64,000 nucleotides of DNA. It comes from Dehalococcoidia bacterium. Lineage in GTDB: Bacteria; Chloroflexota; Dehalococcoidia; SM23-28-2; RBG-16-64-32. Shown here piece after piece: positions 1-64,000 of the stretch. A program made the translations under genes and the position numbers. Where the stretch lies: NCBI GenBank assembly GCA_034408935.1, contig DAOUMV010000014.1:32564-96563 (forward strand). Direction: 5' to 3'. A model generated the notes under the pieces. That model saw only the letters and a program-made list of their open reading frames with translations. It did no database searches and was not told where the DNA came from. Positions within the stretch are counted from its first letter, which is position 1, and the number at the start of each line of letters is the position of its first letter.

Positions 1-1028
1 TGGATGATCTCCAGCAGCCGCTCCGGGCTCGACCTCGCCTCCAGGAGTTGCTGGAACGGGATGAGGCCCAGGCCGTCGGCGCACTCCGCCGCCAGCACCA
101 CCGCCCCGCCCAGGCGCACCCCTTGCGCCGCCACCGACAACCCCTTGAACGACTGGTACAGGTTAATATCGGCCGGGTAGCCAAGGTTGCTCGTCACCGC
201 GATGTCGAACTCGTGCGGAATGGGCCGCACGTAGGCCTTCTCGGCGAAAGCGATGCCGGCGTCGTGGGCGCCCTCCAGCGTTCCGGCGAACACGCCGGTG
301 ATCGCCTTGTTCTGATTCAGCGTCACGTTGAGAGTGAACGTGGGGTCGGTCTCCAGCGCCACCTCCCGTATCTCCCGGAAGATGGGGTTCTCCTTCACGC
401 TGCACCAAGTCGACTTGGGGTGGCCCACCATGGGACCGCTGTGGTTGGACATCACCGCATCAACCCCAGCGATGCCCGGAAGCACCGCCTTGCCGCCTCC
501 TGAGTACCCGGCGAAGATGTGGGGCTCCACGAAGCCGGTCAGGATCTTCACCTTCGCCTGCATGTAGTGGCGGTTGATGCTGACGCGGGCGCGGCGCTTG
601 TTGGTCATGAGGTAGGTGAGCCGGCCCGGGGCCTCCGGGTCATGTTGCACGATGCGGAAGCTCTCCACGACGTCTGCACCCAACATCGACCTCAGTTCGT
701 CCGGCGTGCTCACGCGGTGCATGCCCAGGGCGTTGATCAGGGTGATGGACCGATGGCCGATTCCGGCCTCGGCAAGCTCCTCCAGCAGAACCGGGATGAC
801 GATGTGGTTGGGCATGGGCCGCGTCACGTCGGAGAACACGATGGCTACGGTATCACCCGGCATCACGCGCTCTTGCAACGGGGCACAGCCGATGGGCCTG
901 CGCAGCGCCTCACGGACGGCGGCGACGGGGTCAGAAAGGGCCGGCACCTGCGCCGGCTCGAGGACGTGGGCATGGTTCGGCAGGTCTACCCGCAGACCAG
1001 TCCTGCCGTAGGCGAGTTCTACTTTCAT
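1..1028 (-). CDS. LarA-like (nickel-dependent lactate racemase / DUF2088 family) protein, 3' end outside window
   Basis: Minus-strand translation from ATG (revcomp of 1026-1028) reads MKVELAYGRTGLRVDLP...VTRPMPNHIVIPVLLEEL...HIFAGYSGGGKAVLPGIAG...NLYQSFKG. Order and motifs match the LarA N-terminal and central regions as recalled. The frame continues beyond position 1. The listed plus-strand ORFs 48-503 and 519-1097 are antisense artefacts. Confidence 0.65.
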   Translation of the reverse strand, partial: MKVELAYGRTGLRVDLPNHAHVLEPAQVPALSDPVAAVREALRRPIGCAPLQERVMPGDTVAIVFSDVTRPMPNHIVIPVLLEELAEAGIGHRSITLINALGMHRVSTPDELRSMLGADVVESFRIVQHDPEAPGRLTYLMTNKRRARVSINRHYMQAKVKILTGFVEPHIFAGYSGGGKAVLPGIAGVDAVMSNHSGPMVGHPKSTWCSVKENPIFREIREVALETDPTFTLNVTLNQNKAITGVFAGTLEGAHDAGIAFAEKAYVRPIPHEFDIAVTSNLGYPADINLYQSFKGLSVAAQGVRLGGAVVLAAECADGLGLIPFQQLLEARSSPERLLEII

Positions 1029-1190
1029 CCGCGATCCGTCAACGGCGGATGCTACAGGCAGCGCAGGTTCACTGTCAAGGCGCACGGTATAGAATGACGA
1101 CATGGCGCAGGAGCGGTCCGACGCGGCGGAGTATCTGACCGGGCAGGTGGTCTGCATCTAGGGCGACGCCCTGAGCCACATGCAGCCATC

Positions 1191-1895
1191 ATGAGTGAGC
1201 AGGTAATCATCGACCAGCGATTCAATGGGCCCCCAGAGTCGGGGCACGGAGGCTACGTATGCGGGGTCGTCGCCGGGCTCATCGGCGGCCCGGCCGAGGT
1301 CACCCTGCGCCGCCCGCCTCCTCTCGATCAGCCGCTTGAGGTCCAGCGGCTCGAGCACGACCGCGTCGCCCTGCGCGACGGCGAGACGGTCATCGTCGAG
1401 GGAGCCGCCGCCTCGGTGGAGATCGACGTACCGGAGCCGGTTAGCTTCGCGGACGCGGAGGCGGCCAGCACATCCTATATCGGGGCCCAGCAGCACGCGT
1501 TCCCCACCTGCTTCGGTTGCGGGCCGCGGCGCACCGAGGGTGACGGCCTTCGCATCTTCCCCGGGCGGGTCGAAGGGCGCGACATCGTTGCCGCCCCATG
1601 GATGCCGGACTCCACCCTGACCGACGAGAAGCGGACGGTGTGGCCGGAGTTCGTGTGGGCGGCCCTGGACTGCTCCGGGGGATGGGCGCTCCTCGCCCAG
1701 TTGCCCGAACGGCCGGTGGTGCTGGGCCGGCTCGCCGCAAAGCTCCTGGCGCCGGTTCGGGGCGAGGAGCGGTGCGTGGTCATTGGGTGGCCGCTCGGCG
1801 AGGATGGCCGCAAGCTCTACTCCGGCACGGCGCTGTTCTCCGAGGGCGGGGAGCTACGCGCCTTCGCCAGGGCCACCTGGGTCAGGCTGGCCTGA
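1191..1895 (+). CDS. hotdog-fold thioesterase-like protein
   Basis: 234-aa ORF. N-terminal NGPPESGHGGYVCGVVAGL motif is typical of PaaI/4HBT-type acyl-CoA thioesterases. Coding-like composition. Confidence 0.55.
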   Translation: MSEQVIIDQRFNGPPESGHGGYVCGVVAGLIGGPAEVTLRRPPPLDQPLEVQRLEHDRVALRDGETVIVEGAAASVEIDVPEPVSFADAEAASTSYIGAQQHAFPTCFGCGPRRTEGDGLRIFPGRVEGRDIVAAPWMPDSTLTDEKRTVWPEFVWAALDCSGGWALLAQLPERPVVLGRLAAKLLAPVRGEERCVVIGWPLGEDGRKLYSGTALFSEGGELRAFARATWVRLA

Positions 1896-1919
1896 CGCCA
1901 GACCATAACGCGGTAGGGC

Positions 1920-2345
1920 ATGAACACTGTCTGGGTCATCGCGATTGTGGGCTTCCTCGTCGGGTGTATCGGCCTTGGAGCAGCCGCGTGGTTCGCCCAG
2001 ACGGGCGGCCGTCTGGCCGCCTTAGGCGGACTGCGGCGAGGTGGCCCGGAGGAGCGCACCCTCGTCCGGCGGATACTCCGTCTGCCCGTGCGCTGCAAGC
2101 TGCGCCTGGCGTTGGCCCTCGTTCGGGACTCGCGCATCCATCTGGCTGTGCGGGCCATCCCGCCGGGCCTGATCCTCTACCTGGCGACGCCCATCGACGT
2201 GATACCGGACTTCATCCCCGTGCTGGGACACGTTGACGACGTGATCATCCTAGTCGTCGGCGTTGGGCTCCTTCTGCGATTCACGCCACGGGACGTTCTG
2301 GAGGAGCACGTCTCGCGGCTGGAGACGGGTGAAGCCAGCGTCTGA
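1920..2345 (+). CDS. DUF1232 (YkvA-like) small membrane protein
   Basis: 141 aa. N-terminal TM helix plus IDVIPDFIPVLGHVDD motif characteristic of DUF1232. Confidence 0.6.
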   Translation: MNTVWVIAIVGFLVGCIGLGAAAWFAQTGGRLAALGGLRRGGPEERTLVRRILRLPVRCKLRLALALVRDSRIHLAVRAIPPGLILYLATPIDVIPDFIPVLGHVDDVIILVVGVGLLLRFTPRDVLEEHVSRLETGEASV

Positions 2346-2353
2346 CTTAGCGG

Positions 2354-3622
2354 CTACTCGTGCGCCGACCAGTCGGGCGTCGTGCCCGTCACGCCTTCCC
2401 GCTCCAGCGTCGCGATCTCCTCCTGCGATAGCCCCAGCAGCTCCCCCAGTACGTAGCCGTTGTGCTCGCCAAAGGCCGGCGCGGGCAGCCGGATGTGCCC
2501 AGGCGACTCGCTCATGTGCCAGTGCGGCCCCTCCACCTCCCACACCCCCGCCACCGAATGCGATACGCTCTCGTAGAAGCCTCGTGCCCTCAGGTGCGGG
2601 TCGGCGAAGACTTCCGGCACGCTGAGCATCGGCGAGCAGGGCACCCCAGCCGCCTGCAGCGCCTCCGCCACATCGTCCTTCGTGCGCCCCCGCACCCAGT
2701 CGGAGATCAGTCCGTCCAGAGCGTCCTGATTGCGGTGTCGGCTCACCACGTCGGCGAAGCGCGCGTCCCCGGCCAGCTCCGGGTGGCCCACGGTCTTGCA
2801 CAGGGCGGCGAACTGGGCGTCGCCCTCGCAGGCGATCGCCACCCACTGATCGTCGGGCGGACGCCCGCCCGTCTGGGCGCCCGCACAGGGATAGCAGCCG
2901 TGGGGGGCCATTGACGAGTGCCGGTTGCCGCTGCGCGGCGGCTCGCGGCCCTGCATGGAGTAGCCCACGATGTGCTCGCCGATGACGTTGATGAGGTTCT
3001 CCCGCTGGGCCACCTCGACGTACTGGCCGCGGCCGGTGCGGCGGCGGTCCCACAACGCTAGCGCCACCGCCCCAGCGGCGGCGATGCCCGCTATCGGATC
3101 GCCGTAGCTGATGCCCGTCTTCTGGGACGGGCCGTCCTTGTACCCCGTGAGGTGGCAGAAACCGGATAGCTGCTCCGCGTTCGTCCCGTAGGCGATGAAG
3201 TCGCGCTCGGGGCCCGTCTTGCCGTGCCCCGGCATGGACACGACGATCACCTGCGGGTTTGCCCGCGCCAGGTCGTCATAGCTAAGGCCCAGGTTGTCCA
3301 TCACCTCCGCCCGGAAGTTCTCCATGACCACGTCGGAGATCTCAACCAGACGCAGGAACAGCTCGCGGCCCTTTTCCTGGGACAGGTCAAGCGCGCAGCC
3401 GTACTTGTTGCGGTTCAGGTGGTTGAAGTAGGGCGACTTGTCCCACACCCGCTCGACCGTGGGCGGCTGGCCCGTGAAGGAGCGGATGAAGTCCCAATTG
3501 CGGACGGCCTCCACCTTGATCACCTCGGCGCCCATGTCGGCCAGCAGTCGGGTAGCGTAGGGCCCGGCCCAGGCCATGGTCAGGTCAACAACCCGGACGC
3601 CGTGGAGAGGAAGGCGGAACAC
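2354..3622 (-). CDS. CoA-transferase family III (CaiB/BaiF) protein
   Basis: 422 aa. Begins LHGVRVVDLTMAWAGPYATRLLADMGAEVIKVE, the family-III CoA-transferase N-terminal signature. Full length is typical (~400 aa). Confidence 0.85.
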   Translation of the reverse strand: MFRLPLHGVRVVDLTMAWAGPYATRLLADMGAEVIKVEAVRNWDFIRSFTGQPPTVERVWDKSPYFNHLNRNKYGCALDLSQEKGRELFLRLVEISDVVMENFRAEVMDNLGLSYDDLARANPQVIVVSMPGHGKTGPERDFIAYGTNAEQLSGFCHLTGYKDGPSQKTGISYGDPIAGIAAAGAVALALWDRRRTGRGQYVEVAQRENLINVIGEHIVGYSMQGREPPRSGNRHSSMAPHGCYPCAGAQTGGRPPDDQWVAIACEGDAQFAALCKTVGHPELAGDARFADVVSRHRNQDALDGLISDWVRGRTKDDVAEALQAAGVPCSPMLSVPEVFADPHLRARGFYESVSHSVAGVWEVEGPHWHMSESPGHIRLPAPAFGEHNGYVLGELLGLSQEEIATLEREGVTGTTPDWSAHE

Positions 3623-3689
3623 CTAGCCTCCCCTCCTGGCCCCGCGCCTGAACCAGCAAGCCAGAGAGCCAGCAAACCAGTACTCGAGG

Positions 3690-3735
3690 TTTGCAGGTTT
3701 GTTGGTTTGTTGGTTTGTTGGTTCGTTGGTTTGCC
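3690..3735. repeat. tandem 8-bp repeat (TTGGTTTG)x~5 in the intergenic region between two CoA-transferase genes
   Basis: Sequence ggtttgttggtttgttggtttgttggttcgttggtttg read directly. It lies ~70-110 nt upstream of the 2354-3622 gene start on the minus strand. Confidence 0.6.
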
Positions 3736-3750
3736 TGCCTGTGCGAAGCA

Positions 3751-4743
3751 CTACGCCACCCCCGCTGCCCGCAGGCGCGCCAGCTCGCCGCCGCTCAGGC
3801 CCAGCTCCTCGCAGTACACCTCGCGGTTATGCTCCCCCAGCAGGGGAGCGCGCCCGGCCCTCCACTGAACCTCGCTCATGCGGAAGGGCGGGCCAGGGTA
3901 GGTCCGACGGCCCGCCACCGGGTGCTCCGCCTCCTGGAAGTAGCCGCGGGCCCGCAGTTGCTCCGACTCCAGCAGATCAGCCACGGTCTGCACGGAGGTG
4001 ATGGGCGCGTCGGTCGCGTCCACCATACTGGACAGGACGTTGCCGCCGCGCTTGGAGATGTCCCGCTTCAGGTACGCCCACCAGGGAAGGTACAGCTCCA
4101 GGGCGGAGGCCATGCACTCCTGTGCCGAGATGTCCACGTGCTGCGGCACCTCCGTGGCGTCCGCCTGGTGGGCAGCGACCGCCGCCGCCGCGAACGCCTG
4201 CAGCCCGGCCTGGTACTCCACCTGATAGCCCGCGTTGACCAGCGGCTCCCGATCCGGCTCCCCGGTGAGCGACATCTGGCCGCCGGAAGCGAACGACGTC
4301 AGGTTGGTCGCCCGCCAGCCCGCCTTGGGGCCGCTCTGACCGTAGGGGGTGATAGAGACCAAGACGATACGCCGCTTGATCGACTTCAGCGCCTCGAAGC
4401 CGAGCCCTATCGACTCCAGGTTGCCGGGCGGGAAGCTCTCAACGATAACGTTGGTGTCCTCCACCAGCCGACGGAACAACCGCTGCCCAGTCGGCTGAGA
4501 GATGTCGAGAGTGACGCTGCGTTTGTTCGTGCCCAGGTAGAGCCACAACGCCCCCGTCTCGCGGTGCGGCCGGTCGTCTGGGAAGGGGCCATGGCGCCGC
4601 GTGGGATCGCCAGACGGCGGCTCCACCTTGAGCACGTCCGCCCCGTAGTCGGCGAACAGCTTGCCGCAATAGCCGCCAGCCACGTTGTCGGAGAGGTCGA
4701 GGACGCGCAGCTCGGCCAGCGTGGACTCGGGTTCACCAGGCAT
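3751..4743 (-). CDS. CoA-transferase family III (CaiB/BaiF) protein, short form
   Basis: 330 aa. LRVLDLSDNVAGGYCGKLFADYGADVLKVEPP N-terminal signature. Shorter than typical; C-terminal region may be reduced. Confidence 0.8.
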   Translation of the reverse strand: MPGEPESTLAELRVLDLSDNVAGGYCGKLFADYGADVLKVEPPSGDPTRRHGPFPDDRPHRETGALWLYLGTNKRSVTLDISQPTGQRLFRRLVEDTNVIVESFPPGNLESIGLGFEALKSIKRRIVLVSITPYGQSGPKAGWRATNLTSFASGGQMSLTGEPDREPLVNAGYQVEYQAGLQAFAAAAVAAHQADATEVPQHVDISAQECMASALELYLPWWAYLKRDISKRGGNVLSSMVDATDAPITSVQTVADLLESEQLRARGYFQEAEHPVAGRRTYPGPPFRMSEVQWRAGRAPLLGEHNREVYCEELGLSGGELARLRAAGVA

Positions 4744-4780
4744 AGCGGCGTATATCGTAGGCGAAAGCGAGGGTGCGGCG

Positions 4781-5540
4781 CTAGATGTTGGAGTGGCCCT
4801 GGCCGCCGTCCACCACCACAGAGGCGCCCGTGACCCACGACGCCCGCGGCGACAGCAGGAAGACGACCACGTTGGCCACCTCCTCGGCGGTGCCGAACCG
4901 CCCCATCGGTATGTTCTCCGCTACGAAGCGTGCCATCCCTTCCGGGTCCTCCTGCTGGCGTCGCCACCAAGAGCCGCCGGGGTGGCTGATGGAGCCGGGA
5001 GCGACAGTGTTGACGCGGATGCGGTCCGGCGCCAGCCCCGTGGCCATCGCCTTGGCGTGGGAGATAAGGGCCGCCTTCATGGCGTTGTACCCCGGATGGC
5101 CGCCCGCCTCTCGGCCCCAGATGGAGGCGAGATGGACGACGGCGCCGCCACCGGCCTCCCGTAGGTGGGGCACGACCAGCCTGGTCAAGCGCGCCGCCGG
5201 CAGGAACAGCATCTGGAACGACTGCTCCCACACGGCGTCCTCATCGCCGGGGGCAGCAAAGTGGATGGAGTTCACGAGCGCATCGATGCGCCCGAAGCGA
5301 TCGATCGTTGCCTGCACGAGGCGCTCGGCGTCAGCGCCCTGCGTGAGGTCACAAGGGACGGCGAGGACCTGGGAGCCGGCGTCCTCCACCTCGGCTGCGG
5401 CCTGGCGGAGCGGTTCCTCGCCGCGGGCGGCCAGGACCACGTGGCAGCCCTCGACGGCGAGGGTAAGCGCGGTCGCTTTGCCGATGCCGCGGGAGGCCCC
5501 AGCGACTATCGCCACCTTGTCCTGCAGGCCCAGGTCCATG
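4781..5540 (-). CDS. SDR family oxidoreductase
   Basis: Start taken at MDLGLQDKVAIVAGASRGIGKA (TGxxxGIG Rossmann motif). The longer listed ORF adds an implausible R-rich N-terminus. NAMKAAL / YxxxK-like region present. Confidence 0.85.
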
Positions 5541-5689
5541 GCGGCTCTTATCTTAGGCAAAACGGGCTCAAAGGCAAAGGGGGCGCGCCTCCGCTGAGAC
5601 GCGCCCCCTGCCACAGACCACTGTGTCCGAGCCACCGCCGGAAGCGGGTTCACCTCCGCCGGTGGGAGGCAGCTCACATCGCCGGGGCC

Positions 5690-6964
5690 CTAGCGGGCGG
5701 CCATCCCCACGATCGGCTGGTTGAGAGTGATATTCCCCGTGGAGCCGTAGAAGACGGCATCGCCGAAGGCGAAAATGCCCCCGTCCGAGGCAACGAACCA
5801 GTAGCCGAGACCGGTTGGGTTAGCCGCCATCCCCACAACCGGCTGGTTCAGGACGATGTCCCCCGTGGAACCGAAGAAAGCGGCATCACCGAAAGCGAAG
5901 ATGCCCCCGTCCGAGGCCACCAGCCAGTAGCCGTTGCCGCTTGGCGTGGACGCCATCCCCACGATCGGCTGGTTCAGGGCAGTGGCGCCCGTGGAGCCGT
6001 AGAAGACGGCATCGCCAAAAGCGAATATGCCCCCGTCCGAGGCAACGAGCCAATAGCCGTTGCCGCTTGGGGTGGCGGCCATCCCCACAATCGGCTGATT
6101 GAGGGCGATGTTTCCCGTCGACCCGTGGAAGCCTGCATCGCCGAAAGCGAAGATGCCGCCGTCCGTGGCCACCAGCCAGTAGCCGTTGCCGCTTGGCGTG
6201 GCCGCCATCCCCACGATCGGCTGGTTCAGGACGATGTCCCCCGTGGAGCCGAAGAAGACAGCATCGCCGAAAGCGAAGATTCCCCCGTCGGAGGCCACGA
6301 GCCAGTAGCCGTTCCCGCTTGGCGTGGCCGCCATCCCCACAATCGGCTGGTTGAGGGCGATGGCGCCAGTGGAGCCGTGGAAGACGGCATCGCCGAAGGC
6401 GAAGATGCCCCCGTCCGAGGCCACCAGCCGGTAGCCAAGGCTGGGCTCCGGCGGGGCTACCCCCGGCAAGGGCGCGGGCGGGGGTATGAACGGAGGCGGT
6501 GGCGGAGGGGGCAGCGTGGGCACAACGGTCGTGGCCGTCCAGGTCAGCCCAGAAGAGTAGCATGGAGGCGCATATGGAGGAATCGCCCTCGCCGTGGCCC
6601 TGACACCGCCCTCAGCGCTGCCGGCTGTTGGGAACGAGCCGCCGAAAGACAGACCCCAAATCACAGTGCGGCTGAAACTGTTGTTGTCGATGCTCAAGGG
6701 CGGTGTAAATTGAACTCTCATCTCGCTGAACGTGCAAGTGTTGCCTGGGATGTCTGTGGCAGCGAAGCGGCTGATTCCCGATCCGTCAGCCGAAACGGTA
6801 AACTCGACCGTCCCGCCGCCGGAGTGAGTTCCCGTATAGGTAGCGCCGGCGATGACGTTGGCGTGGGCGCGCGGCGCGGTGTGGAGTGCGCCTGCGGCGA
6901 ACAGTAGCGTCGCCAGCGCCGTTAGCGCCACCAGGCTAAGCAGGGAAAAGCGCACCAATCGCAT
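5690..6964 (-). CDS. secreted protein with N-terminal domain, poly-Pro linker and 8 tandem ~41-aa repeats (GYWLVASDGGIFAFGDAxFxGSTGxIxLNQPIVGMAATPSGN); function unknown
   Basis: Start set at MRLVRFSLLSL (ATG at 6964) preceded by a perfect AAGGAGG SD. Signal-peptide-like N-terminus, PPPPPPPFIPPPAPLP linker, then highly regular repeats. The same repeat array is found in the 24864-27329 gene. Confidence 0.7.
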   Translation of the reverse strand: MRLVRFSLLSLVALTALATLLFAAGALHTAPRAHANVIAGATYTGTHSGGGTVEFTVSADGSGISRFAATDIPGNTCTFSEMRVQFTPPLSIDNNSFSRTVIWGLSFGGSFPTAGSAEGGVRATARAIPPYAPPCYSSGLTWTATTVVPTLPPPPPPPFIPPPAPLPGVAPPEPSLGYRLVASDGGIFAFGDAVFHGSTGAIALNQPIVGMAATPSGNGYWLVASDGGIFAFGDAVFFGSTGDIVLNQPIVGMAATPSGNGYWLVATDGGIFAFGDAGFHGSTGNIALNQPIVGMAATPSGNGYWLVASDGGIFAFGDAVFYGSTGATALNQPIVGMASTPSGNGYWLVASDGGIFAFGDAAFFGSTGDIVLNQPVVGMAANPTGLGYWFVASDGGIFAFGDAVFYGSTGNITLNQPIVGMAAR

Positions 6965-7144
6965 GTCCCCCTCCTTTCGGCACGATAGCGTGTCCATCAC
7001 AGCTATGTCAGCACTCTGAGGGGAGAAATCGGACTCATCACATGGCCCCCTCCCTCGTGTCCTTCAACCCGCGCCAAGGGGCTCACACGCTAGCACAACC
7101 TTCGCAAAGGTGTCAAGGGCGGCTGAAGCGCAGGCCCTGCCCCC

Positions 7145-7921
7145 CTACCCCGGCGGGCGGGGCGGCGGCGGCCGGTCCCCAGTGCGGTAGCGGCGCAGCC
7201 CCTCCGCCATCGCCGGGTCACCCAGGCTCGCCTCGTGGACGCGGCGCTCCAGGTCGAGCCCTTCTGGCACGGAGAGCGACAGCCCCTCGATGGCGGCCCG
7301 ACGGTCGTTTCGCAGGCTGACCTGCGGGTAGGTTGACATGGCAGCGGCCAGTTCGAGGGCTCGCTCCAGCGCCCCGCCCTTCGCCACCACCTCCTGCACC
7401 AGCCCCATGCACAGGGCGTGCCGCGCGTCGATCATCACCCCGGTCTCGATGAGGTACAGCGCGTTGCCCAGGCCCACGATGCGAGGCAGGCGCTGGGTGC
7501 CCCCGTCCAGCAGCGGCACGCCCCAGCGGCGGTTCAGCACCCCGAACTGGGCAGTCTCGTCCGCGATGCGGAAGTCGCACCAGCAGGCCAGCTCCAGTCC
7601 GCCAGCTAGGCAGTAGCCGTTGACGGCGGCGATGGTCGGCTTCTCTAGGTCGGTGATGCGAGAGAAGCCCATAGGGCCGGACTCCTGAACGCCGGGGCGG
7701 GCCATAAGGGTCTCACCGCGCTTCAGGTCCGCGCCGGCACAGAAGGCGACCTCGCCGGTGCCGGTGAGGATGAGCACGTCCACCGAATCGTCGCCGCGGA
7801 ACGCCTCGACAGCCTCGAATAGCAGCGCGGCCGTCTCGCCTTCGACAGCGTTGCGGGCCTCTGGCCGGTTGATGGTGACCACGAACGCCCGATCGCGGGT
7901 TTCGGTGAGGACGTTGGGCAT
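7145..7921 (-). CDS. enoyl-CoA hydratase/isomerase (crotonase) family protein
   Basis: 258 aa. AFVVTINRPEARNA...AFCAGADLK crotonase motifs. Confidence 0.85.
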   Translation of the reverse strand: MPNVLTETRDRAFVVTINRPEARNAVEGETAALLFEAVEAFRGDDSVDVLILTGTGEVAFCAGADLKRGETLMARPGVQESGPMGFSRITDLEKPTIAAVNGYCLAGGLELACWCDFRIADETAQFGVLNRRWGVPLLDGGTQRLPRIVGLGNALYLIETGVMIDARHALCMGLVQEVVAKGGALERALELAAAMSTYPQVSLRNDRRAAIEGLSLSVPEGLDLERRVHEASLGDPAMAEGLRRYRTGDRPPPPRPPG

Positions 7922-7979
7922 GACGGGCCTCCTTTCGACAGCGATGGGGACGGTCGCAGTCGTCGTCTATTCGGGCCGA

Positions 7980-8498
7980 CTACCTGGCGACGATGTCGTT
8001 CACGTGGCCCTGCACGTGCATCACGGCGATCAGATAGATGACGGTGGCCAGCGGCCCTTTGATTCCACCGGAAGACGTGATGGGCGTGGCGAGAAGCGCG
8101 TCGTCCGCCTGCTCGACGGCAGCGATGGTGGCGGCCCGGTTCGTCTGGAACTCCGCCAGCAAGTCCGCCACCGAAGCACCGGCTCGCTTCTCCACCTGAC
8201 GTTCGTTGTAGCTGCCGATGCCGCCACGCACGCTGCGGGTCGGCGGAGAACTCGACTTGGCACGGCTTTCGGTCGCTCCGGGGGACTCCCCCTGCTTCGG
8301 TATATCCAGAAGCCGCGGGTACGTCCACTCAAGCGACGCGATGTGCGCGAGGATTTCGCGGCCGTTCCAGCCGTTCTCGTAGCGTTCCCGCTCGAAGGCG
8401 TCGGCCGGGAGCCCGCTCAGCTTGTCGACAAGCTCCCGCTCGCCGGACAGCAGCGCTTCCAGAAGCTGCGTCTTGGACATCGGTGGTTGCTGCGTCAT
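7980..8498 (-). CDS. DinB/YfiT-like superfamily protein
   Basis: 172 aa. REILAHIASLEW... four-helix-bundle DinB-like pattern with a C-terminal His (HVQGH). Weak assignment. Confidence 0.5.
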   Translation of the reverse strand: MTQQPPMSKTQLLEALLSGERELVDKLSGLPADAFERERYENGWNGREILAHIASLEWTYPRLLDIPKQGESPGATESRAKSSSPPTRSVRGGIGSYNERQVEKRAGASVADLLAEFQTNRAATIAAVEQADDALLATPITSSGGIKGPLATVIYLIAVMHVQGHVNDIVAR

Positions 8499-8509
8499 GG
8501 CGATACCTC

Positions 8510-9448
8510 CTATTTGAACGCGGGGATCACCTCCCGCGAGAAGCGCAGGAGGCTATCGCGGTGGAAGCGAGGGAACTGGGCCACGATGATCTCCTGCGCC
8601 CCCGCGTCGACGAACCGCTGGACGCCGGCCTTGACCTCGTCCACGGAGCCCATGAGGACCGAGCGGCGGGCGTCCTCCTCGCTGCCGCCGCGCAAGGAGA
8701 CAAGCCCCTGCACGACGCGCTGCTGGAAGGCCGGGTCCTCGTTCAGGAACAGCAGCACCTGGATCGTTCGCCGGATGCTCGAATAGTCGCGGCCCGCCTC
8801 GCGGCAGTGCCGCTCCAGCACCTCGAACTTGTGCCGGACCTCCTCGGGCGTGCCAGTGACGTTGGCGGCGTCGGCGTACCTGGCGACGGTGCGCAGGGTG
8901 CGCCTCTCGCCCCCACCACCGACGACGATGGGTGGGTGTGGCTGCTGGACGCTGGGCGGGTTGTACGGCGGCCGGCCGAGCTGGTAGTAGCGACCCTGGA
9001 ACTTCGGCCTGTCTTGTGTCCAGAGCAGCCTGATCACCTGCACCGCCTCATCCAGTCGCTCCAGCCGCTCCCTGGTGGTGTAGAAGGGGATGGCGAACGC
9101 CTGGTGCTCGTAGATGTGCCAGGCACCGCCAAGGCCGAACTCCAACCGCCCGCCGGAGATATGGTCCACCGTTGTCGCCATCTTGGCCAGGACTGCGGGA
9201 TGACGATAAGTGTTGCCGCTCACTAGTATGCCCAAGCGCACGCGGGAGGTGGCCTGGGCCAGGGCGGCAAGGGCGGTCCAGCCCTCCATGCAGGGGCCCT
9301 CGGAACCGAAGGCGGAGCCCGTGCCGGTCACGAAATGGTCCATCAGCCAAAGGTGATCGAAGTTGGAGTCGCGGTCCAGCTCTTGCCAGAGGGACAGCAA
9401 CTCGTCCCAGGAGACGTCCGCTTGAGTGGCTGCCGCACCGAACTTCAT
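8510..9448 (-). CDS. LLM-class (luciferase-like) F420-dependent oxidoreductase
   Basis: 312 aa. FDHLWLMDHF...GILVSGNTYRHPAVLAKMATTVDHISGGRLEFGLGGAW is the classic LLM signature. GGAGGAG SD upstream. Confidence 0.85.
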   Translation of the reverse strand: MKFGAAATQADVSWDELLSLWQELDRDSNFDHLWLMDHFVTGTGSAFGSEGPCMEGWTALAALAQATSRVRLGILVSGNTYRHPAVLAKMATTVDHISGGRLEFGLGGAWHIYEHQAFAIPFYTTRERLERLDEAVQVIRLLWTQDRPKFQGRYYQLGRPPYNPPSVQQPHPPIVVGGGGERRTLRTVARYADAANVTGTPEEVRHKFEVLERHCREAGRDYSSIRRTIQVLLFLNEDPAFQQRVVQGLVSLRGGSEEDARRSVLMGSVDEVKAGVQRFVDAGAQEIIVAQFPRFHRDSLLRFSREVIPAFK

Positions 9449-9466
9449 ATCTCCTCCTTCCTGTCC

Positions 9467-10420
9467 TCAGCGGAACGCAGGGATGACTTCGTTGGAGAAG
9501 CGGACCAGGGCTTCGAGATCCCATGGCGGAAGCTGAGTCACGTAGATCTCCTGCACGCCGACATCGATCAACGCCTGGACTTGAGCCTTCGCCTCGTCCA
9601 CGGAGCCGAGGATGACGCAGCGGCGCGCCTCCTCCTCCGTTACTCCCCGAAGAGCCGTGAAGCCCTGGATAAACCGCTGGTGGACGGCGGTGTCCTCCGT
9701 GAGGAAGATGGCCTTCTGAACGGTGCGACGAATGGTGGAGGGATCGCGCCCTATCTCGCGGCAGTGTTGGTCCAGAACGTCAAACTTGTGGCGAACCTCT
9801 TCCGGGGAGGCGTGGTCGAAGGACACGTTGGCGATATCGGCATACTTGGCGACGGTCCGCAGGGTGCGCTTCTCCCCCGTGCCGCCGATGAGGATGGGCG
9901 GATGCGGTTTCTGGACGTTGGGCGGGTTATAGGGCGGCTGATCGAGCTGGTAGTAGCGGCCCTGGAACGTGGGCTGCGGCTGCGTCCACAGCAGCTTGAT
10001 CACCTGTACCGCTTCGTCCAGCCGCTCCAGGCGTTCGCGGACGCTGTAGAAGGGGATGGCAAAGGCCTGATGCTCGTACTCGTGCCAGGCACCGCCGATG
10101 CCGAACTCGAGCCGCCCGCCAGAGATGTGGTCAACCGTGGTGGCCATCTTGGCCAGGACAGCGGGATGACGGTAGGTATTGCCGGTGACGAGGACGCCGA
10201 GACGAACGCGGGAGGTCGCCTGGGCAACCGCCGCCAGGGTCGTCCAAGCCTCCAAGTAGGAGCCCTCGGACGCGAAGGCGGTGCCGAAGCCCGTGACGAA
10301 GTGGTCGGCCAACCAGAGCGAATCGAAGTTCGAATCCTCATCGATCCGCCGGCAGAGGGAGAGGTACTCGTCCCAGGACATCTGGCTCTGCGATACCTGC
10401 ACCCCGAACTTGATACCCAT
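9467..10420 (-). CDS. LLM-class F420-dependent oxidoreductase (tandem paralog)
   Basis: Start set at MGIKFGVQV (ATG 10418-10420) with a GGAGGA SD. ~70% identical to the neighbouring LLM protein. Confidence 0.85.
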   Translation of the reverse strand: MGIKFGVQVSQSQMSWDEYLSLCRRIDEDSNFDSLWLADHFVTGFGTAFASEGSYLEAWTTLAAVAQATSRVRLGVLVTGNTYRHPAVLAKMATTVDHISGGRLEFGIGGAWHEYEHQAFAIPFYSVRERLERLDEAVQVIKLLWTQPQPTFQGRYYQLDQPPYNPPNVQKPHPPILIGGTGEKRTLRTVAKYADIANVSFDHASPEEVRHKFDVLDQHCREIGRDPSTIRRTVQKAIFLTEDTAVHQRFIQGFTALRGVTEEEARRCVILGSVDEAKAQVQALIDVGVQEIYVTQLPPWDLEALVRFSNEVIPAFR

Positions 10421-10422
10421 CT

Positions 10423-11790
10423 CTATCCTCCGTTCCCTGGCCCGATGCCCAGCTGCTGCTTGTAGTCCGGCTCCAAGGCGGCCAGCGCGCCCATCCGAAG
10501 GAAGCTGGTCAGTGGCCACTGCACCATCGCCCGCACCACTTGCAGCGGGAAGGCGAACTCGGGCTTGTCGCCGATGACCTTCGCCTCCTGGAGTTCAGCC
10601 AGCTCCTCATCAGAGAGGCCCAGGAGGCCCTGGAGCACCTCCCGGTTGTGCTCGCCCAGCCTGGGGGCGCCGCCGCGGGCCCCGACCTCGAACGCCGAGA
10701 AGCGGGCGCCTAACTGCTTGGGCACGGGACGAGCCTCCCCCGCGCACTCTACCATATCGAAGTAGCCGCGGTGCCGTAGGTGAGGATCGAGGAGCACCTG
10801 CTTGGGGTTGAGCACGGCCGCGGCGGTGACGCCCGCACCCTGGAGCAGGCGCATCGCCTCTACGTGCTCCTGCTCTCGTGTCCAGGAGGTGATCAGTTCG
10901 TCCAGTTCGTCGTGGTGGCGGTGGCGGCTCAGCACGTCGGCGAAGCGCTCATCCTCCGCCCACTCCGGGTGGCCGACGGCGCCGCAGAACGCCCGCCATT
11001 CCCCGTCGTTCCGCACCGCCAGGACGAGCCAGTCGTCTTCGCCTCGACAAGGGTAGCAGCCTTGGGGAGCGAACCACGGGCTGCGGTTGCCGATGCGTTC
11101 CGGCTCGCGGTCATTGAGAGCGTACTCCATCAGCGCGTAGCCACCCATGGCGATCGCCGCCTCGTGCTGCGAGAGGTCGACGTACTGGCCCTTGCCGGTG
11201 CGCCGTCTGTGGTAGAGGGCAGCCAGCACCGCCCCCGCTCCCATGAGGCCGCAATAGGGGTCCGTGAAGGAGATGCCGGTACGCAGGGGCTCGCCGCCGC
11301 GATAGCCGGTGAAGGAGGAGATGCCCGAGGCGGCTTCCAGCCCCGTGCCGTAGGCGGAGTAGTCACGCCAGGGGCCACTCTGGCCGTAGCCGGAGAGCGA
11401 GATCATGATCAGGTCTGGCTTGATCTTGCGCAGCGACTCGTAGTCAAGGCCGTGCTGAGCCATGACGCGGGGGGTGAAGCTCTCAGCGACGACATCAGCG
11501 TGGGGAACGAGGCGCTTGAACAGCTCGACGGCTTGGGGCTCGTTGAAGTCCAGAGTGATCGATCTCTTGCCGGCGTTTCGGAAGAGGAAGTAACCCATCC
11601 GGTTCCAGAAATCGCCCTCGGCGTTGTTGTCGGCTATGACGAGCAGACGGATGTTGTCGATGTGCCTGATCCCCTCGATCTTGATGACCTCGGCCCCCAG
11701 GTCGCAGAGGATGCGGGTGCAGGTGGGCCCGGCGTACACCTGCGTCAGGTCGAGGACGCGGACGCCGGAGAGGGGAAGGCCAGGCCTCAC
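10423..11790 (-). CDS. CoA-transferase family III (CaiB/BaiF) protein
   Basis: 455 aa. VRVLDLTQVYAGPTCTRILCDLGAEVIKIE signature. Start overlaps the upstream gene's stop (11787-11790). Confidence 0.85.
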   Translation of the reverse strand: MRPGLPLSGVRVLDLTQVYAGPTCTRILCDLGAEVIKIEGIRHIDNIRLLVIADNNAEGDFWNRMGYFLFRNAGKRSITLDFNEPQAVELFKRLVPHADVVAESFTPRVMAQHGLDYESLRKIKPDLIMISLSGYGQSGPWRDYSAYGTGLEAASGISSFTGYRGGEPLRTGISFTDPYCGLMGAGAVLAALYHRRRTGKGQYVDLSQHEAAIAMGGYALMEYALNDREPERIGNRSPWFAPQGCYPCRGEDDWLVLAVRNDGEWRAFCGAVGHPEWAEDERFADVLSRHRHHDELDELITSWTREQEHVEAMRLLQGAGVTAAAVLNPKQVLLDPHLRHRGYFDMVECAGEARPVPKQLGARFSAFEVGARGGAPRLGEHNREVLQGLLGLSDEELAELQEAKVIGDKPEFAFPLQVVRAMVQWPLTSFLRMGALAALEPDYKQQLGIGPGNGG

Positions 11791-13022
11791 GTGATCCCCC
11801 GCTCGCGCAGGATGCGCGCCTCCTCCGGGTCGTAACCCAGCCCCAGCAGCACATCATGGGTGTGCTGCCCCAGGGTGGGCGCGGGCCCCCTGCGGAGCGG
11901 CGTCTCCGACATCCTGAAAGGCGCGCCCGCCACCCGGACGGGCCCCATCTCTGGCTCCTCCACCTCCTGGAAGAAGCCACGCTCCTTCAGGTGCTCGTTC
12001 TCCAGCAGGGTCTTGGGGTCTAGGACGGCGGCAAAGGGGATGCGCAGCTCCTGGGCACGGGTGAGGAGGTCCTGCCAGTCGTGCTCCAGGAGGTAAGGGC
12101 GCAGGATCTCCTCGAACTGGCGCCACCGGATGAGACGCATCCAGGGATTCTGGAACAGCGGATGCTGCTCCAGCTCCGGCTGCTCCAGAAGAACGGCGAT
12201 GCCCAGGGGAAAGCCGGTGGATCCGCCGACGACCACGACGTGGCCGTTGCGGCAGGGATAGATTTCCATCGGATAGATGGGGGCCTGGTGCCGGGAGTAG
12301 AAGCGCTTACGCACGGCGCCCATGAAGGAGTAGAGGGCGGTGTTGTACTCGTCGGCGCCGCCCAGCGCCTCCAGCATGGAGACATCGATATGCTGGCCGC
12401 CGCCCCGCTGCCGATGCTCCACACCAGCCAGCACGGCCACCCAGGCAGTGACCCCAGCGAAGTACTCTGCGGGCTCCCCGCCGGTGCACAGCGGCTCCCT
12501 TTCCGGGTCGCCGGTGACATACATGAGGCCGGACAGGGCCATGCAGGTTAGGGAGTTGCCCCGGAAGCCGCTGTAGGGCCCGGTCTGGCCGAAGGGCGTG
12601 ACCGAGCAGTAGATGAGATCCGGGAACTCGCCCTTCAGGTCGTCGTAGCCCAAACCCATGGAGGCGAGATAGCCTGGCGGATCGTTCTCCACGAGGATAT
12701 CCGCCTTGGCCAGCAGTTTGCGCAGAACGGTGCGGCCGCTTTCGGTCCTGATATCCAGGGTGACGCTCTTCTTGCCACCGTTGAGGTGGACGAACAGCCC
12801 CCCCTTGTCGTGGTGCGGGACATCGTCCGGGAACGGGCCCAGGGCGCGGGCGTTGTCTCCCTCGGGGGGCTCGACCTTGATCACCTCGGCGCCGCAGTCA
12901 GCCAGGAGCTTCGCACAATAGGGGCCAGCGATCCCCTGCGAGAGATCGATCACGCGCAGGTCGTTCAGGGCCAACTCGGGCCCTTCGGCCGGGTTCCCTG
13001 GCCGGGCAGGCAGGGCAGGCAA
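11787..13022 (-). CDS. CoA-transferase family III (CaiB/BaiF) protein
   Basis: 411 aa. LRVIDLSQGIAGPYCAKLLADCGAEVIKVEPP signature. Confidence 0.85.
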   Translation of the reverse strand: MPALPARPGNPAEGPELALNDLRVIDLSQGIAGPYCAKLLADCGAEVIKVEPPEGDNARALGPFPDDVPHHDKGGLFVHLNGGKKSVTLDIRTESGRTVLRKLLAKADILVENDPPGYLASMGLGYDDLKGEFPDLIYCSVTPFGQTGPYSGFRGNSLTCMALSGLMYVTGDPEREPLCTGGEPAEYFAGVTAWVAVLAGVEHRQRGGGQHIDVSMLEALGGADEYNTALYSFMGAVRKRFYSRHQAPIYPMEIYPCRNGHVVVVGGSTGFPLGIAVLLEQPELEQHPLFQNPWMRLIRWRQFEEILRPYLLEHDWQDLLTRAQELRIPFAAVLDPKTLLENEHLKERGFFQEVEEPEMGPVRVAGAPFRMSETPLRRGPAPTLGQHTHDVLLGLGYDPEEARILRERGIT

Positions 13023-13202
13023 GGGCGCTCCTTCGGCTGCTTGGCCGCAGTTCGGGGCGGATGATACAACAAGGCGGGAACGTGGAACAAGGAAGGGGGA
13101 CCAGAGCTGGCCCAGCCCTGACCTCGGAGTCAGAGCGAATCTCGTGTTGCGGGTTCCCTGTTCTTGTCCCCTCTGCTACAATGCGGCTCGCTGGAAACTC
13201 TC

Positions 13203-13970
13203 ATGCCCCTGCGAACCATCTCATTGGAGAAGCGCGGCCCCATCGCCTTTCTGACCCTGCGCCGGCCGGAGACGGAGAACGCCATCGACGGTGCCCTCCT
13301 CGCGGAGCTGGCCCAAGCCAGCGAAACGATCGAGGAGGACGATAAGGTACGCGTCGTCGTGCTCGCCGCCCAGGGCGACAACTTCTGCCGTGGCTGGGAC
13401 GCCGCCGTCCTGGCGGCAGAAGACCCTTCGGCGCTGCCTGCTCAGGGAGACCCCTTCTCCTCCCTGGCCGACCTCCCCCGGCCCGTCGTGTGCGCCATCC
13501 AGGGCGAAGCCCTGGGCGCCGGCCTGGAGCTGGCACTCGCCTGCGATCTTCGGGTGGCCGCCGAGGACGCCCGTCTGGGCCTGCCCGAGACCAAGCTGGG
13601 CCTCGTCCCCATGGGCGGCGGCACCCAGCGTCTCGCCCGCCTGGTGGGCCGCGGCAAGGCCCTGGAGATGATCCTCACCGGCGAGCCGGTGGACGCCCAG
13701 GAGGCGCTGCGCATCGGCCTCGTCAGCGCAATCGCTCCTCGCGACAAGCTGGCGGCCGAGGCCGAGGCCATCGCTGGCCGCATAGCGGAGCGCGGGCCCA
13801 TCGCCATCCGCTACGCCAAGGAGGCCGTGCGCCGTGGCCTGGAGATGCCTTTGGAGCAGGCCCTCCGCTACGAGACGGACCTCACCATCATCCTGCAGAC
13901 CACGGAAGACAGGGAGGAGGGCGTCCGCGCCTTCCTGGAGAAACGCGCACCGAAGTTCAAGGGCCGATAG
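13203..13970 (+). CDS. enoyl-CoA hydratase/isomerase family protein
   Basis: Start at MPLRTISLEKRGPIAFLTLRRPE. Crotonase fold motifs (NFCRGWD..., GGGTQRL). Confidence 0.85.
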   Translation: MPLRTISLEKRGPIAFLTLRRPETENAIDGALLAELAQASETIEEDDKVRVVVLAAQGDNFCRGWDAAVLAAEDPSALPAQGDPFSSLADLPRPVVCAIQGEALGAGLELALACDLRVAAEDARLGLPETKLGLVPMGGGTQRLARLVGRGKALEMILTGEPVDAQEALRIGLVSAIAPRDKLAAEAEAIAGRIAERGPIAIRYAKEAVRRGLEMPLEQALRYETDLTIILQTTEDREEGVRAFLEKRAPKFKGR

Positions 13971-13994
13971 TACTGGAGGAGGTGACCACCCTAG

Positions 13995-14255
13995 ATGCAG
14001 GTCGTTCTGGAGACGGATGAAGCCTGGTCGCTGATGTCGATCATCACCTCCTACGTCATCGACCACAGCGGCGTCTCGCAGGACGGCAAGGCGAATATCA
14101 GGCGCTGGCGCAGCGATCGCGCCGTGGGGACGGTGGAGATGGACGACCTGGCGACCGCCTTCAACGAGGCCCTGGGCACCTATTTGGACGAGAAGACCGC
14201 CCGCACGATCCGCCGTCGCGGCCGCTACATTTCGACCAAGGACACGTCCCAATGA
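13995..14255 (+). CDS. small hypothetical protein (paralog A of a tandem pair)
   Basis: 86 aa. Shares the pattern LExDEAWSLMSIIxSYVxD...S.D.KAxIRRWxSDR with the next ORF. Confidence 0.5.
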   Translation: MQVVLETDEAWSLMSIITSYVIDHSGVSQDGKANIRRWRSDRAVGTVEMDDLATAFNEALGTYLDEKTARTIRRRGRYISTKDTSQ

Positions 14256-14352
14256 TCCATCCATCCGTAGCTCAAGGCCCCTGCCTTGAGCGTGTTTGCG
14301 GGCACGGCTGGGGCTTCGCCCTACGGAACCAGACGATCAGAGGTGGCCGTCA

Positions 14353-14592
14353 ATGAGGCTGGAGCTGGAACCCGAAGAGGGCCGCGAGCTGCTGTCGCTG
14401 ATCGTCAACCGACTGGCCGAGGAAGCCGCGCTTTCGGACGAAGACAGGGCTGCGGTGAGGCGCTGGCACAGCGACCGGATGAAGGCCGGCTCCGACGGCA
14501 TGCAGGAGCTCACCGGAAAGATCAACGGCGATCTGGAGCGCGCCCTCCGGGACAAGGAGAAGAGCGCCGTCCAGAAACCCGACTGGCGGTGA
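14353..14592 (+). CDS. small hypothetical protein (paralog B of a tandem pair)
   Basis: Start set at MRLELEPEEGRELLSLIVNRLAEE (ATG 14353) with a GAGGTGG SD. Shares the LSLI...SDEDRAAVRRWHSDR pattern with 13995-14255. Confidence 0.5.
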   Translation: MRLELEPEEGRELLSLIVNRLAEEAALSDEDRAAVRRWHSDRMKAGSDGMQELTGKINGDLERALRDKEKSAVQKPDWR

Positions 14593-14611
14593 CGCGGGAC
14601 AGAGAACTCCA

Positions 14612-15391
14612 TTGTTCGAGACCCTCCTTTACGAGAAGACGGACGGTATCGCCTGGATAGTCCTCAACCGTCCGGACGTGCTCAACGCCATCAACATGCG
14701 CATGCGCGACGAGCTGTGGGAGCTGATACACGCCGTCCGCGACGACCCTGAGGTGCAGATCGCCATCTTCAAGGGCGCGGGCGAGCGGGCGTTCTCCGCC
14801 GGGGCGGACATCACCGAGTTCGGCACGGCGCCCTCCTACGTCGAGTCGCGGCGGGCCCGACGCCAGCGCGACCTGTGGGGCTTCATGCTCTCGATGGACA
14901 AGCCCCTCATAGCCGCCATCCACGGCTTAGCCCTCGGTGCCGGCGTCGAGCTCCCCCTGTGCTGTGACGTTCGCATCGCCAGCGAGGACGCCCGCCTGGG
15001 GTTGCCCGAGGTCAGCATCGGCTACATCCCCTCGGCCGGCGGCACCCAGACCCTGCCCCGCCACATCCCACCGGGGGTCGCTATGCACATGACCCTCACC
15101 GGCGACCCCATCGACGCTGCGACGGCCCTGCGCTACGGCCTCGTCCAGCGGGTAGTCCCCCGCCAGCGGCTGTACCAGGAGGCCGAGTCGCTGGCGCGCA
15201 CGCTCATGTCGCGGGGGCCGCTGGCGCTACGACTGGCCAAGCGGGCCGTGCTCGAGGGGCTGGACCTGCCCCTGGCGCAGGGGCTGGCCCTGGAGCGCCG
15301 CCTTGCCCGCCGCGCCCTGGCCAGCGCCGACGCTCAAGAAGGTATCGCCGCGGCCGCTGCTGGCCGCCAGCCGCGCTTCTCGGGCGCGTGA
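14612..15391 (+). CDS. enoyl-CoA hydratase/isomerase family protein
   Basis: 259 aa. IAWIVLNRPDVLNAIN...AFSAGADITEF crotonase motifs. Confidence 0.85.
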   Translation: MFETLLYEKTDGIAWIVLNRPDVLNAINMRMRDELWELIHAVRDDPEVQIAIFKGAGERAFSAGADITEFGTAPSYVESRRARRQRDLWGFMLSMDKPLIAAIHGLALGAGVELPLCCDVRIASEDARLGLPEVSIGYIPSAGGTQTLPRHIPPGVAMHMTLTGDPIDAATALRYGLVQRVVPRQRLYQEAESLARTLMSRGPLALRLAKRAVLEGLDLPLAQGLALERRLARRALASADAQEGIAAAAAGRQPRFSGA

Positions 15392-15416
15392 CCACGTAAC
15401 CAAAGGGAGGTAGAGG

Positions 15417-16979
15417 ATGAATACATCTGAGTTCCTGATGATCGCCGCCTCGGTGGTCCCGGACCGTCTCGCCATGGCCTGTGACGGCGACAGCCGCACC
15501 TTCGCCCAGCTCCAGGAGAGGGTGAACCGACTGGCCAACGCCCTTCAGTCGCTGGGCGTGGGCAAAGGCGACAAGGTAGCAGTCCTGGCCCTCAACTCCA
15601 TCCCCTACGTGGAGACCTACTACGCCTGCGCCAAGCTGGGCGCCGTCTTCGTCCCCCTCAACTATCGCGCCAAGAAGGAAGAGCTCTCCTACATGGTCAA
15701 TAACGCCGAGGCGAAGGTCATGTTTGTAGGGGAGCGCTACCTGGACCTCACCGCCGCCATCCGGCCTCAGTTCCAGACCGTGCAGCACTTCGTCTGCTAC
15801 GACGCCCACCCCGAGGACATGACCCCCTACGAGGATCTCCTGGCGCCCCACGAGCCGGAGGAGGTCTTCACCGACGTCGACGACACGGACGCCACGATCA
15901 TCCTCTACACCAGCGGCACCACGGCCAGGCCCAAGGGCGTCCTCCTCACCTACCTCAGCATGTCCGTGTACGTCACCAACACGGTGGAGCCTGCCAACCC
16001 GGAGGTCCACGACGTCACCCTCCTCTCCGTCCCCGTCTATCACGTGGCCGGTGCCACCGCCATCCTGTCGTCCGTATGGGGCGGACGCACCCTGGCTATC
16101 CTTCCCCAGTTCGAGCCTCAGGCCTGGCTGAAGGCCGTCCAGACCCATCGCGTCACCCATAGCTTCGTCGTGCCTACCATGCTCAAGCGAGTCATGGAGG
16201 AGCCGGACTTCGACAAGTACGACCTGATCTCGCTGCAGCTCATCGCCTATGGCGCCGCCCCCATGCCCTACGACGTCGTCACCAAGGCCATCGAGGTGTT
16301 CCAGTGCGGCCTCATGAACGCCTACGGGCAGACCGAGAGCACCTCCACCCTCACCTTCCTGGGCCCCGAAGACCATCAGATCCCCGACGGCCCCCCGGAG
16401 GAGCGCGAGAAGAAGCTCCACCGTCTCCGCTCCGTCGGCCGCGCCATGGAGGACGTCGTCGTCGCCATCGTCGACTCACAGGGCGAAGTCCTGCCGCCGG
16501 GCCAGGAGGGGGAGATCGTGGCCCAGGGGGCGCGCCTCATGTCCGGCTACCTCGGCCTGCACGACGAAACGGACGAGGCGATGCGCGGCGGCTGGCTCCA
16601 CACCGGCGACATCGGCTGGATGGACGACGACGGCTACATCTACATCACCGGCCGCACCAAGGACCTGATCATCCGCGGCGGCGAGAACATCGCCACGGGC
16701 GAGATCGAGGCCGTGCTGGAGCAGCACCCGGCGGTGGGTGAGGCGGCTGTCATCGGTGTTCCCGACGTCGAGTGGGGGGAGGAGGTGAAGGCTGTCATCG
16801 TGGCAGAGAGCGGAGACAAGCCCTCTACGGAGGAGCTGACGACCTTTGTCAAGGAGCGGCTGGCCAGCTATAAGGCGCCCAAGTACTACGCCTTCACGCA
16901 GGAGCTGCCCCGGAACTACCTGGGTAAGGTGCTGAAGACAGACCTGCGAAAGCAGTACGGGGAGGCCAAGGACGACTAG
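15417..16979 (+). CDS. AMP-dependent acyl-CoA synthetase/ligase (FadD-like)
   Basis: 520 aa. ILYTSGTTARPKGV AMP-binding motif, GEI...YGQTE, and C-terminal ...GKVLKTDLRKQY. SD AAAGGGAGG upstream. Confidence 0.9.
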   Translation: MNTSEFLMIAASVVPDRLAMACDGDSRTFAQLQERVNRLANALQSLGVGKGDKVAVLALNSIPYVETYYACAKLGAVFVPLNYRAKKEELSYMVNNAEAKVMFVGERYLDLTAAIRPQFQTVQHFVCYDAHPEDMTPYEDLLAPHEPEEVFTDVDDTDATIILYTSGTTARPKGVLLTYLSMSVYVTNTVEPANPEVHDVTLLSVPVYHVAGATAILSSVWGGRTLAILPQFEPQAWLKAVQTHRVTHSFVVPTMLKRVMEEPDFDKYDLISLQLIAYGAAPMPYDVVTKAIEVFQCGLMNAYGQTESTSTLTFLGPEDHQIPDGPPEEREKKLHRLRSVGRAMEDVVVAIVDSQGEVLPPGQEGEIVAQGARLMSGYLGLHDETDEAMRGGWLHTGDIGWMDDDGYIYITGRTKDLIIRGGENIATGEIEAVLEQHPAVGEAAVIGVPDVEWGEEVKAVIVAESGDKPSTEELTTFVKERLASYKAPKYYAFTQELPRNYLGKVLKTDLRKQYGEAKDD

Positions 16980-17160
16980 GCGGCGGCGCTCCCGCCAGCG
17001 CCGCCGAAAGGAGAGGCGGGACCGACCGGCCTCTGAGGAGCCTGCGGCGCCGCCCTCTCCGCCATCGGCTAAGCGCATTGAGGGGGCGCCTGGCGTCTCC
17101 TGGACGGGGCTGATCGGCGGCCTGCTGGGCTTCGCGCCCCTGGCCGCGATCGCCGCCGCG

Positions 17161-17424
17161 GTGCTAGCGGACCCGCCCGAGATCGGGCGGCCGTTCGCCG
17201 CCGTGCCCGCCCTGATGGCGGCCCTCTACCTGCCCGCGGTATGGGCCTCTGTGACTCGCACCGAGCGCCGCCAGTTGATCCTGAGAGTCAGCCTTTACGT
17301 TTCCCTGATGCTGGCTTTCGGCAGCAGCATCGGGTTCGGATTTATCATAATGATGGCGCTCGCTCCCGCGACGGTCCTTCTATGGCTGGCTTCAGGCGGG
17401 ACGAGGAGGGACGGCAAGCGCTAG
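17161..17424 (+). CDS. small hypothetical membrane protein (GTG start)
   Basis: 87-aa ORF with two hydrophobic segments. No SD seen. Low confidence. Confidence 0.25.
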   Translation: MLADPPEIGRPFAAVPALMAALYLPAVWASVTRTERRQLILRVSLYVSLMLAFGSSIGFGFIIMMALAPATVLLWLASGGTRRDGKR

Positions 17425-17675
17425 GCGGCGGCCACCTGGTCAGGGGCGAAGGGGAACTCCTCCACCACGTCCATGCGCTCGCACCAGGGCCTTACCGGTC
17501 GCTTGAAGCGGACCCACACGTCGCCCCTGGGGAAGGGCAGAACACGCGCCACACGACCTTCCCTGCCGGCGAAGTAGCGGCGACACCAGGAGGGCGCGTC
17601 CAGGATGCGTACCCGGTCGCCGGGGCGGACAGCACCGCTCATGGCATGAGACGTAGCTTCCATCGCCATCGTCAT
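17421..17675 (-). CDS. small hypothetical protein (84 aa)
   Basis: Start set at MTMAMEATSH (ATG 17675) preceded by GGGAGGGA. The longer ORF's N-terminus is R-rich and non-protein-like. C-terminus DRVRILDAPSWCRRYFAGREGRVARV looks KOW/SH3-like. Confidence 0.35.
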   Translation of the reverse strand: MTMAMEATSHAMSGAVRPGDRVRILDAPSWCRRYFAGREGRVARVLPFPRGDVWVRFKRPVRPWCERMDVVEEFPFAPDQVAAA

Positions 17676-18047
17676 CCTATTCCCTCCCTCTACGCTGCCT
17701 GTCGCAGCGCGCGCAGCAGCCGCAGCGGCATGGCCGGGGAGGCGCGCGGCTTGCCCTCGGAGGCCACCCGGCGGTGCTGCGGTTTCGCGCTCCCTGCGGC
17801 GGCCAGCCGGATGCGACTCATCTCCCGCTCGATCTCCTGGATCCTGGCTCGGCTCAACAGTTCGGCGTCCATTGCGACCCTCTGTGACTCGTCTTCCTTC
17901 CGTCACACCCTTCTTAGCAGGGGCTGAGCCACGCAATCTATGACCGGCATCACAATTCGGGCTTTTCCCGGCCGACCAGCCTTTTCGGAGGACGAGCCTA
18001 CCTGCCAGCAGGCTTCGGCGCGTTGGGGCAGCGCGCGAGGTGCGCCG

Positions 18048-18725
18048 CTACAGGGTGAGCTCGTACTCTCCCGAGCGCTCGCTATGCTCGTCGCGTAGAC
18101 GCTGGAAGCGGCGCCGGTAGGACGGCGCCTCGATGTCGCTGGCGGTGAGGATATAGCCGTCCTCCTGGTTGTCCGAGTAGTAACGGCGGCGCAGTCCCAC
18201 CTGCTCGAAGCCGTACTTCTTGTAGAGGCGAAGCGCCGCCGCGTTGGAGACGCGGCACTCTAGGGTCACCACCGACTGCCCCTCCCGCAGCGCCGTCTCG
18301 ATGGCGGCGATGAGCAGCAACTCGCCGACGCCCCGTCGGCGGTGGCTGTCCCGCACGGCGATGGTCACGACGTGGGCCTCGTCCGCCAGCAACCAGATGC
18401 CCACGAAGCCCACGACCAACTCCTGCCTCTCCTCCGGCGGCGGCAGCACCCCATCGCCGGAGAACACCTGACGTAGCCCGCCCAGAAAGCGGCCGAGACC
18501 GGTGCGCGCTGCGGCGGCAGCTACCGCCTGCCCGCCCTCTCCTGCCTCCGCCCGCCGCTCGACCGCCGCCAGGTAGCGCGCCAGGCGGTTGTGCTCCAGT
18601 TCCCGCTTGAACGCGGTGGCCGGCCACATGCTGGGGAACGACTGCTGCTCTACCTCCATCACCTGAGCGATGTCGCCCACCCACATGTGCCGTACTAGCT
18701 GCTGAACCGCGACGGTCTGCATCAT
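18048..18725 (-). CDS. GNAT N-acetyltransferase, RimI-like (ribosomal-protein-alanine acetyltransferase family)
   Basis: Start near MMQTVAVQQL. RRRGVGELLL...ECRVSNAAALRLYKKYGF GNAT motifs A/B. Has an insertion relative to canonical ~150-aa RimI. Confidence 0.7.
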   Translation of the reverse strand: MMQTVAVQQLVRHMWVGDIAQVMEVEQQSFPSMWPATAFKRELEHNRLARYLAAVERRAEAGEGGQAVAAAAARTGLGRFLGGLRQVFSGDGVLPPPEERQELVVGFVGIWLLADEAHVVTIAVRDSHRRRGVGELLLIAAIETALREGQSVVTLECRVSNAAALRLYKKYGFEQVGLRRRYYSDNQEDGYILTASDIEAPSYRRRFQRLRDEHSERSGEYELTL

Positions 18726-18855
18726 GACGGCGGCTATTCTAGCACAGAGGCCGCGCAAGCCCCAACAGCTCGCGGCACCTCTACCTGCGCCTTTACGTGA
18801 GCGTAAGACAAACCTAGAATGAGTATAGGCGGGCTGTTCCGCCCTTTCGCCTCCG

Positions 18856-20649
18856 ATGTACGCTTTACGACTGCTAACCTTCCTCCGCCCCTACACCAGG
18901 CGGGCGGCCTTGACGTTCTTCGCCGTCATCGGCGCCGCCGGCTTCGTCCTCGCCATCCCCCAACTCATCCGCTGGGCCATCAACTACGGCCTCGGCGCCA
19001 GGTTCGAAGGTGGGGAGATCATCACCGACGGCAACACCCAGACGCTGATTATCGCCTCCCTCGCTGTCATAGGCGCGGCCGCACTGCGAGGCGTCTTCAC
19101 CTTCCTCCAGACCTACCTCGGCGAGTGGGTCTCCCAGCGCGTCGCCTACGACGTGCGCAACCGCATCTACGACCGCCTCCAGCGCCTCTCCTACGCCTAC
19201 CACGACCGCCAGCAGACCGGCCAACTCATGTCCCGAGCCACCCAGGATGTCGAGGCCGTCCGCTGGTTCATCCACATGGGTGTCCTGCGAGCCGGATACA
19301 TCGTCCTCCTTCTCTCGGCCATCCTAGTCCTGATGGCGGTCACCAACTGGAAGCTCACCCTCGTCGCCTGGGCCTTCCTCCCCTTCATCGCCTGGCGATC
19401 TACCGTCATGGCCCTCAACCTGCGCCCCCTCTGGATGACTATACAGGAGGGCCTCGCCCGCCTCACCACCGTCCTCCAGGAGGCGCTGACCGGCGCCCGC
19501 GTCGTCAAGGCCTTCGCCCGGGAACGCTACGAAGGGCAAAAGTTCCGCCGTGAGGCCGAGGCCCTGTTCGCCGACTCCTACCGCTCCGGCCGCATCCAGG
19601 CCTTGAACTCCCCCATGATGACCGGCTTCTGGCTCGCCGCCATCGCCGCCACCCTCTGGTTCGGCGGCCGCGAGGTGGTCAACGGCAACCTCAACATCGG
19701 CGAGCTGACCTCCTTCCTCCTCTACCTCACTATCCTCAACATGCCGATGCGCATGCTGGGCTGGATCATCATGATAGCCTCCCGCGCCCAGGTGTCCGGC
19801 CAGCGCATCTTCGAGATCCTCGATGCCGAGTCGGCAGTCAAGGAGAAGCCCGACGCCGTCGAGCTCAAGGACGTTCGCGGTCACGTCCGCTTCCACGATG
19901 TCTCCTTCAGCTATGACTCCATCAGCCCCGTTCTCAGCCACGTAGACCTAGAGGCGAAGCCCGACCAGGTCATCGCCCTCATGGGGCCCACCGGCTCCGG
20001 CAAGACCACCATCGTCAACCTGATGCCCCGCTTCTACGACCTCACCGCAGGGAGCATCACCATCGATGACATCGACATCCGCGACGCCACCCTAGCCTCC
20101 CTGCGGCAGGCGATCGGCACCGTCCAGCAAGACGTGTTCCTGTTCTCCGCCACCATGCGCGACAACATCGCGTACGGTGCCGTCGGCGCCACCCAGGAGG
20201 AGGTCGAGGCCGCCGCCGAGGCCGCCCACGTTCACGACTTCATCGCCGCCCTCCCCGACGGCTACGACACCTGGGTCGGAGAGCGCGGGATCACCCTCTC
20301 CGGCGGCCAGAAGCAGCGCATCGCCATCGCCCGCACCCTCCTCAGGGACCCCCGCATCCTCATCCTCGACGACTCCACCTCCAGCGTGGACACTGAGACG
20401 GAATACCTCATCCAGCAGACTCTGGCCGAACTCATGAAGGGGCGCACCACCTTCGTCATCGCCCAGCGCCTGCGCACCGTTAAGATGGCCGACCAGATCC
20501 TCGTCCTCCGCGACGGGGAGATCGTCGAGCGTGGCAGCCACCAGCAGCTCCTGCGCAGGGGCGGCCTCTACCGCCAGATATACGACCTGGAGCTGCGCGA
20601 GCAAGAGGAGGCGCTGGAGCGGGCGCCAGTTGCGGCGGCGGGAGGATAG
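18856..20649 (+). CDS. ABC transporter ATP-binding/permease protein (type I exporter half-transporter)
   Basis: 597 aa. Six-TM N-terminal domain then Walker A GPTGSGKTT, LSGGQKQRIAIAR signature, and ILILDDSTS Walker B. Confidence 0.9.
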   Translation: MYALRLLTFLRPYTRRAALTFFAVIGAAGFVLAIPQLIRWAINYGLGARFEGGEIITDGNTQTLIIASLAVIGAAALRGVFTFLQTYLGEWVSQRVAYDVRNRIYDRLQRLSYAYHDRQQTGQLMSRATQDVEAVRWFIHMGVLRAGYIVLLLSAILVLMAVTNWKLTLVAWAFLPFIAWRSTVMALNLRPLWMTIQEGLARLTTVLQEALTGARVVKAFARERYEGQKFRREAEALFADSYRSGRIQALNSPMMTGFWLAAIAATLWFGGREVVNGNLNIGELTSFLLYLTILNMPMRMLGWIIMIASRAQVSGQRIFEILDAESAVKEKPDAVELKDVRGHVRFHDVSFSYDSISPVLSHVDLEAKPDQVIALMGPTGSGKTTIVNLMPRFYDLTAGSITIDDIDIRDATLASLRQAIGTVQQDVFLFSATMRDNIAYGAVGATQEEVEAAAEAAHVHDFIAALPDGYDTWVGERGITLSGGQKQRIAIARTLLRDPRILILDDSTSSVDTETEYLIQQTLAELMKGRTTFVIAQRLRTVKMADQILVLRDGEIVERGSHQQLLRRGGLYRQIYDLELREQEEALERAPVAAAGG

Positions 20650-20651
20650 CG

Positions 20652-22589
20652 ATGGCTTTCTGGGGCGGAGGCACCGCCGGCGGCTGGAGCCACACTCACT
20701 ATCCCAGCGGGAGAGGCCCCGGCGGCGCCCTCAAACGAAGCGCCGACGGCTGGGACGACGAGGAGTTGGGCCGGCTGTACGACCATTCCGTGATGGTGCG
20801 GCTGCTGCCCTACCTCAAGCCTTACCGCCGGCGCGTGGCCCTGGCCGTCCTCGGCATGCTGGTCTTCGCCGCCGCTACCAACAGCCAGCCCTTCCTCATC
20901 GGTCTCGCCATCGATAGGTTCCTGCCGACCGGGGATCTCGCCGGCCTCAACGCCGTGGGCGGCGCCCTCATCGCCCTCGCCCTCCTGGCCTGGGCCGGCC
21001 AGTCCCTCCAGCAGATGTCCACCGCCTACGTGGGCCACAATATCCTCCTCACCCTCCGCACCCAGATGTTCGATCACATCCAGAAGCTCTCCCTCGGCTT
21101 CCTGGACCGCAACGAGACGGGCCGCGTCATGTCCCGTGTCCAGAACGACGTCACCGTCCTCCAGGAGCTCCTCACCACCGGCCTCCTCACCATCTTCGCC
21201 GACTTCGCCGGTCTGGGGCTTGTCATCTTCTTCCTCTTCTACCAAGACGTCCAGTTGGCCCTCATCACCTTCACCGTGGTGCCCGCCCTCATACTGGGCA
21301 TGGCCCTCTGGCAGACCCGCGCCCGCCTCGCCTTCGTCCGCGCCCGCCAGGCCATAGCCGTCGTCAACGCCAACCTTCAGGAGAACGTCTCCGGCGTCCG
21401 TGTCGTCCAGAGCCTATCGCGGGAGCAAGAGAACATCCGCCGCTTCGACCAGGTGAACGCTGACAACTGGAGCGCCAACGTGCAGGCCGGCCGTCTCACC
21501 GCCGCAGTGATGCCCCTGGTGGAACTCCTAGTAGCCACCGCCACCGCCCTCGTCGTCATCTTCGGCGGCTTGCGAGTCCTGGACGGCTCCCTCGGTATCG
21601 GCGTCGTCATCGCCTTCGCACTCTACGTCCAGCGCTTCTTCGACCCCGTCCGCGACCTCGTCCTCCAGTACACGCAGCTTCAGCGGGCCATGGCCGGCGG
21701 TCAGCGCATCTTCGAGGTGCTGGACACCAAGCCCGAGATCGTGGACGCCCCCGATGCCCTGGACCTCCCCGATATCCGCGGCCAGGTCACCTTCGACCAC
21801 GTCCACTTCGAGTACGTTCCCGGCGTCGAGGTCCTGCACGACATCGACCTCAAAGTGCGCCCCGGCGAGACCGTCGCCATCGTCGGCCCCACCGGCGCCG
21901 GCAAGAGCACCCTCACCTCCCTCGTTGCCCGCTTCTACGACGTCACCACGGGCCGCCTCCTCATCGACGGCAGCGACGTCCGGCAGGTGAAGCGGGAATC
22001 GCTGGCGCGGCGGCTCGGCATCGTCCTCCAGGACCCCTTCCTCTTCTCCGGCAGCGTCCGCGAGAACATCCGCTACGGTCGCCTGGAAGCCAGAGACGAG
22101 GAGATCGTGGAGGCGGCGCGCGCCGTCGGCGCCCACGGCTTCATCAAGCGCCTGCCCCAAGGCTACGACACCGTCCTCCACGAGCGCGGCCAGAACCTCT
22201 CCCAGGGCCAGCGCCAGCTTATCGCCTTCGCCCGCGCCGTCCTGGCCGACCCCCGCATCCTCATCCTGGACGAGGCCACCGCGAACGTCGACACCCGCAC
22301 GGAGGTCGTGATCCAGCGCGCCCTCAAACGTCTGCTCAAAGGGCGCACCTCCTTCGTCATCGCCCACCGGTTGTCCACCGTCCGCGGGGCCAACCGCGTG
22401 GTGGTTCTGGACGAGGGCCGCGTCGCGGAGAGCGGCACTCACCGCCAACTGCTGGCGCGCGACGGCCTGTACGCCCGCCTCTACCGCATGACCTACGAGC
22501 AAACCCCTTCGACAGGCTCAGGGCAGGCACCCCCCGGCGACGATGGCCGTCGGGCTTTGCCCTCCCCCCGTCCGCTGCCCGCGGGCTAG
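20652..22589 (+). CDS. ABC transporter ATP-binding/permease protein (partner half-transporter)
   Basis: 645 aa. GPTGAGKST, LSQGQRQLIAFAR, ILILDEAT. Start uncertain; it may begin at the internal MVRLLPYLKPYRR. Immediately downstream of its partner, so a likely heterodimeric exporter. Confidence 0.85.
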   Translation: MAFWGGGTAGGWSHTHYPSGRGPGGALKRSADGWDDEELGRLYDHSVMVRLLPYLKPYRRRVALAVLGMLVFAAATNSQPFLIGLAIDRFLPTGDLAGLNAVGGALIALALLAWAGQSLQQMSTAYVGHNILLTLRTQMFDHIQKLSLGFLDRNETGRVMSRVQNDVTVLQELLTTGLLTIFADFAGLGLVIFFLFYQDVQLALITFTVVPALILGMALWQTRARLAFVRARQAIAVVNANLQENVSGVRVVQSLSREQENIRRFDQVNADNWSANVQAGRLTAAVMPLVELLVATATALVVIFGGLRVLDGSLGIGVVIAFALYVQRFFDPVRDLVLQYTQLQRAMAGGQRIFEVLDTKPEIVDAPDALDLPDIRGQVTFDHVHFEYVPGVEVLHDIDLKVRPGETVAIVGPTGAGKSTLTSLVARFYDVTTGRLLIDGSDVRQVKRESLARRLGIVLQDPFLFSGSVRENIRYGRLEARDEEIVEAARAVGAHGFIKRLPQGYDTVLHERGQNLSQGQRQLIAFARAVLADPRILILDEATANVDTRTEVVIQRALKRLLKGRTSFVIAHRLSTVRGANRVVVLDEGRVAESGTHRQLLARDGLYARLYRMTYEQTPSTGSGQAPPGDDGRRALPSPRPLPAG

Positions 22590-22630
22590 GGGGACTGGGC
22601 ATCTCCACTTGGCAAAGCCCTGATTCCCTT

Positions 22631-22678
22631 TCGGATTCCGAAAAAGCGCTTGACGCAATACGGAAGATTCCGTAGACT
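22631..22678 (+). promoter_or_regulatory. sigma70-like promoter (TTGACG-17-TAGACT) with two CGGAnnTTCCG-type palindromes
   Basis: AT-richer island before the 22752 gene. -35 ttgacg 22650-22655, -10 tagact 22673-22678. Palindromes tcggattccga (22631-22641) and cggaagattccg (22661-22672, inside the spacer) are candidate operator sites. Confidence 0.4.
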
Positions 22679-22751
22679 TTTAGATTACACCCCCTAGTCT
22701 CCGCGTGGAATTTATTTCGTATCAGCGAATCTTAAGCCAAGGGAGGACAAC

Positions 22752-23555
22752 ATGCGTAAGCTCACAATAGCGGCGTTACCGGTCGTGGCCGTCCTCGCCA
22801 TCGCCCTGATGATGAGCGGCGGCTTGTCATCGACAGCGCATGCTGCGACTTCGTGCGTCCCAGTCTATGAAGGATGGGTCTGCCTCACCCTGGAGCCGGA
22901 CACCGCCTCCAACCCCGTGGGAACGGACCACACCGTCACGGCGACCCTCACGGGGGGTCCTAGCGAGGCCGAACAGTACGCCTACCTGGATCAGTACATC
23001 GACTTCTCGGTTATGGCCGGCCCCAATGTCGGCGCCATGGAAACGTGTGACCCGGCTGACTGCAAAACGAATGGCGAGGGCAAGGTGACCTTCACCTACA
23101 CAGACGCCGCTGGCGTCGTCGGCGTCTCCGACATAATCCTGGGCTGTCACACCCCGCTGGACTTTGCGACCGGCCAGCTTTCGGTGAGAGAGATACCGGA
23201 GATCTGCGTCGAAGTCCAGAAGGACTGGTTTGAGCCCACGCCTACGCCCACACCCACACCCACATCCACTCCGACGCCGACACCGACACTGACACCCACC
23301 CCCACACCCCCACCCCCACCTGCAGCGACGCCCACGCCCACGCCTACAACCACTCCGGTCGTTCTGCCTGCGGTGCAAACACCCACGCCGACGCCCACGT
23401 CCACGCCCACTCCCGCGGTACTGCCAGTGACCGGCGGCGCGCCCTCCGACGGCAGCTCCAGCGGCCTGACCTGGCTGGCCACCATCGCCGGCGCCATCGC
23501 GGTCATGAGCGCTGGCGGCCTCTGGTTCGCCCACCAGCGAAGGCGCGTCCGATAG
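22752..23555 (+). CDS. LPXTG-anchored cell-surface protein with bacterial Ig-like (Big_1-like) domain and PT-rich linker
   Basis: Signal peptide MRKLTIAALPVVAVLAIALMM...AHA. Big-like TDHTVTATLTGG...VTFTYTD region. (TP)n linker. C-terminal LPVTGG + hydrophobic segment + RRRVR is a sortase sorting signal. SD AAGGGAGG. Confidence 0.75.
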   Translation: MRKLTIAALPVVAVLAIALMMSGGLSSTAHAATSCVPVYEGWVCLTLEPDTASNPVGTDHTVTATLTGGPSEAEQYAYLDQYIDFSVMAGPNVGAMETCDPADCKTNGEGKVTFTYTDAAGVVGVSDIILGCHTPLDFATGQLSVREIPEICVEVQKDWFEPTPTPTPTPTSTPTPTPTLTPTPTPPPPPAATPTPTPTTTPVVLPAVQTPTPTPTSTPTPAVLPVTGGAPSDGSSSGLTWLATIAGAIAVMSAGGLWFAHQRRRVR

Positions 23556-23576
23556 CCTTACTGCCTCGAACCCCAA

Positions 23577-23614
23577 GAGGGGGGACGGCCTGAGCCGTCC
23601 CCCCTCTCGTTTTT
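23577..23614 (+). terminator. rho-independent terminator
   Basis: gaggggggacggcc-tgag-ccgtcccccctc 12-bp GC stem followed by tctcgttttt. Confidence 0.6.
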
Positions 23615-23767
23615 CCGATAGGCGAGGCGCGCAGCCAGCCGTGCCCTCCCCACGTCCGCTACTAGCCAGCGACGACCACTGGGTGGCCCCTGCCAAGGCT
23701 TCGCTCACCAACAGCACAGCCACACCTGTTTTCCCCTCGCTCGGCTGAGTTCTCCCGCAGCACCCCC

Positions 23768-23826
23768 TTGACACAGACCCTCCGGTGGTGTAAATACATA
23801 TTAATCTGTAACAAGTGCCTTGTTAC
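23768..23826 (+). promoter_or_regulatory. sigma70-like promoter (TTGACA-17-TAAATA) followed by 8-bp perfect inverted repeat GTAACAAG-tgc-CTTGTTAC in the leader
   Basis: Read directly. The IR at 23808-23826 sits between the predicted TSS and the SD of the 23847 gene. Confidence 0.4.
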
Positions 23827-23846
23827 TACCAATAGGAAGGTCATCA

Positions 23847-24671
23847 ATGTTTCCTGCTCTAAAATTCCCTGCGTTTGCCGGGCTAGGCCTGTTGGCCGCT
23901 GTCCTGGCCGTCGGCCTGGTGATCAGCGGCACCGCTCACGCCGGGATATCTGACCCGCACTGCGTCAACCCGGATATCGAAGTGTGCATCGTCCTGCACC
24001 CGGAGACCGACTCCAACGAAGTGGGTACCAACCACACCGCCACCGCCACCGTCACCGGGGCCGCAGCGGGCACGCAGGTCACCTTCGAGGTCACCAATGG
24101 GCCCAACTTGGGGGACACCGGCACGGGCGCCATCGACGCCAGCGGTCAGGCCACCTTCACCTACACCGGCGACGGCGGCGCCGGCACCGACACCATCCAG
24201 GCCTGCGTCCCGGTACCCGCTCCTGCACCTACACCGACACCCACGTCTACACCTACGGCCACGCCTACAGGTACAGCCACACCCACGCCTACAGCCACGC
24301 CCACGCCTACAGCCACGCCCACGCCCACGCCTACGGCCACACCCACGCCTACACCGACGCCCACGCCTACACCCACGCCTACCGAAATGCCTCAGTTTTC
24401 TCGGCTACCAATAGCGCCCGGGGAGGCAGCAGTAGCAGCGATAGGAGATCTGCCAGGGGCGGCGCAAGCCCAGCAGCCAGCGCAGGCACAGGAAGAGGTC
24501 TGCGACACGGCCATCAAGGTCTGGACGCCGGCCACTCTCCCGGTGACCGGCGGCGCGCCCTCTGACGGCAGCTCCAGCGGCCTGACCTGGCTGGCTACCA
24601 TCGCCGGCGCCATCGCGGTCATGAGCGCTAGCGGCCTCTGGTTCGCCCACCAGCGAAGACACGTCCGATAG
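23847..24671 (+). CDS. LPXTG-anchored cell-surface protein, paralog (Big_1-like domain + long PT linker)
   Basis: Start set at MFPALKFPAFAGLGLLAAVLAV (ATG 23847, SD AGGAAGG). VTFEVTNGPN...ATFTYTGDG Big-like domain. (TPTP)n linker. The C-terminal 45 aa incl. LPVTGG...RRHVR is nearly identical to the first paralog at DNA level. Confidence 0.75.
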   Translation: MFPALKFPAFAGLGLLAAVLAVGLVISGTAHAGISDPHCVNPDIEVCIVLHPETDSNEVGTNHTATATVTGAAAGTQVTFEVTNGPNLGDTGTGAIDASGQATFTYTGDGGAGTDTIQACVPVPAPAPTPTPTSTPTATPTGTATPTPTATPTPTATPTPTPTATPTPTPTPTPTPTPTEMPQFSRLPIAPGEAAVAAIGDLPGAAQAQQPAQAQEEVCDTAIKVWTPATLPVTGGAPSDGSSSGLTWLATIAGAIAVMSASGLWFAHQRRHVR

Positions 24672-24692
24672 CCTTACCGCCTCGAACCTCAA

Positions 24693-24728
24693 GAGAGGGA
24701 CGGCCTGAGCCGTCCCCCCTCTCGTTTT
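24693..24728 (+). terminator. rho-independent terminator (duplicate of 23577-23614)
   Basis: gagggacggcctgagccgtcccccctctcgtttt. The same 3' cassette (last ~130 nt of CDS plus terminator) is duplicated behind both LPXTG genes. Confidence 0.55.
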
Positions 24729-24863
24729 CCAGATACGGGAGTCGCCCGGCGCGCCGCCCCCTTCCGGAGACGGCTGTTAGGCTTCCCTCCATCGAGCCCT
24801 TGACAGAACGCCAATGTATGTTGTAGAAGGTGCGCGGCGCCTATCCCACGCAAGGGGCGGGAG

Positions 24864-27329
24864 ATGAAGAATCCCTTCACGAGACCGGTCGCTGGCCCCC
24901 TCCTACTGCTCGCCGCCTCCCTGGCGACGTTGGCGATCGTGGCCCTTGCCGTCGGCCTGGCCACCGTCCGCGCCCATACCAGCGGCCCCAGCGCTTCCGG
25001 CTACGTCTGGGTGGACAACAACGCGCCCGACCCCGTCATCACCTTCGACTGGGTGGACGCTACCGGCGGGACGGCGGTGGTGAACTTCGTCGACGACCAG
25101 GGCAGCCCCAACGACGACGACGGTACGGTGACGTTGCCCCTGCCCTTCACTTTCAGCTTCTTCGGCACTGACTACACGGAGCTGGACATCGGCACCAACG
25201 GCCTCCTCAGCTTCGACATCGGCAACGCCTGCAACCGTCAATATAACTGGAACCACTTCCCCATCCCACACGACGACGCCGACTGCATCGCCGACGGCTG
25301 GGGCGGCAACCCCCTCATCGCCTCCTGGTTCGACGACCTCAACCCCGGTGAGTGCGGCGACATCTACTACGACACCATCGGCAGCGCTCCCAACCGCAGG
25401 TTCGTCGTCCAGTTCCACGACGTCTGCCACTTCCACTCCCAACCCGGCGAAGGCGTCACCTTCGAGACCATCCTCTTCGAGGGCTCCAGCGACATCAAGG
25501 TTCAGTACCTGGACGCCTTCTTCGGCACCGGCACTTCGGACATCCAGGAGGGGAACTACGGCGGCACGGCCACCACAGGGATCAGCCTGGACGGCTCCGC
25601 CGGCCTCCAGTACTCCTACAACGCCCCCGCCCTCACCGATGGCTTGGCCGTCCTCTTCACCACCCAGCAGCCTACAGCCTCGCGCACACCCACTCCCACG
25701 TCTACGCCTGCAGCGGTGCCCACACCGACGCCCACCGCTTCGCCGACGCCGATGGCCACGCCGACGCCCACCGTCCTGCCGGCGATAGCCGCGCCGGAGC
25801 CCAGCCTTGGCTACTGGCTCGCCGCCTCAGACGGCGGCACTTTCGCCTTCGGGGATGCCCTCTTCTTCGGCTCCACGGGCGCCATCTCCCTCAACCAGCC
25901 GGTCGTAGGCATGGCAGCCACCCCGAGTGGCAACGGCTACTGGCTCGTCGCCTCTGACGGGGGCATCTTCACCTTCGGCGACGCCGCTTTCCACGGTTCC
26001 ACGGGGAACATCCCCCTCAACCAGCCCATCGTCAGCATGGCCGCTACCCCAACCGGCAACGGCTACTGGCTCGTCGCCTCCGATGGCGGCATCTTCACCT
26101 ACGGCGATGCCGCTTTCCACGGCTCCACGGGCGCCATCGCCCTCAACCAGCCGATAGTGGGCATGGCAGCCACCCCAAGCGGCAACGGCTACTGGCTGGA
26201 GGCCTCCGACGGCGGCATCTTCACCTACGGCGATGCCGGCTTCTTCGGCTCCACGGGGGACATCCCCATCAACGCGCCCATCGTCGGTATGGCGGCCACC
26301 CCAACCGGCAACGGCTACTGGCTCGTCGCCTCTGACGGGGGCATCTTCGCTTTCGGCGATGCCGGCTTCCACGGCTCCACGGGCAACATCCCCCTCAACC
26401 AGCCCATCGTGGGGATGGCCGCCACCCTAAGCGGCAACGGCTACTGGCTCGTCGCCTCTGACGGGGGCATCTTCACCTACGGCGATGTCGGTTTCTTCGG
26501 CTCCACGGGCAACATTCCCCTCAACCAGCCGATAGTGGGCATGGCGGCCACCCCGAGCGGCAACGGCTACTGGCTGGTGGCCTCCGACGGGGGCATCTTC
26601 TCTGCAGCTGCTCCTGAACCCGGCGGCACAATCTGGAGGCCAGCCTTGAACACAAGCTGGCAATGGCAGCTTACGGGGACTTTGGACACCTCAGTCGACG
26701 TCGAGATGTACGACATAGACCTATTCGACAACGATGCAAGCGTGGTCGCTTCTCTCCACGCTCAAGGCCGCAGGGTCGTCTGCTACATTAGCGCAGGCTC
26801 TTGGGAGGATTGGCGACCCGACGCAGATCAATTCCCTGGATCGGTCAAGGGCAGAAGCAACGGCTGGCCCGGCGAGAGGTGGCTGGACATACGGCGGCTG
26901 GACATCCTCGGGCCAATCATGGAGGCACGGATGGACCTGTGCGCGCAAAAGGGCTTCGACGGCGTCGAGTTTGACAACGTGGACGGGTACAGCGGCAACA
27001 CCGGCTTTCCACTGACATACCAGGACCAGCTCACCTACAACAGATGGCTAGCTGGGGCAGCCCACGCGCGAGGCCTCTCCGTGGGTTTGAAGAACGATGT
27101 GGAGCAGGTGGTCGACCTGCTGCCGTTCTTCGACTGGGCGCTGAGCGAAGAGTGCTTCTCGTACAACGAGTGCAATGCTCTATTGCCCTTCATCCAGGCA
27201 GGGAAGGCCGTATTCGTGGTTGAGTACGATCTCTCAACCAGCCAGTTCTGTCCCCAGGCGAACGCCATGAATTTCAACGCGATGCGAAAGCACCTCGATC
27301 TGGACGCCTATCGAGAGCCGTGCAGGTAG
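24864..27329 (+). CDS. secreted multidomain protein: unknown N-terminal domain + PT linker + 7 x ~41-aa repeats (GYWLVASDGGIFxFGDAxFxGSTG...) + C-terminal GH114 (endo-alpha-1,4-polygalactosaminidase-like) domain
   Basis: SD AAGGGGCGGGAG. Signal peptide. The C-terminal ~230 aa read DIDLFD...RVVCYISAGSWEDWRPDADQFP...WPGERWLDIRR...GFDGVEFDNVDGY, matching the GH114/TIM-barrel (PelA-hydrolase/Ega3-like) family as recalled. The repeat array is the same family as in 5690-6964. Confidence 0.75.
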   Translation: MKNPFTRPVAGPLLLLAASLATLAIVALAVGLATVRAHTSGPSASGYVWVDNNAPDPVITFDWVDATGGTAVVNFVDDQGSPNDDDGTVTLPLPFTFSFFGTDYTELDIGTNGLLSFDIGNACNRQYNWNHFPIPHDDADCIADGWGGNPLIASWFDDLNPGECGDIYYDTIGSAPNRRFVVQFHDVCHFHSQPGEGVTFETILFEGSSDIKVQYLDAFFGTGTSDIQEGNYGGTATTGISLDGSAGLQYSYNAPALTDGLAVLFTTQQPTASRTPTPTSTPAAVPTPTPTASPTPMATPTPTVLPAIAAPEPSLGYWLAASDGGTFAFGDALFFGSTGAISLNQPVVGMAATPSGNGYWLVASDGGIFTFGDAAFHGSTGNIPLNQPIVSMAATPTGNGYWLVASDGGIFTYGDAAFHGSTGAIALNQPIVGMAATPSGNGYWLEASDGGIFTYGDAGFFGSTGDIPINAPIVGMAATPTGNGYWLVASDGGIFAFGDAGFHGSTGNIPLNQPIVGMAATLSGNGYWLVASDGGIFTYGDVGFFGSTGNIPLNQPIVGMAATPSGNGYWLVASDGGIFSAAAPEPGGTIWRPALNTSWQWQLTGTLDTSVDVEMYDIDLFDNDASVVASLHAQGRRVVCYISAGSWEDWRPDADQFPGSVKGRSNGWPGERWLDIRRLDILGPIMEARMDLCAQKGFDGVEFDNVDGYSGNTGFPLTYQDQLTYNRWLAGAAHARGLSVGLKNDVEQVVDLLPFFDWALSEECFSYNECNALLPFIQAGKAVFVVEYDLSTSQFCPQANAMNFNAMRKHLDLDAYREPCR

Positions 27330-27516
27330 TCGATTAGACGCAGACGTACCAGACGTCGAGAATCAGGGAGCAGTGAGTCGCGGGCCACCACGTCCGCACC
27401 TGAGGCGAATGGTTGGCACCCACCGGCGGCGAACCTAGTTCCGGCGCTGGCACGCCATCCCGCCCTTGCCGTACACTAGACGCGTCGAGCGTCCCGAGCA
27501 GGCAGGGAGGTTCCCC

Positions 27517-27975
27517 ATGGACGAGCCCCGCTTCGAGCTGCTCTACGACATGAAGGTCGATCTGGAGCCGCCCCAGATGATCGGCCAGACGCCCCAGGGC
27601 AACCGCCAGGTCTTCTACGTCCGCTCCGGCACCTTCGAGGGGCCGCGCATCAAGGGCGAGGTACTCCCCGGCGGCGGCGACTGGTTTCTCCTCCGCCCCG
27701 ATTACGTTGGCGAGCTTGACGTCCGCGGCACCCTTAAGACCAACGACGGCGCTCTCATCTACGTCACCTACCGGGGAATATTCTCCGCTTCCCAGGAGGC
27801 GTGGGAGGAGATCTACAACGGCGAGCCAGTGGACCGCGACAGATACTACTTCTACACCGCCCCCGTCTTCCAGACCAGCGCGTCCGATTACCTCTGGCTG
27901 AACCGGCTCCTGGCTGTCGGCATCGGCTCTCCCGTCCCCGGCGGCGTCTCCTATCGCGTCTTCGCCCTCGTATAG
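27517..27975 (+). CDS. DUF3237 family protein
   Basis: Start MDEPRFELLYDMKVDLEPPQMIGQTPQGNRQVFYVRSGTFEGPRIKGEVLPGGGDWFLLRPD follows the DUF3237 pattern. SD GGGAGG. Confidence 0.6.
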   Translation: MDEPRFELLYDMKVDLEPPQMIGQTPQGNRQVFYVRSGTFEGPRIKGEVLPGGGDWFLLRPDYVGELDVRGTLKTNDGALIYVTYRGIFSASQEAWEEIYNGEPVDRDRYYFYTAPVFQTSASDYLWLNRLLAVGIGSPVPGGVSYRVFALV

Positions 27976-28043
27976 CGCAGGCCAGACCGCTGGGCGGGCC
28001 TCAATTCGGTAGGACACGCTTGAGGCTGCCCCCAACAGCGCTC

Positions 28044-28499
28044 TCACAGATCCAGCGAGTAGCCGTAGTGCGTGCGCTTCCAACCCAGCCGGCTGTAGAA
28101 GCGGTGCGCCCCCGTTCGGGCCAGGTTGGACGTGAGGGTCAACTTGTAGCACCCCGCCTCCCGGGCCACCTCGGCCGCTGCCCGCATCAGGGCGGCGCCA
28201 ACACCCCTGCGGCGGTACGCGGGGTCCACCACCACCGCCTCCACCACCGCCGAGCGTGACAGGCTGCGGCCGATGTGCCGCAGCACCATCACGTGCGCCG
28301 AACCCACGAGCCGACCCCCGTCCTCGGCGACCAGCAACCGCTGGTCTCCGTCGGCCAGGATCACCTCGTACAGCGCGCGGATGTCGCGCTCGCCGGCGTG
28401 GCCGCGGCCCCGGTACATGCTCTCGTCCATCTGGTCCAGCAACCGCAGCAGGGCCGCGAAATCGTCCGTCTTGGCTTCGCGTACCCTCATCAATGGCAT
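28044..28499 (-). CDS. GNAT family N-acetyltransferase
   Basis: 151 aa. VVVDPAYRRRGVGAALMRAA...GCYKLTLTS motif A/B. Confidence 0.75.
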   Translation of the reverse strand: MPLMRVREAKTDDFAALLRLLDQMDESMYRGRGHAGERDIRALYEVILADGDQRLLVAEDGGRLVGSAHVMVLRHIGRSLSRSAVVEAVVVDPAYRRRGVGAALMRAAAEVAREAGCYKLTLTSNLARTGAHRFYSRLGWKRTHYGYSLDL

Positions 28500-28592
28500 G
28501 CGCGCAGGGCGGGGTCAGGCTTGCGGCTCCATGGCGCCACTATTCTACGCCATCCGCGCTCTCGCCGCGTAGGGCCTCCTCCGCCCTCCACA

Positions 28593-29480
28593 CTACACCT
28601 CCGCCGGCGCCCCAGGGGGACGCTCCACGCTCCCACGCAGCGTCAGCGCCCCTACCCCACCCAGGACCAGCGCCACCCCGGCCCACTGCGCGGCGGAGAG
28701 GTGCTCGGCGAATATCAGTAACCCCCATAGTACGGTGGCCATGGGCTGGAGCAGCAACATGACCGACGTCTCCAGCGCCGGCAGGCGGGGCAGCGCTGTG
28801 GCTATCAGCAGCCAGCCGCCAACCTGGGCCACCATCGCCAACGCCAGCAGCCAGCCGTGCGCGGGCCAGGTGATGGCGAAGCTGAAATCCGGGTCCGCCG
28901 CCCCCGACAGGAGCGAGCCGATCGCCGCTCCGATGGTCGCGTCCAGGAGCGGCCCCGCGGCCGGGGCCAGCTCTCGGTTGGAGGCCCGGAACACCAGCAG
29001 GAAGCCAGTGTACGCGAGCCCGGCAACCACCCCCAACGCCGCTCCGGTAACGGGATCGTCCCCGAAGGCGTCCTCGCGACCCAGCCCCGAGATGAGCACC
29101 ACTCCGCCGAAGACGACCGGGATGGTGACAAACGCCAGCCCCGTGGGACGCTCTCGGTAGATCACCCAGGCGGCCAGGCCCACGAAGACCACCTGGGTGT
29201 TGGCGAGCACCGTGGCCAGCCCCGCGCCGATCAGGTCGATGGAGCGGTGCCAGACGGCCAGGTCCAGGGCAAGGAAGAGCCCGGCTCCCGCGGCCATCCA
29301 GCGGAGGTTCGCAGCACGCCGGTCTCGGCGCCGGACCGCCATCCAGAGCAGGAACAGCACCGGCACCGCGTAGGCGGTGCGGAAGAAGGCCGCAGTAGAG
29401 GGCGATACGTCTGCCTGCTTGACGAAGATCGCCGAGAAGGAGATGCCCAGGATCCCCAAAAGGGCGAACAGACGAGTCAT
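28593..29480 (-). CDS. DMT-superfamily (EamA-like) transporter
   Basis: 295 aa with ~10 hydrophobic helices. Two EamA-like halves. Confidence 0.8.
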   Translation of the reverse strand: MTRLFALLGILGISFSAIFVKQADVSPSTAAFFRTAYAVPVLFLLWMAVRRRDRRAANLRWMAAGAGLFLALDLAVWHRSIDLIGAGLATVLANTQVVFVGLAAWVIYRERPTGLAFVTIPVVFGGVVLISGLGREDAFGDDPVTGAALGVVAGLAYTGFLLVFRASNRELAPAAGPLLDATIGAAIGSLLSGAADPDFSFAITWPAHGWLLALAMVAQVGGWLLIATALPRLPALETSVMLLLQPMATVLWGLLIFAEHLSAAQWAGVALVLGGVGALTLRGSVERPPGAPAEV

Positions 29481-29581
29481 GCCGCCGCGCAGGCGATGGC
29501 CACCGCCCCCGAACTCACAAGCCCGACCAGGGGCGACCTACCCTACCGTCCACAACTGCGCAGGCTGCATGCACGGCTCCA

Positions 29582-30931
29582 TCACTCCTGCCACCTGACC
29601 TCGTGCAGCCGTACCGGCTTCTCGAAGCCCTTGAGGGTAGCCTCGCCCTTATCGGCGAAGGCGAAGCCCTTGCCAGCAGCAAGCTGCTGGACGACATCGG
29701 AGACGAGAATCTGTCCCGGCTCAGCGTGGTCGCAGATGCGCTTGGCCAGGTTCACGGCGGTGCCGAAGAGGTCGGCCTCCTCAGCGACGGGCTCGCCCGC
29801 GTTCATCCCGATGCGCACTCTGAGTGGCATGTCGCCTTGTTCGGCGATGGCCCGCTGGACGGCGACAGCGCACTCGATCGCCCGTGAGGCAGAGGGGAAG
29901 GACGCCATGATGCCGTCGCCGGTATGCTTGGTCTCGCTCCCGCCCTGAGCCTTGAGCGCCTCGCGAACGATGCTGTCGTGGGCGCGGCGGAGTTCCTGGG
30001 CCTTGGCGTCACCGAGGCGCTCAGTGAGGGCAGTCGAGGACTCCATGTCGGTGAAGAGGATAGTGGCGAGGCCGGACGGGACGGGTTCAGCGCGCACTTG
30101 AGATTCAGCCTCCATCAGGAAACCGTTGATGGCATCCAGCAAAGGCTTAGTGTCGCCCCACCAGGGCACATGAACGTCGCCTTCTAGTGGCTCAAGCCGG
30201 GCATCGGGAATGAGGGCGGTCATCTCGCGAGCCACGTCGAATGGGCAAAGAATGTCACCTCGGCGGTGGACCACGAGCGTGGGAGCTTGCACCTCCTCCA
30301 GCACGGACGTGACATCCTGTCCGTAGTTGGCATCCATCCAAGTAACGGCGTTCTCCGCGGAAGCCGCCTCCCGCTGCAACTTCGTCAGGAAGGCCACCTG
30401 GGCGGGGTCCCCCGACGGCGCGAAGACTGAGGATATGGCCGCGGACCCGGCGCCCCATGCGGCGCGGACGAGTGCCTTAAAGGGTTCATAAACTTCCGGC
30501 CGGGGGGCCCAGCGATGGTACGATCCATAAAGAACCAGGCGGGAGACACGCTCAGGGTGGCGGGTCGCGTAGACGAGGATCGTGGGACCGCCTTCGGAGA
30601 TACCCATTAAGGCGACCCGTTCTACTGCAAGCGCATCGACCACCGCCTCAAGGTCCCGCAGCTGGCCTTCCATCGAGAGGTCCGGAGCATCCCAGTCGCT
30701 CAGCCCCGTTCCACGCTTGTCCAATCGGACCAACAGGCGCGGCTCGGCGAGCCCCTGCCAGAATGCCCGCGTGTCCGCGTAATCCCACTCGACCTGGAGA
30801 TGGCTCACCCAGCCATGAGCCACCACTAGCGGCGGCCCCTTGCCTGCCGTAGCGTAGGCGATTCGCACACCGTCGGAAGTGGTGCAGAAGCGAATTTGCT
30901 GCTCCATCGGGATGCTCTCCTGGCGGAGCAA
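29582..30931 (-). CDS. alpha/beta-hydrolase domain fused to class III adenylate/guanylate cyclase domain
   Basis: N-terminus VVAHGWVSHL...GISEGG (nucleophile elbow GxSxG). C-terminus ILFTDMESSTALTERLGD...GDGIMASF...RVRIGMNAGEPV...DLFGTAVNLAKRI are class III cyclase catalytic motifs. Alternative start at MEQQIRF (30907). Confidence 0.8.
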   Translation of the reverse strand: MLRQESIPMEQQIRFCTTSDGVRIAYATAGKGPPLVVAHGWVSHLQVEWDYADTRAFWQGLAEPRLLVRLDKRGTGLSDWDAPDLSMEGQLRDLEAVVDALAVERVALMGISEGGPTILVYATRHPERVSRLVLYGSYHRWAPRPEVYEPFKALVRAAWGAGSAAISSVFAPSGDPAQVAFLTKLQREAASAENAVTWMDANYGQDVTSVLEEVQAPTLVVHRRGDILCPFDVAREMTALIPDARLEPLEGDVHVPWWGDTKPLLDAINGFLMEAESQVRAEPVPSGLATILFTDMESSTALTERLGDAKAQELRRAHDSIVREALKAQGGSETKHTGDGIMASFPSASRAIECAVAVQRAIAEQGDMPLRVRIGMNAGEPVAEEADLFGTAVNLAKRICDHAEPGQILVSDVVQQLAAGKGFAFADKGEATLKGFEKPVRLHEVRWQE

Positions 30932-30942
30932 GCATAGCGCTG

Positions 30943-30983
30943 AAGGGGGCAGCCGTCAAAGGCGGGCCAGATAGCTGCCAGAA
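30943..30983 (-). promoter_or_regulatory. 41-bp promoter element copy A (minus strand: gcctTTGACGgctgccccccttcagcgcTATGCTtgctccgc)
   Basis: Contains -35 TTGACG and -10 TATGCT with an 18-nt spacer, 12-20 nt upstream of the cyclase start with SD AGGAGAG. A near-identical copy is at 32890-32931. Confidence 0.4.
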
Positions 30984-31136
30984 GGTCGCCGAGCGCATGA
31001 AGGAGCCAGGAACAGCCCCTGCCCGTTTAAGGTGACAGATAGGGGAGAGGATGTCTGTAACGCCTTTGGTTGACTGTTGTTATTCAGGTAGAGCCACCGC
31101 TAGGGCCACCGCGCCAGGACGTTCGGAGGTTATAGG

Positions 31137-31421
31137 ATGCCCAGCTTGCCAAATTACCGGCCGCCAAGAATGCGCTTGCACGTCATTCTGCTCGAGGTGA
31201 GCGCCCTCATCTTGGGCCTCTCGGCGATTGCACTTTCCCGGCAGTCTACGGCGGTATGGCTGGTGGGCGTCATATTGGTCATGCTCCACACCCTTCTCTT
31301 CTACCGCCTCGGGAAGATGTCCGGACGTCTCGCCGGTGAGGGATCGCGAGACTTCTTCCGCGGCTTCAAACAGGGGCTGATGGGACGACCGGATTTCGAC
31401 AGTCAGTCCGGCAGCGGCTAG
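31137..31421 (+). CDS. small hypothetical membrane protein
   Basis: 94-aa ORF with two hydrophobic helices in an otherwise intergenic gap. No clear SD. Confidence 0.2.
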   Translation: MPSLPNYRPPRMRLHVILLEVSALILGLSAIALSRQSTAVWLVGVILVMLHTLLFYRLGKMSGRLAGEGSRDFFRGFKQGLMGRPDFDSQSGSG

Positions 31422-31564
31422 CCATGCCCACCTCGTGGACGCTATCGGGCTAGCATCGGAGCCGCCCGACTAGCGCCGCTGCCTCAACACGAATAGCTTC
31501 GTCATGCCGGGTCACCCCCGATCTGGCGCCCAGATGAGCCCGATCACCAGACCGAGGGTCAGTG

Positions 31565-32836
31565 TCACACGAAGTAGTGACTGTGCGCTTCGTCGATGGT
31601 GGAGGCAGTGAGAACTCTCTCGCCTCCCTGGTAGCGGGCGGCATCAGCTATCGCTTCGACGAAGTCGCGGGGGTAGCAACCACGCATCTCACGGATTCCC
31701 TCACCGAAGTACTTGTCCATGAGATAGATGGCGGCCTCCTCGTCGTAGGACACGTCGTTTCGCTCACACTCGCGCTTCATTATCTCCAGGAACATGGGGG
31801 CATCCGGCCCTGGAATCTTCACCTTGTAGCGAATCCTTCGCAGGAACGCATCGTCCGCCAACTGCGTCGGGGGTAGGTTGGACACGAAGACGGGGATCAC
31901 GTCGAAAGGAACCTCGAACCTGGCGCCACTGTGGAGCGACAGGTTGTCGGTCTGTCTTTCCAGCGGAACAACCCATCGGTTCAGCAGATAGGCCGCATCC
32001 AGGCGCTGACGCCCGAAATCGTCGATGATGAGGACGCCGCCATTGGCCTTCATCTGTATGGGCGCCTCATAGGTCTTGTGCACCTGGTCCAGCATGAGTT
32101 CCAGGTGATTGGCGGCGAGCTCCCCCGCGGCGAACACCGCAGGGCGCCTGATGACGACCCAACGTCGATCAGGCATCCCTCGTCCTCCTGACTTGCCGCT
32201 ATCCGCGCCATCGCCATCGACTGCTTCGTGAGTGGACGGGTCATATAGTTGAATCGTCTCCCGCATCACCTCGACGGCGTACGGGATCAGGATATGGCCG
32301 GACATCGCCCCTCCCAGCCCCTCGGCCGCGCTGGTCTTGCCGTTCCCGGAGGCACCGTACAGCAATGTGGCTCGCTTCGAGCTGACCGCTTGCCCAATGA
32401 GATCCAGCGTGCGCTGCGAAAAAACCAGGTGAGACAGACTCTCCTCAATCTCCTGCCGCGAAAGCTCCACGTCGTGAACCGTCTGTTTTCGTACCTGCTC
32501 GATGTAGGCCGCCACCGGCACGGGCGCCGGGCCAACGTAGCCGCTCATCGCCAGTGCTGCCGCCGCTCGCTCTATTCCCTTCGAGGTGAGGGAAATCCGT
32601 AGCGTCGCTACAGTGCGTCCCGTTCCCCCCAACACTTCGCAGAGACGTTCCCTCTGCAGGAATTCCAGTAGCTCCGTCGTGGCGTTTAGGGACAAGGCGA
32701 GGCGCTTGGCGATTTCGGCCCCGTCGATGTTGCTGGCGAAGTACAGCGTCTTCAAGGCGAGATCGGCAAGAACGCCCGTGTCGAGCCCCGTCGCAGCAAC
32801 CGTACCGGGAGCCGTAGGTCGTTTAATGTTAGTCAT
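31565..32836 (-). CDS. AAA+ family ATPase, function unknown
   Basis: Start set at MTNIKRPTAP (SD AAAGGAG). Walker A LLYGASGNGKTSAAEGL, Walker B-like VLIIDDFGRQR. ~150-aa N-terminal region of unknown type. No confident subfamily. Confidence 0.55.
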   Translation of the reverse strand: MTNIKRPTAPGTVAATGLDTGVLADLALKTLYFASNIDGAEIAKRLALSLNATTELLEFLQRERLCEVLGGTGRTVATLRISLTSKGIERAAAALAMSGYVGPAPVPVAAYIEQVRKQTVHDVELSRQEIEESLSHLVFSQRTLDLIGQAVSSKRATLLYGASGNGKTSAAEGLGGAMSGHILIPYAVEVMRETIQLYDPSTHEAVDGDGADSGKSGGRGMPDRRWVVIRRPAVFAAGELAANHLELMLDQVHKTYEAPIQMKANGGVLIIDDFGRQRLDAAYLLNRWVVPLERQTDNLSLHSGARFEVPFDVIPVFVSNLPPTQLADDAFLRRIRYKVKIPGPDAPMFLEIMKRECERNDVSYDEEAAIYLMDKYFGEGIREMRGCYPRDFVEAIADAARYQGGERVLTASTIDEAHSHYFV

Positions 32837-32889
32837 GACAGACTCCTTTGGCACCAGTTCGTGCAGGCACTCCCCAGATGCCCCTACCA

Positions 32890-32931
32890 GCGGAGCAAGC
32901 ATAGCGCTGAAGGGGGCACCCGTCAAAGGCA
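32890..32931 (-). promoter_or_regulatory. 41-bp promoter element copy B (1 mismatch to copy A)
   Basis: agcggagcaagcatagcgctgaagggggcacccgtcaaaggc, located 54-95 nt upstream of the ATPase start. Confidence 0.4.
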
Positions 32932-33106
32932 TCGAACGCTGATCGGGCGAGGACATCCGTGCCCGTCATATCGATCGCCATTTGCACGCTGGGGTGGGGC
33001 GGCCACATCCTAAGAGCCTATCCGATTCAGGCGGACGAAATCTCAGGCGCGGGTGGGCAGGACGAACCACCTGACGGTGGGACCATGAGGGCCCAGCTTC
33101 GAGCCC

Positions 33107-33493
33107 TCACACCACCGCCACCGCCTCGATCTCCACCAGCATCGCCGACTCCGCCAGGCCGCTCACCTCCACCATGCTGGCCGCGGGCTTCACCTCAGCG
33201 AACACCTCAGCGTGGGCGCGGGCCGCCTCCTCCCAACGCCTCATGTCCGTGAGGTAGATCCGCGTCCGCACCACGTCTCGCATCGTGGCGCCCGCCTCCT
33301 CCAGCGCCCGCTCGATGTTGCGCAGGGTCTGCCGCGCCTGGGCGTAGACGTCGCCCTCACCCACCAGCTTGCCGTCGTCGCCCCAGGCGACGGTGCCCGA
33401 GACGTAGACGGTGTCACCCACGCGGACGGCGCGGGAAAAGCCGATTACGTCCTCGTACGGGCTGTTCGAGGAGACACGCCGACGCTCTGCCAT
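33107..33493 (-). CDS. RidA/YjgF family (reactive intermediate deaminase) protein
   Basis: 128 aa. VYVSGTVAW...GDVYAQARQTLRNIERALEEAGATMRDVVRTRIYLTDM...MVEVSGLAESAMLVEIEAVA is the canonical RidA pattern. Confidence 0.85.
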   Translation of the reverse strand: MAERRRVSSNSPYEDVIGFSRAVRVGDTVYVSGTVAWGDDGKLVGEGDVYAQARQTLRNIERALEEAGATMRDVVRTRIYLTDMRRWEEAARAHAEVFAEVKPAASMVEVSGLAESAMLVEIEAVAVV

Positions 33494-33508
33494 CGCGGTT
33501 CCCCCTAC

Positions 33509-34123
33509 CTATCGCTGGTAGCTGCCCACAAGCTGCGCTTCGCCAAGGATGCGGCCCTCCATGGCGTCAACAACGTCCTGCTTCGACGCTCCTGGGTCCA
33601 ACTCAAGGAGGCCGTCGAGGGCGTAGAGGGAGAATCGATATCGGTGAGGGCCATCTGGCGGCGGACAAGGGCCACCGTAGCCGATATCGCCAAAGTCGTT
33701 CTTGCCCTGAAGCCCGCCGCTCTCCGGCCGCTCCGTTTTCGCCACCCCCGCGGGCAGGCCCTCGGTGGCCGCCGGGAGGTTGTACAGCACCCAGTGCGTG
33801 AAGCTGTCCCCGGGGGCATCCGGATCATCCACTATAAGGGCGTACGATTGGGTGTCCTGAGGAGCCTCACTCCAGGAGAGGGCGGGCGAGGTGTCATCCC
33901 CGTCGCAGGTGAAAGGAGGCGGGACCGCCTCATCGGGGCCGAAGGCATCGCTGCTCAGTGAGAAGGCCACGACCCAACCCGCCGGTGTCTCCGTGACGGA
34001 AGGCGACTCCGAGGGCGTCTCGGCCCCATCGCCACAGGCCGCGATCAGGAGTCCTACCGCGAGCCAACCGCAAAGGAACCACCTGATCGCTGCCGCTGTC
34101 ACCCGGTCCCGATGTCTGCCCAT
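33509..34123 (-). CDS. YbhB/YbcL (PEBP/Raf-kinase-inhibitor-like) family lipoprotein
   Basis: Lipobox LIAAC. FTCDGDDTSPALSW...LIVDDPDAP...HWVLYNL...GYGGPCPPPDGPHRYRFSLYALD are PEBP motifs. Confidence 0.7.
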   Translation of the reverse strand: MGRHRDRVTAAAIRWFLCGWLAVGLLIAACGDGAETPSESPSVTETPAGWVVAFSLSSDAFGPDEAVPPPFTCDGDDTSPALSWSEAPQDTQSYALIVDDPDAPGDSFTHWVLYNLPAATEGLPAGVAKTERPESGGLQGKNDFGDIGYGGPCPPPDGPHRYRFSLYALDGLLELDPGASKQDVVDAMEGRILGEAQLVGSYQR

Positions 34124-34128
34124 TGGTG

Positions 34129-35160
34129 CTACTCCCATAGCCCCTTCTGGAGCTGCTGCGGCACCTCCAGCCCCAGGTGCCCGTAGGCATGGCGCGTCGC
34201 CACCCGCCCCCGGGGCGTGCGCTGGAGAAACCCCACCTGCATCAGGTACGGCTCGTACACGTCCATGATGGTGTCCGCCTCCTCCGAGATGGAGGCGGCG
34301 ATCGTCTCGATGCCCACGGGCCCCCCATCGAACTTCTCGATGATCGTGTGCAGCACCTTGTGGTCCACCTCGTCCAGCCCCATCTCGTCCACATCCAGGC
34401 GGGCCAGCGCCTCCCGGGCCACCTCCGGCGTGATCACGCCCTCCGCCCGCACCTGCGCGTAGTCCCGCACCCGACGCAGCAGCCGGTTGGCCACGCGCGG
34501 CGTGCCCCGCGACCGCCGAGCGATCTCGCCCGCGCCCTCACCCTCGATCGGGATGCCGAGTATCGCGGCGCTCCGCGCCACGATGGCGGCGATCGCCTCC
34601 TGGTCGTAGAAGTCCAAGCGGTAGACAGCCCCGAAGCGGTCCCGAAGCGGCGGGCTCAGCATCGCGTAGCGCGTGGTCGCCCCGATGAACGTGAAGCGCG
34701 GCACCGACAGGCGGACGCTGCGGGCGCCCGGCCCCCGCCCCAGCACGATGTCCAACGCGAAGTCCTCCATCGCCGGGTACAGCACCTCCTCCGCCGCCCG
34801 CGGCAGCCGGTGCACCTCATCGATGAACAGCACGTCGTGCTCCTGGAGGTTCGTGAGGATCGCCGCCAGGTCCCCCGCCCGCTCGATCGCAGGACCCGAC
34901 GTCACCCGGATAGACACCGACATCTCGTGGGCGACGATGTGGGCCAGCGTCGTCTTGCCCAGCCCCGGCGGCCCGTACAGTAGCAGGTGATCCAGCGCCT
35001 CCTGACGTTGCTGGGCTGCGGCGATGCCGATGCTCAGGTTGTCCTTCAGTTTCTCCTGACCGATGAACTCCTCCAGCCGACGCGGCCGCAGGGTAGTGTC
35101 CAGCGCCAGGTCGTCCTCTTGGAGCTTCCCGGAGGTGATCCGCGTCTCCGCGCTGTCCAT
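34129..35160 (-). CDS. ruvB: Holliday junction branch migration DNA helicase RuvB
   Basis: 343 aa. [19 protein letters not shown]...[22 protein letters not shown]...[10 protein letters not shown], full-length collinear with RuvB. Confidence 0.95.
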
Positions 35161-35302
35161 ATCTGATTCGAATAGTTGTGCTGTTTTTCGCCCATTATAG
35201 CCCCCCAGGGGGGCTTGTCAAACCCCGCGTCTCGGTTATAATCTCTCAGAACGGCATATCTTTTACATTCTTCGTGCGCCCCTACACCACGGAGGAGACG
35301 AT

Positions 35303-35512
35303 ATGCAAAACCCTGCGCGCGACGGTCACATCGAGCTGCCGCTGGAGATCCTCCCCCAAGACGTCGAGTTGTATCACCTCTGCCCGTCCTGCGGGAACCG
35401 CTATCTCCAAAGCATCAGCATTCAGGAGCTGATCGACCGCATACAGGAAGGAAACCTGGTGGACCGCGTTCAAGGCGACATCGCGGAGGCCCCTGCGCGG
35501 CGTGACGACTGA
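35303..35512 (+). CDS. small hypothetical protein with CPSC motif
   Basis: 69 aa. Strong SD GGAGGAG 7 nt upstream of the ATG. Confidence 0.4.
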   Translation: MQNPARDGHIELPLEILPQDVELYHLCPSCGNRYLQSISIQELIDRIQEGNLVDRVQGDIAEAPARRDD

Positions 35513-35523
35513 CCCGCCCCCGC

Positions 35524-37500
35524 TCACACCCCTCCCAGGCTCAGCCGCTGCTCGTACAACGAGCGCATGCCTGTGGCGCCGTGCCTGCCGGCAGGCAGGT
35601 AGCAAAGCTCGATCCCAAGCACCCGTCGCCTCTCCCCGCTGAGGCCGGCGCCCCCGTCCGTCACCTCGATCACGTCGTACAGCTCCTGGCCGCAGTTCAC
35701 CGGCACCGCGATCTCCCCGTCCGCCGCAGCCAGCGCCGCCTTGCGAAGCACCGCATCGCCCCGGTCCTCCGCCTGCCCCACGCTCGTCAGGTTCAGGTCG
35801 TGCACCTGCACCAGACGGTCGTACACGGCCTCCACCCCGGGCCAGTCCAGCCGTTCCGCGAACACCTCGTCGCCGAACACCTGCGCCCGGTTCGGCTCGA
35901 CCGCGCCCGCCCGATAGCGCCCGCGCAGGAGGGCGTGCTCCGCGCCGTAGGCGTAGGCGGCTGACTCCGCGGCCAGCGGCTCCTTGAGGAACGCGAACTC
36001 GCCCTGCAGGTAGACCACGTCCGGCAAGAACGCCAGCAGCCGACCCACCGCCGTCAGCCCCGACTCCCCCGGGTGCACCGTGAACGCCGGGTACAGGTTT
36101 GCCGATTCGCTGCTGCCCCCCGCCGACGAGAACTCCAGCCCGGCCCGCGCGAACAGGAACCGCAGGATCCCGAACACGTTCCTCTCCCCGGCCGCCCAGG
36201 CGTACTGCCGTCGCGCCCGCCAAGCCGCCAACAGCCCCCAGCCGTCGCTGCCGTGCAGGACGACCGCCGCCTGTCCGCCCCCGGAGACCAGCTCCACGCC
36301 GTCCACCCAGTAGGCGGGCCCGTACGACGCCTGCGGGCCGCTGCCCGTCACGTAGCCCGGGCTCACGCGCACCTCCGTGCCCGCTTTCAGCAGCGACAAC
36401 TCGGTGTAGCGGCCGTCGTCGTTGCGCAGAACCAGCCGCAGCCGCGCGCCGACCGGGCGCTCCTCCGCGGCCGCCTCCAGCACGTCCGCCGTCACGTCCA
36501 GCGGCTCCGTGTCCAGAGCCGCTGTCCACACCCCCGACGGCGCCGAAAGCCACAGCGCCGCCCCGCTATGCGCCACCGCCAGACCGTACTCGCACCCGAA
36601 GTCGAACGGCACTGGCTCCCGCCACAGGTTGTCCGCGTACGCCGCCGTCGCCGGCGAGTAGCTATGGTAGGGCCGTGAGTACGCCTGCGTCCCTGTGTAC
36701 TTCTCGACGAACGTCAGGCGGAAGGTGTCGGGCCGGCCCAGGAACGGGGCCCGGAATCCCACCGACGACCCGCTGCTCGCACGCATCACCTCCGATAGGG
36801 ACGACCACGCGCCCACCGGCTGCGAGAAACCGTCACCGTAGATCGTCGTCCACACGAAGCCGTTGCCGTCCGCATCTCCACCCGCTACCACTACGTTGTA
36901 GTCGGCGGCGTAGTGGCAGGCCAGGCCACTGACGGCGGCGACCGTGTTGCTCCAGGCCGTCACGCTCCCCCAGCTTCCGCTGCTGCGCTTCACCGCGTAC
37001 ACCGTCCCGTCGACCGAGTACACCAGCACCGCGTCCCCGTTCGACTTCACGTCGGCGGCCAGCCACGTGACGTCGCCCACGGCCGACACCACCGTCACCG
37101 GCGATCCCAGGGACGCCCCGTGGTCGCTGCTCTCCCGCGCCTTAACGTCCCGGCCGTTCGTGTCCACGTAGAACAGGAGCACGCTCGACCCCTCGCTGCA
37201 CAGCGCCACGTCCGCGTCGGCGACCGCCCCCAGGTCCGTCCACGACGAGAAGTCGCTAGTCGGCCCGGGATCCGTCACCCGCTGGTAGTACAGTCGACCA
37301 GAGGCGACCCGCGCCCGCAGCAGCGACCCATCCGAAGGCATCGTCGCCGCGTGGTACCCGTCCGGCTCCGACCCGTTGTACAGCCGCTCGAACCCCAGGC
37401 GCGCTATGCCGCCGATGCAGTCGGCGACGGTGACCCTGAGGTAGGGGACGGCGGAGGTGCTGCGCTGGGCGGCCAGCAGCTCCGGCGACAGGCTGCGCAT
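35524..37500 (-). CDS. large hypothetical protein (658 aa), no recognisable family
   Basis: Long ORF with protein-like composition. No signal peptide. Ser/Gly-rich beta-rich segments. No motif recognised. Confidence 0.55.
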   Translation of the reverse strand: MRSLSPELLAAQRSTSAVPYLRVTVADCIGGIARLGFERLYNGSEPDGYHAATMPSDGSLLRARVASGRLYYQRVTDPGPTSDFSSWTDLGAVADADVALCSEGSSVLLFYVDTNGRDVKARESSDHGASLGSPVTVVSAVGDVTWLAADVKSNGDAVLVYSVDGTVYAVKRSSGSWGSVTAWSNTVAAVSGLACHYAADYNVVVAGGDADGNGFVWTTIYGDGFSQPVGAWSSLSEVMRASSGSSVGFRAPFLGRPDTFRLTFVEKYTGTQAYSRPYHSYSPATAAYADNLWREPVPFDFGCEYGLAVAHSGAALWLSAPSGVWTAALDTEPLDVTADVLEAAAEERPVGARLRLVLRNDDGRYTELSLLKAGTEVRVSPGYVTGSGPQASYGPAYWVDGVELVSGGGQAAVVLHGSDGWGLLAAWRARRQYAWAAGERNVFGILRFLFARAGLEFSSAGGSSESANLYPAFTVHPGESGLTAVGRLLAFLPDVVYLQGEFAFLKEPLAAESAAYAYGAEHALLRGRYRAGAVEPNRAQVFGDEVFAERLDWPGVEAVYDRLVQVHDLNLTSVGQAEDRGDAVLRKAALAAADGEIAVPVNCGQELYDVIEVTDGGAGLSGERRRVLGIELCYLPAGRHGATGMRSLYEQRLSLGGV

Positions 37501-37734
37501 AGCGACCGCATCCTACGCCCCGCGCCGCGCTATCTGTAAGGGGAGAGTGGCAGACCGCGCTTCCCCCTCCCGTAGGTCGAGGCCCCAGCCTCGACCGTCC
37601 CTTCCCGCTCAGGGCGAGCGGGCGTCTACGGCGTGTAGCCCGTATTCAACGTCAGCGGCACTGCCCTCGTGATCTCGTCAATGCGTACGCCCATCGTCCG
37701 CGTGATCCCTACGGGATCAGCAGCGCGTCAGGCT

Positions 37735-37935
37735 TCAGCCGGCGCCTGCCGACGGTGTCGCGGGCTCCAACGCCGATGAGCTACCGCCACCCAGCGCGAA
37801 GGTTGAGACGGCCCGCTCCGCCTCGTGCTCCTGGCAACGCGGGCAGTCCACCTTGGACTCCCCCGTGGAGATGCTGCGCACGAGCTTCTCGAAGCGGTGG
37901 CCGCATGCGGAACAGACGTATTCGTAGATAGGCAT
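37735..37935 (-). CDS. FmdB-family zinc-ribbon protein
   Basis: [18 protein letters not shown]...CPRC, the canonical FmdB N-terminus with two CxxC pairs. Confidence 0.7.
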
Positions 37936-38034
37936 CCTGCGACTAGCATACCCCTCAGGGGTATGCTAGTCAACTGCCGCCCTCAACTTCTTCGGCCACA
38001 GGCTGCGCATAGCGACGGCATCCGGCCCCAGCGC

Positions 38035-39951
38035 CTACTCGCAGCCCGCCCCGAACACCGGCGGCAGCACCGGGAACACGTCCCCCAGGTTGATTAGGCC
38101 GTCCGGTGATAGATCCGCCCGCGGGCTCCAGTCGGCAATGCCATCACCATTCGTGTCGGGGTTCGACGGACTGGAGCCGAAGTACGGCGGGAGCACGCTA
38201 AACAGGTCCGCGAGGTTGATGATCTGGTTATCGTCAAAGTCCGCAGGCCACTTGTCATCCCCCTCATCACCAGGGTTCGCCGTGTCCGCACAGGGGTCCG
38301 CTGGGTCCGTACCGATTACGCCCTCGTCCGTGTCCGTGAACCCGTCGCCGTCGCTGTCGCCGCAGGGGCCGCCAACCACCACCTCGCCGCTCAGCACAGT
38401 GTTCGCCGCGAGCTCAGCGTACCCCGAAGCGGTCCCGGCAACCAGCATGAGGTCCACGTAGCCGTCCTGGCCGCCTAGCGTACTGGGGATGAGGAGCGGG
38501 CTCGTGCCGGTGCCCACAGCCGTCACTGTGATCCTCGCCAGCACGCCGTCCCCGCTCTCGTGGTTGTCCGGGGGAGGTGGGGAGATCGTTCCGTCTGCGG
38601 CCACAAACGTTGCCGAGTTTGGGTTCCACTGCGTGTCGCTATTGGAGAGGAAGCCAGCACCGCCTCTGCTGTCGATGCGAGAGAGGATGGTCACATCGTC
38701 CGGTGGCGTCGAACCGGCCGCGTCGACGTCGATGAAGTCCCAAGAATCCTCATCGATCATGGTATCCAAATCATTGTCAATGAAGTCGACGGGGTCCTCG
38801 TCGATTAGCGTGTCCCCGTCATCGTCAATGCCGATCTGTATCACGGCTGGGTCGTAGTCGATATCGATCTGGTAGCCCTTAATCCTGTCAGCGGGGTCGA
38901 CCCCCTTGATGACGAGATCGAAGGTGTGGGTGTCACCGACAGCGGCGATCTCTCCGCAGTTCTCGATCGTGCCGACGGTGCTGTCGTCGTTGCCCGTGGT
39001 GTCCATGTCGATCGCCACCAGATCGACAGTGCTGAGCGGAGGCGTGGGCGTGGGCGTAGACGTAGGCGTAGTGGGCGTAGGCGTAGGTGTAGGCGTCGGT
39101 GCGGGCGTAGCCGTAGGCGTGGGCGCCGGTGTGGGCGTAGGCGTCGGCGTAGGGGTAGGCGGCGGTGGCGTGGGGACCACGCACGGCTCGCCCACGGACA
39201 CGGCGCCGATCTGCACGGCGTTCACCGGAACGGGCAGGTGCTTCAGTGGCCCGTCTCCAGCCATGAGCATGAGGTCAACGAAGCCATCCTGGCCCCCGGA
39301 GGGCCCGGGAACGATGAGGCCGCTCGTGCCGGTGCCCACGGCCGTCACCGTGATCCTTGCCAGCACCCCCTCACCGCTCTCGTGGTTGTCCGGGGGAGGT
39401 GGGGAGATCGTTAGGTCTGCGGCCACAAACGTTGCCGAGTTTGGGTTCCACTGCGTGTCGCTAATGGAGATGAAGCCAGCACCGCCTCTGCTGTCGATGC
39501 GAGACAGGATGGTCACATCGTCCGGTGGCGTCGAACCGGCCGCGTCGACGTCGATGAAGTCCCAGGGGTCCTCGTCGATCTGGGTGTCCCCGTCATCGTC
39601 GATGGAGTAGGGGTCGACGGGGTCCTCGTCAAACAACGTGTCGCCGTCATCGTCGATGCCGATGCGTATCACGCTCGGGTCGTAGTCGATATCGATCTGG
39701 TATCCAGCGATCTTGTCGACAGGGTCCACGCCCTTGACCACGAGGTCAAACGTATGGGTCTCGCCGACTGTGGACATCTCGTAGCACTGCTCTATCGTGC
39801 CCACCGTGCTGTCGTCGTTGCCCGTGATGTCCATGTCGATGGCCACCAAGTCGATGGCGCCGGGCAAGGCGGCAGTTGAGCGGATCGAAAGCAGCCCAGC
39901 AAACATTGCCAGCGCCGCCAGGCCGGTCAGCAGAAGTCCTGTGTATCGCAT
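38035..39951 (-). CDS. secreted surface protein P1: two tandem cohesin-like modules (each with acidic DDDGD Ca-binding insert) + PT linker + TSP3-like repeat + C-terminal dockerin-like Cys-terminated module
   Basis: MRYTGLLLTGLAALAMF signal peptide. Two copies of VDLVAIDMDTTGNDDSTVGTIE.C...THTFDLV.KGVDP.D.I.GYQIDIDYDP.VI.I...GVLARITVTAVGTGTS (cohesin-like strand pattern). C-terminal DFDDNQIINLADLFSVLPPYFGSS...DTNGDGIADWS...PDGLINLGDVFPVLPPVFGAGCE. Confidence 0.75.
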   Translation of the reverse strand: MRYTGLLLTGLAALAMFAGLLSIRSTAALPGAIDLVAIDMDITGNDDSTVGTIEQCYEMSTVGETHTFDLVVKGVDPVDKIAGYQIDIDYDPSVIRIGIDDDGDTLFDEDPVDPYSIDDDGDTQIDEDPWDFIDVDAAGSTPPDDVTILSRIDSRGGAGFISISDTQWNPNSATFVAADLTISPPPPDNHESGEGVLARITVTAVGTGTSGLIVPGPSGGQDGFVDLMLMAGDGPLKHLPVPVNAVQIGAVSVGEPCVVPTPPPPTPTPTPTPTPAPTPTATPAPTPTPTPTPTTPTSTPTPTPPLSTVDLVAIDMDTTGNDDSTVGTIENCGEIAAVGDTHTFDLVIKGVDPADRIKGYQIDIDYDPAVIQIGIDDDGDTLIDEDPVDFIDNDLDTMIDEDSWDFIDVDAAGSTPPDDVTILSRIDSRGGAGFLSNSDTQWNPNSATFVAADGTISPPPPDNHESGDGVLARITVTAVGTGTSPLLIPSTLGGQDGYVDLMLVAGTASGYAELAANTVLSGEVVVGGPCGDSDGDGFTDTDEGVIGTDPADPCADTANPGDEGDDKWPADFDDNQIINLADLFSVLPPYFGSSPSNPDTNGDGIADWSPRADLSPDGLINLGDVFPVLPPVFGAGCE

Positions 39952-39970
39952 ACTCTACCCCCTATGCGGG

Positions 39971-42196
39971 CTACTCGCAGCTTGAGCCGAACACCGGCGG
40001 CAGCAACGGGAACACGTCACCGAGGTTGATGAAGCCGTCCGGGACCAGGTCTCTCCGAGGGCTCCAGTCAGGGATGGTATCACCATTCGTATCGGGCACG
40101 TCTGGGCTTGAGCCGAAGTGCGGCGGGAGCACGTTGAACAGGTCGCCGAGGTTGATCAGCGTGCTCATGTCGAAGTCCGACGGCCAGGCGTCGTCCGTCG
40201 GGTCATCGGGGCAGTTGTCCACAGGGTCCGTGCCGACCAATACCTCGACGCCATCGGCGAACCCGTCGTAGTCGCCGTCGCCCTCCAGCCCCAGCACTGA
40301 GACCTTCCCCGCCACGCCGGGGTTGCTCAGGTGTGTGACGTATGCGCGGTTGATCTCGGGGTTGACCGCAATGCCTTCCGCTTGGGGATCGAGGGTGATG
40401 GCGGACGTCACGGTACTGGTCGCCCCATCAATAACCTTGAGCACGCCCGGGCCGGTGGCAGGCCCGTCGGTCACGTAGATGCGATTAGCGGCGGAGTCAA
40501 CGCCGATACCCTGGACAAAGCCCCCACTGGGCTGGTTTGTATCCATCGGCAGAACGGCCAGGACCTCCTCGCTGTCGCCGTCGACCACGGATACGCTCCC
40601 CTGTTCGTACACGTCGGTGGCCACACCGGCCACATAGATGCGATCGGTCAGGGGATTCACGGCCACGGCGGCGGGGTACAGGCCCGAATCCAGAGGGATT
40701 GTTGAGATCACACTGTTAGTGGCACCGTCGATCACTGACATCGAGTCGTCCGCCGCGTTGGCAACGTAGACGCGGCCGGTGATCGAGTTCACGTCGATTC
40801 CGGTCGGGAACCCCCCCACCGCGATCGTGGCCAGCACCGCGCCGGTGCTGCCGTCAACAGCCGCCACGACGTTGTCCACGATACTGGTCGCGTAGACACG
40901 GTCCGTCTCGCTGTTCACGGCTAGGCCAATACCCGCCAGGAAGCTCAGCCCCAGCGGAATAGTGTCGATCACCGCGTATGTAGCTCCGTCTATCACCGAG
41001 AGCGAAGTGGGTGGAAGGCCGTTTCCCACGTAGATACGGTTGGTGCTGGTGTTCACGGCGATGCTCTGCGGCCCGTCCGCCACAGCGATGGTGGTGATGA
41101 CGTCATGAGTTACGCTGTCGATAACCGAGACCGTGTCATCGTGGTAGTTCGCCACGTAGATGCGGTCGTCTTCGGGGTTGACCGCCGCGCCCATGGGCCC
41201 GGCACCCACATCTATCACGTCGATGAGCTGTGGTGGCATCGGCGTCGCCGTTGGCGTGGGTGTGGGCTCCGTGGGCGTAGGTGTGGGCTCCGTGGGCGTA
41301 GGTGTCGGCGTTGGCGTAGGTGTCGGCGTCGTCGTGGGTGTGGGAGTCGGAGTCGGGGTCGGGGTAACGGTAGGTGCCGGAGTCGGGGTCGGACTTGGGG
41401 CGGGTCCCGGGGTGGGCGTGGGAGTGGGCGCGGTGACGACGCACGGCTCGCCCACGGACACGGCGCCGACCTGCACTGTGCTCACCGGAACGGGCGTCCC
41501 CTCCAGTGGCCCATCTCCTGCGATCAGCATGAGGTTAACGAAGCCGTCGTAACCCCCGGACGGCCCCGGAACGATGAGGCCGCTGGTGCCGGTGCCCACG
41601 GCCTCGATGGTGATCCTGGCCAGCACGCCGTCACCGGACTCGTGGTTGGCTGGGGCGGGCGGCGTATTCGTGGCATCGGCGGCCGTGGGCGTGATCGAGC
41701 CGTCGCTATCCGGCATGGGGTCGGCGATGTGGGTTATGGGCACGAAGTCACCGCCGCCGCTGCTGTCTATGCGGGAGAGGATCGTGACGTTGTCGGGTGG
41801 GGTCGAACCCGCGGCGTCAACGTCGAGAACCGAGATGATCTTGATCACGCTCGGGTCGTAATCGATATCGACCTGATAGCCCTTGATCTTGTCGACGGGG
41901 TCGATCCCCTTGACAACGAGGTCAAACGTATGGGTCTCGCCCACTGTCGACATCTCGTGGCACTGCTCTATCGTGCCCACCGTGCTGTCGTCGTTGCCCA
42001 CCGTGTCCATGTCGATGGCGACGAGGGTCACGTCTCCGGGACCGGCCCGGGCGACATCACGTTCACCAAGCAGCGTCGTGAGGCCGAGCACGGTGACCGC
42101 TAGCAGGACGCCCATGAGGAGGGAAGCGAGCACTACTCGTCTCGCGGGGCGGTTCACTACCCCCGACCCCAGCAGCAGCATCCGCAAATATCGCAT
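39971..42196 (-). CDS. secreted surface protein P2: cohesin-like module + PT linker + YVTN-type beta-propeller repeats + TSP3-like repeat + C-terminal dockerin-like module
   Basis: Start set at MRYLRMLLLGSG (M14 of the listed ORF, by analogy with P1 and P3). One cohesin-like module. Repeats of RIYVANYHDDTVSVIDSVTHDVITTIAV type (YVTN family). C-terminal DFDMSTLINLGDLFNVLPPHFGSS...DTNGDTIPDWS...PDGFINLGDVFPLLPPVFGSSCE. Confidence 0.75.
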   Translation of the reverse strand: MRYLRMLLLGSGVVNRPARRVVLASLLMGVLLAVTVLGLTTLLGERDVARAGPGDVTLVAIDMDTVGNDDSTVGTIEQCHEMSTVGETHTFDLVVKGIDPVDKIKGYQVDIDYDPSVIKIISVLDVDAAGSTPPDNVTILSRIDSSGGGDFVPITHIADPMPDSDGSITPTAADATNTPPAPANHESGDGVLARITIEAVGTGTSGLIVPGPSGGYDGFVNLMLIAGDGPLEGTPVPVSTVQVGAVSVGEPCVVTAPTPTPTPGPAPSPTPTPAPTVTPTPTPTPTPTTTPTPTPTPTPTPTEPTPTPTEPTPTPTATPMPPQLIDVIDVGAGPMGAAVNPEDDRIYVANYHDDTVSVIDSVTHDVITTIAVADGPQSIAVNTSTNRIYVGNGLPPTSLSVIDGATYAVIDTIPLGLSFLAGIGLAVNSETDRVYATSIVDNVVAAVDGSTGAVLATIAVGGFPTGIDVNSITGRVYVANAADDSMSVIDGATNSVISTIPLDSGLYPAAVAVNPLTDRIYVAGVATDVYEQGSVSVVDGDSEEVLAVLPMDTNQPSGGFVQGIGVDSAANRIYVTDGPATGPGVLKVIDGATSTVTSAITLDPQAEGIAVNPEINRAYVTHLSNPGVAGKVSVLGLEGDGDYDGFADGVEVLVGTDPVDNCPDDPTDDAWPSDFDMSTLINLGDLFNVLPPHFGSSPDVPDTNGDTIPDWSPRRDLVPDGFINLGDVFPLLPPVFGSSCE

Positions 42197-42292
42197 GGCA
42201 AACCCCCTTGGAAGCGCCCTTCCGGGCGCCCTCATTGTACGCCCCTGCTATGGGCTGTCAAGCGCCGCTCTCAACTTCTCCGGCCCCAGTGC

Positions 42293-44014
42293 CTACGGCG
42301 TGCAGCTTGAGCCGAACGTCGGCGGCAGCACCATGAACACGTCCCCCAGGTTGATGAAGCCGTCCGGCGCCAGGTCTCGCCGGACACTCCAGTCGATGAC
42401 GCCGTCACCATTCGTGTCGGGGTTCGATGGACTGGAGCCGAAGTACGGCGGGAGGACGTTGAACAGATCCCCGAGGTCGATCAGAGTGCTCATGTCGAAG
42501 TCGCACGGCCAGGCGTCGTCCATCTGGTCATCCGGGCAGTTGTCCACAGGGTCAGTGCCGATGTACGTCTCCGCGTAGTCGTCGTACCAGTCGCCATCGC
42601 AATCCCGGATACCCGGGCATGGGTCGCAGACATCGCCCAGGTTATCACCATCGCCGTCCTCCTGATCCGGATTGACAGCGCCCGGACAGTTGTCGATGTG
42701 ATCCAGGAAGCCGTCGCAGTCCGCGTCAAGCCGGCAGTGCTCGTAAGCCCCCATGTCACAGGCAGCGCTGCCGTTCCCGTCACCATCGACGGGCCGGGCG
42801 ATCCCTCTCTGATCCGCGGCGGGACAGCACGTGTCGTCTCCAGCGTCTATCGCGGGACTGCCCGCCAGGAGAGCGTGGGTCCTGGTAGAACCACCGTTGT
42901 CCTCAAGCGGGCCCATCTGCGGATCCACGTTGCTGAGATCGCCCGTCGCGGTGAAGCCACAGGAACCGTCGCTGTCCAGGTTGTGCCCCTGCGACCAGAC
43001 AACGCCGTCGCAATCGCCTCCCGACGGGTTGGCGCCCACGATGGTATTCTTGGCCATCACGGAGCTGTATGTGGTGTTGTGGATTCCTCCCCCTGCCTGA
43101 CCGGCCGTATTGTCGCTGACCGTCGTGTTCGTGATCGTCAGGTAGGCCGGCACAGCCGGGTCGCACGGGACCTCGGGAGGGCAGAACAACGCTAGGGCCT
43201 GATTGCCGATGCCGCCGCCGTAGGCTCCCGCGTCGGTGGCCGCGTTGCCGCTGACCGTGACATTGGTGAGCGTCACCGCGCCACCCAGGTTGCGGATGCC
43301 GCCGCCGATGCCGTTCGCGCCGGTGACGGTGTTACCGCTGACGGTAGTGTCCACCATCTCAACGTCGCCCAGTCGGTTGTAGACGCCGCCGCCGCCCCCC
43401 CACTCTCCGCCAACCGTGTTGTTGCTCACGGTACTGCTGCCCACCGTCAGCGTCCCGCGGTTCGCTATGCCGCCGCCGCTACCGCCCAACCAGACGACAG
43501 GGTCGTCAGCCGCGTTCCCGCTGACGCTAACGAGGGTGAGCGTGAGCGCTCCGAAGTTGAGGATGCCGCCGCCGTCGCCCACGGTGCGGCCGCCCTGCAC
43601 GGTCACGCCGGTGATCTCCGCCGCGACGGACCCCGTCACGGAAAAGACGCGGTCAATCCCGCCGCCGTCAATGACCGTAGTGTCCGCACCGGCGCCCGTC
43701 ACCGTCAGGTCGTCGGTGATGTCCAGATCGCCGGTGGCTGCGCCACCTTCTGGTACCCCGGTGATACTCAGAGCGTAGATACCAGCCGGAAGGGTGATCG
43801 TATCCGCGCCGGCGTAGGCGTTCGCCTCCTGGATGGCCGCCCGCAGCGTACAATTGCCAGCGCCGTCATCGCAGGCGCCGTCGCCGGGAATCGCATCCAC
43901 GGCATCAGCGGTCGAGTCTACTGTGAACGTTGACGCGTAGGCGTCGTGGCCCCCGCCGACTAGCAGTGTCCCCGCTGCCAGCAGCCCCAACAGGGAAAAT
44001 CGTAAGTATCGCAT
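42293..44014 (-). CDS. secreted surface protein P3: CSLREA-type N-terminal motif + right-handed beta-helix (Gly-rich) repeats + Cys-rich TSP3-like Ca-binding repeats + C-terminal dockerin-like module
   Basis: Start set at MRYLRFSLLGLLAAG. FTVDSTADAVDAIPGDGACDDGAGNCTLRAAIQEANA (CSLREA motif). GGGI/NxxxV beta-helix repeats. DxDxDGxxD Cys-rich repeats. C-terminal DFDMSTLIDLGDLFNVLPPYFGSS...DTNGDGVIDWS...PDGFINLGDVFMVLPPTFGSSCTP. Confidence 0.75.
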   Translation of the reverse strand: MRYLRFSLLGLLAAGTLLVGGGHDAYASTFTVDSTADAVDAIPGDGACDDGAGNCTLRAAIQEANAYAGADTITLPAGIYALSITGVPEGGAATGDLDITDDLTVTGAGADTTVIDGGGIDRVFSVTGSVAAEITGVTVQGGRTVGDGGGILNFGALTLTLVSVSGNAADDPVVWLGGSGGGIANRGTLTVGSSTVSNNTVGGEWGGGGGVYNRLGDVEMVDTTVSGNTVTGANGIGGGIRNLGGAVTLTNVTVSGNAATDAGAYGGGIGNQALALFCPPEVPCDPAVPAYLTITNTTVSDNTAGQAGGGIHNTTYSSVMAKNTIVGANPSGGDCDGVVWSQGHNLDSDGSCGFTATGDLSNVDPQMGPLEDNGGSTRTHALLAGSPAIDAGDDTCCPAADQRGIARPVDGDGNGSAACDMGAYEHCRLDADCDGFLDHIDNCPGAVNPDQEDGDGDNLGDVCDPCPGIRDCDGDWYDDYAETYIGTDPVDNCPDDQMDDAWPCDFDMSTLIDLGDLFNVLPPYFGSSPSNPDTNGDGVIDWSVRRDLAPDGFINLGDVFMVLPPTFGSSCTP

Positions 44015-44164
44015 GCCCGCCCCTCCAGGCGCTTCCATTGTACGCCCCTCTTATGGGCTGTCAAGCGCCTTTCCGGTGCCCCCTGACACATCCCCCTTAC
44101 AGGTGCAGAACGCGCGTTCTAGCATGGGTCACAGTCAAATCCCACTCAAGGAGGTTCCCGCCCC

Positions 44165-45052
44165 ATGGCCCTCACCCTCGCAGAAGCAGCAAAGCTCTCC
44201 AACGACGTCCTCCTTATCGGCGTCATCGAGACCATCATCAAGGACTCACCCATCCTCCAGCGCATGCCCTTCATCGAGATCGTCGGCAACGGCCTCACCT
44301 ACAACCGCGAGGCCACCGCTCCCTCCGCCGGCTTCTTCGACGTCGGCGACACCTGGACCGAGTCCACGCCCACCTTCACCCAGCAGACCGTCACCCTCAA
44401 GATCATGGGCGGCGACGCTGACATCGACAACTTCCTCATCGCCACCCGCTCCAACCTCCAGGACCTCCAGTCCGCCGTCGTCCAGCTCAAGGCCAAGGCC
44501 GTCCAGCAGCTCTTCGAACAGACCTTCATCACCGGCGACGCCACCACCAACCCCAAGGAGTTCGACGGCCTGGACGAGCTCACCGACCCCTCGCAGGAGC
44601 TCTCGATGGGGGCCAACGGCGGCTCCCTAACCCTCGACAAGCTGGACGAGCTCATCGACACCGTCAAAGGCGGCAAGCCCAGCCTCTTCCTCATGAGCCG
44701 GCGCTCCCGGCGCATCCTCAACAAACTCGCCCGCACCGCCGGCTCCTTCCTGGAGACCGACCGCGACGAGTTCGGTCAGATGCTCCAGTTCTACGACGGC
44801 ATCCCCATCGGCGTCTCCGACTACATCGCCGACGACCAGACCCAGGGCACCAGCAGCGACTGCTCCACCATCTACACCTTCCAGATGGGCGAAGGCGCCC
44901 TGGTGGGCCTCACAGCCCCCGGCGGCCTGCAGGTGGAGCGCGTCGGCTCCTTGGAGAGCAAGGACGCCAGCCGCACCCGCATCAAGTGGTACGCGTCGCT
45001 GGCCCTGTTCAACGCCGTCAAGCTGGCCCGCCTCATCGGAGTACGCCCGTAG
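44165..45052 (+). CDS. phage major-capsid-like protein (putative HK97-fold), family not pinned down
   Basis: 295 aa. MALTLAEAAKLSNDVLLIGVIETIIKDSPILQRMPFIEIVGNGLTYNRE... Size, amphipathic N-terminus and neighbours (connector-like gene downstream, strong hairpin right after the stop) suggest a capsid subunit. Assignment from memory only. Confidence 0.45.
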   Translation: MALTLAEAAKLSNDVLLIGVIETIIKDSPILQRMPFIEIVGNGLTYNREATAPSAGFFDVGDTWTESTPTFTQQTVTLKIMGGDADIDNFLIATRSNLQDLQSAVVQLKAKAVQQLFEQTFITGDATTNPKEFDGLDELTDPSQELSMGANGGSLTLDKLDELIDTVKGGKPSLFLMSRRSRRILNKLARTAGSFLETDRDEFGQMLQFYDGIPIGVSDYIADDQTQGTSSDCSTIYTFQMGEGALVGLTAPGGLQVERVGSLESKDASRTRIKWYASLALFNAVKLARLIGVRP

Positions 45053-45063
45053 TCGGCTGGGCT

Positions 45064-45139
45064 TGGGCCGGCCCGACCCATTCGTCCTGAGCCTGCCCTG
45101 AGCTTGTCGAAGGGCCTGTCGAAGGATCGGGCCGGCCCA
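45064..45139 (+). terminator. large stem-loop (13-bp perfect IR tgggccggcccga...tcgggccggccca) followed by a second small hairpin cagggc-tgaa-gccctg
   Basis: Read directly. Placement immediately after the capsid-like gene resembles attenuating terminators after phage MCP genes. No U-tract, so function uncertain. Confidence 0.4.
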
Positions 45140-45202
45140 GAGCAGGGCTGAAGCCCTGCAACTACGGGCCCCGGCGCCGGCACGAGGCTCAGAGGAGAAG
45201 CT

Positions 45203-45775
45203 GTGACCGTCCTCAAGAAGGCCATCATCAAGTCCTACGCCGCCGCCGAGCACAAGGCGACGGTGCAGATCGCCGGCTCCCTCGGCGTCTGGCTGGACGG
45301 CATCCGCGTGGCTACCGACATCCCCGCCGCCGACGTCGTCGCCGGCCGTCAATGCACCGTCCTCTTCCTCGATCCGTCCAACCAGGACGACGCCGTCGTC
45401 ATCACCATCCAGGGCGCTCTGCCCAGCGCTGGTGCCGGCTCCAGCCACGCCCCCATCGGCGCGTGCTACCCAGGCGTCCTATCCGTCTCCACCCCCAACG
45501 CCGTCGCCCCCCAGGTCCCCTACCGAGGCGCCGCCTTTACCATCGACAAGCTCTACTGCCGCCTCGCCGTCGCCCCCCAGCTCCAGGACGCCAAGGTCAA
45601 GATATGGCGCAACGGCACCAGCATGGGCGAAGTCACCATCACCAAGAGCACCAAGGCCGGCGAGCTCGACGTCAACGTCCCCGTCTCCAGCGGCGACTAC
45701 TTCGAGGCCGAGATCACCCAGACCGGCATAACCCCCAACGAAGGCTCCGACCTCGTATGGCTATGCGTTCCCTGA
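45203..45775 (+). CDS. hypothetical protein (phage-structural neighbourhood)
   Basis: 190 aa. GTG start preceded by AGGAGAAG. No motif recognised. Confidence 0.45.
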   Translation: MTVLKKAIIKSYAAAEHKATVQIAGSLGVWLDGIRVATDIPAADVVAGRQCTVLFLDPSNQDDAVVITIQGALPSAGAGSSHAPIGACYPGVLSVSTPNAVAPQVPYRGAAFTIDKLYCRLAVAPQLQDAKVKIWRNGTSMGEVTITKSTKAGELDVNVPVSSGDYFEAEITQTGITPNEGSDLVWLCVP

Positions 45776-46260
45776 CCCTGCGCGAGGCCACCGACGCTGA
45801 CCTCCGCCCCTTCCACGCCCTCGCCATCAAGGTCTGGAGCCAGCTCGGCGTCGCCTTCGACCCTGACTTCGCCCGCTTCCGCCGCATCCGTGACGGCCGC
45901 CACCGCATCGTCGTCCTCTGGCAGGACGACCAGCTCGTCGCCGCCCTCGTCGCCATCCCCATCGCCACCGACCGAGGCCCCGGCTTCGAGATCAAAGCCT
46001 TCGTCGTCGACCAGGACCTCCAAGACAAGACTACCCTCCTCGACGCCCTCAGCCTCTACGCCATGAACATCGCCCTCGCCGAGGGCCGCACCATCGTCGT
46101 CAGCCACCGTCCCCGCCGCATCGCCGGCACCGTCTACGGCCGCGACAAGCTCGGCATGGACACCACCCGGGGCGACGACGCATACATCCACCAGATCGGC
46201 TACGCCCCCGACATGATGGCCCGCATCTTCCAGCGGCACCCCGAATGGCAATTACCCTAG
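45757..46260 (+). CDS. hypothetical protein (phage-structural neighbourhood)
   Basis: Start set at MAMRSLTLREATDADLRPF within the listed longer ORF, whose N-terminal 135 aa are R/H/P-rich nonsense. Overlaps the upstream gene by 19 nt. Confidence 0.4.
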   Translation: MAMRSLTLREATDADLRPFHALAIKVWSQLGVAFDPDFARFRRIRDGRHRIVVLWQDDQLVAALVAIPIATDRGPGFEIKAFVVDQDLQDKTTLLDALSLYAMNIALAEGRTIVVSHRPRRIAGTVYGRDKLGMDTTRGDDAYIHQIGYAPDMMARIFQRHPEWQLP

Positions 46261-47126
46261 TCCACGACTGCGACGTGGAGCGCCGCGCCAGCCCCACCGC
46301 CCTCAACGGCGACTGGCGCGACTGCTACCTCGAAGAACTCGGCGCCAACAACACCCACGACGGCACGCAGATCGCCGCCGGCATCCAGAACGTCGCTGGC
46401 AAGAACTACAACGAGCGCAGGGCCCTGCTCCTCTTCAACCTCACCAAGTTCATCCCCGCCGGTGCCACCATCACCACCGCCGTCTGGCACTTCTACGTCC
46501 TCTCCACCACAACCACCGGCTTCATGACCTTCACCGCCTACCGCATCCGCCGCCACGACTGGAAGGAGGACGAGGCCACCTGGAACGCCTTCAAGGAACC
46601 CTGGGACTCCGGCGACGCCGAGAGTGGGGGCAACAACACGCTCACCGACACCGACAAGTCCTGGACCACCGACGAATGGAAGAACATGTGGGTCCGCATC
46701 ACCGCCGGCACCGGTGCCGGGCAGTTCCGCACCGTCACCGGAAACAACGGCACTACCCTCACCGTAACCCCCAACTGGGCCACCAACCCCGACAGCACCA
46801 GCCTCTACGTCGTCGGCCAGCTCTGGCAAGGCGCCGGCGCCTCCAACACCGCCCAGGACCGCGACCAGTCCGTCTCCGCTGCCCTCGGCCCGCTGAACAC
46901 CACCGGCTGGAAGGCCAAGACCGTCACCGCCCTCGTCACCGACGCCTGGAGCAACCGCAGCGGCATCTGCACCTTCATCGTCGAGCGCACTGACACCCTC
47001 ACCACCACCGTCGGCGAAGCCTACATCGACGCCAAGAACGCCTATCCCTACGCCCCCGAGCGCGTCCACCACCTGCGCGTCACCTACGCCCTCGACGGCA
47101 AGACGTTCCAGGTCATGGTCCGCTAG
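46245..47126 (+). CDS. hypothetical protein (phage-structural neighbourhood), Thr/Asn-rich
   Basis: 293 aa. Overlaps the previous stop. No motif recognised. Confidence 0.45.
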   Translation: MAITLVHDCDVERRASPTALNGDWRDCYLEELGANNTHDGTQIAAGIQNVAGKNYNERRALLLFNLTKFIPAGATITTAVWHFYVLSTTTTGFMTFTAYRIRRHDWKEDEATWNAFKEPWDSGDAESGGNNTLTDTDKSWTTDEWKNMWVRITAGTGAGQFRTVTGNNGTTLTVTPNWATNPDSTSLYVVGQLWQGAGASNTAQDRDQSVSAALGPLNTTGWKAKTVTALVTDAWSNRSGICTFIVERTDTLTTTVGEAYIDAKNAYPYAPERVHHLRVTYALDGKTFQVMVR

Positions 47127-47367
47127 CACGACACATGCCTGCATTGAGCGAAATGAAATGATCGGTCCACTCGCCACCGCCCACGCCCACCTCGCGGCCG
47201 TTGTGATCAGGCCACCACCCAGACCGATCTCACGCTCGCCCAGCGAGCCGTCGTGCCCTATTCCAGCCCAGTGAGACCGGCCTGTTCGGGAGTCCTGGAC
47301 AGCGTTGCGCCGGAGGCACATCAGCCTCCAGCTCAACGGGACAAGTCAAGAACGAAGGGAATAAGAG

Positions 47368-48003
47368 ATGAACCTAAGTGACATGCGCGACCGCCTGCGC
47401 AAGGACCTGCACGACGAGGATGCTGCCAACCAGCGCTGGACAGATGCTGAGCTGGACCGCCACATCGGGCGCGCCGTCCGCGAATTCAGCCTCTCGGTGC
47501 CGCTGGAGACGAAGGCCACCCTCAGCGCTACCGCCGATAGCCGTGACCTATCTGTCGCCGGACTTGCCGATCTGGTGGCCATCGAGGCGGTGGAGTACCC
47601 GGTGGGCAACTACCCGCCCTCCTACGTGCCCTTCTCCGTCTGGCTCTCCACCCTCACCATGCTCATCGACTCGCCCCCCGACGCCGTCGAGGATGTCGAT
47701 GTCTACTACACCAAGCTCCATACCCTGGACGCGACGACATCGACGCTGCCCGCGCGGTTCGAGGACGTAGTAGCGACGGGAGCCGCCGCCTACGCCGCCC
47801 TGGAGTGGGCTTCCTTCGCGACCAACCGGGTGAACGTAGGCGGGCAGGACGTCTGGCGCGACTACCTGACGTGGGGCCAACAGCGGCTGGCAGAGTTCCA
47901 GCGGGCGCTGGCCCGCCACGGCCGCCGCAACACCGTCCGCGTGCGGCAGCTCTACCGCGCGGCCACCACGCCCGTGGACCAGTCGACGGTCACGGGGCCG
48001 TAG
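47368..48003 (+). CDS. phage head-tail connector/adaptor-like protein
   Basis: MNLSDMRDRLRKDLHDEDAANQRWTDAELDRHIGRAVREFS. The N-terminus resembles gp6-type connector proteins (hxLEExKxHLRID..DD motif). SD GAAGGGAAT. Confidence 0.4.
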   Translation: MNLSDMRDRLRKDLHDEDAANQRWTDAELDRHIGRAVREFSLSVPLETKATLSATADSRDLSVAGLADLVAIEAVEYPVGNYPPSYVPFSVWLSTLTMLIDSPPDAVEDVDVYYTKLHTLDATTSTLPARFEDVVATGAAAYAALEWASFATNRVNVGGQDVWRDYLTWGQQRLAEFQRALARHGRRNTVRVRQLYRAATTPVDQSTVTGP

Positions 48004-48008
48004 TAGGT

Positions 48009-48428
48009 CTAAGTGGCGGGGAGGGCGCCCAGTTGCTCCATCATCGACGCGGTGTCCGTGACGCCCCAGTGCTCGGCTAGCTTGCCGGCGGCGAAGCGGA
48101 CGATGTCGATCGTGGGTACGTTCACCCTCTTGCCAGTAGCGGCGATTCCGGCGAACTCGCCCTGATGAGTGCCGGTCATGGTGGCGCGCGCCACCACCTT
48201 GTCCCGCTCAGCGATGAGGTCGTCTACGTTCATGCGTAGGTCGGGAAAGCCGGTGCGTAGCAACGAGAAGAACTGCTTGACGCCCTCGCGACCGGTGGCG
48301 AGGCCGGGAAACGCCTCGTGATCGACGAAGTCCGGCGAGGCGAGTTCGTCGATCGCGTTCAGGTTGCCGCCGTTCACGACCTCGTCGTAGAAGCGTCGCA
48401 TCAGGGCCTTGTTCTGTTCGACGGACAT
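48009..48428 (-). CDS. SnoaL-like/ester-cyclase (NTF2-fold) protein
   Basis: Start MSVEQNKALMRRFYDEVVNGGNLNAIDELASPDFVDHE, the ester-cyclase N-terminal pattern. SD GAGGGAGG. Confidence 0.65.
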   Translation of the reverse strand: MSVEQNKALMRRFYDEVVNGGNLNAIDELASPDFVDHEAFPGLATGREGVKQFFSLLRTGFPDLRMNVDDLIAERDKVVARATMTGTHQGEFAGIAATGKRVNVPTIDIVRFAAGKLAEHWGVTDTASMMEQLGALPAT

Positions 48429-48454
48429 CGAGCCTCCCTCGACTGGATTCGAGG

Positions 48455-50527
48455 TTAAGAGCCTTCTTCGCCGGGCGGCTCGGCCGTCGCCGCCGGCGCC
48501 GGCCCGCTGTAGGCCACCGACATGTCCAGCAGCTCCGCCAGGTCGAGTACCTGCATCTCGCGCTCCGCCGCTTGTGGCACCGCGCCCACGCCGTCCTCGA
48601 ACATCTGCATGCAGAAGGGGCAGGCCACGGCGATGATGTCCGCGCCGGTCTCCGCCGCCTCCTCCGTCCGCGCCTGGTTGATGCGCTGGCCGCGGCTCTC
48701 CTCCATCCATGCGTGGAAGCCGCCGGCCCCGCAACAGAACCCCTCCTTCCTCCGGCGCGTCATCTCCTGCGCCTTCGCTCCCGTAGAAGCGAGGACACTG
48801 CGCGGCTCCTCCGTGATGTCGTTGTGGCGCGCCAGATAGCAGGGGTCATGATATGTAGCGATCTTCCCCGATAGACCGTTCCCAGACTGGGTCCTCAGCT
48901 TCCCCTCGGCCACGAGCCGCTGCAGTAGCACCGAGTGGTGGGTCACCTCGTAGTTGCCGTCCAGCTGCGGGTACTCGTGCTTCATGGTGTTGAAGCAGTG
49001 CGGGCACATGGTGATGAGCTTGTGCACGCCCTTGGCCTTGAACACCTCAATGTTGGCCTGAGCCTGCATCTGGAACAGGTACTCGTTTCCCGAGCGGCGC
49101 GCCGGGTCGCCGGAGCACCCCTCCTCGTTGCCCAGCACGCCAAAGCTGACGCCCGCCTCCAGTAGCAGCCGCGCCGTGGCCTTGGTCACCTTGACGTTGC
49201 GCTCCTGGAGGGCGCCGGTGCAGCCCACCCACAGCAAGTACTCCTGGCTGCCGTCAAACACGGGAACCTCCGTCCCTTCCGCCGCCATCTCCTCCATCCA
49301 CGTGGTGCGGGTGAGCTGCGTCCCCCGCCAGGGGTGGCCCCTCTGCTCTAGCTGCGTCAGGGTGGCCTGCGCCGTCTCCGGCATGTTCGATTCCTCCATC
49401 ACCAGGTAGCGGCGCATGTCGATGATGGTGGGCACGTGCTCGATGAACACCGGGCACTCGTACATGCACGCCCCACACGTTACGCAGTCCCATATCGGCT
49501 CGAAGCCGACGCCCTCGATCAGCGGCGTCGGCTGCTCCGGCCGGTGAGTCGTGGGCGACAGGCGCGGCACCTGCTCCTCCAGGAGGTGGCGGATGTCTGA
49601 GATGACCTCCTTCGGCGAGAGCAGCTTGCCGGTGATGTTGGCCGGGCAGGCGGCGGTGCAGCGGCCGCACTCCGTGCACGTGTAGGAGTCCAGCATCTGC
49701 TTCCAGGTGAACGCCTCCAGCTTGCCCGCCCCGAAGCTCTCCGCCGTCTCGAAGTCCTTGATGGGCCGGAGGATGCCGGTGGGCTCGAGGCGGCGGAAGA
49801 AGACGTTGAACGCGATGGTGAGGACGTGGGAGTGCTTGGAGTACGGCAGGTAGACCAGGAATACCAGGAAGGTCACAAGATGCGAGTACCACCAGGCGAC
49901 ATGGAACAGCTCCATTCCCTGGCCGGTGAAGCCGATCTCATCCCACAGCTCCGCGAAACCATAGGCCACGAACGACGCCCACTCGTGGTTGGGGCGATCG
50001 AGGGCGATCTCCGCGCTGTTAGCGAATACGTCGGTCACCATCATCCAGGCGATCAGACCTAGGAGGATCCAGCCGTCGATGTTCAGGGTCATCCGCTGCG
50101 GCCGCCAGATGAGGCGCTGCCATGCCGCCATGAGGACCCCAACGATGACGAGCACGTTGAAGGCGTCCATCACCGGTCGCCAGCCTACGGTGTAGATGTC
50201 GCCGAGGGCACTCTCCAGACTGATGTCCTCGTGGATACCGTTGAGCAGGAAGTTCAGGGTGCGCACCTGGAGGACAAGAAAGCCCCAGAAGATGAGGAGA
50301 TGCAGGGTACCGGAGTACCAGTACTTGGGCCGCGCTATCCGGGCGTTGCCCAGCACAAAGGGGATGAGGCCCAGGGCCCGCCGGATCGGCTCGCCGAAGC
50401 GGTTGATCCACTGGCCCCGCGTGAGCCAGTGGAATCGTATCCCCGTCGAATAGATGAAGAAGGCTATGAAGCCGAAGAAAGTGATCGCGTAGAAGAGGTT
50501 GCCCGGGAACTCGGTGGATGGTGCCAT
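48455..50527 (-). CDS. membrane-bound Fe-S oxidoreductase: NarI-like heme-b membrane domain fused to 4Fe-4S ferredoxin + two CCG (HdrD/GlpC-like) domains
   Basis: Start set at MAPSTEFPGN (SD GAGGGGTG). 5 TM helices at the N-terminus. CTECGRCTAACP and CVTCGACMYECP ferredoxin motifs. Two C-terminal Cys-rich CCG-like regions (CPHCFNTM..., CCGAGG...CPFCMQM). Confidence 0.8.
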   Translation of the reverse strand: MAPSTEFPGNLFYAITFFGFIAFFIYSTGIRFHWLTRGQWINRFGEPIRRALGLIPFVLGNARIARPKYWYSGTLHLLIFWGFLVLQVRTLNFLLNGIHEDISLESALGDIYTVGWRPVMDAFNVLVIVGVLMAAWQRLIWRPQRMTLNIDGWILLGLIAWMMVTDVFANSAEIALDRPNHEWASFVAYGFAELWDEIGFTGQGMELFHVAWWYSHLVTFLVFLVYLPYSKHSHVLTIAFNVFFRRLEPTGILRPIKDFETAESFGAGKLEAFTWKQMLDSYTCTECGRCTAACPANITGKLLSPKEVISDIRHLLEEQVPRLSPTTHRPEQPTPLIEGVGFEPIWDCVTCGACMYECPVFIEHVPTIIDMRRYLVMEESNMPETAQATLTQLEQRGHPWRGTQLTRTTWMEEMAAEGTEVPVFDGSQEYLLWVGCTGALQERNVKVTKATARLLLEAGVSFGVLGNEEGCSGDPARRSGNEYLFQMQAQANIEVFKAKGVHKLITMCPHCFNTMKHEYPQLDGNYEVTHHSVLLQRLVAEGKLRTQSGNGLSGKIATYHDPCYLARHNDITEEPRSVLASTGAKAQEMTRRRKEGFCCGAGGFHAWMEESRGQRINQARTEEAAETGADIIAVACPFCMQMFEDGVGAVPQAAEREMQVLDLAELLDMSVAYSGPAPAATAEPPGEEGS

Positions 50528-50681
50528 GTCACCCCTCGATTTGCATGGGGCCCGCTTCCTAAACTCGCGACCCAATGATAGCGGCGAGCCTATCGACGGT
50601 CAAACGAAAGGCGGGCCTGGCTGCAGGCCCTCCGGTCACTGTAGTATGGTATACGCACCCCGGATGCTGTGGAGGTGGCGC

Positions 50682-51896
50682 ATGTCTATGCCTCTGGCCA
50701 TCGAAGGTGGCACGCCGGTACGGCAAAAGCCTTTCCCATCTTGGCCAATCCACGATGAGCAGGAGGTACGGGCCGTCCGCGAAGTGCTCGAAAGCGGGAA
50801 CTGGGGGGGCTTCCCATCGCCCGACCGGGCCGCTCAGTTCGCCCAAGCATTCGCCTCCTATCACACCGCACGCTACGGCATCTGCACTACCAGCGGCACG
50901 ACAGCGCTCCAGGTCGCCCTGAAAGCGGCCAGCGTCGGGCCCGGCGACGAGGTGATCGTCCCTGCTCTCACCTTCATGGCGACAGCGGCCGCTGCCCTGT
51001 ACATCGGCGCCGTCCCCGTCTTCGTTGATATCGATCCCGACACGTGGTGCCTCGACCCGGATGAGCTTGAGAAGACAGCCTCCGAGCGGACGAGGGCCGT
51101 TGTCCCCGTCCATCTCGGCTCTCGCATGGCCGATATGGACCGAATCATGGCGCTGGCGCGGAGACACGGAATCCCGGTGATCGAGGATTGCGCCCACATG
51201 CACGGCGGCTTCTGGCGAGACAAAGGCGCCGGCTCTATCGGCGACTTGGGCTGCTTCAGCTTTCAGAGCACGAAGCTCATGACCGCCGGGGAGGGGGGCA
51301 TAACCCTGACCAGCGACGAGGGGTTGGAGGAGCGCTGCCAGTCCTACATCAACTGCGGTCGCGTAAGGCCTAGCGATCGGCATGTCTCACCGCAGGAAAT
51401 CCTCGGCTGGAACCTCCGCACGACGGAGCTTCAGGCAGCCATTCTCCTCGTCCACCTCAAGCGGCTGCCGCAGCAGGTGAAGGTGCGGGCGGAGAATGCG
51501 CGCTACCTCACTGACCGCCTGGGGGAGATTGAGGGCGTCGCAACCCTCAAGGAGGACGAGCGGATGACGGTCCGGTCGGGATACGGGTTCTACTTCAAGT
51601 ACTGCCCGGAGGTCTGTGGCAACGTCCCCCGCGATACATTCGTCGCGGCCCTCCAAGCGGAAGGTATCCCTGCCTCCGGCGCTTTCTACGAGCCGGTGTA
51701 CAGGAGCCCCCTGTTCGGCTGGCGCGACGCGCCGATCCAAGTGGACTATAGCGAAACCCACTGCCCGGTGGCTGAGCGCGCCGCCTATATGGAGAGCGTC
51801 TGGCTTCCTCACGAGCTCTTCCTGGGCACCCGTCAGGAGATGGACGACATCGCCGCCGCGATCGAGAAGGTGACGGCGGCGTGGCGGGTTGAGTAG
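50682..51896 (+). CDS. DegT/DnrJ/EryC1/StrS-family PLP-dependent (sugar) aminotransferase
   Basis: Start MSMPLAIEGG (SD GGAGGTGG). ...CTTSGTTALQVAL...DCAHMHGG...FSFQSTKLMTAGEGG (the K in STKL is the PLP lysine). Confidence 0.85.
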   Translation: MSMPLAIEGGTPVRQKPFPSWPIHDEQEVRAVREVLESGNWGGFPSPDRAAQFAQAFASYHTARYGICTTSGTTALQVALKAASVGPGDEVIVPALTFMATAAAALYIGAVPVFVDIDPDTWCLDPDELEKTASERTRAVVPVHLGSRMADMDRIMALARRHGIPVIEDCAHMHGGFWRDKGAGSIGDLGCFSFQSTKLMTAGEGGITLTSDEGLEERCQSYINCGRVRPSDRHVSPQEILGWNLRTTELQAAILLVHLKRLPQQVKVRAENARYLTDRLGEIEGVATLKEDERMTVRSGYGFYFKYCPEVCGNVPRDTFVAALQAEGIPASGAFYEPVYRSPLFGWRDAPIQVDYSETHCPVAERAAYMESVWLPHELFLGTRQEMDDIAAAIEKVTAAWRVE

Positions 51897-52083
51897 CGCC
51901 CGGGCTCCTATCCCCGTCGGCATCAACCGAAGGGATCCGGAGGGAGGGTCTCCCCTTCGACGGCGCACAACAGGCGAAGGTACCGATTGACACGTGGGGA
52001 TTGATGCGCCATGCCCGGAGCTTGGTCCTGCCTGACGACCGCCGGTGACCCCCACCACCACGACCGACTATAATCAACCCGCC

Positions 52084-53310
52084 ATGGCCATCGACATCCG
52101 CCCCGTAGCCGAGGAAGATCTCGGCCGCGCCCACTTCATCATGGCCTATTCCTTCACCTCCGACCGCTCCCATGAGGCCCGCGAGCGGCTGAAGCATGTG
52201 GAGGCTATGGGCCCCACCATCGCCCTGTACGAGGACGGCCAGATGGCGGCCTGCCTCCGCATCCTCCCCCTCCGCATGTTGATCCACGGTGCCTCCATCC
52301 CCCTCGCCGGCGTCTCCAGCGTCGCATGCCTCCCCGAACACCGCCGCAAGGGCTACGCCGGCCAGCTCCTGCAACACGCACTCGCCCTCATGAGAGAGCA
52401 GGGCCAACCGCTGTCATCCCTGTGGACCCCGCACCCAACCCTCTACCGCCGCTACGGCTGGATGATCGCCTCCAGCGCCCTCCGCTACTCGTTCGATCCT
52501 AAGGACATCGCTCCGGCCAATCCCGCCCCGCCCGAAGGCTCCGCCTACCGCGTCACCGAAGAAGACTGGCCCACTGTCGCCGGGGTGTACAGGCGATTCG
52601 CCGCGCCCCGCAACGGCTACCTGGATCGCGACGAGCAATGGTGGAAGGAGGCGTTCTTCCGCCGCCTGTACGACGAGAAGCGCCGCCCAAACGACGTGGC
52701 CGTGTGGGCGGACGGGAAAGGCCAGCCCCGCGGCTACCTGGCGTACTTCAGCGCCCGCGAGCACCGCTTGGCCGGCCCACCCAGCGACAGCCTAGCCCTC
52801 CAGGAGTTTGTCGCGTTGGACAGCGCCGCCTATCTTGGGCTCCTTCGCTATCTCCTCGCCCACGACCTGGCCGAGGAGATCGCCTGGTTCGGTCCCATCG
52901 ACGAGCCGTTCATCGCCGCCATCGACGAGCCTGGGAGGGTCAAGCGGGCGCACCACTACGGCTTCATGCTGCGCATCGTCGACCTGGAGAAGGCTATCGC
53001 CGCGCGGCCGCCTTCCGCGGAGACCCTTGAAGGCTCCTTCACCGTCCACATCGCCGATCCGTCCGCGCCCTGGAACCGGGACCTCTGGCGCATCGGGTGC
53101 TCCGATGGACGGCTGGCGGCCTCCAAGGCGGACGGCACTCCCGACCTCTCCACGGACGCTGCCGCCTTCGCCGCCATGTACAACGGCTTCCTCCGGCCCA
53201 GCGAGGCCGCCCGCTCCGGTCTGGCCGAGGTCAGCGACCCCAAGGCCGCCGCCCTCGCCGACCGCATACTGGCGGCAGACTATCCGCCGTACTCATCTGA
53301 GTTCTTCTAG
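52084..53310 (+). CDS. Eis-like GNAT acetyltransferase with C-terminal SCP2-like domain
   Basis: Start MAIDIRPVAEEDLGRAHFIMAYSF...PEHRRKGYAGQLLQHAL (GNAT) plus a ~150-aa C-terminal region as in Eis-family proteins. An upstream GTG at 52045 is also possible. Confidence 0.65.
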   Translation: MAIDIRPVAEEDLGRAHFIMAYSFTSDRSHEARERLKHVEAMGPTIALYEDGQMAACLRILPLRMLIHGASIPLAGVSSVACLPEHRRKGYAGQLLQHALALMREQGQPLSSLWTPHPTLYRRYGWMIASSALRYSFDPKDIAPANPAPPEGSAYRVTEEDWPTVAGVYRRFAAPRNGYLDRDEQWWKEAFFRRLYDEKRRPNDVAVWADGKGQPRGYLAYFSAREHRLAGPPSDSLALQEFVALDSAAYLGLLRYLLAHDLAEEIAWFGPIDEPFIAAIDEPGRVKRAHHYGFMLRIVDLEKAIAARPPSAETLEGSFTVHIADPSAPWNRDLWRIGCSDGRLAASKADGTPDLSTDAAAFAAMYNGFLRPSEAARSGLAEVSDPKAAALADRILAADYPPYSSEFF

Positions 53311-53373
53311 ACGAAGTGCGAGCGGTCCGCGCGTTTGCGTTTCGTTCCGGCCCTGCGGTAGTCTGACAGGGCG

Positions 53374-53682
53374 ATGGCTTCCCCCCGAGAGAAACTGCAA
53401 GGTCGGCTGGAGGTGCTGGCGGGTCTGCGCGGCCGCGGTCCCGTCTCCTACGACTACGGCCAGTGGGTGGACGGGACGCATCGCCTCCTAGTTACCCTTT
53501 TCGGAGAGGAGTCGCCCCAGACCGGGGGATTCCTGGAGGTGGTAGGTGAAGGCGCGGAAGCCCGCGGCTGGGGCCTGCCTCTAGCGCCGGGAAACCCCTG
53601 GGGCATGCAGGCCCGTCTGGATCGCGCTGAGGACTACCTGCGGGACGTGCTCGCCTCTGTAGGAGAGAAGTCCAAAGCTTAG
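53374..53682 (+). CDS. hypothetical protein
   Basis: 102-aa ORF. Weak evidence. Confidence 0.3.
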   Translation: MASPREKLQGRLEVLAGLRGRGPVSYDYGQWVDGTHRLLVTLFGEESPQTGGFLEVVGEGAEARGWGLPLAPGNPWGMQARLDRAEDYLRDVLASVGEKSKA

Positions 53683-54374
53683 GTGGGGGCCGCCTTAGCC
53701 CGCGCCGCCGCCACTACCAGCTCCGCTCCCACCTCATAGGTGAGGTGCGAGGTCTCCAGCGTGATGTCGTACAGCGTCGGGTCGTTCACGTCCACCTTCC
53801 AGAACTTCCGGTAGAACGCGAGTCGCGCCCGATCGCTGTCCTGGGTCCGCCGCGCCGCTTCCTCCTGCGATATCCCGTCGCGGTCGGCGAGGCGCTCGAT
53901 GCGCAGCTCCTGAGGGGCGAGGGTCAGGACATGCAGCGCCCCCGGCAGGTCGCGCAGGATCATCTGGCTACCTCGCCCTAGCACCACGACATCCCCTCGC
54001 TCACCCAGATCGCGGATGATCGCCGTCACCGTCTTCATGTAGAGGGAGTCGCTGACCTGCGGCTCTTCGCGCTCCACGGCCATCTCCGCGTAGGTGCGGC
54101 CTAGCAGGACCTCCAGCCCGCTGGCGCCGGTCAAGGGGTCGCCCGCGGCGGCGGAGCGCTCCAGGAAGCCCCGAAGGACCGAGGCCAGACGCTCGCCCAG
54201 GCTGGAGCAGCGCTCGTCGTGGCAGGCCACGACGTCCACGGGGACACCAAGGCGCCTAGCGGCGTCGACCAGGAGTTGCTGGTCGACGTAGTCGGTTCCA
54301 AGCAGGGATGCCACGGCCCGCCCGATCTCGCGGGCGCCGCTGGCGATCGTCCCGGACATGGTCACTACCGGCAT
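53679..54374 (-). CDS. cytidylate-kinase-like family protein (P-loop NTPase)
   Basis: Start MPVVTMSGTIASGAREIGRAV (SD GGAGGAGGAG). Pattern resembles the cytidylate kinase-like family. Confidence 0.55.
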   Translation of the reverse strand: MPVVTMSGTIASGAREIGRAVASLLGTDYVDQQLLVDAARRLGVPVDVVACHDERCSSLGERLASVLRGFLERSAAAGDPLTGASGLEVLLGRTYAEMAVEREEPQVSDSLYMKTVTAIIRDLGERGDVVVLGRGSQMILRDLPGALHVLTLAPQELRIERLADRDGISQEEAARRTQDSDRARLAFYRKFWKVDVNDPTLYDITLETSHLTYEVGAELVVAAARAKAAPT

Positions 54375-54502
54375 CTCTGCTCCTCCTCCACCCTCCCAAC
54401 TGCGCCTCCAGCCGCGCCCCCAGAGGCGCCACCAGTATACAGCCCACTGCCGCCCTGTCAAGAGGACGGCTGGGAAGCCCATTCGGTTACAATTGGGCTG
54501 CC

Positions 54503-55312
54503 ATGAGTAGTAATGACACGCGGGAAGAGGCGTACCGCCTGCCTCTCTCCTACATCCTCCGCTTCATCGTGGCTGTGCTCCTGGGAAGGAAGCGCGACCT
54601 GGGGCGCGATGCCAGGGGCACACTAATGACGGCCAGGCCCAAACCCAAGGTCTTGGACGACCACCACGTCCCTTCGGAGGGGCCGTTCGTGTTCGTGGCC
54701 AACCACTACGAACGGCCCGGCCTGAAGGTCTGGTGGGGCGGCATGCTGGCCACCACCGCCATCTACGAGCGGCGGCAGAGCCAGCGCACGCTGCGCTGGC
54801 TCATGACCAGCGAATGGTACGGTTTCCGCCTTGGCGGGGTCGTCCCGGTGCCGACATGGCTCGTGCGCTGGCTGTTCCGCCGCATCGCCAACGTCTACGG
54901 CCTCGTCATCGTACCCCGCTCTCCCGAGCAGCGGGTGGGCCGCGCCGCCGCCATGCGCGCCATCATGGAGGTGACGAAGAGGCAGGGCGACCCGATAGGC
55001 CTGTACCCGGAGGGCATGGGTCGCGAGGTTCTGATCGAAGCGATGCCCGGCACCGGCCTGTTCCTCAACTCACTCAGCAGGCGGGGCATCCCCCTCCTGC
55101 CCTGCGGCATCTATGAGGAGGAGAGCATCCTCACCGCCCGCTTTGGCCCACCGTTCTTCGTCGATCTGCCCGACACCGCCGCCAAGGAGGAGCGAGACCG
55201 CGTGGCGCGGGAGCAGGTGATGGCGCGTATCGGCCGTCTGCTGCCCCGGCCCATGTGGGGCCCCTACATCCTGGCCGTCGAGGAGCTGCTGGCCCGCAGA
55301 CCGGTGGCCTAG
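54503..55312 (+). CDS. putative lysophospholipid acyltransferase-family protein
   Basis: Start MSSNDTREEAYRLPLSYILRF...FVFVANHYERPG...LYPEGMGRE resembles the NHx4D / xPEGx acyltransferase blocks, though with H-Y-E-R spacing. Confidence 0.5.
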   Translation: MSSNDTREEAYRLPLSYILRFIVAVLLGRKRDLGRDARGTLMTARPKPKVLDDHHVPSEGPFVFVANHYERPGLKVWWGGMLATTAIYERRQSQRTLRWLMTSEWYGFRLGGVVPVPTWLVRWLFRRIANVYGLVIVPRSPEQRVGRAAAMRAIMEVTKRQGDPIGLYPEGMGREVLIEAMPGTGLFLNSLSRRGIPLLPCGIYEEESILTARFGPPFFVDLPDTAAKEERDRVAREQVMARIGRLLPRPMWGPYILAVEELLARRPVA

Positions 55313-56313
55313 CCGGCCTCCTCCGGCACCGCCTCAGTCGCTTCGGGCTCGCCCGGCGCCTCGGTCGCCTCAGCCTCCCCCGGTGCCTCGGTCGCCTCGG
55401 CCTCCGGGATCACCGTTGCCCCTTCCTGTGGGGTTACCTCCGCCTCCTCGGGCCCGAATTGGATTGCGACAACGTCGCCATGCTGGGGGATGTAGTCGCT
55501 CCAGTCGTTCATCTTCACGCCGTTGACCGACACCTGGAGCATCGCCTCAGAGCCATCGTCGCACGTGTCTCCGTTCCTATACTCCTTGCGGCTGCCGGGC
55601 ATGCGCATCTCCGTCTGCGTCAGCTTGCCGCCCCCGTACTCGAACCACTTCACCAGGCGAGCGCCCTTGCCTTCCTCGGACGCTATCCGAGGTTGGAGGT
55701 AGATGACGCCGTCGCCGTTGGTGGTGACACCGCCCACCCAGCCGTCGAAAGGGGCCTGGGTCTGGCCGCAGATCTCAACGGAGTAGGTGGCCTGCCAGCT
55801 GTCCCCGATGTGGGGTGGGGGGCCCTCGCCCCACGGCTCGATGAACAGAACCGCCAGGATGCCAAAGACCACGGCGATGATAAACGCCACCGGGACCCAG
55901 GGCGGCAGGTGCAGGCTCCGGACACGCCGCCAGGTTTGCCCCAACGTTTGCCTGGGCATCGGCTGCTCACGATAGGTTCGGGTCCGGCCCCGGCGCCAGA
56001 AACTGAGGGGCGAGACGTCCGCAGGCGTTGCGGCGGTCGGCCGCTCTTCGCGGCCTTGCTCTCGGCGCTCGCGCGCCTTCTCCTCCTTGCGGCGGCCGCG
56101 GCGCCCAAAGCGAAACCGCGGCCGCGAGGGCAGCACCCCCGGCGCCTCGCTCTCCTCCGCTACCTCGGGCTGCCCCTCCTCCTGCCTCTTCTCTGGAACC
56201 CCGGCTGGGAGATCTCCGCCGCCACGGCCACGGCGACGGCCCCGTCTCCTCCTTCTCCGTCCTTCTGCCAAACTAGACTCTCCTTTTGTCTCCCTCAACC
56301 AGCAGGCCGACAT
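55309..56313 (-). CDS. hypothetical membrane-anchored protein with Arg/Gly-rich N-terminus and C-terminal EATEAPGE tandem repeats
   Basis: 334-aa ORF. One TM helix (VAFIIAVVFGILAVLFI). C-terminal three copies of ATEAPGE(A/P)E encoded by 24-nt DNA repeats (55330-55400). Start uncertain. Confidence 0.4.
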   Translation of the reverse strand: MSACWLRETKGESSLAEGRRRRRRGRRRGRGGGDLPAGVPEKRQEEGQPEVAEESEAPGVLPSRPRFRFGRRGRRKEEKARERREQGREERPTAATPADVSPLSFWRRGRTRTYREQPMPRQTLGQTWRRVRSLHLPPWVPVAFIIAVVFGILAVLFIEPWGEGPPPHIGDSWQATYSVEICGQTQAPFDGWVGGVTTNGDGVIYLQPRIASEEGKGARLVKWFEYGGGKLTQTEMRMPGSRKEYRNGDTCDDGSEAMLQVSVNGVKMNDWSDYIPQHGDVVAIQFGPEEAEVTPQEGATVIPEAEATEAPGEAEATEAPGEPEATEAVPEEAG

Positions 56314-56719
56314 CTCGCGCCCGGTAGTGTTCGTCCAACTTCACCTGATGGCCCCGGCACCTCAGCCCTTCTGCCACGAAATCCGTGAGGCACGTCGGTT
56401 CGTCGCTGCCTAAGGCGATACGCAAAGTCTGCTTCGATCCGAAAGAAGGGCTAGAGTGATCCTATCGCAATTATAGGGGCGCAGTCTGACTCTTGCCAAA
56501 CTTCCGCCCTTCGTTGCGCGAGACCTCCCGGCCGCCCCGCGTCCACCACCGTGCCAGATTGCCGCCGCGCCCGTCCGGCCGCTCCCGGCAGCACTGTCGG
56601 CGCCAACGTTAGCTGTATGTCAGAGTTGACAGCTCCGGCTGGCTGACCGTTGACACCGCCTCAGCCTGAGGAGTCTAATGTAGGATGGCCACGACGGAAG
56701 CACCGCAAGGAGCGAGAAC

Positions 56720-57154
56720 ATGGGAGTCAGTGAGAGCATCGACCGCCTGTTTATGACGCTCATCGAACGTCAGGAGTCCACCTTCGACGCCATCAGGTCG
56801 GCCAACGAGCGCTACCACCGGTTCACCCGCAGCATCCTCGAAGCTTCCCGCCAGGGCGCCCGCGAATGGACGAATGTGGCCCGAGGCTGGGCGCAGCGCC
56901 CCACCGACATCGTCGGGCTATATGAGTCTATCTCCGAGGCCGTGGCCAACGACCAGGCCCGGCAGCTCGCCCTGTGGCAGGAAGCCCTGGAGGACCTGGC
57001 GGACTCCCAGCGGGACGGCCGCGAGGTGATGCGTGGGGGCATCGGCCGGATGCGCGAGGCGGTGGAGGCCGTTCAGGAAAACGTCCCCTCGTTCCTGCGC
57101 GAGCGCGTCTCCGCTCTCCGTCGGGACGAGAAGGAGCCCGTCGCCAAGACCTAG
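56720..57154 (+). CDS. hypothetical protein (phasin-like helical protein)
   Basis: 144 aa, all-helical composition. SD AAGGAG 8 nt upstream. Confidence 0.45.
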   Translation: MGVSESIDRLFMTLIERQESTFDAIRSANERYHRFTRSILEASRQGAREWTNVARGWAQRPTDIVGLYESISEAVANDQARQLALWQEALEDLADSQRDGREVMRGGIGRMREAVEAVQENVPSFLRERVSALRRDEKEPVAKT

Positions 57155-57432
57155 CGACAGACCCCGCAACGGCGCCATGTAGCAGGTTGACGTGCGCCGC
57201 CGCTGTGTTCTCCCAGTCCCCGTTCTGACTGCAGCGGGCCGTGTAGCCTAGCTGGAGCTTCCTGCCCGCCTCCAACTCCCTGAGGGTGAACTGCAGCCCG
57301 AAGTCGCTGATGTCCTCGTGCTGGTGACCATCCACGGAGCCGGTCGCCCAGCGGCTCTCATGGGCAGCGCGGCCGCCGTGGTCGCTGGAGAGTCGAATTG
57401 CTGTCACCAGTACAGACATTATTGTGAAATAC

Positions 57433-57475
57433 TTGTCAAAGCCCTTGACAGGTCACTGCAGGTGTGATAATTAGT
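57433..57475 (+). promoter_or_regulatory. AT-rich promoter island (TTGTCA/TTGACA boxes; extended -10 TGTGATAAT/TAATTA) ~380 nt upstream of the TasA-like gene
   Basis: cttgtcaaagcccttgacaggtcactgcaggtgtgataattag, the only AT-rich stretch in >5 kb. May also serve a divergent transcript. Confidence 0.35.
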
Positions 57476-57850
57476 AGTCTGCTTACGTTATGTCTTGAGC
57501 CGCCGACCGAGACGAGGTGGTGGGGGATCACTCGGTCTCGGAGGTGGAGTGTCGGCGACGGCTTGTCGCCGATTTTCATTTTGCAGGAGGGGGCGCTGAC
57601 CAGACCCTAGCCGAGAGAAATACAGCCCCGCACGGCCGAAACCATGCGGGGCAGGCAGCAGGACGCCGCGTTACCAGAGCCCTCTGCCGTCTCCGATTCT
57701 AATACAGGGTCGGCTCCACGGCAACGGGGCCGGCCCTGTTGGTTTTAGGCCGTGCGGGGCACCACCCGACAGGAGGTGATGCCTATTGCACGGGCGATTC
57801 GGTTTGTAGCGACGAATGCGGCGAACGATTAGCACAAAGGGAGATGGAGA

Positions 57851-58810
57851 ATGAAGCGAAGGATACTCATGAGCCTGCTGGTGATCGGCACCGTGGCGGC
57901 TGTGATCGCCGGGGCGACCACAGCCTACTTTAGCGATACCGAGAGCGCCACCGGCACACTTTCCGCTGGCACAATCGACATCAGGGTAGATGGCCAGAAT
58001 CCCTGGCAAGGCACGTTCCAAATGGCCGATCTTAAGCCCAGTGAGACTGGCCTAATAAACTTCACCATCCGGAACCTCAGTGCCAACCCGGTGGTCGTGT
58101 GGAAGCACATCGGCAACGTTCAGACCAGCGGCGGGGAGCATCCAGAGTCTGAATTTGCCGAGGACCCCAACGACACGATCAACCACATCCACACGGTCAC
58201 AAATTATGACCTGAAGGTGGACAGCACAGTCATTTTCGCCGACGAAGATGGCCTGTCGGTTAACGACATCCGAAGCATGTGGATGCCTCTGGGCACGATA
58301 CCGCCCGGTGGCACTCTCGATGTGGAGCAGAGCTACCACATGCGCGGGGAGGACACCGGCAACTGGGCCCAGGGCGATGTCATGACCTTCGACATCGACC
58401 TGTACGCTGAGCAGGAACTCGGTACTGGACCAGGGCAGCTGTCGCGCAAGCTCTTCCTGGATGACAAGACGGGGGAGCCTGACTGGCACTTCATCGCAAA
58501 CGGCACTTGGGGGCTTCTCAAGTGGGATGCGGCCGGCAACTACAGCTTTGCTGCCCAGGGCCTTACGCCGGGTACCGGCTACACGCTGATTCACTACCCT
58601 GAACCGCAGACAACTTGGCCGTGGCCTGTGAACGCCATTGCCAGCGGGACAAGCGACGCTGGTGGCAAGCTTTCCTTGTCTGGCACGCTGCCGGCGGTGT
58701 CGTCCGGCAAGATTTGGCTCGTTCTCACGAACGACATTGTCGGTGTCTCACTTAGCGGTTGGACCCCGGCTCAGTACCTGTTCGAGTCCCATCTGGTCAA
58801 CATCCCGTAG
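57851..58810 (+). CDS. TasA/camelysin (CalY, peptidase M73)-family protein with SipW-cognate signal peptide
   Basis: MKRRILMSLLVIGTVAAVIAGATTAYFSDTESATGTLSAGTIDI. The AYFSDTE + TGT pattern is the SipW-cognate class signal. SD AAAGGGAGATGGAG. Followed by a SipW gene. Confidence 0.7.
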   Translation: MKRRILMSLLVIGTVAAVIAGATTAYFSDTESATGTLSAGTIDIRVDGQNPWQGTFQMADLKPSETGLINFTIRNLSANPVVVWKHIGNVQTSGGEHPESEFAEDPNDTINHIHTVTNYDLKVDSTVIFADEDGLSVNDIRSMWMPLGTIPPGGTLDVEQSYHMRGEDTGNWAQGDVMTFDIDLYAEQELGTGPGQLSRKLFLDDKTGEPDWHFIANGTWGLLKWDAAGNYSFAAQGLTPGTGYTLIHYPEPQTTWPWPVNAIASGTSDAGGKLSLSGTLPAVSSGKIWLVLTNDIVGVSLSGWTPAQYLFESHLVNIP

Positions 58811-58910
58811 CCCTGGGCGAGGAGGCGACCCAGCAGAAGCAATAGTGGTGTGCGTGGTGGGGGTTCGCTCTGCCTCCGCCACGCGCATCGCCCGCGGTGT
58901 TATCGATGGC

Positions 58911-59471
58911 ATGTCTACTTCCGCGTTCAAACGGCTGATTCGCGTACTGGGGCTGCTCGTCAACGTAGCTGTGACGCTGGCGTTGATCGGCGTCATCCTG
59001 TTCTTTGTGCTGCCCCGCCTTCTCCACTGGGACCTACAGGTGGTCCTCAGCGGCAGTATGGAGCCCGCCCTGCCCGTGGGCTCGGCCATCTTGGTCCGTC
59101 CAGTAGACCCCCAAGCGGTGTCTGCGGGCGATATCATCACGTATCGCCAGCAAGGTTCTCCCAGCTTCGTCACTCACCGCGTGGTGGAGGTCGAGCGCCA
59201 GGGCCCGGCCCTTGGCTTCCGCACCAAGGGAGACGCCAACGAGGATCCCGATAGCTACACGGTGCCAGCCGAGAACGTGGAGGGTCGGGTCTGGGTGGAC
59301 ATTCCATACCTGGGCTATGTGGCCCAGCACGTGCGCGGCTCCTGGGGCTTCCTGCTGTTGGTCGGGGTGCCTGGGGCTATCATCATCGCCGGTGAGGTGT
59401 GGAACATCGTCAGCGTGCTCAGGAAAGGGAAGTCCGGGCAGCTGGACACCCGTCCGGGGAGGGACTCGTGA
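58911..59471 (+). CDS. sipW: signal peptidase I, SipW type (S26B, archaeal/ER-type)
   Basis: N-terminal TM then VVLSGSMEPALPVGSAILV...HRVVEV...KGDAN; S26B SipW pattern with Ser (SGSMEP) and downstream His. Confidence 0.75.
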   Translation: MSTSAFKRLIRVLGLLVNVAVTLALIGVILFFVLPRLLHWDLQVVLSGSMEPALPVGSAILVRPVDPQAVSAGDIITYRQQGSPSFVTHRVVEVERQGPALGFRTKGDANEDPDSYTVPAENVEGRVWVDIPYLGYVAQHVRGSWGFLLLVGVPGAIIIAGEVWNIVSVLRKGKSGQLDTRPGRDS

Positions 59472-60525
59472 GGCCGCACGCCTTGCTCGTGGGGGGTCTC
59501 TTGCTGCTGGTCGCTCTTGCCGTCCTCGTCCTGCCTCGCATCGGCGGCATCTACGGCGTATTCTCGGACACGGAAACGGCAGAGGTCTCCCTCAGGGTGG
59601 CTAGCTCCTTTCCGCCAGCAGAGTGCGGCGGGATGGAGTTCGACAACACGATAACGGGAACGAGCGGGGGCGATAAACTCACAGGCACCAGCGGAAGCGA
59701 CCTCATCTTCGGCCTCGGCGGCAACGACAGGATCAGAGGCCTCGCCGGCGACGACTGCATCGTCGGCGGTGATGGCGACGACAAGATATATGGCGGCAAG
59801 GGCGACGATACCATCGACGGCGGCCCCGGCAGAGACAAGATTTACGGCGGCCTCGGTGACGATACCATCGTTGGCGGCCCCGGCGACGACAAGATATATG
59901 GCGGCCACGGCGACGATGTCATCGACGGCGGGCCCGGCAGCGACAAGTGCAGGGGCGGCTTCGGTGCCGACACGATCACCAACTGTGAGCGGCCCTCTTG
60001 CCCTTGGGGCCTCAGGGCCCAGTTCCACCACTCCGTGCCCACGGTGGACCTGACCTGGCAGGCCGTAGCCGATTCCCTCTACTACAACATATATCGTGGA
60101 ACTGCCAGCGGCGGGCCCTACGAAGGGATCGGCAGCTCCCCCAGACCGTCATATCAGGACGTCAACATAGTCGAAGGGGCAACCTACTACTACGTGGCCA
60201 CGGCTGTGGACGGCGATGAGTTCGAGAGCGGGCCAAGCAACGAGGCGCAAGTAGTGACCCTGGTGGCCGCGCCTTGGGCGGAGCCGACGCCGGCTCCTGA
60301 GCCCACAGGAACACCAGAGCCTATGCCAACGCCAACGCCAGAACCTGCGCCGAACGCTGAGCCCACCGCGACGCCGGTACCAACGCCAGCTCCGGAGCCA
60401 ACTCCAACGCCAACACCGACGCCGAGCCCGGAGCCCACCCCCACGCCGGACGGAACCGCGACGCCACAGTCCACACCTACGCCCGCGGCAGAGCCGACCA
60501 CTACGCCTGAGCCTACACCCGTGCC

Positions 60526-60529
<4 letters not shown>
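59468..60529 (+). CDS. secreted protein with SipW-cognate signal peptide, RTX-like Ca-binding GG.G.D repeats, FN3 domain and PT-rich tail
   Basis: GTG start overlapping the sipW stop (GTGA). IYGVFSDTETAEVSL SipW-class signal. Repeats GGDGDDKIYGGKGDDTIDGGPGRD. DLTWQAVADSLYYNIYRG...YYYVATAVD (FN3-like). (PTPEP)n tail. Confidence 0.7.
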
Positions 60530-62982
<2,453 letters not shown>

Positions 62983-63146
62983 GTCAGATCACCTCAGTCT
63001 GGGAGTTTGTTTGGCATTTTAGCGTTTTGCGGGCTGTTCTCGTCTTGCCATCCCTGGCGAGAACGGCGGTTGGCCCCGCCCCAGATTCCTTCGCGGCAGA
63101 CGCTGGTTCCCCGCACGAGCGTGGTCGCCGCTCAGAATAACAAGGG

Positions 63147-63193
63147 ACGCCTTCCGTGAACCTGTCTTGTCGCGTCATCTAACTTCACCTCGA
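63147..63193 (-). pseudogene. duplicated fragment of the clpC 5' end (SD + first 10 codons)
   Basis: ccttccgtgaacctgtcttgtcgcgtcatctaacttcacctc matches clpC start region 62953-62999 (2 mismatches in the first 29 bp). It encodes MTRQDRFTEG vs ClpC MMRQDRFTEG. A third partial copy of the SD-start segment is at 63310-63345. Confidence 0.4.
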
Positions 63194-63346
63194 TACCATC
63201 TGTCATTCTGAGCGCAGCGAAGAATCTGGGGTGGGGCTGCGTTGCTCGACCGCCATGCTGTGCGCCCGCCCCACCAGACCCTTCGCTTCGCTCAGGGTGA
63301 CAGCTTCGCCGCATCATCTCACTTCACCTCACGCATTCCGTTGTCC

Positions 63347-64000
63347 TTAGGTGCGACAGGCCTCAGCCTGTAGCGTACCCGTTCGCATTCCGTTTCTCAC
63401 CAGTACCACCCAATACACCCCGCCTCCCTCTGGCCTCTCTTCCAGCGATAGGACCTCGAACCCTCCCAGCAGCCTCCCTCGCAGCTCCTCCTCCGTCGTG
63501 TAGTGGTGAACCAGCGCCTTGTCGCCCACCGTGTCATGCGGCCTGATGTAGGTGTTGGGCTCCAGTCGCTCGGCGACACCATCTTCCGCCTCCCGACGTG
63601 ACAGCTCGCAGGCACCGTGGCTGGTGGAGGCGAACGTCGCGAGCAGGTAGCCACCCGGCTCCAGCTTGTCGTGGATGCCCTGAAGCGTGCGCAGAATCCC
63701 ATCCACGGTGGCGTGATAGACCACGTCCCAGGCGATGACGGCGTCCAGCGAGCCGTCATCGGCGGGGATGTCAGTCATGTCGGACAGCGTGACCTGGGCG
63801 GCCAGCCCCGCCTGGCGAAGCCGCTGCCGACACTCGCTGACGGCGGCCGGAGAGATGTCCGAGGCCGAGGCGTCGAGGCCCTCGGCGGCCAGGAACAGGA
63901 GATGCCGGCCCAGGCCGCAGCCGAGATCGTGGACGCGGCGCCGCCCTTCCCCCTTGAGACGGGCGACCAGGTCCACGACGGCCGACTCCGGCGGGCGCGT
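63347..64000 (-). CDS. class I SAM-dependent methyltransferase (N-terminus beyond window end)
   Basis: VHDLGCGLGRHLLFLAAEG (motif I) ...LDAVIAWDVVYH...LEPGGYLL. The frame is open to position 64000. Confidence 0.65.
   Translation of the reverse strand, partial: TRPPESAVVDLVARLKGEGRRRVHDLGCGLGRHLLFLAAEGLDASASDISPAAVSECRQRLRQAGLAAQVTLSDMTDIPADDGSLDAVIAWDVVYHATVDGILRTLQGIHDKLEPGGYLLATFASTSHGACELSRREAEDGVAERLEPNTYIRPHDTVGDKALVHHYTTEEELRGRLLGGFEVLSLEERPEGGGVYWVVLVRNGMRTGTLQAEACRT

Follow-up and report, generated by a model that had tools for sequence, protein, structure and literature searches.

TasA-type donor-strand fibres are an emerging biofilm scaffold common to bacteria and archaea. How such fibres are started, capped and attached to the cell is, to our knowledge, understood only for Bacillus TapA, a protein that is itself not conserved. 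The window (the whole stretch of 64 kb of DNA that was analyzed) contains, in a high-GC genome that is probably of the Chloroflexota as judged from its nearest relatives, an operon of three genes, p1, sipW (p2) and p3, and the last of these raises the question of whether a protein built differently from TapA could serve a TasA-like fibre in a similar capacity. The three genes are as follows:

57851..58810, + strand: p1, TasA/camelysin-family major subunit, 319 aa (PF12389, TIGR04088)
58911..59471, + strand: p2, SipW-like S26B (ER/archaeal-type) signal peptidase I, 186 aa (TIGR02228)
59468..60529, + strand: p3, secreted accessory protein as judged from its sequence, 353 aa (the gene caller agrees on the start)

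All three ORFs were confirmed at these coordinates. The initial annotation had described a TasA/camelysin gene, an S26B SipW-type peptidase gene and a coupled third gene with RTX, FN3 and PT-rich parts, and this composition of the locus was borne out, as was the overlap of the third gene with its predecessor: p3 starts with the GTG at 59468, within GTGA, and overlaps the sipW stop codon at 59469-59471. An SD-like GGAGG is located 5 nt upstream of this start codon. A hydrophobic stretch followed by an FSDTE-type motif occurs only twice when the 64 kb are translated in all six frames, in p1 and in p3. Searches with Rfam, over the whole window at the gathering threshold and over 57150-57900 at E<=5, revealed no credible riboswitch or leader RNA 5' of p1, and the ~700-nt leader of the p1 operon showed no conservation with the closest related locus, L131 (best match 21 nt, E 0.07). 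No T1SS families were present among the genes flanking the operon in the contig gene table, and the locus in the window contained no DUF5305, regulator or membrane-anchor gene. The non-Firmicute setting pointed out in the initial annotation is not a novelty, as TasA homologues have already been published for Chloroflexota and Patescibacteria (PMC9245690).

Sequence and model analysis divided p1 into the following parts:

57851..57925, + strand: predicted signal peptide of p1, residues 1-25, with the predicted cleavage at A25|Y26 and F27 at P2'
57926..57982, + strand: predicted donor-strand segment of p1, YFSDTESATGTLSAGTIDI, by homology to the TasA N-terminal donor strand (PMC9674648)
p1 residues ~26-192: N-terminal TasA-like beta domain (AF2 model and profile)
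p1 residues ~195-319: extra Ig-like C-terminal domain

PF12389 (Peptidase_M73) matched p1 with 39.1 bits (Pfam cut-off 22.5; E 9e-10) and was present in all close homologues, which places p1 within the M73/TasA family as proposed earlier. TIGR04088, which describes the SipW-cognate signal and the mature N-terminus, scored 31.6 bits against a cut-off of 19 at the motif TTA|YFSDTESATGTLSAGTIDI, and our own signal HMM, built from 104 relatives, gave 51 bits. The start at 57851 (MKRR...) agrees with the N-termini of the homologues, the NCBI start being 57869. A profile of p1 made from 27 homologues showed weak but specific matches to the TasA fibre 8aur (E 0.0057) and the TasA monomer 5of1 (E 0.014), in which both the N-terminal strand and the GN(W/Y)QG...F motif were aligned and p1 F27-S-D was placed on TasA F29-N-D, the mature N-terminus of 8aur. 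The AF2 model of p1 was all-beta (pLDDT 79, pTM 0.73), with residues 16-41 below a pLDDT of 50 in the monomer. Foldseek comparison of this model with the PDB did not retrieve TasA, the best relevant match being self-complemented FimA. Four of the 22 invariant columns in the alignment of the p1 family (F27, D29, E31, and G40) fell in the donor-strand segment. The Bacillus TasA equivalog NF046066 scored 15.4 bits, below its cut-off of 450; by these sequence comparisons, p1 belongs to the TasA superfamily without being orthologous to the Bacillus protein. Since TasA is now known to polymerize by donor-strand exchange (PMC9674648, PMC10151520), the wording "amyloid-like" used in the initial annotation is dated, and the homology together with the conserved N-terminal strand suggests that p1 would polymerize by the same exchange.

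The second gene, p2, was found to code for a peptidase of the S26B type and not for an S26A LepB, in agreement with its first assignment: TIGR02228 (archaeal/ER-type signal peptidase I) scored 116.8 bits against a cut-off of 51.85, and TIGR02227 (bacterial S26A) scored 26.2 bits, below its cut-off of 47. Comparison with human SEC11A/C (E 1.6e-9) showed the SGSMEP, HRV, and KGDxN motifs to be conserved. The predicted catalytic residues are S49 (SGSMEP), H89 (THRV), and D108 (KGDAN), i.e., Ser-His(-Asp) and not Ser-Lys. An alternative GTG start at 58845 would give a protein of 208 aa, which is the length called in Logan, the NCBI call being 186 aa. The Bacillus SipW equivalog NF046067 reached 114.3 bits, below its cut-off of 190, and p2 is thus, on profile evidence, the same type of enzyme as SipW but not an orthologue of Bacillus SipW.

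The third protein comprises the following parts:

59468..59557, + strand: predicted signal peptide of p3, residues 1-30, with the predicted cleavage at G30|V31 and F32 at P2'
59558..59617, + strand: mature N-terminal segment of p3, VFSDTETAEVSLRVASSFPP, proposed as a TapA-like donor strand
59624..59989, + strand: Cys-flanked RTX beta-roll module, C53 to E174 (PF00353, 7usl, AF2)
60008..60265, + strand: FN3 domain, residues ~181-266 (PDB 3mpc, AF2)
60266..60529, + strand: Pro/Thr-rich disordered tail, residues 267-353 (87 residues), and stop codon

The RTX repeats, the FN3 domain, and the PT-rich tail ascribed to the third gene were all found again by PF00353, 3mpc, and AF2. PF00353 scored 152.3 bits over seven stretches, 11 GGxGxDxUx nonapeptides were counted by eye, and the RTX domain of CyaA (7usl) matched with an E value of 1.2e-47. 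Residues 60-171 were modeled by AF2 as a beta-roll with a pLDDT of >=95, and the DNA coding for the RTX part contains a 54-nt tandem array at 59746-59947 (3.7 copies, TRF). The FN3 domain was matched by the PDB entries 3mpc ("Fn3-like protein", E 3.3e-11) and 5g56 (E 6e-10), with no match to Pfam fn3 at E<=0.1, and was predicted as a beta-sandwich of seven strands at 183-263 with a pLDDT above 93. The PT tail showed no secondary structure, and its AF2 pLDDT was 50-70. The exact p3 sequence was absent from the protein collection searched. A T1SS-type RTX toxin was ruled out as an identity for p3 by the N-terminal signal, the PT-rich C-terminus, and the far sub-threshold score of the RTX toxin model NF033943 (72 bits against a cut-off of 1000).

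The N-terminus of p3 begins with a helix (residues 4-26, AF2), and its FSDTET is in register with p1 and TasA. Between this signal helix and the beta-roll, residues 29-46 were disordered in the AF2 monomer (pLDDT <50), as would be expected of a free N-terminal extension. Of the 19 residues from 31 to 49 in p3, 8 (F, D, E, T, V, S, L, and F) recur at the corresponding places of TapA 44-62 (AFHDIETFDVSLQTCKDFQ, sequence of PDB 6QAY), a comparison that is short and was made post hoc. The claim that p3 carries the same signal class as p1 held for the core FSDTET but not for the profile as a whole, since TIGR04088 gave 7.9 bits against the cut-off of 19 and aligned over model positions 19-29 (FSDTETA) only. 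Our own signal HMM scored 12 bits on p3 (E 0.004), within the 8-36 bit range of sipW-adjacent accessories.

Synteny of the third gene with the peptidase gene was found to be conserved. All p3-family genes with readable upstream DNA are situated directly 3' of an S26B peptidase gene (the window locus, i.e., L001, and L002, L082, L084, L085, L086, L087, L131-133, and L135-136), with DUF5305, a peptidase accessory, in between in L084. In L131, whose p1 is 70% identical, the orthologue of p3 shows an ATGA overlap with sipW at the equivalent place. This orthologue has kept the N-terminus VYG|VFSDGETAHVSV, the FN3 domain, and the PT tail, and a second FN3 domain replaces the RTX; it is hence not the RTX block that is conserved in p3. 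L002 has another domain where p3 has the RTX, and the N-terminus of the syntenic protein passes TIGR04088 with 20.7 bits. These two comparisons indicate a conserved N-terminal segment with a swapped passenger module. Within the p3 family, conservation is highest in FN3, and PT tails are present in all members. The N-termini of the distant homologues P0121, P0126, P0137, P0132, and L086 are without FSDTE, so that the donor strand, if real, is poorly conserved in sequence. The metagenome scan with the p3 alignment mostly retrieved unrelated FN3 proteins, the true family members being L085-L087 only.

The TasA family, in company with sipW, is widespread in CPR, Chloroflexota, and archaeal MAGs. 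A signal-bearing gene other than that of the major subunit was present right after sipW, or overlapping it, in 39 of 64 related loci (signal HMM 8-36 bits), and a sipW-coupled, signal-bearing accessory is therefore the rule and not a peculiarity of the p3 locus. Small sipW-coupled accessories of L003 and L016 have N-termini of the form FSDTETSAGNTLxVxxxFP, resembling that of p3. The Cys-flanked frame EC...DLIFG...DC...C..CE of the p3 module was also observed in the sipW-linked RTX proteins of L003, L011, L016, L062, and L066; there, the RTX is fused to a TasA-like domain without the FSDTE strand, which would make these proteins acceptor-only. No p3-type accessory (RTX or FN3 plus PT) is described in the literature on TasA-like loci that was searched, and that search found nothing relevant on TIGR04088 or SipW-dependent signals outside Bacillus or on the TapA peptide string. 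What is new here is the p3-type accessory itself; the core of a TasA homologue and a SipW-type peptidase is ordinary and is already recognized by the usual annotation models and treated in surveys in print.

On balance, we lean towards p3 as a TapA-like, donor-strand-only initiator or anchor of p1 fibres, in a self-contained three-gene fibre operon. In this scheme, p1 would pass through Sec, p2 would cleave it at A25|Y26, and the new N-terminus (YFSDTES...GTIDI) would enter the next subunit as a donor strand, as in Bacillus TasA. The peptidase p2 would be dedicated, as a Ser-His enzyme, to sites whose P2' residue is aromatic and which are poor substrates of LepB-type enzymes. A Phe at P2' is characteristic of the site at which SipW cleaves TasA (PMC10269814). 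Translationally coupled to p2, p3 would be the second substrate, probably cut at G30|V31. The free TapA-like strand (VFSDTETAEVSL...) and the lack of a TasA-fold acceptor in p3 imply that it would donate a strand and could not receive one; TapA likewise works by donation of its N-terminus and cannot accept a strand (PMC10151520). Placed at one end of a p1 fibre as initiator, cap, or anchor, p3 would display a Ca2+-dependent beta-roll and the FN3 domain on a long PT-rich stalk. The anchor role is without direct support, as p3 contains no recognizable cell-wall or membrane anchor motif and, at its C-terminus, neither a TM helix nor LPXTG. The earlier suggestion that p3 replaces TapA is thus plausible, favored by the conserved sipW-p3 synteny and the TapA-like N-terminus, but TIGR04087 (TapA/YqxM) was not matched; p3 may work like TapA, and on profile evidence, it is not a member of the TapA family.

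The same locus could be read differently. If p1 were a camelysin-like surface metalloprotease, the operon would be a protease-secretion module, as the Pfam name Peptidase_M73 and the label "M73 family metallopeptidase" of some homologues might suggest. The p1 sequence contains no HExxH and no other zinc-binding motif, by which the camelysin-protease reading of p1 was ruled out; moreover, the invariant residues of the p1 family cluster in the N-terminal strand, in the way reported for the TasA protomer interface (PMC10151520), and TasA, AbpA, TafE, and AbpX form donor-strand filaments (PMC9674648, PMC9245690, PMC12337348). A protease-secretion module is accordingly considered highly improbable. 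It is also improbable, to a lesser degree, that the p3 helix is left uncleaved or is cut by a housekeeping peptidase, p3 being a membrane-tethered protein and its position next to sipW a matter of operon organization only. The atypical c-region PRIGGIYG, in which positions -7 and -1 are Arg and Gly, and the score of p3 below the TIGR04088 cut-off would suit such a protein, whereas the overlap of the sipW stop with the p3 start is conserved, the synteny is strict across divergent loci, and L131 has kept the YG|VFSD junction. Furthermore, Ile at -3, Gly at -1, and Phe at P2' agree with the sites of ER-type peptidases and with that of TasA (PMC10269814).

More weight attaches to p3 as an independent secreted or surface Ca-binding adhesin, which would carry its N-terminal motif for recognition by the peptidase (P1'-P6') only and take no part in p1 fibres, and we hold this to be possible though rather unlikely. 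RTX and FN3 modules typically occur in stand-alone adhesins, p3 retains only the core FSDTET with the "TFxAGTxD" part of the TasA donor strand missing, and the distant homologues that have lost the motif still adjoin the peptidase gene, which suits a relation of peptidase and substrate better than one of fibre partners. However, the residues that follow the predicted cleavage, AEVSLRV...FPP, have been kept in L131 and are similar to those of TapA and of the accessories of L003 and L016, and the unstructured segment of ~20 residues, followed by a Pro-rich linker, exceeds the needs of a peptidase site. The fibre-end role of p3 is retained as the preferred reading. Beyond it, we tentatively entertain, with more doubt than belief, that p3 founds an undescribed family of donor-strand-only accessories and that, with RTX modules on the acceptor-only domains of CPR/DPANN loci, a widespread modular two-ended capping exists. 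If true, TasA-like fibres would be capped at both ends across bacteria and archaea, and, as the swappable module here would be a disulfide-capped RTX, fibre initiation, capping, or attachment would need Ca2+. With its TapA-like N-terminus, its interchangeable modules for display (RTX, FN3, and others), and its PT stalk, the p3 family might do for Chloroflexota and related uncultured lineages what TapA does for Bacillus, and it offers a handle on fibre initiation and attachment and on their possible control by Ca2+.

Comparison with Bacillus tapA-sipW-tasA shows that, in both systems, the N-terminus of the accessory resembles that of the major subunit and the accessory has no acceptor TasA fold (PMC10151520). 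The gene order differs, being p1-sipW-p3 here and tapA-sipW-tasA in Bacillus subtilis; p1 has an extra C-terminal Ig-like domain in comparison with Bacillus TasA, and, in p3, the place of the V-set Ig domain of TapA is taken by an RTX beta-roll, FN3, and a PT tail. In the ABP (AbpA/AbpB), Tafi (TafA/E-TafD-TafG-TafC/F), and AbpX loci, too, a conserved signal peptidase I goes together with a major subunit of the donor-strand kind and with variable accessories, which are proposed to act as tip, minor subunit, or anchor and diverge faster than the peptidase (PMC9245690, PMC12337348, 10.64898/2026.01.04.697558). Variable tip or anchor accessories with donor strands have been reported for the Tafi and AbpX loci (PMC12337348; bioRxiv 10.64898/2026.01.04.697558). 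Secretion at the window locus would be by Sec and not by Tat, in contrast to the archaeal and bacterial TasA-like bundling-pilus loci, and the DUF5305 of the p3-family locus L084 is a likeness to these loci. CyaA, HlyA, and the serralysins share with p3 the GGxGxDxUx nonapeptides and the Ca2+-binding beta-roll, but p3 is unlike these Gram-negative RTX proteins in that its N-terminus bears a Sec-type signal, a C-terminal T1SS signal region is absent, and its architecture is not that of a toxin or protease. The CPR (Patescibacteria)/DPANN loci L003, L011, L016, L062, and L066 have the same Cys-flanked RTX module just downstream of sipW. The donor-only protein is encoded there by a separate gene, whereas p3 unites a donor-type N-terminus with the RTX in a single protein and adds the FN3 domain and the PT tail.

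Three open reading frames in the same direction were found in the window, encoding a TasA/camelysin-family protein (p1), a SipW-type signal peptidase (p2) and an accessory protein (p3).

57851-58810, plus strand: p1, 319 aa
58911-59471, plus strand: p2 (sipW), 186 aa; another gene caller starts it further upstream, at GTG 58845
59468-60529, plus strand: p3, 353 aa

The p3 start, GTG at 59468, lies within a GTGA that also holds the stop codon of sipW and is preceded, 5 nt away, by GGAGG; this bears out the overlapping three-gene operon proposed in the initial annotation. GC content of the window is ∼66%, and the exact p1 sequence was present in two places, an NCBI contig of 190 kb and a Logan assembly of SRR14802572. 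Upstream of p1 lies a non-coding leader of ∼700 nt (57155-57850) containing TTGACA (57445-57450), GATAAT 15 nt further on, and two strong terminator-like hairpins, each with a T-run (57551-57573; 57704-57739, 14 pairs). Rfam returned no match for this leader, and its sequence was not kept in the leader of L131, the closest related locus. Downstream, an 818-aa gene (60526-62982, minus strand), which reads by eye as a ClpB-type chaperone, converges on p3 (stop at 60527-60529), the two 3' ends sharing 4 nt; no terminator-like hairpin was seen between them except a weak 5-pair stem (60544-60557). A 334-aa ORF (55309-56313, minus strand) starts with an Arg/Glu-rich stretch, has a single TM helix and an extracellular domain, and ends in EATEAPG repeats; the matching gene has no recorded Pfam family in the contig gene table, and it shows no evident link to the fibre operon.

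Membership of p1 in the TasA/M73 family was confirmed by Pfam Peptidase_M73 (39.1 bits, cut-off 22.5) and the NCBIfam SipW-dependent signal model TIGR04088 (31.6 bits, cut-off 19). A profile of 27 homologues picked up 8aur, a structure of the TasA fibre (E 0.006), with p1 F27-S-D opposite F29-N-D of the mature TasA N-terminus and GNWAQGD..F opposite NKYQGN..F of TasA. By this match, p1 is predicted to be cleaved at A25|Y26, which puts Phe at P2', a feature associated with inefficient cutting by LepB and with the use of SipW as dedicated peptidase for TasA (PMC10269814). The first 15 mature residues hold 4 of the 22 invariant alignment columns, in agreement with the report that the protomer interface contains the most conserved residues of the TasA family (PMC10151520). 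In the AF2 model of p1 (pLDDT 79, pTM 0.73), two beta domains follow an N-terminal segment of low confidence (residues 16-41); Foldseek with this model did not retrieve TasA, self-complemented FimA pilin being the only suggestive match. An additional C-terminal Ig-like domain (residues ∼195-319, window 58433-58807; pLDDT about 90+), absent from Bacillus TasA, resembled neocarzinostatin-type Ig folds in Foldseek and is common to CPR, Chloroflexota and archaeal homologues.

The peptidase p2 scored 116.8 bits with the archaeal/ER-type model TIGR02228 (cut-off 51.85) and 26.2 bits with the bacterial S26A model TIGR02227 (cut-off 47), which places it in S26B, as first annotated, and outside the S26A LepB type. 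Human SEC11C and SEC11A were its only real matches among solved structures (E 1.6e-9), and the alignment brings together the SGSMEP motif with the nucleophile, the histidine of HRV and the aspartate of KGDxN.

The nearest relatives occur in an Anaerolineae MAG (locus L002, 58% identity) and among "Chloroflexi bacterium" proteins, and two-domain p1 homologues of 320-390 aa are plentiful in Patescibacteria/CPR, Chloroflexota and several archaeal lineages, the named ones being labelled CalY/TasA family or SipW-dependent-signal proteins. The non-Firmicute setting is not novel, since a PF12389 survey already lists TasA homologues in Chloroflexota and Patescibacteria (PMC9245690).

The RTX repeats, FN3 domain and PT-rich tail ascribed to p3 were all recovered: PF00353 gave 152 bits over 7 stretches (CyaA, E 1e-47; 11 nonapeptides counted by eye), the FN3 domain matched PDB 3mpc (E 3e-11), and the Pro/Thr tail spans 87 residues.

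Segments of p3 in the AF2 model
Residues 4-26: signal helix
Residues 29-46: unstructured segment, pLDDT <50
Residues 60-171: beta-roll, pLDDT at least 95
Residues 183-263: FN3 domain, pLDDT >93
Residues 267-353: disordered PT tail, pLDDT 50-70

Conserved cysteines C53, C97, C161 and C173 frame the RTX module, and the C-terminus carries no TM helix, LPXTG motif or T1SS-type end. DNA tandem repeats occur in the RTX block (periods 54 and 108 nt, 59746-59977) and the PT tail (36 and 12 nt, 60325-60449). As the number of 18-aa RTX double units varies among homologues, the repeats appear to expand and contract. In L131 (p1 70% identical, sipW very similar), the third-gene N-terminus reads ...LGAVYG|VFSDGETAHVSVAAGSVEPP vs ...IGGIYG|VFSDTETAEVSLRVASSFPP in the window, and FN3 and PT tail close the protein, with a second FN3 in place of the RTX block. 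L002 carries another domain in that position and an N-terminus, SAFFADTATASLSFTAG, that passes TIGR04088, while the distant members P0132/L135 consist of N-terminal segment, FN3 and PT tail only. The family is thus defined by N-terminal segment, FN3 domain and stalk, with RTX as an exchangeable passenger. A 566-aa member in L084 has two RTX+FN3+PT units. L135:837-2636 (also L136) holds a minimal and divergent version of the system: first a secreted protein of 148 aa whose mature N-terminus is TasA-like (AFA|AFQNFASQGLGAGDTDVD), next an S26B peptidase of 180 aa, and last an FN3+PT protein lacking RTX.

The same signal class had initially been assigned to p1 and p3. This was not upheld, as TIGR04088 gave 7.9 bits for p3 (cut-off 19) with FSDTETA the sole aligned part. 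A signal HMM built from 104 major-subunit N-termini of related loci scored p1 at 51 bits and p3 at 10-12 bits (E 0.004-0.018); p3 ranked second among 587 window ORFs, but weakly. The search for further FSDTE-class signals, run as a regular-expression scan in six frames of the window, found the motif after a hydrophobic stretch in p1 and p3 and nowhere else. Of 64 related loci in which sipW shares the strand of the TasA homologue, 39 carry a further gene, not that of a major subunit, which directly follows or overlaps sipW and whose product has a weaker N-terminus of the SipW type; accessories scored 8-36 bits vs 57-68 bits for major subunits, p3 falling within the accessory range. Many such accessories are large, join a TasA-like N-terminal domain to LTD and laminin-G lectin domains, and look like tip or adhesin subunits of the sort put forward for Tafi and AbpX loci (PMC12337348; 10.64898/2026.01.04.697558). 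For the p3 family (window, L002, L082, L084, L085, L086, L087, L131-133, L135-136), an S26B peptidase gene lies immediately 5' in every locus with readable upstream DNA, L084 being an exception in spacing; the order in L087 is TasA-SipW-p3. In L084 (86-3373), a long S24/S26 peptidase gene (332 aa) is followed by a gene for DUF5305, the peptidase accessory reported for Tafi and AbpX loci, and then by the p3-family gene. A TasA-TasA2-SipW cluster beside phage-like capsid and portal genes (L134:1-4726; p1 homologue P0008, 59% identical) has no p3-type gene after sipW.

We favour, with moderate confidence, a TasA-type donor-strand fibre system as the most likely reading. In it, p1 would polymerise by donor strand, p2 would be the dedicated Ser-His peptidase, and p3, a second p2 substrate, would donate its N-terminal strand to a terminal p1 subunit as initiator, cap or anchor, displaying a Ca2+-folded beta-roll and FN3 on a PT stalk. 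The data show the family memberships, the domain architecture, the overlap of the genes and the synteny; from these, both cleavage sites, the processing by p2, the polymerisation and the contact of p3 with p1 are inferred. That p3 is solely a peptidase client outside the fibre is conceivable though rather unlikely; that it stays uncleaved or is processed by the housekeeping peptidase is improbable. A camelysin-like protease role for p1 is very improbable.

RTX modules recur in CPR/DPANN loci, where sipW is followed by two genes.

Post-sipW gene pairs in CPR/DPANN loci
L003:7699-9313
L016:7773-9312
L011:4800-6353
L066:1737-3442
L062:8137-10342

The product of the first is small and donor-only, its N-terminus resembling FSDTETSAGNTLxVxxxFP; in L062 it is fused to the SipW C-terminus (364 aa). 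The product of the second joins a TasA-like domain that has no FSDTE strand to a Cys-framed RTX module, a homologue of the one in p3. Whereas these parts are encoded separately there, p3 unites a donor-type N-terminus and RTX in one protein and looks like their condensation. No description of RTX association with such loci was found in the literature searched; the AbpX preprint treats calcium-dependent TasA-like fibres and names RTX only as an analogy (10.64898/2026.01.04.697558).

The initial observation is confirmed, and its interpretation is supported in part. The core operon is an ordinary member of a known, widely distributed kind, and the new part is the accessory, which belongs to an FN3/PT family, has an N-terminus like that of TapA and carries RTX as its passenger. 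In Bacillus, TapA speeds TasA filament formation via its donated N-terminus; its complete Ig fold keeps it from taking up a strand in turn and leaves it where the filament starts (PMC10151520). The mature N-terminus of TapA, AFHDIETFDVSLQTCKDFQ (checked against the PDB 6QAY sequence), and that predicted for p3, VFSDTETAEVSLRVASSFP, were identical at 8 of 19 positions (F, D, E, T, V, S, L, F) in a short, post hoc comparison. Both share ET.(D/E)VSL, whereas major subunits have TFxAGTxD, and in p3, as in TapA, the N-terminal segment is free and a TasA-fold domain is absent. Given the limits of that comparison, and since p3 gave no match to the TapA model, the likeness is best regarded as an analogy in mechanism rather than family membership.
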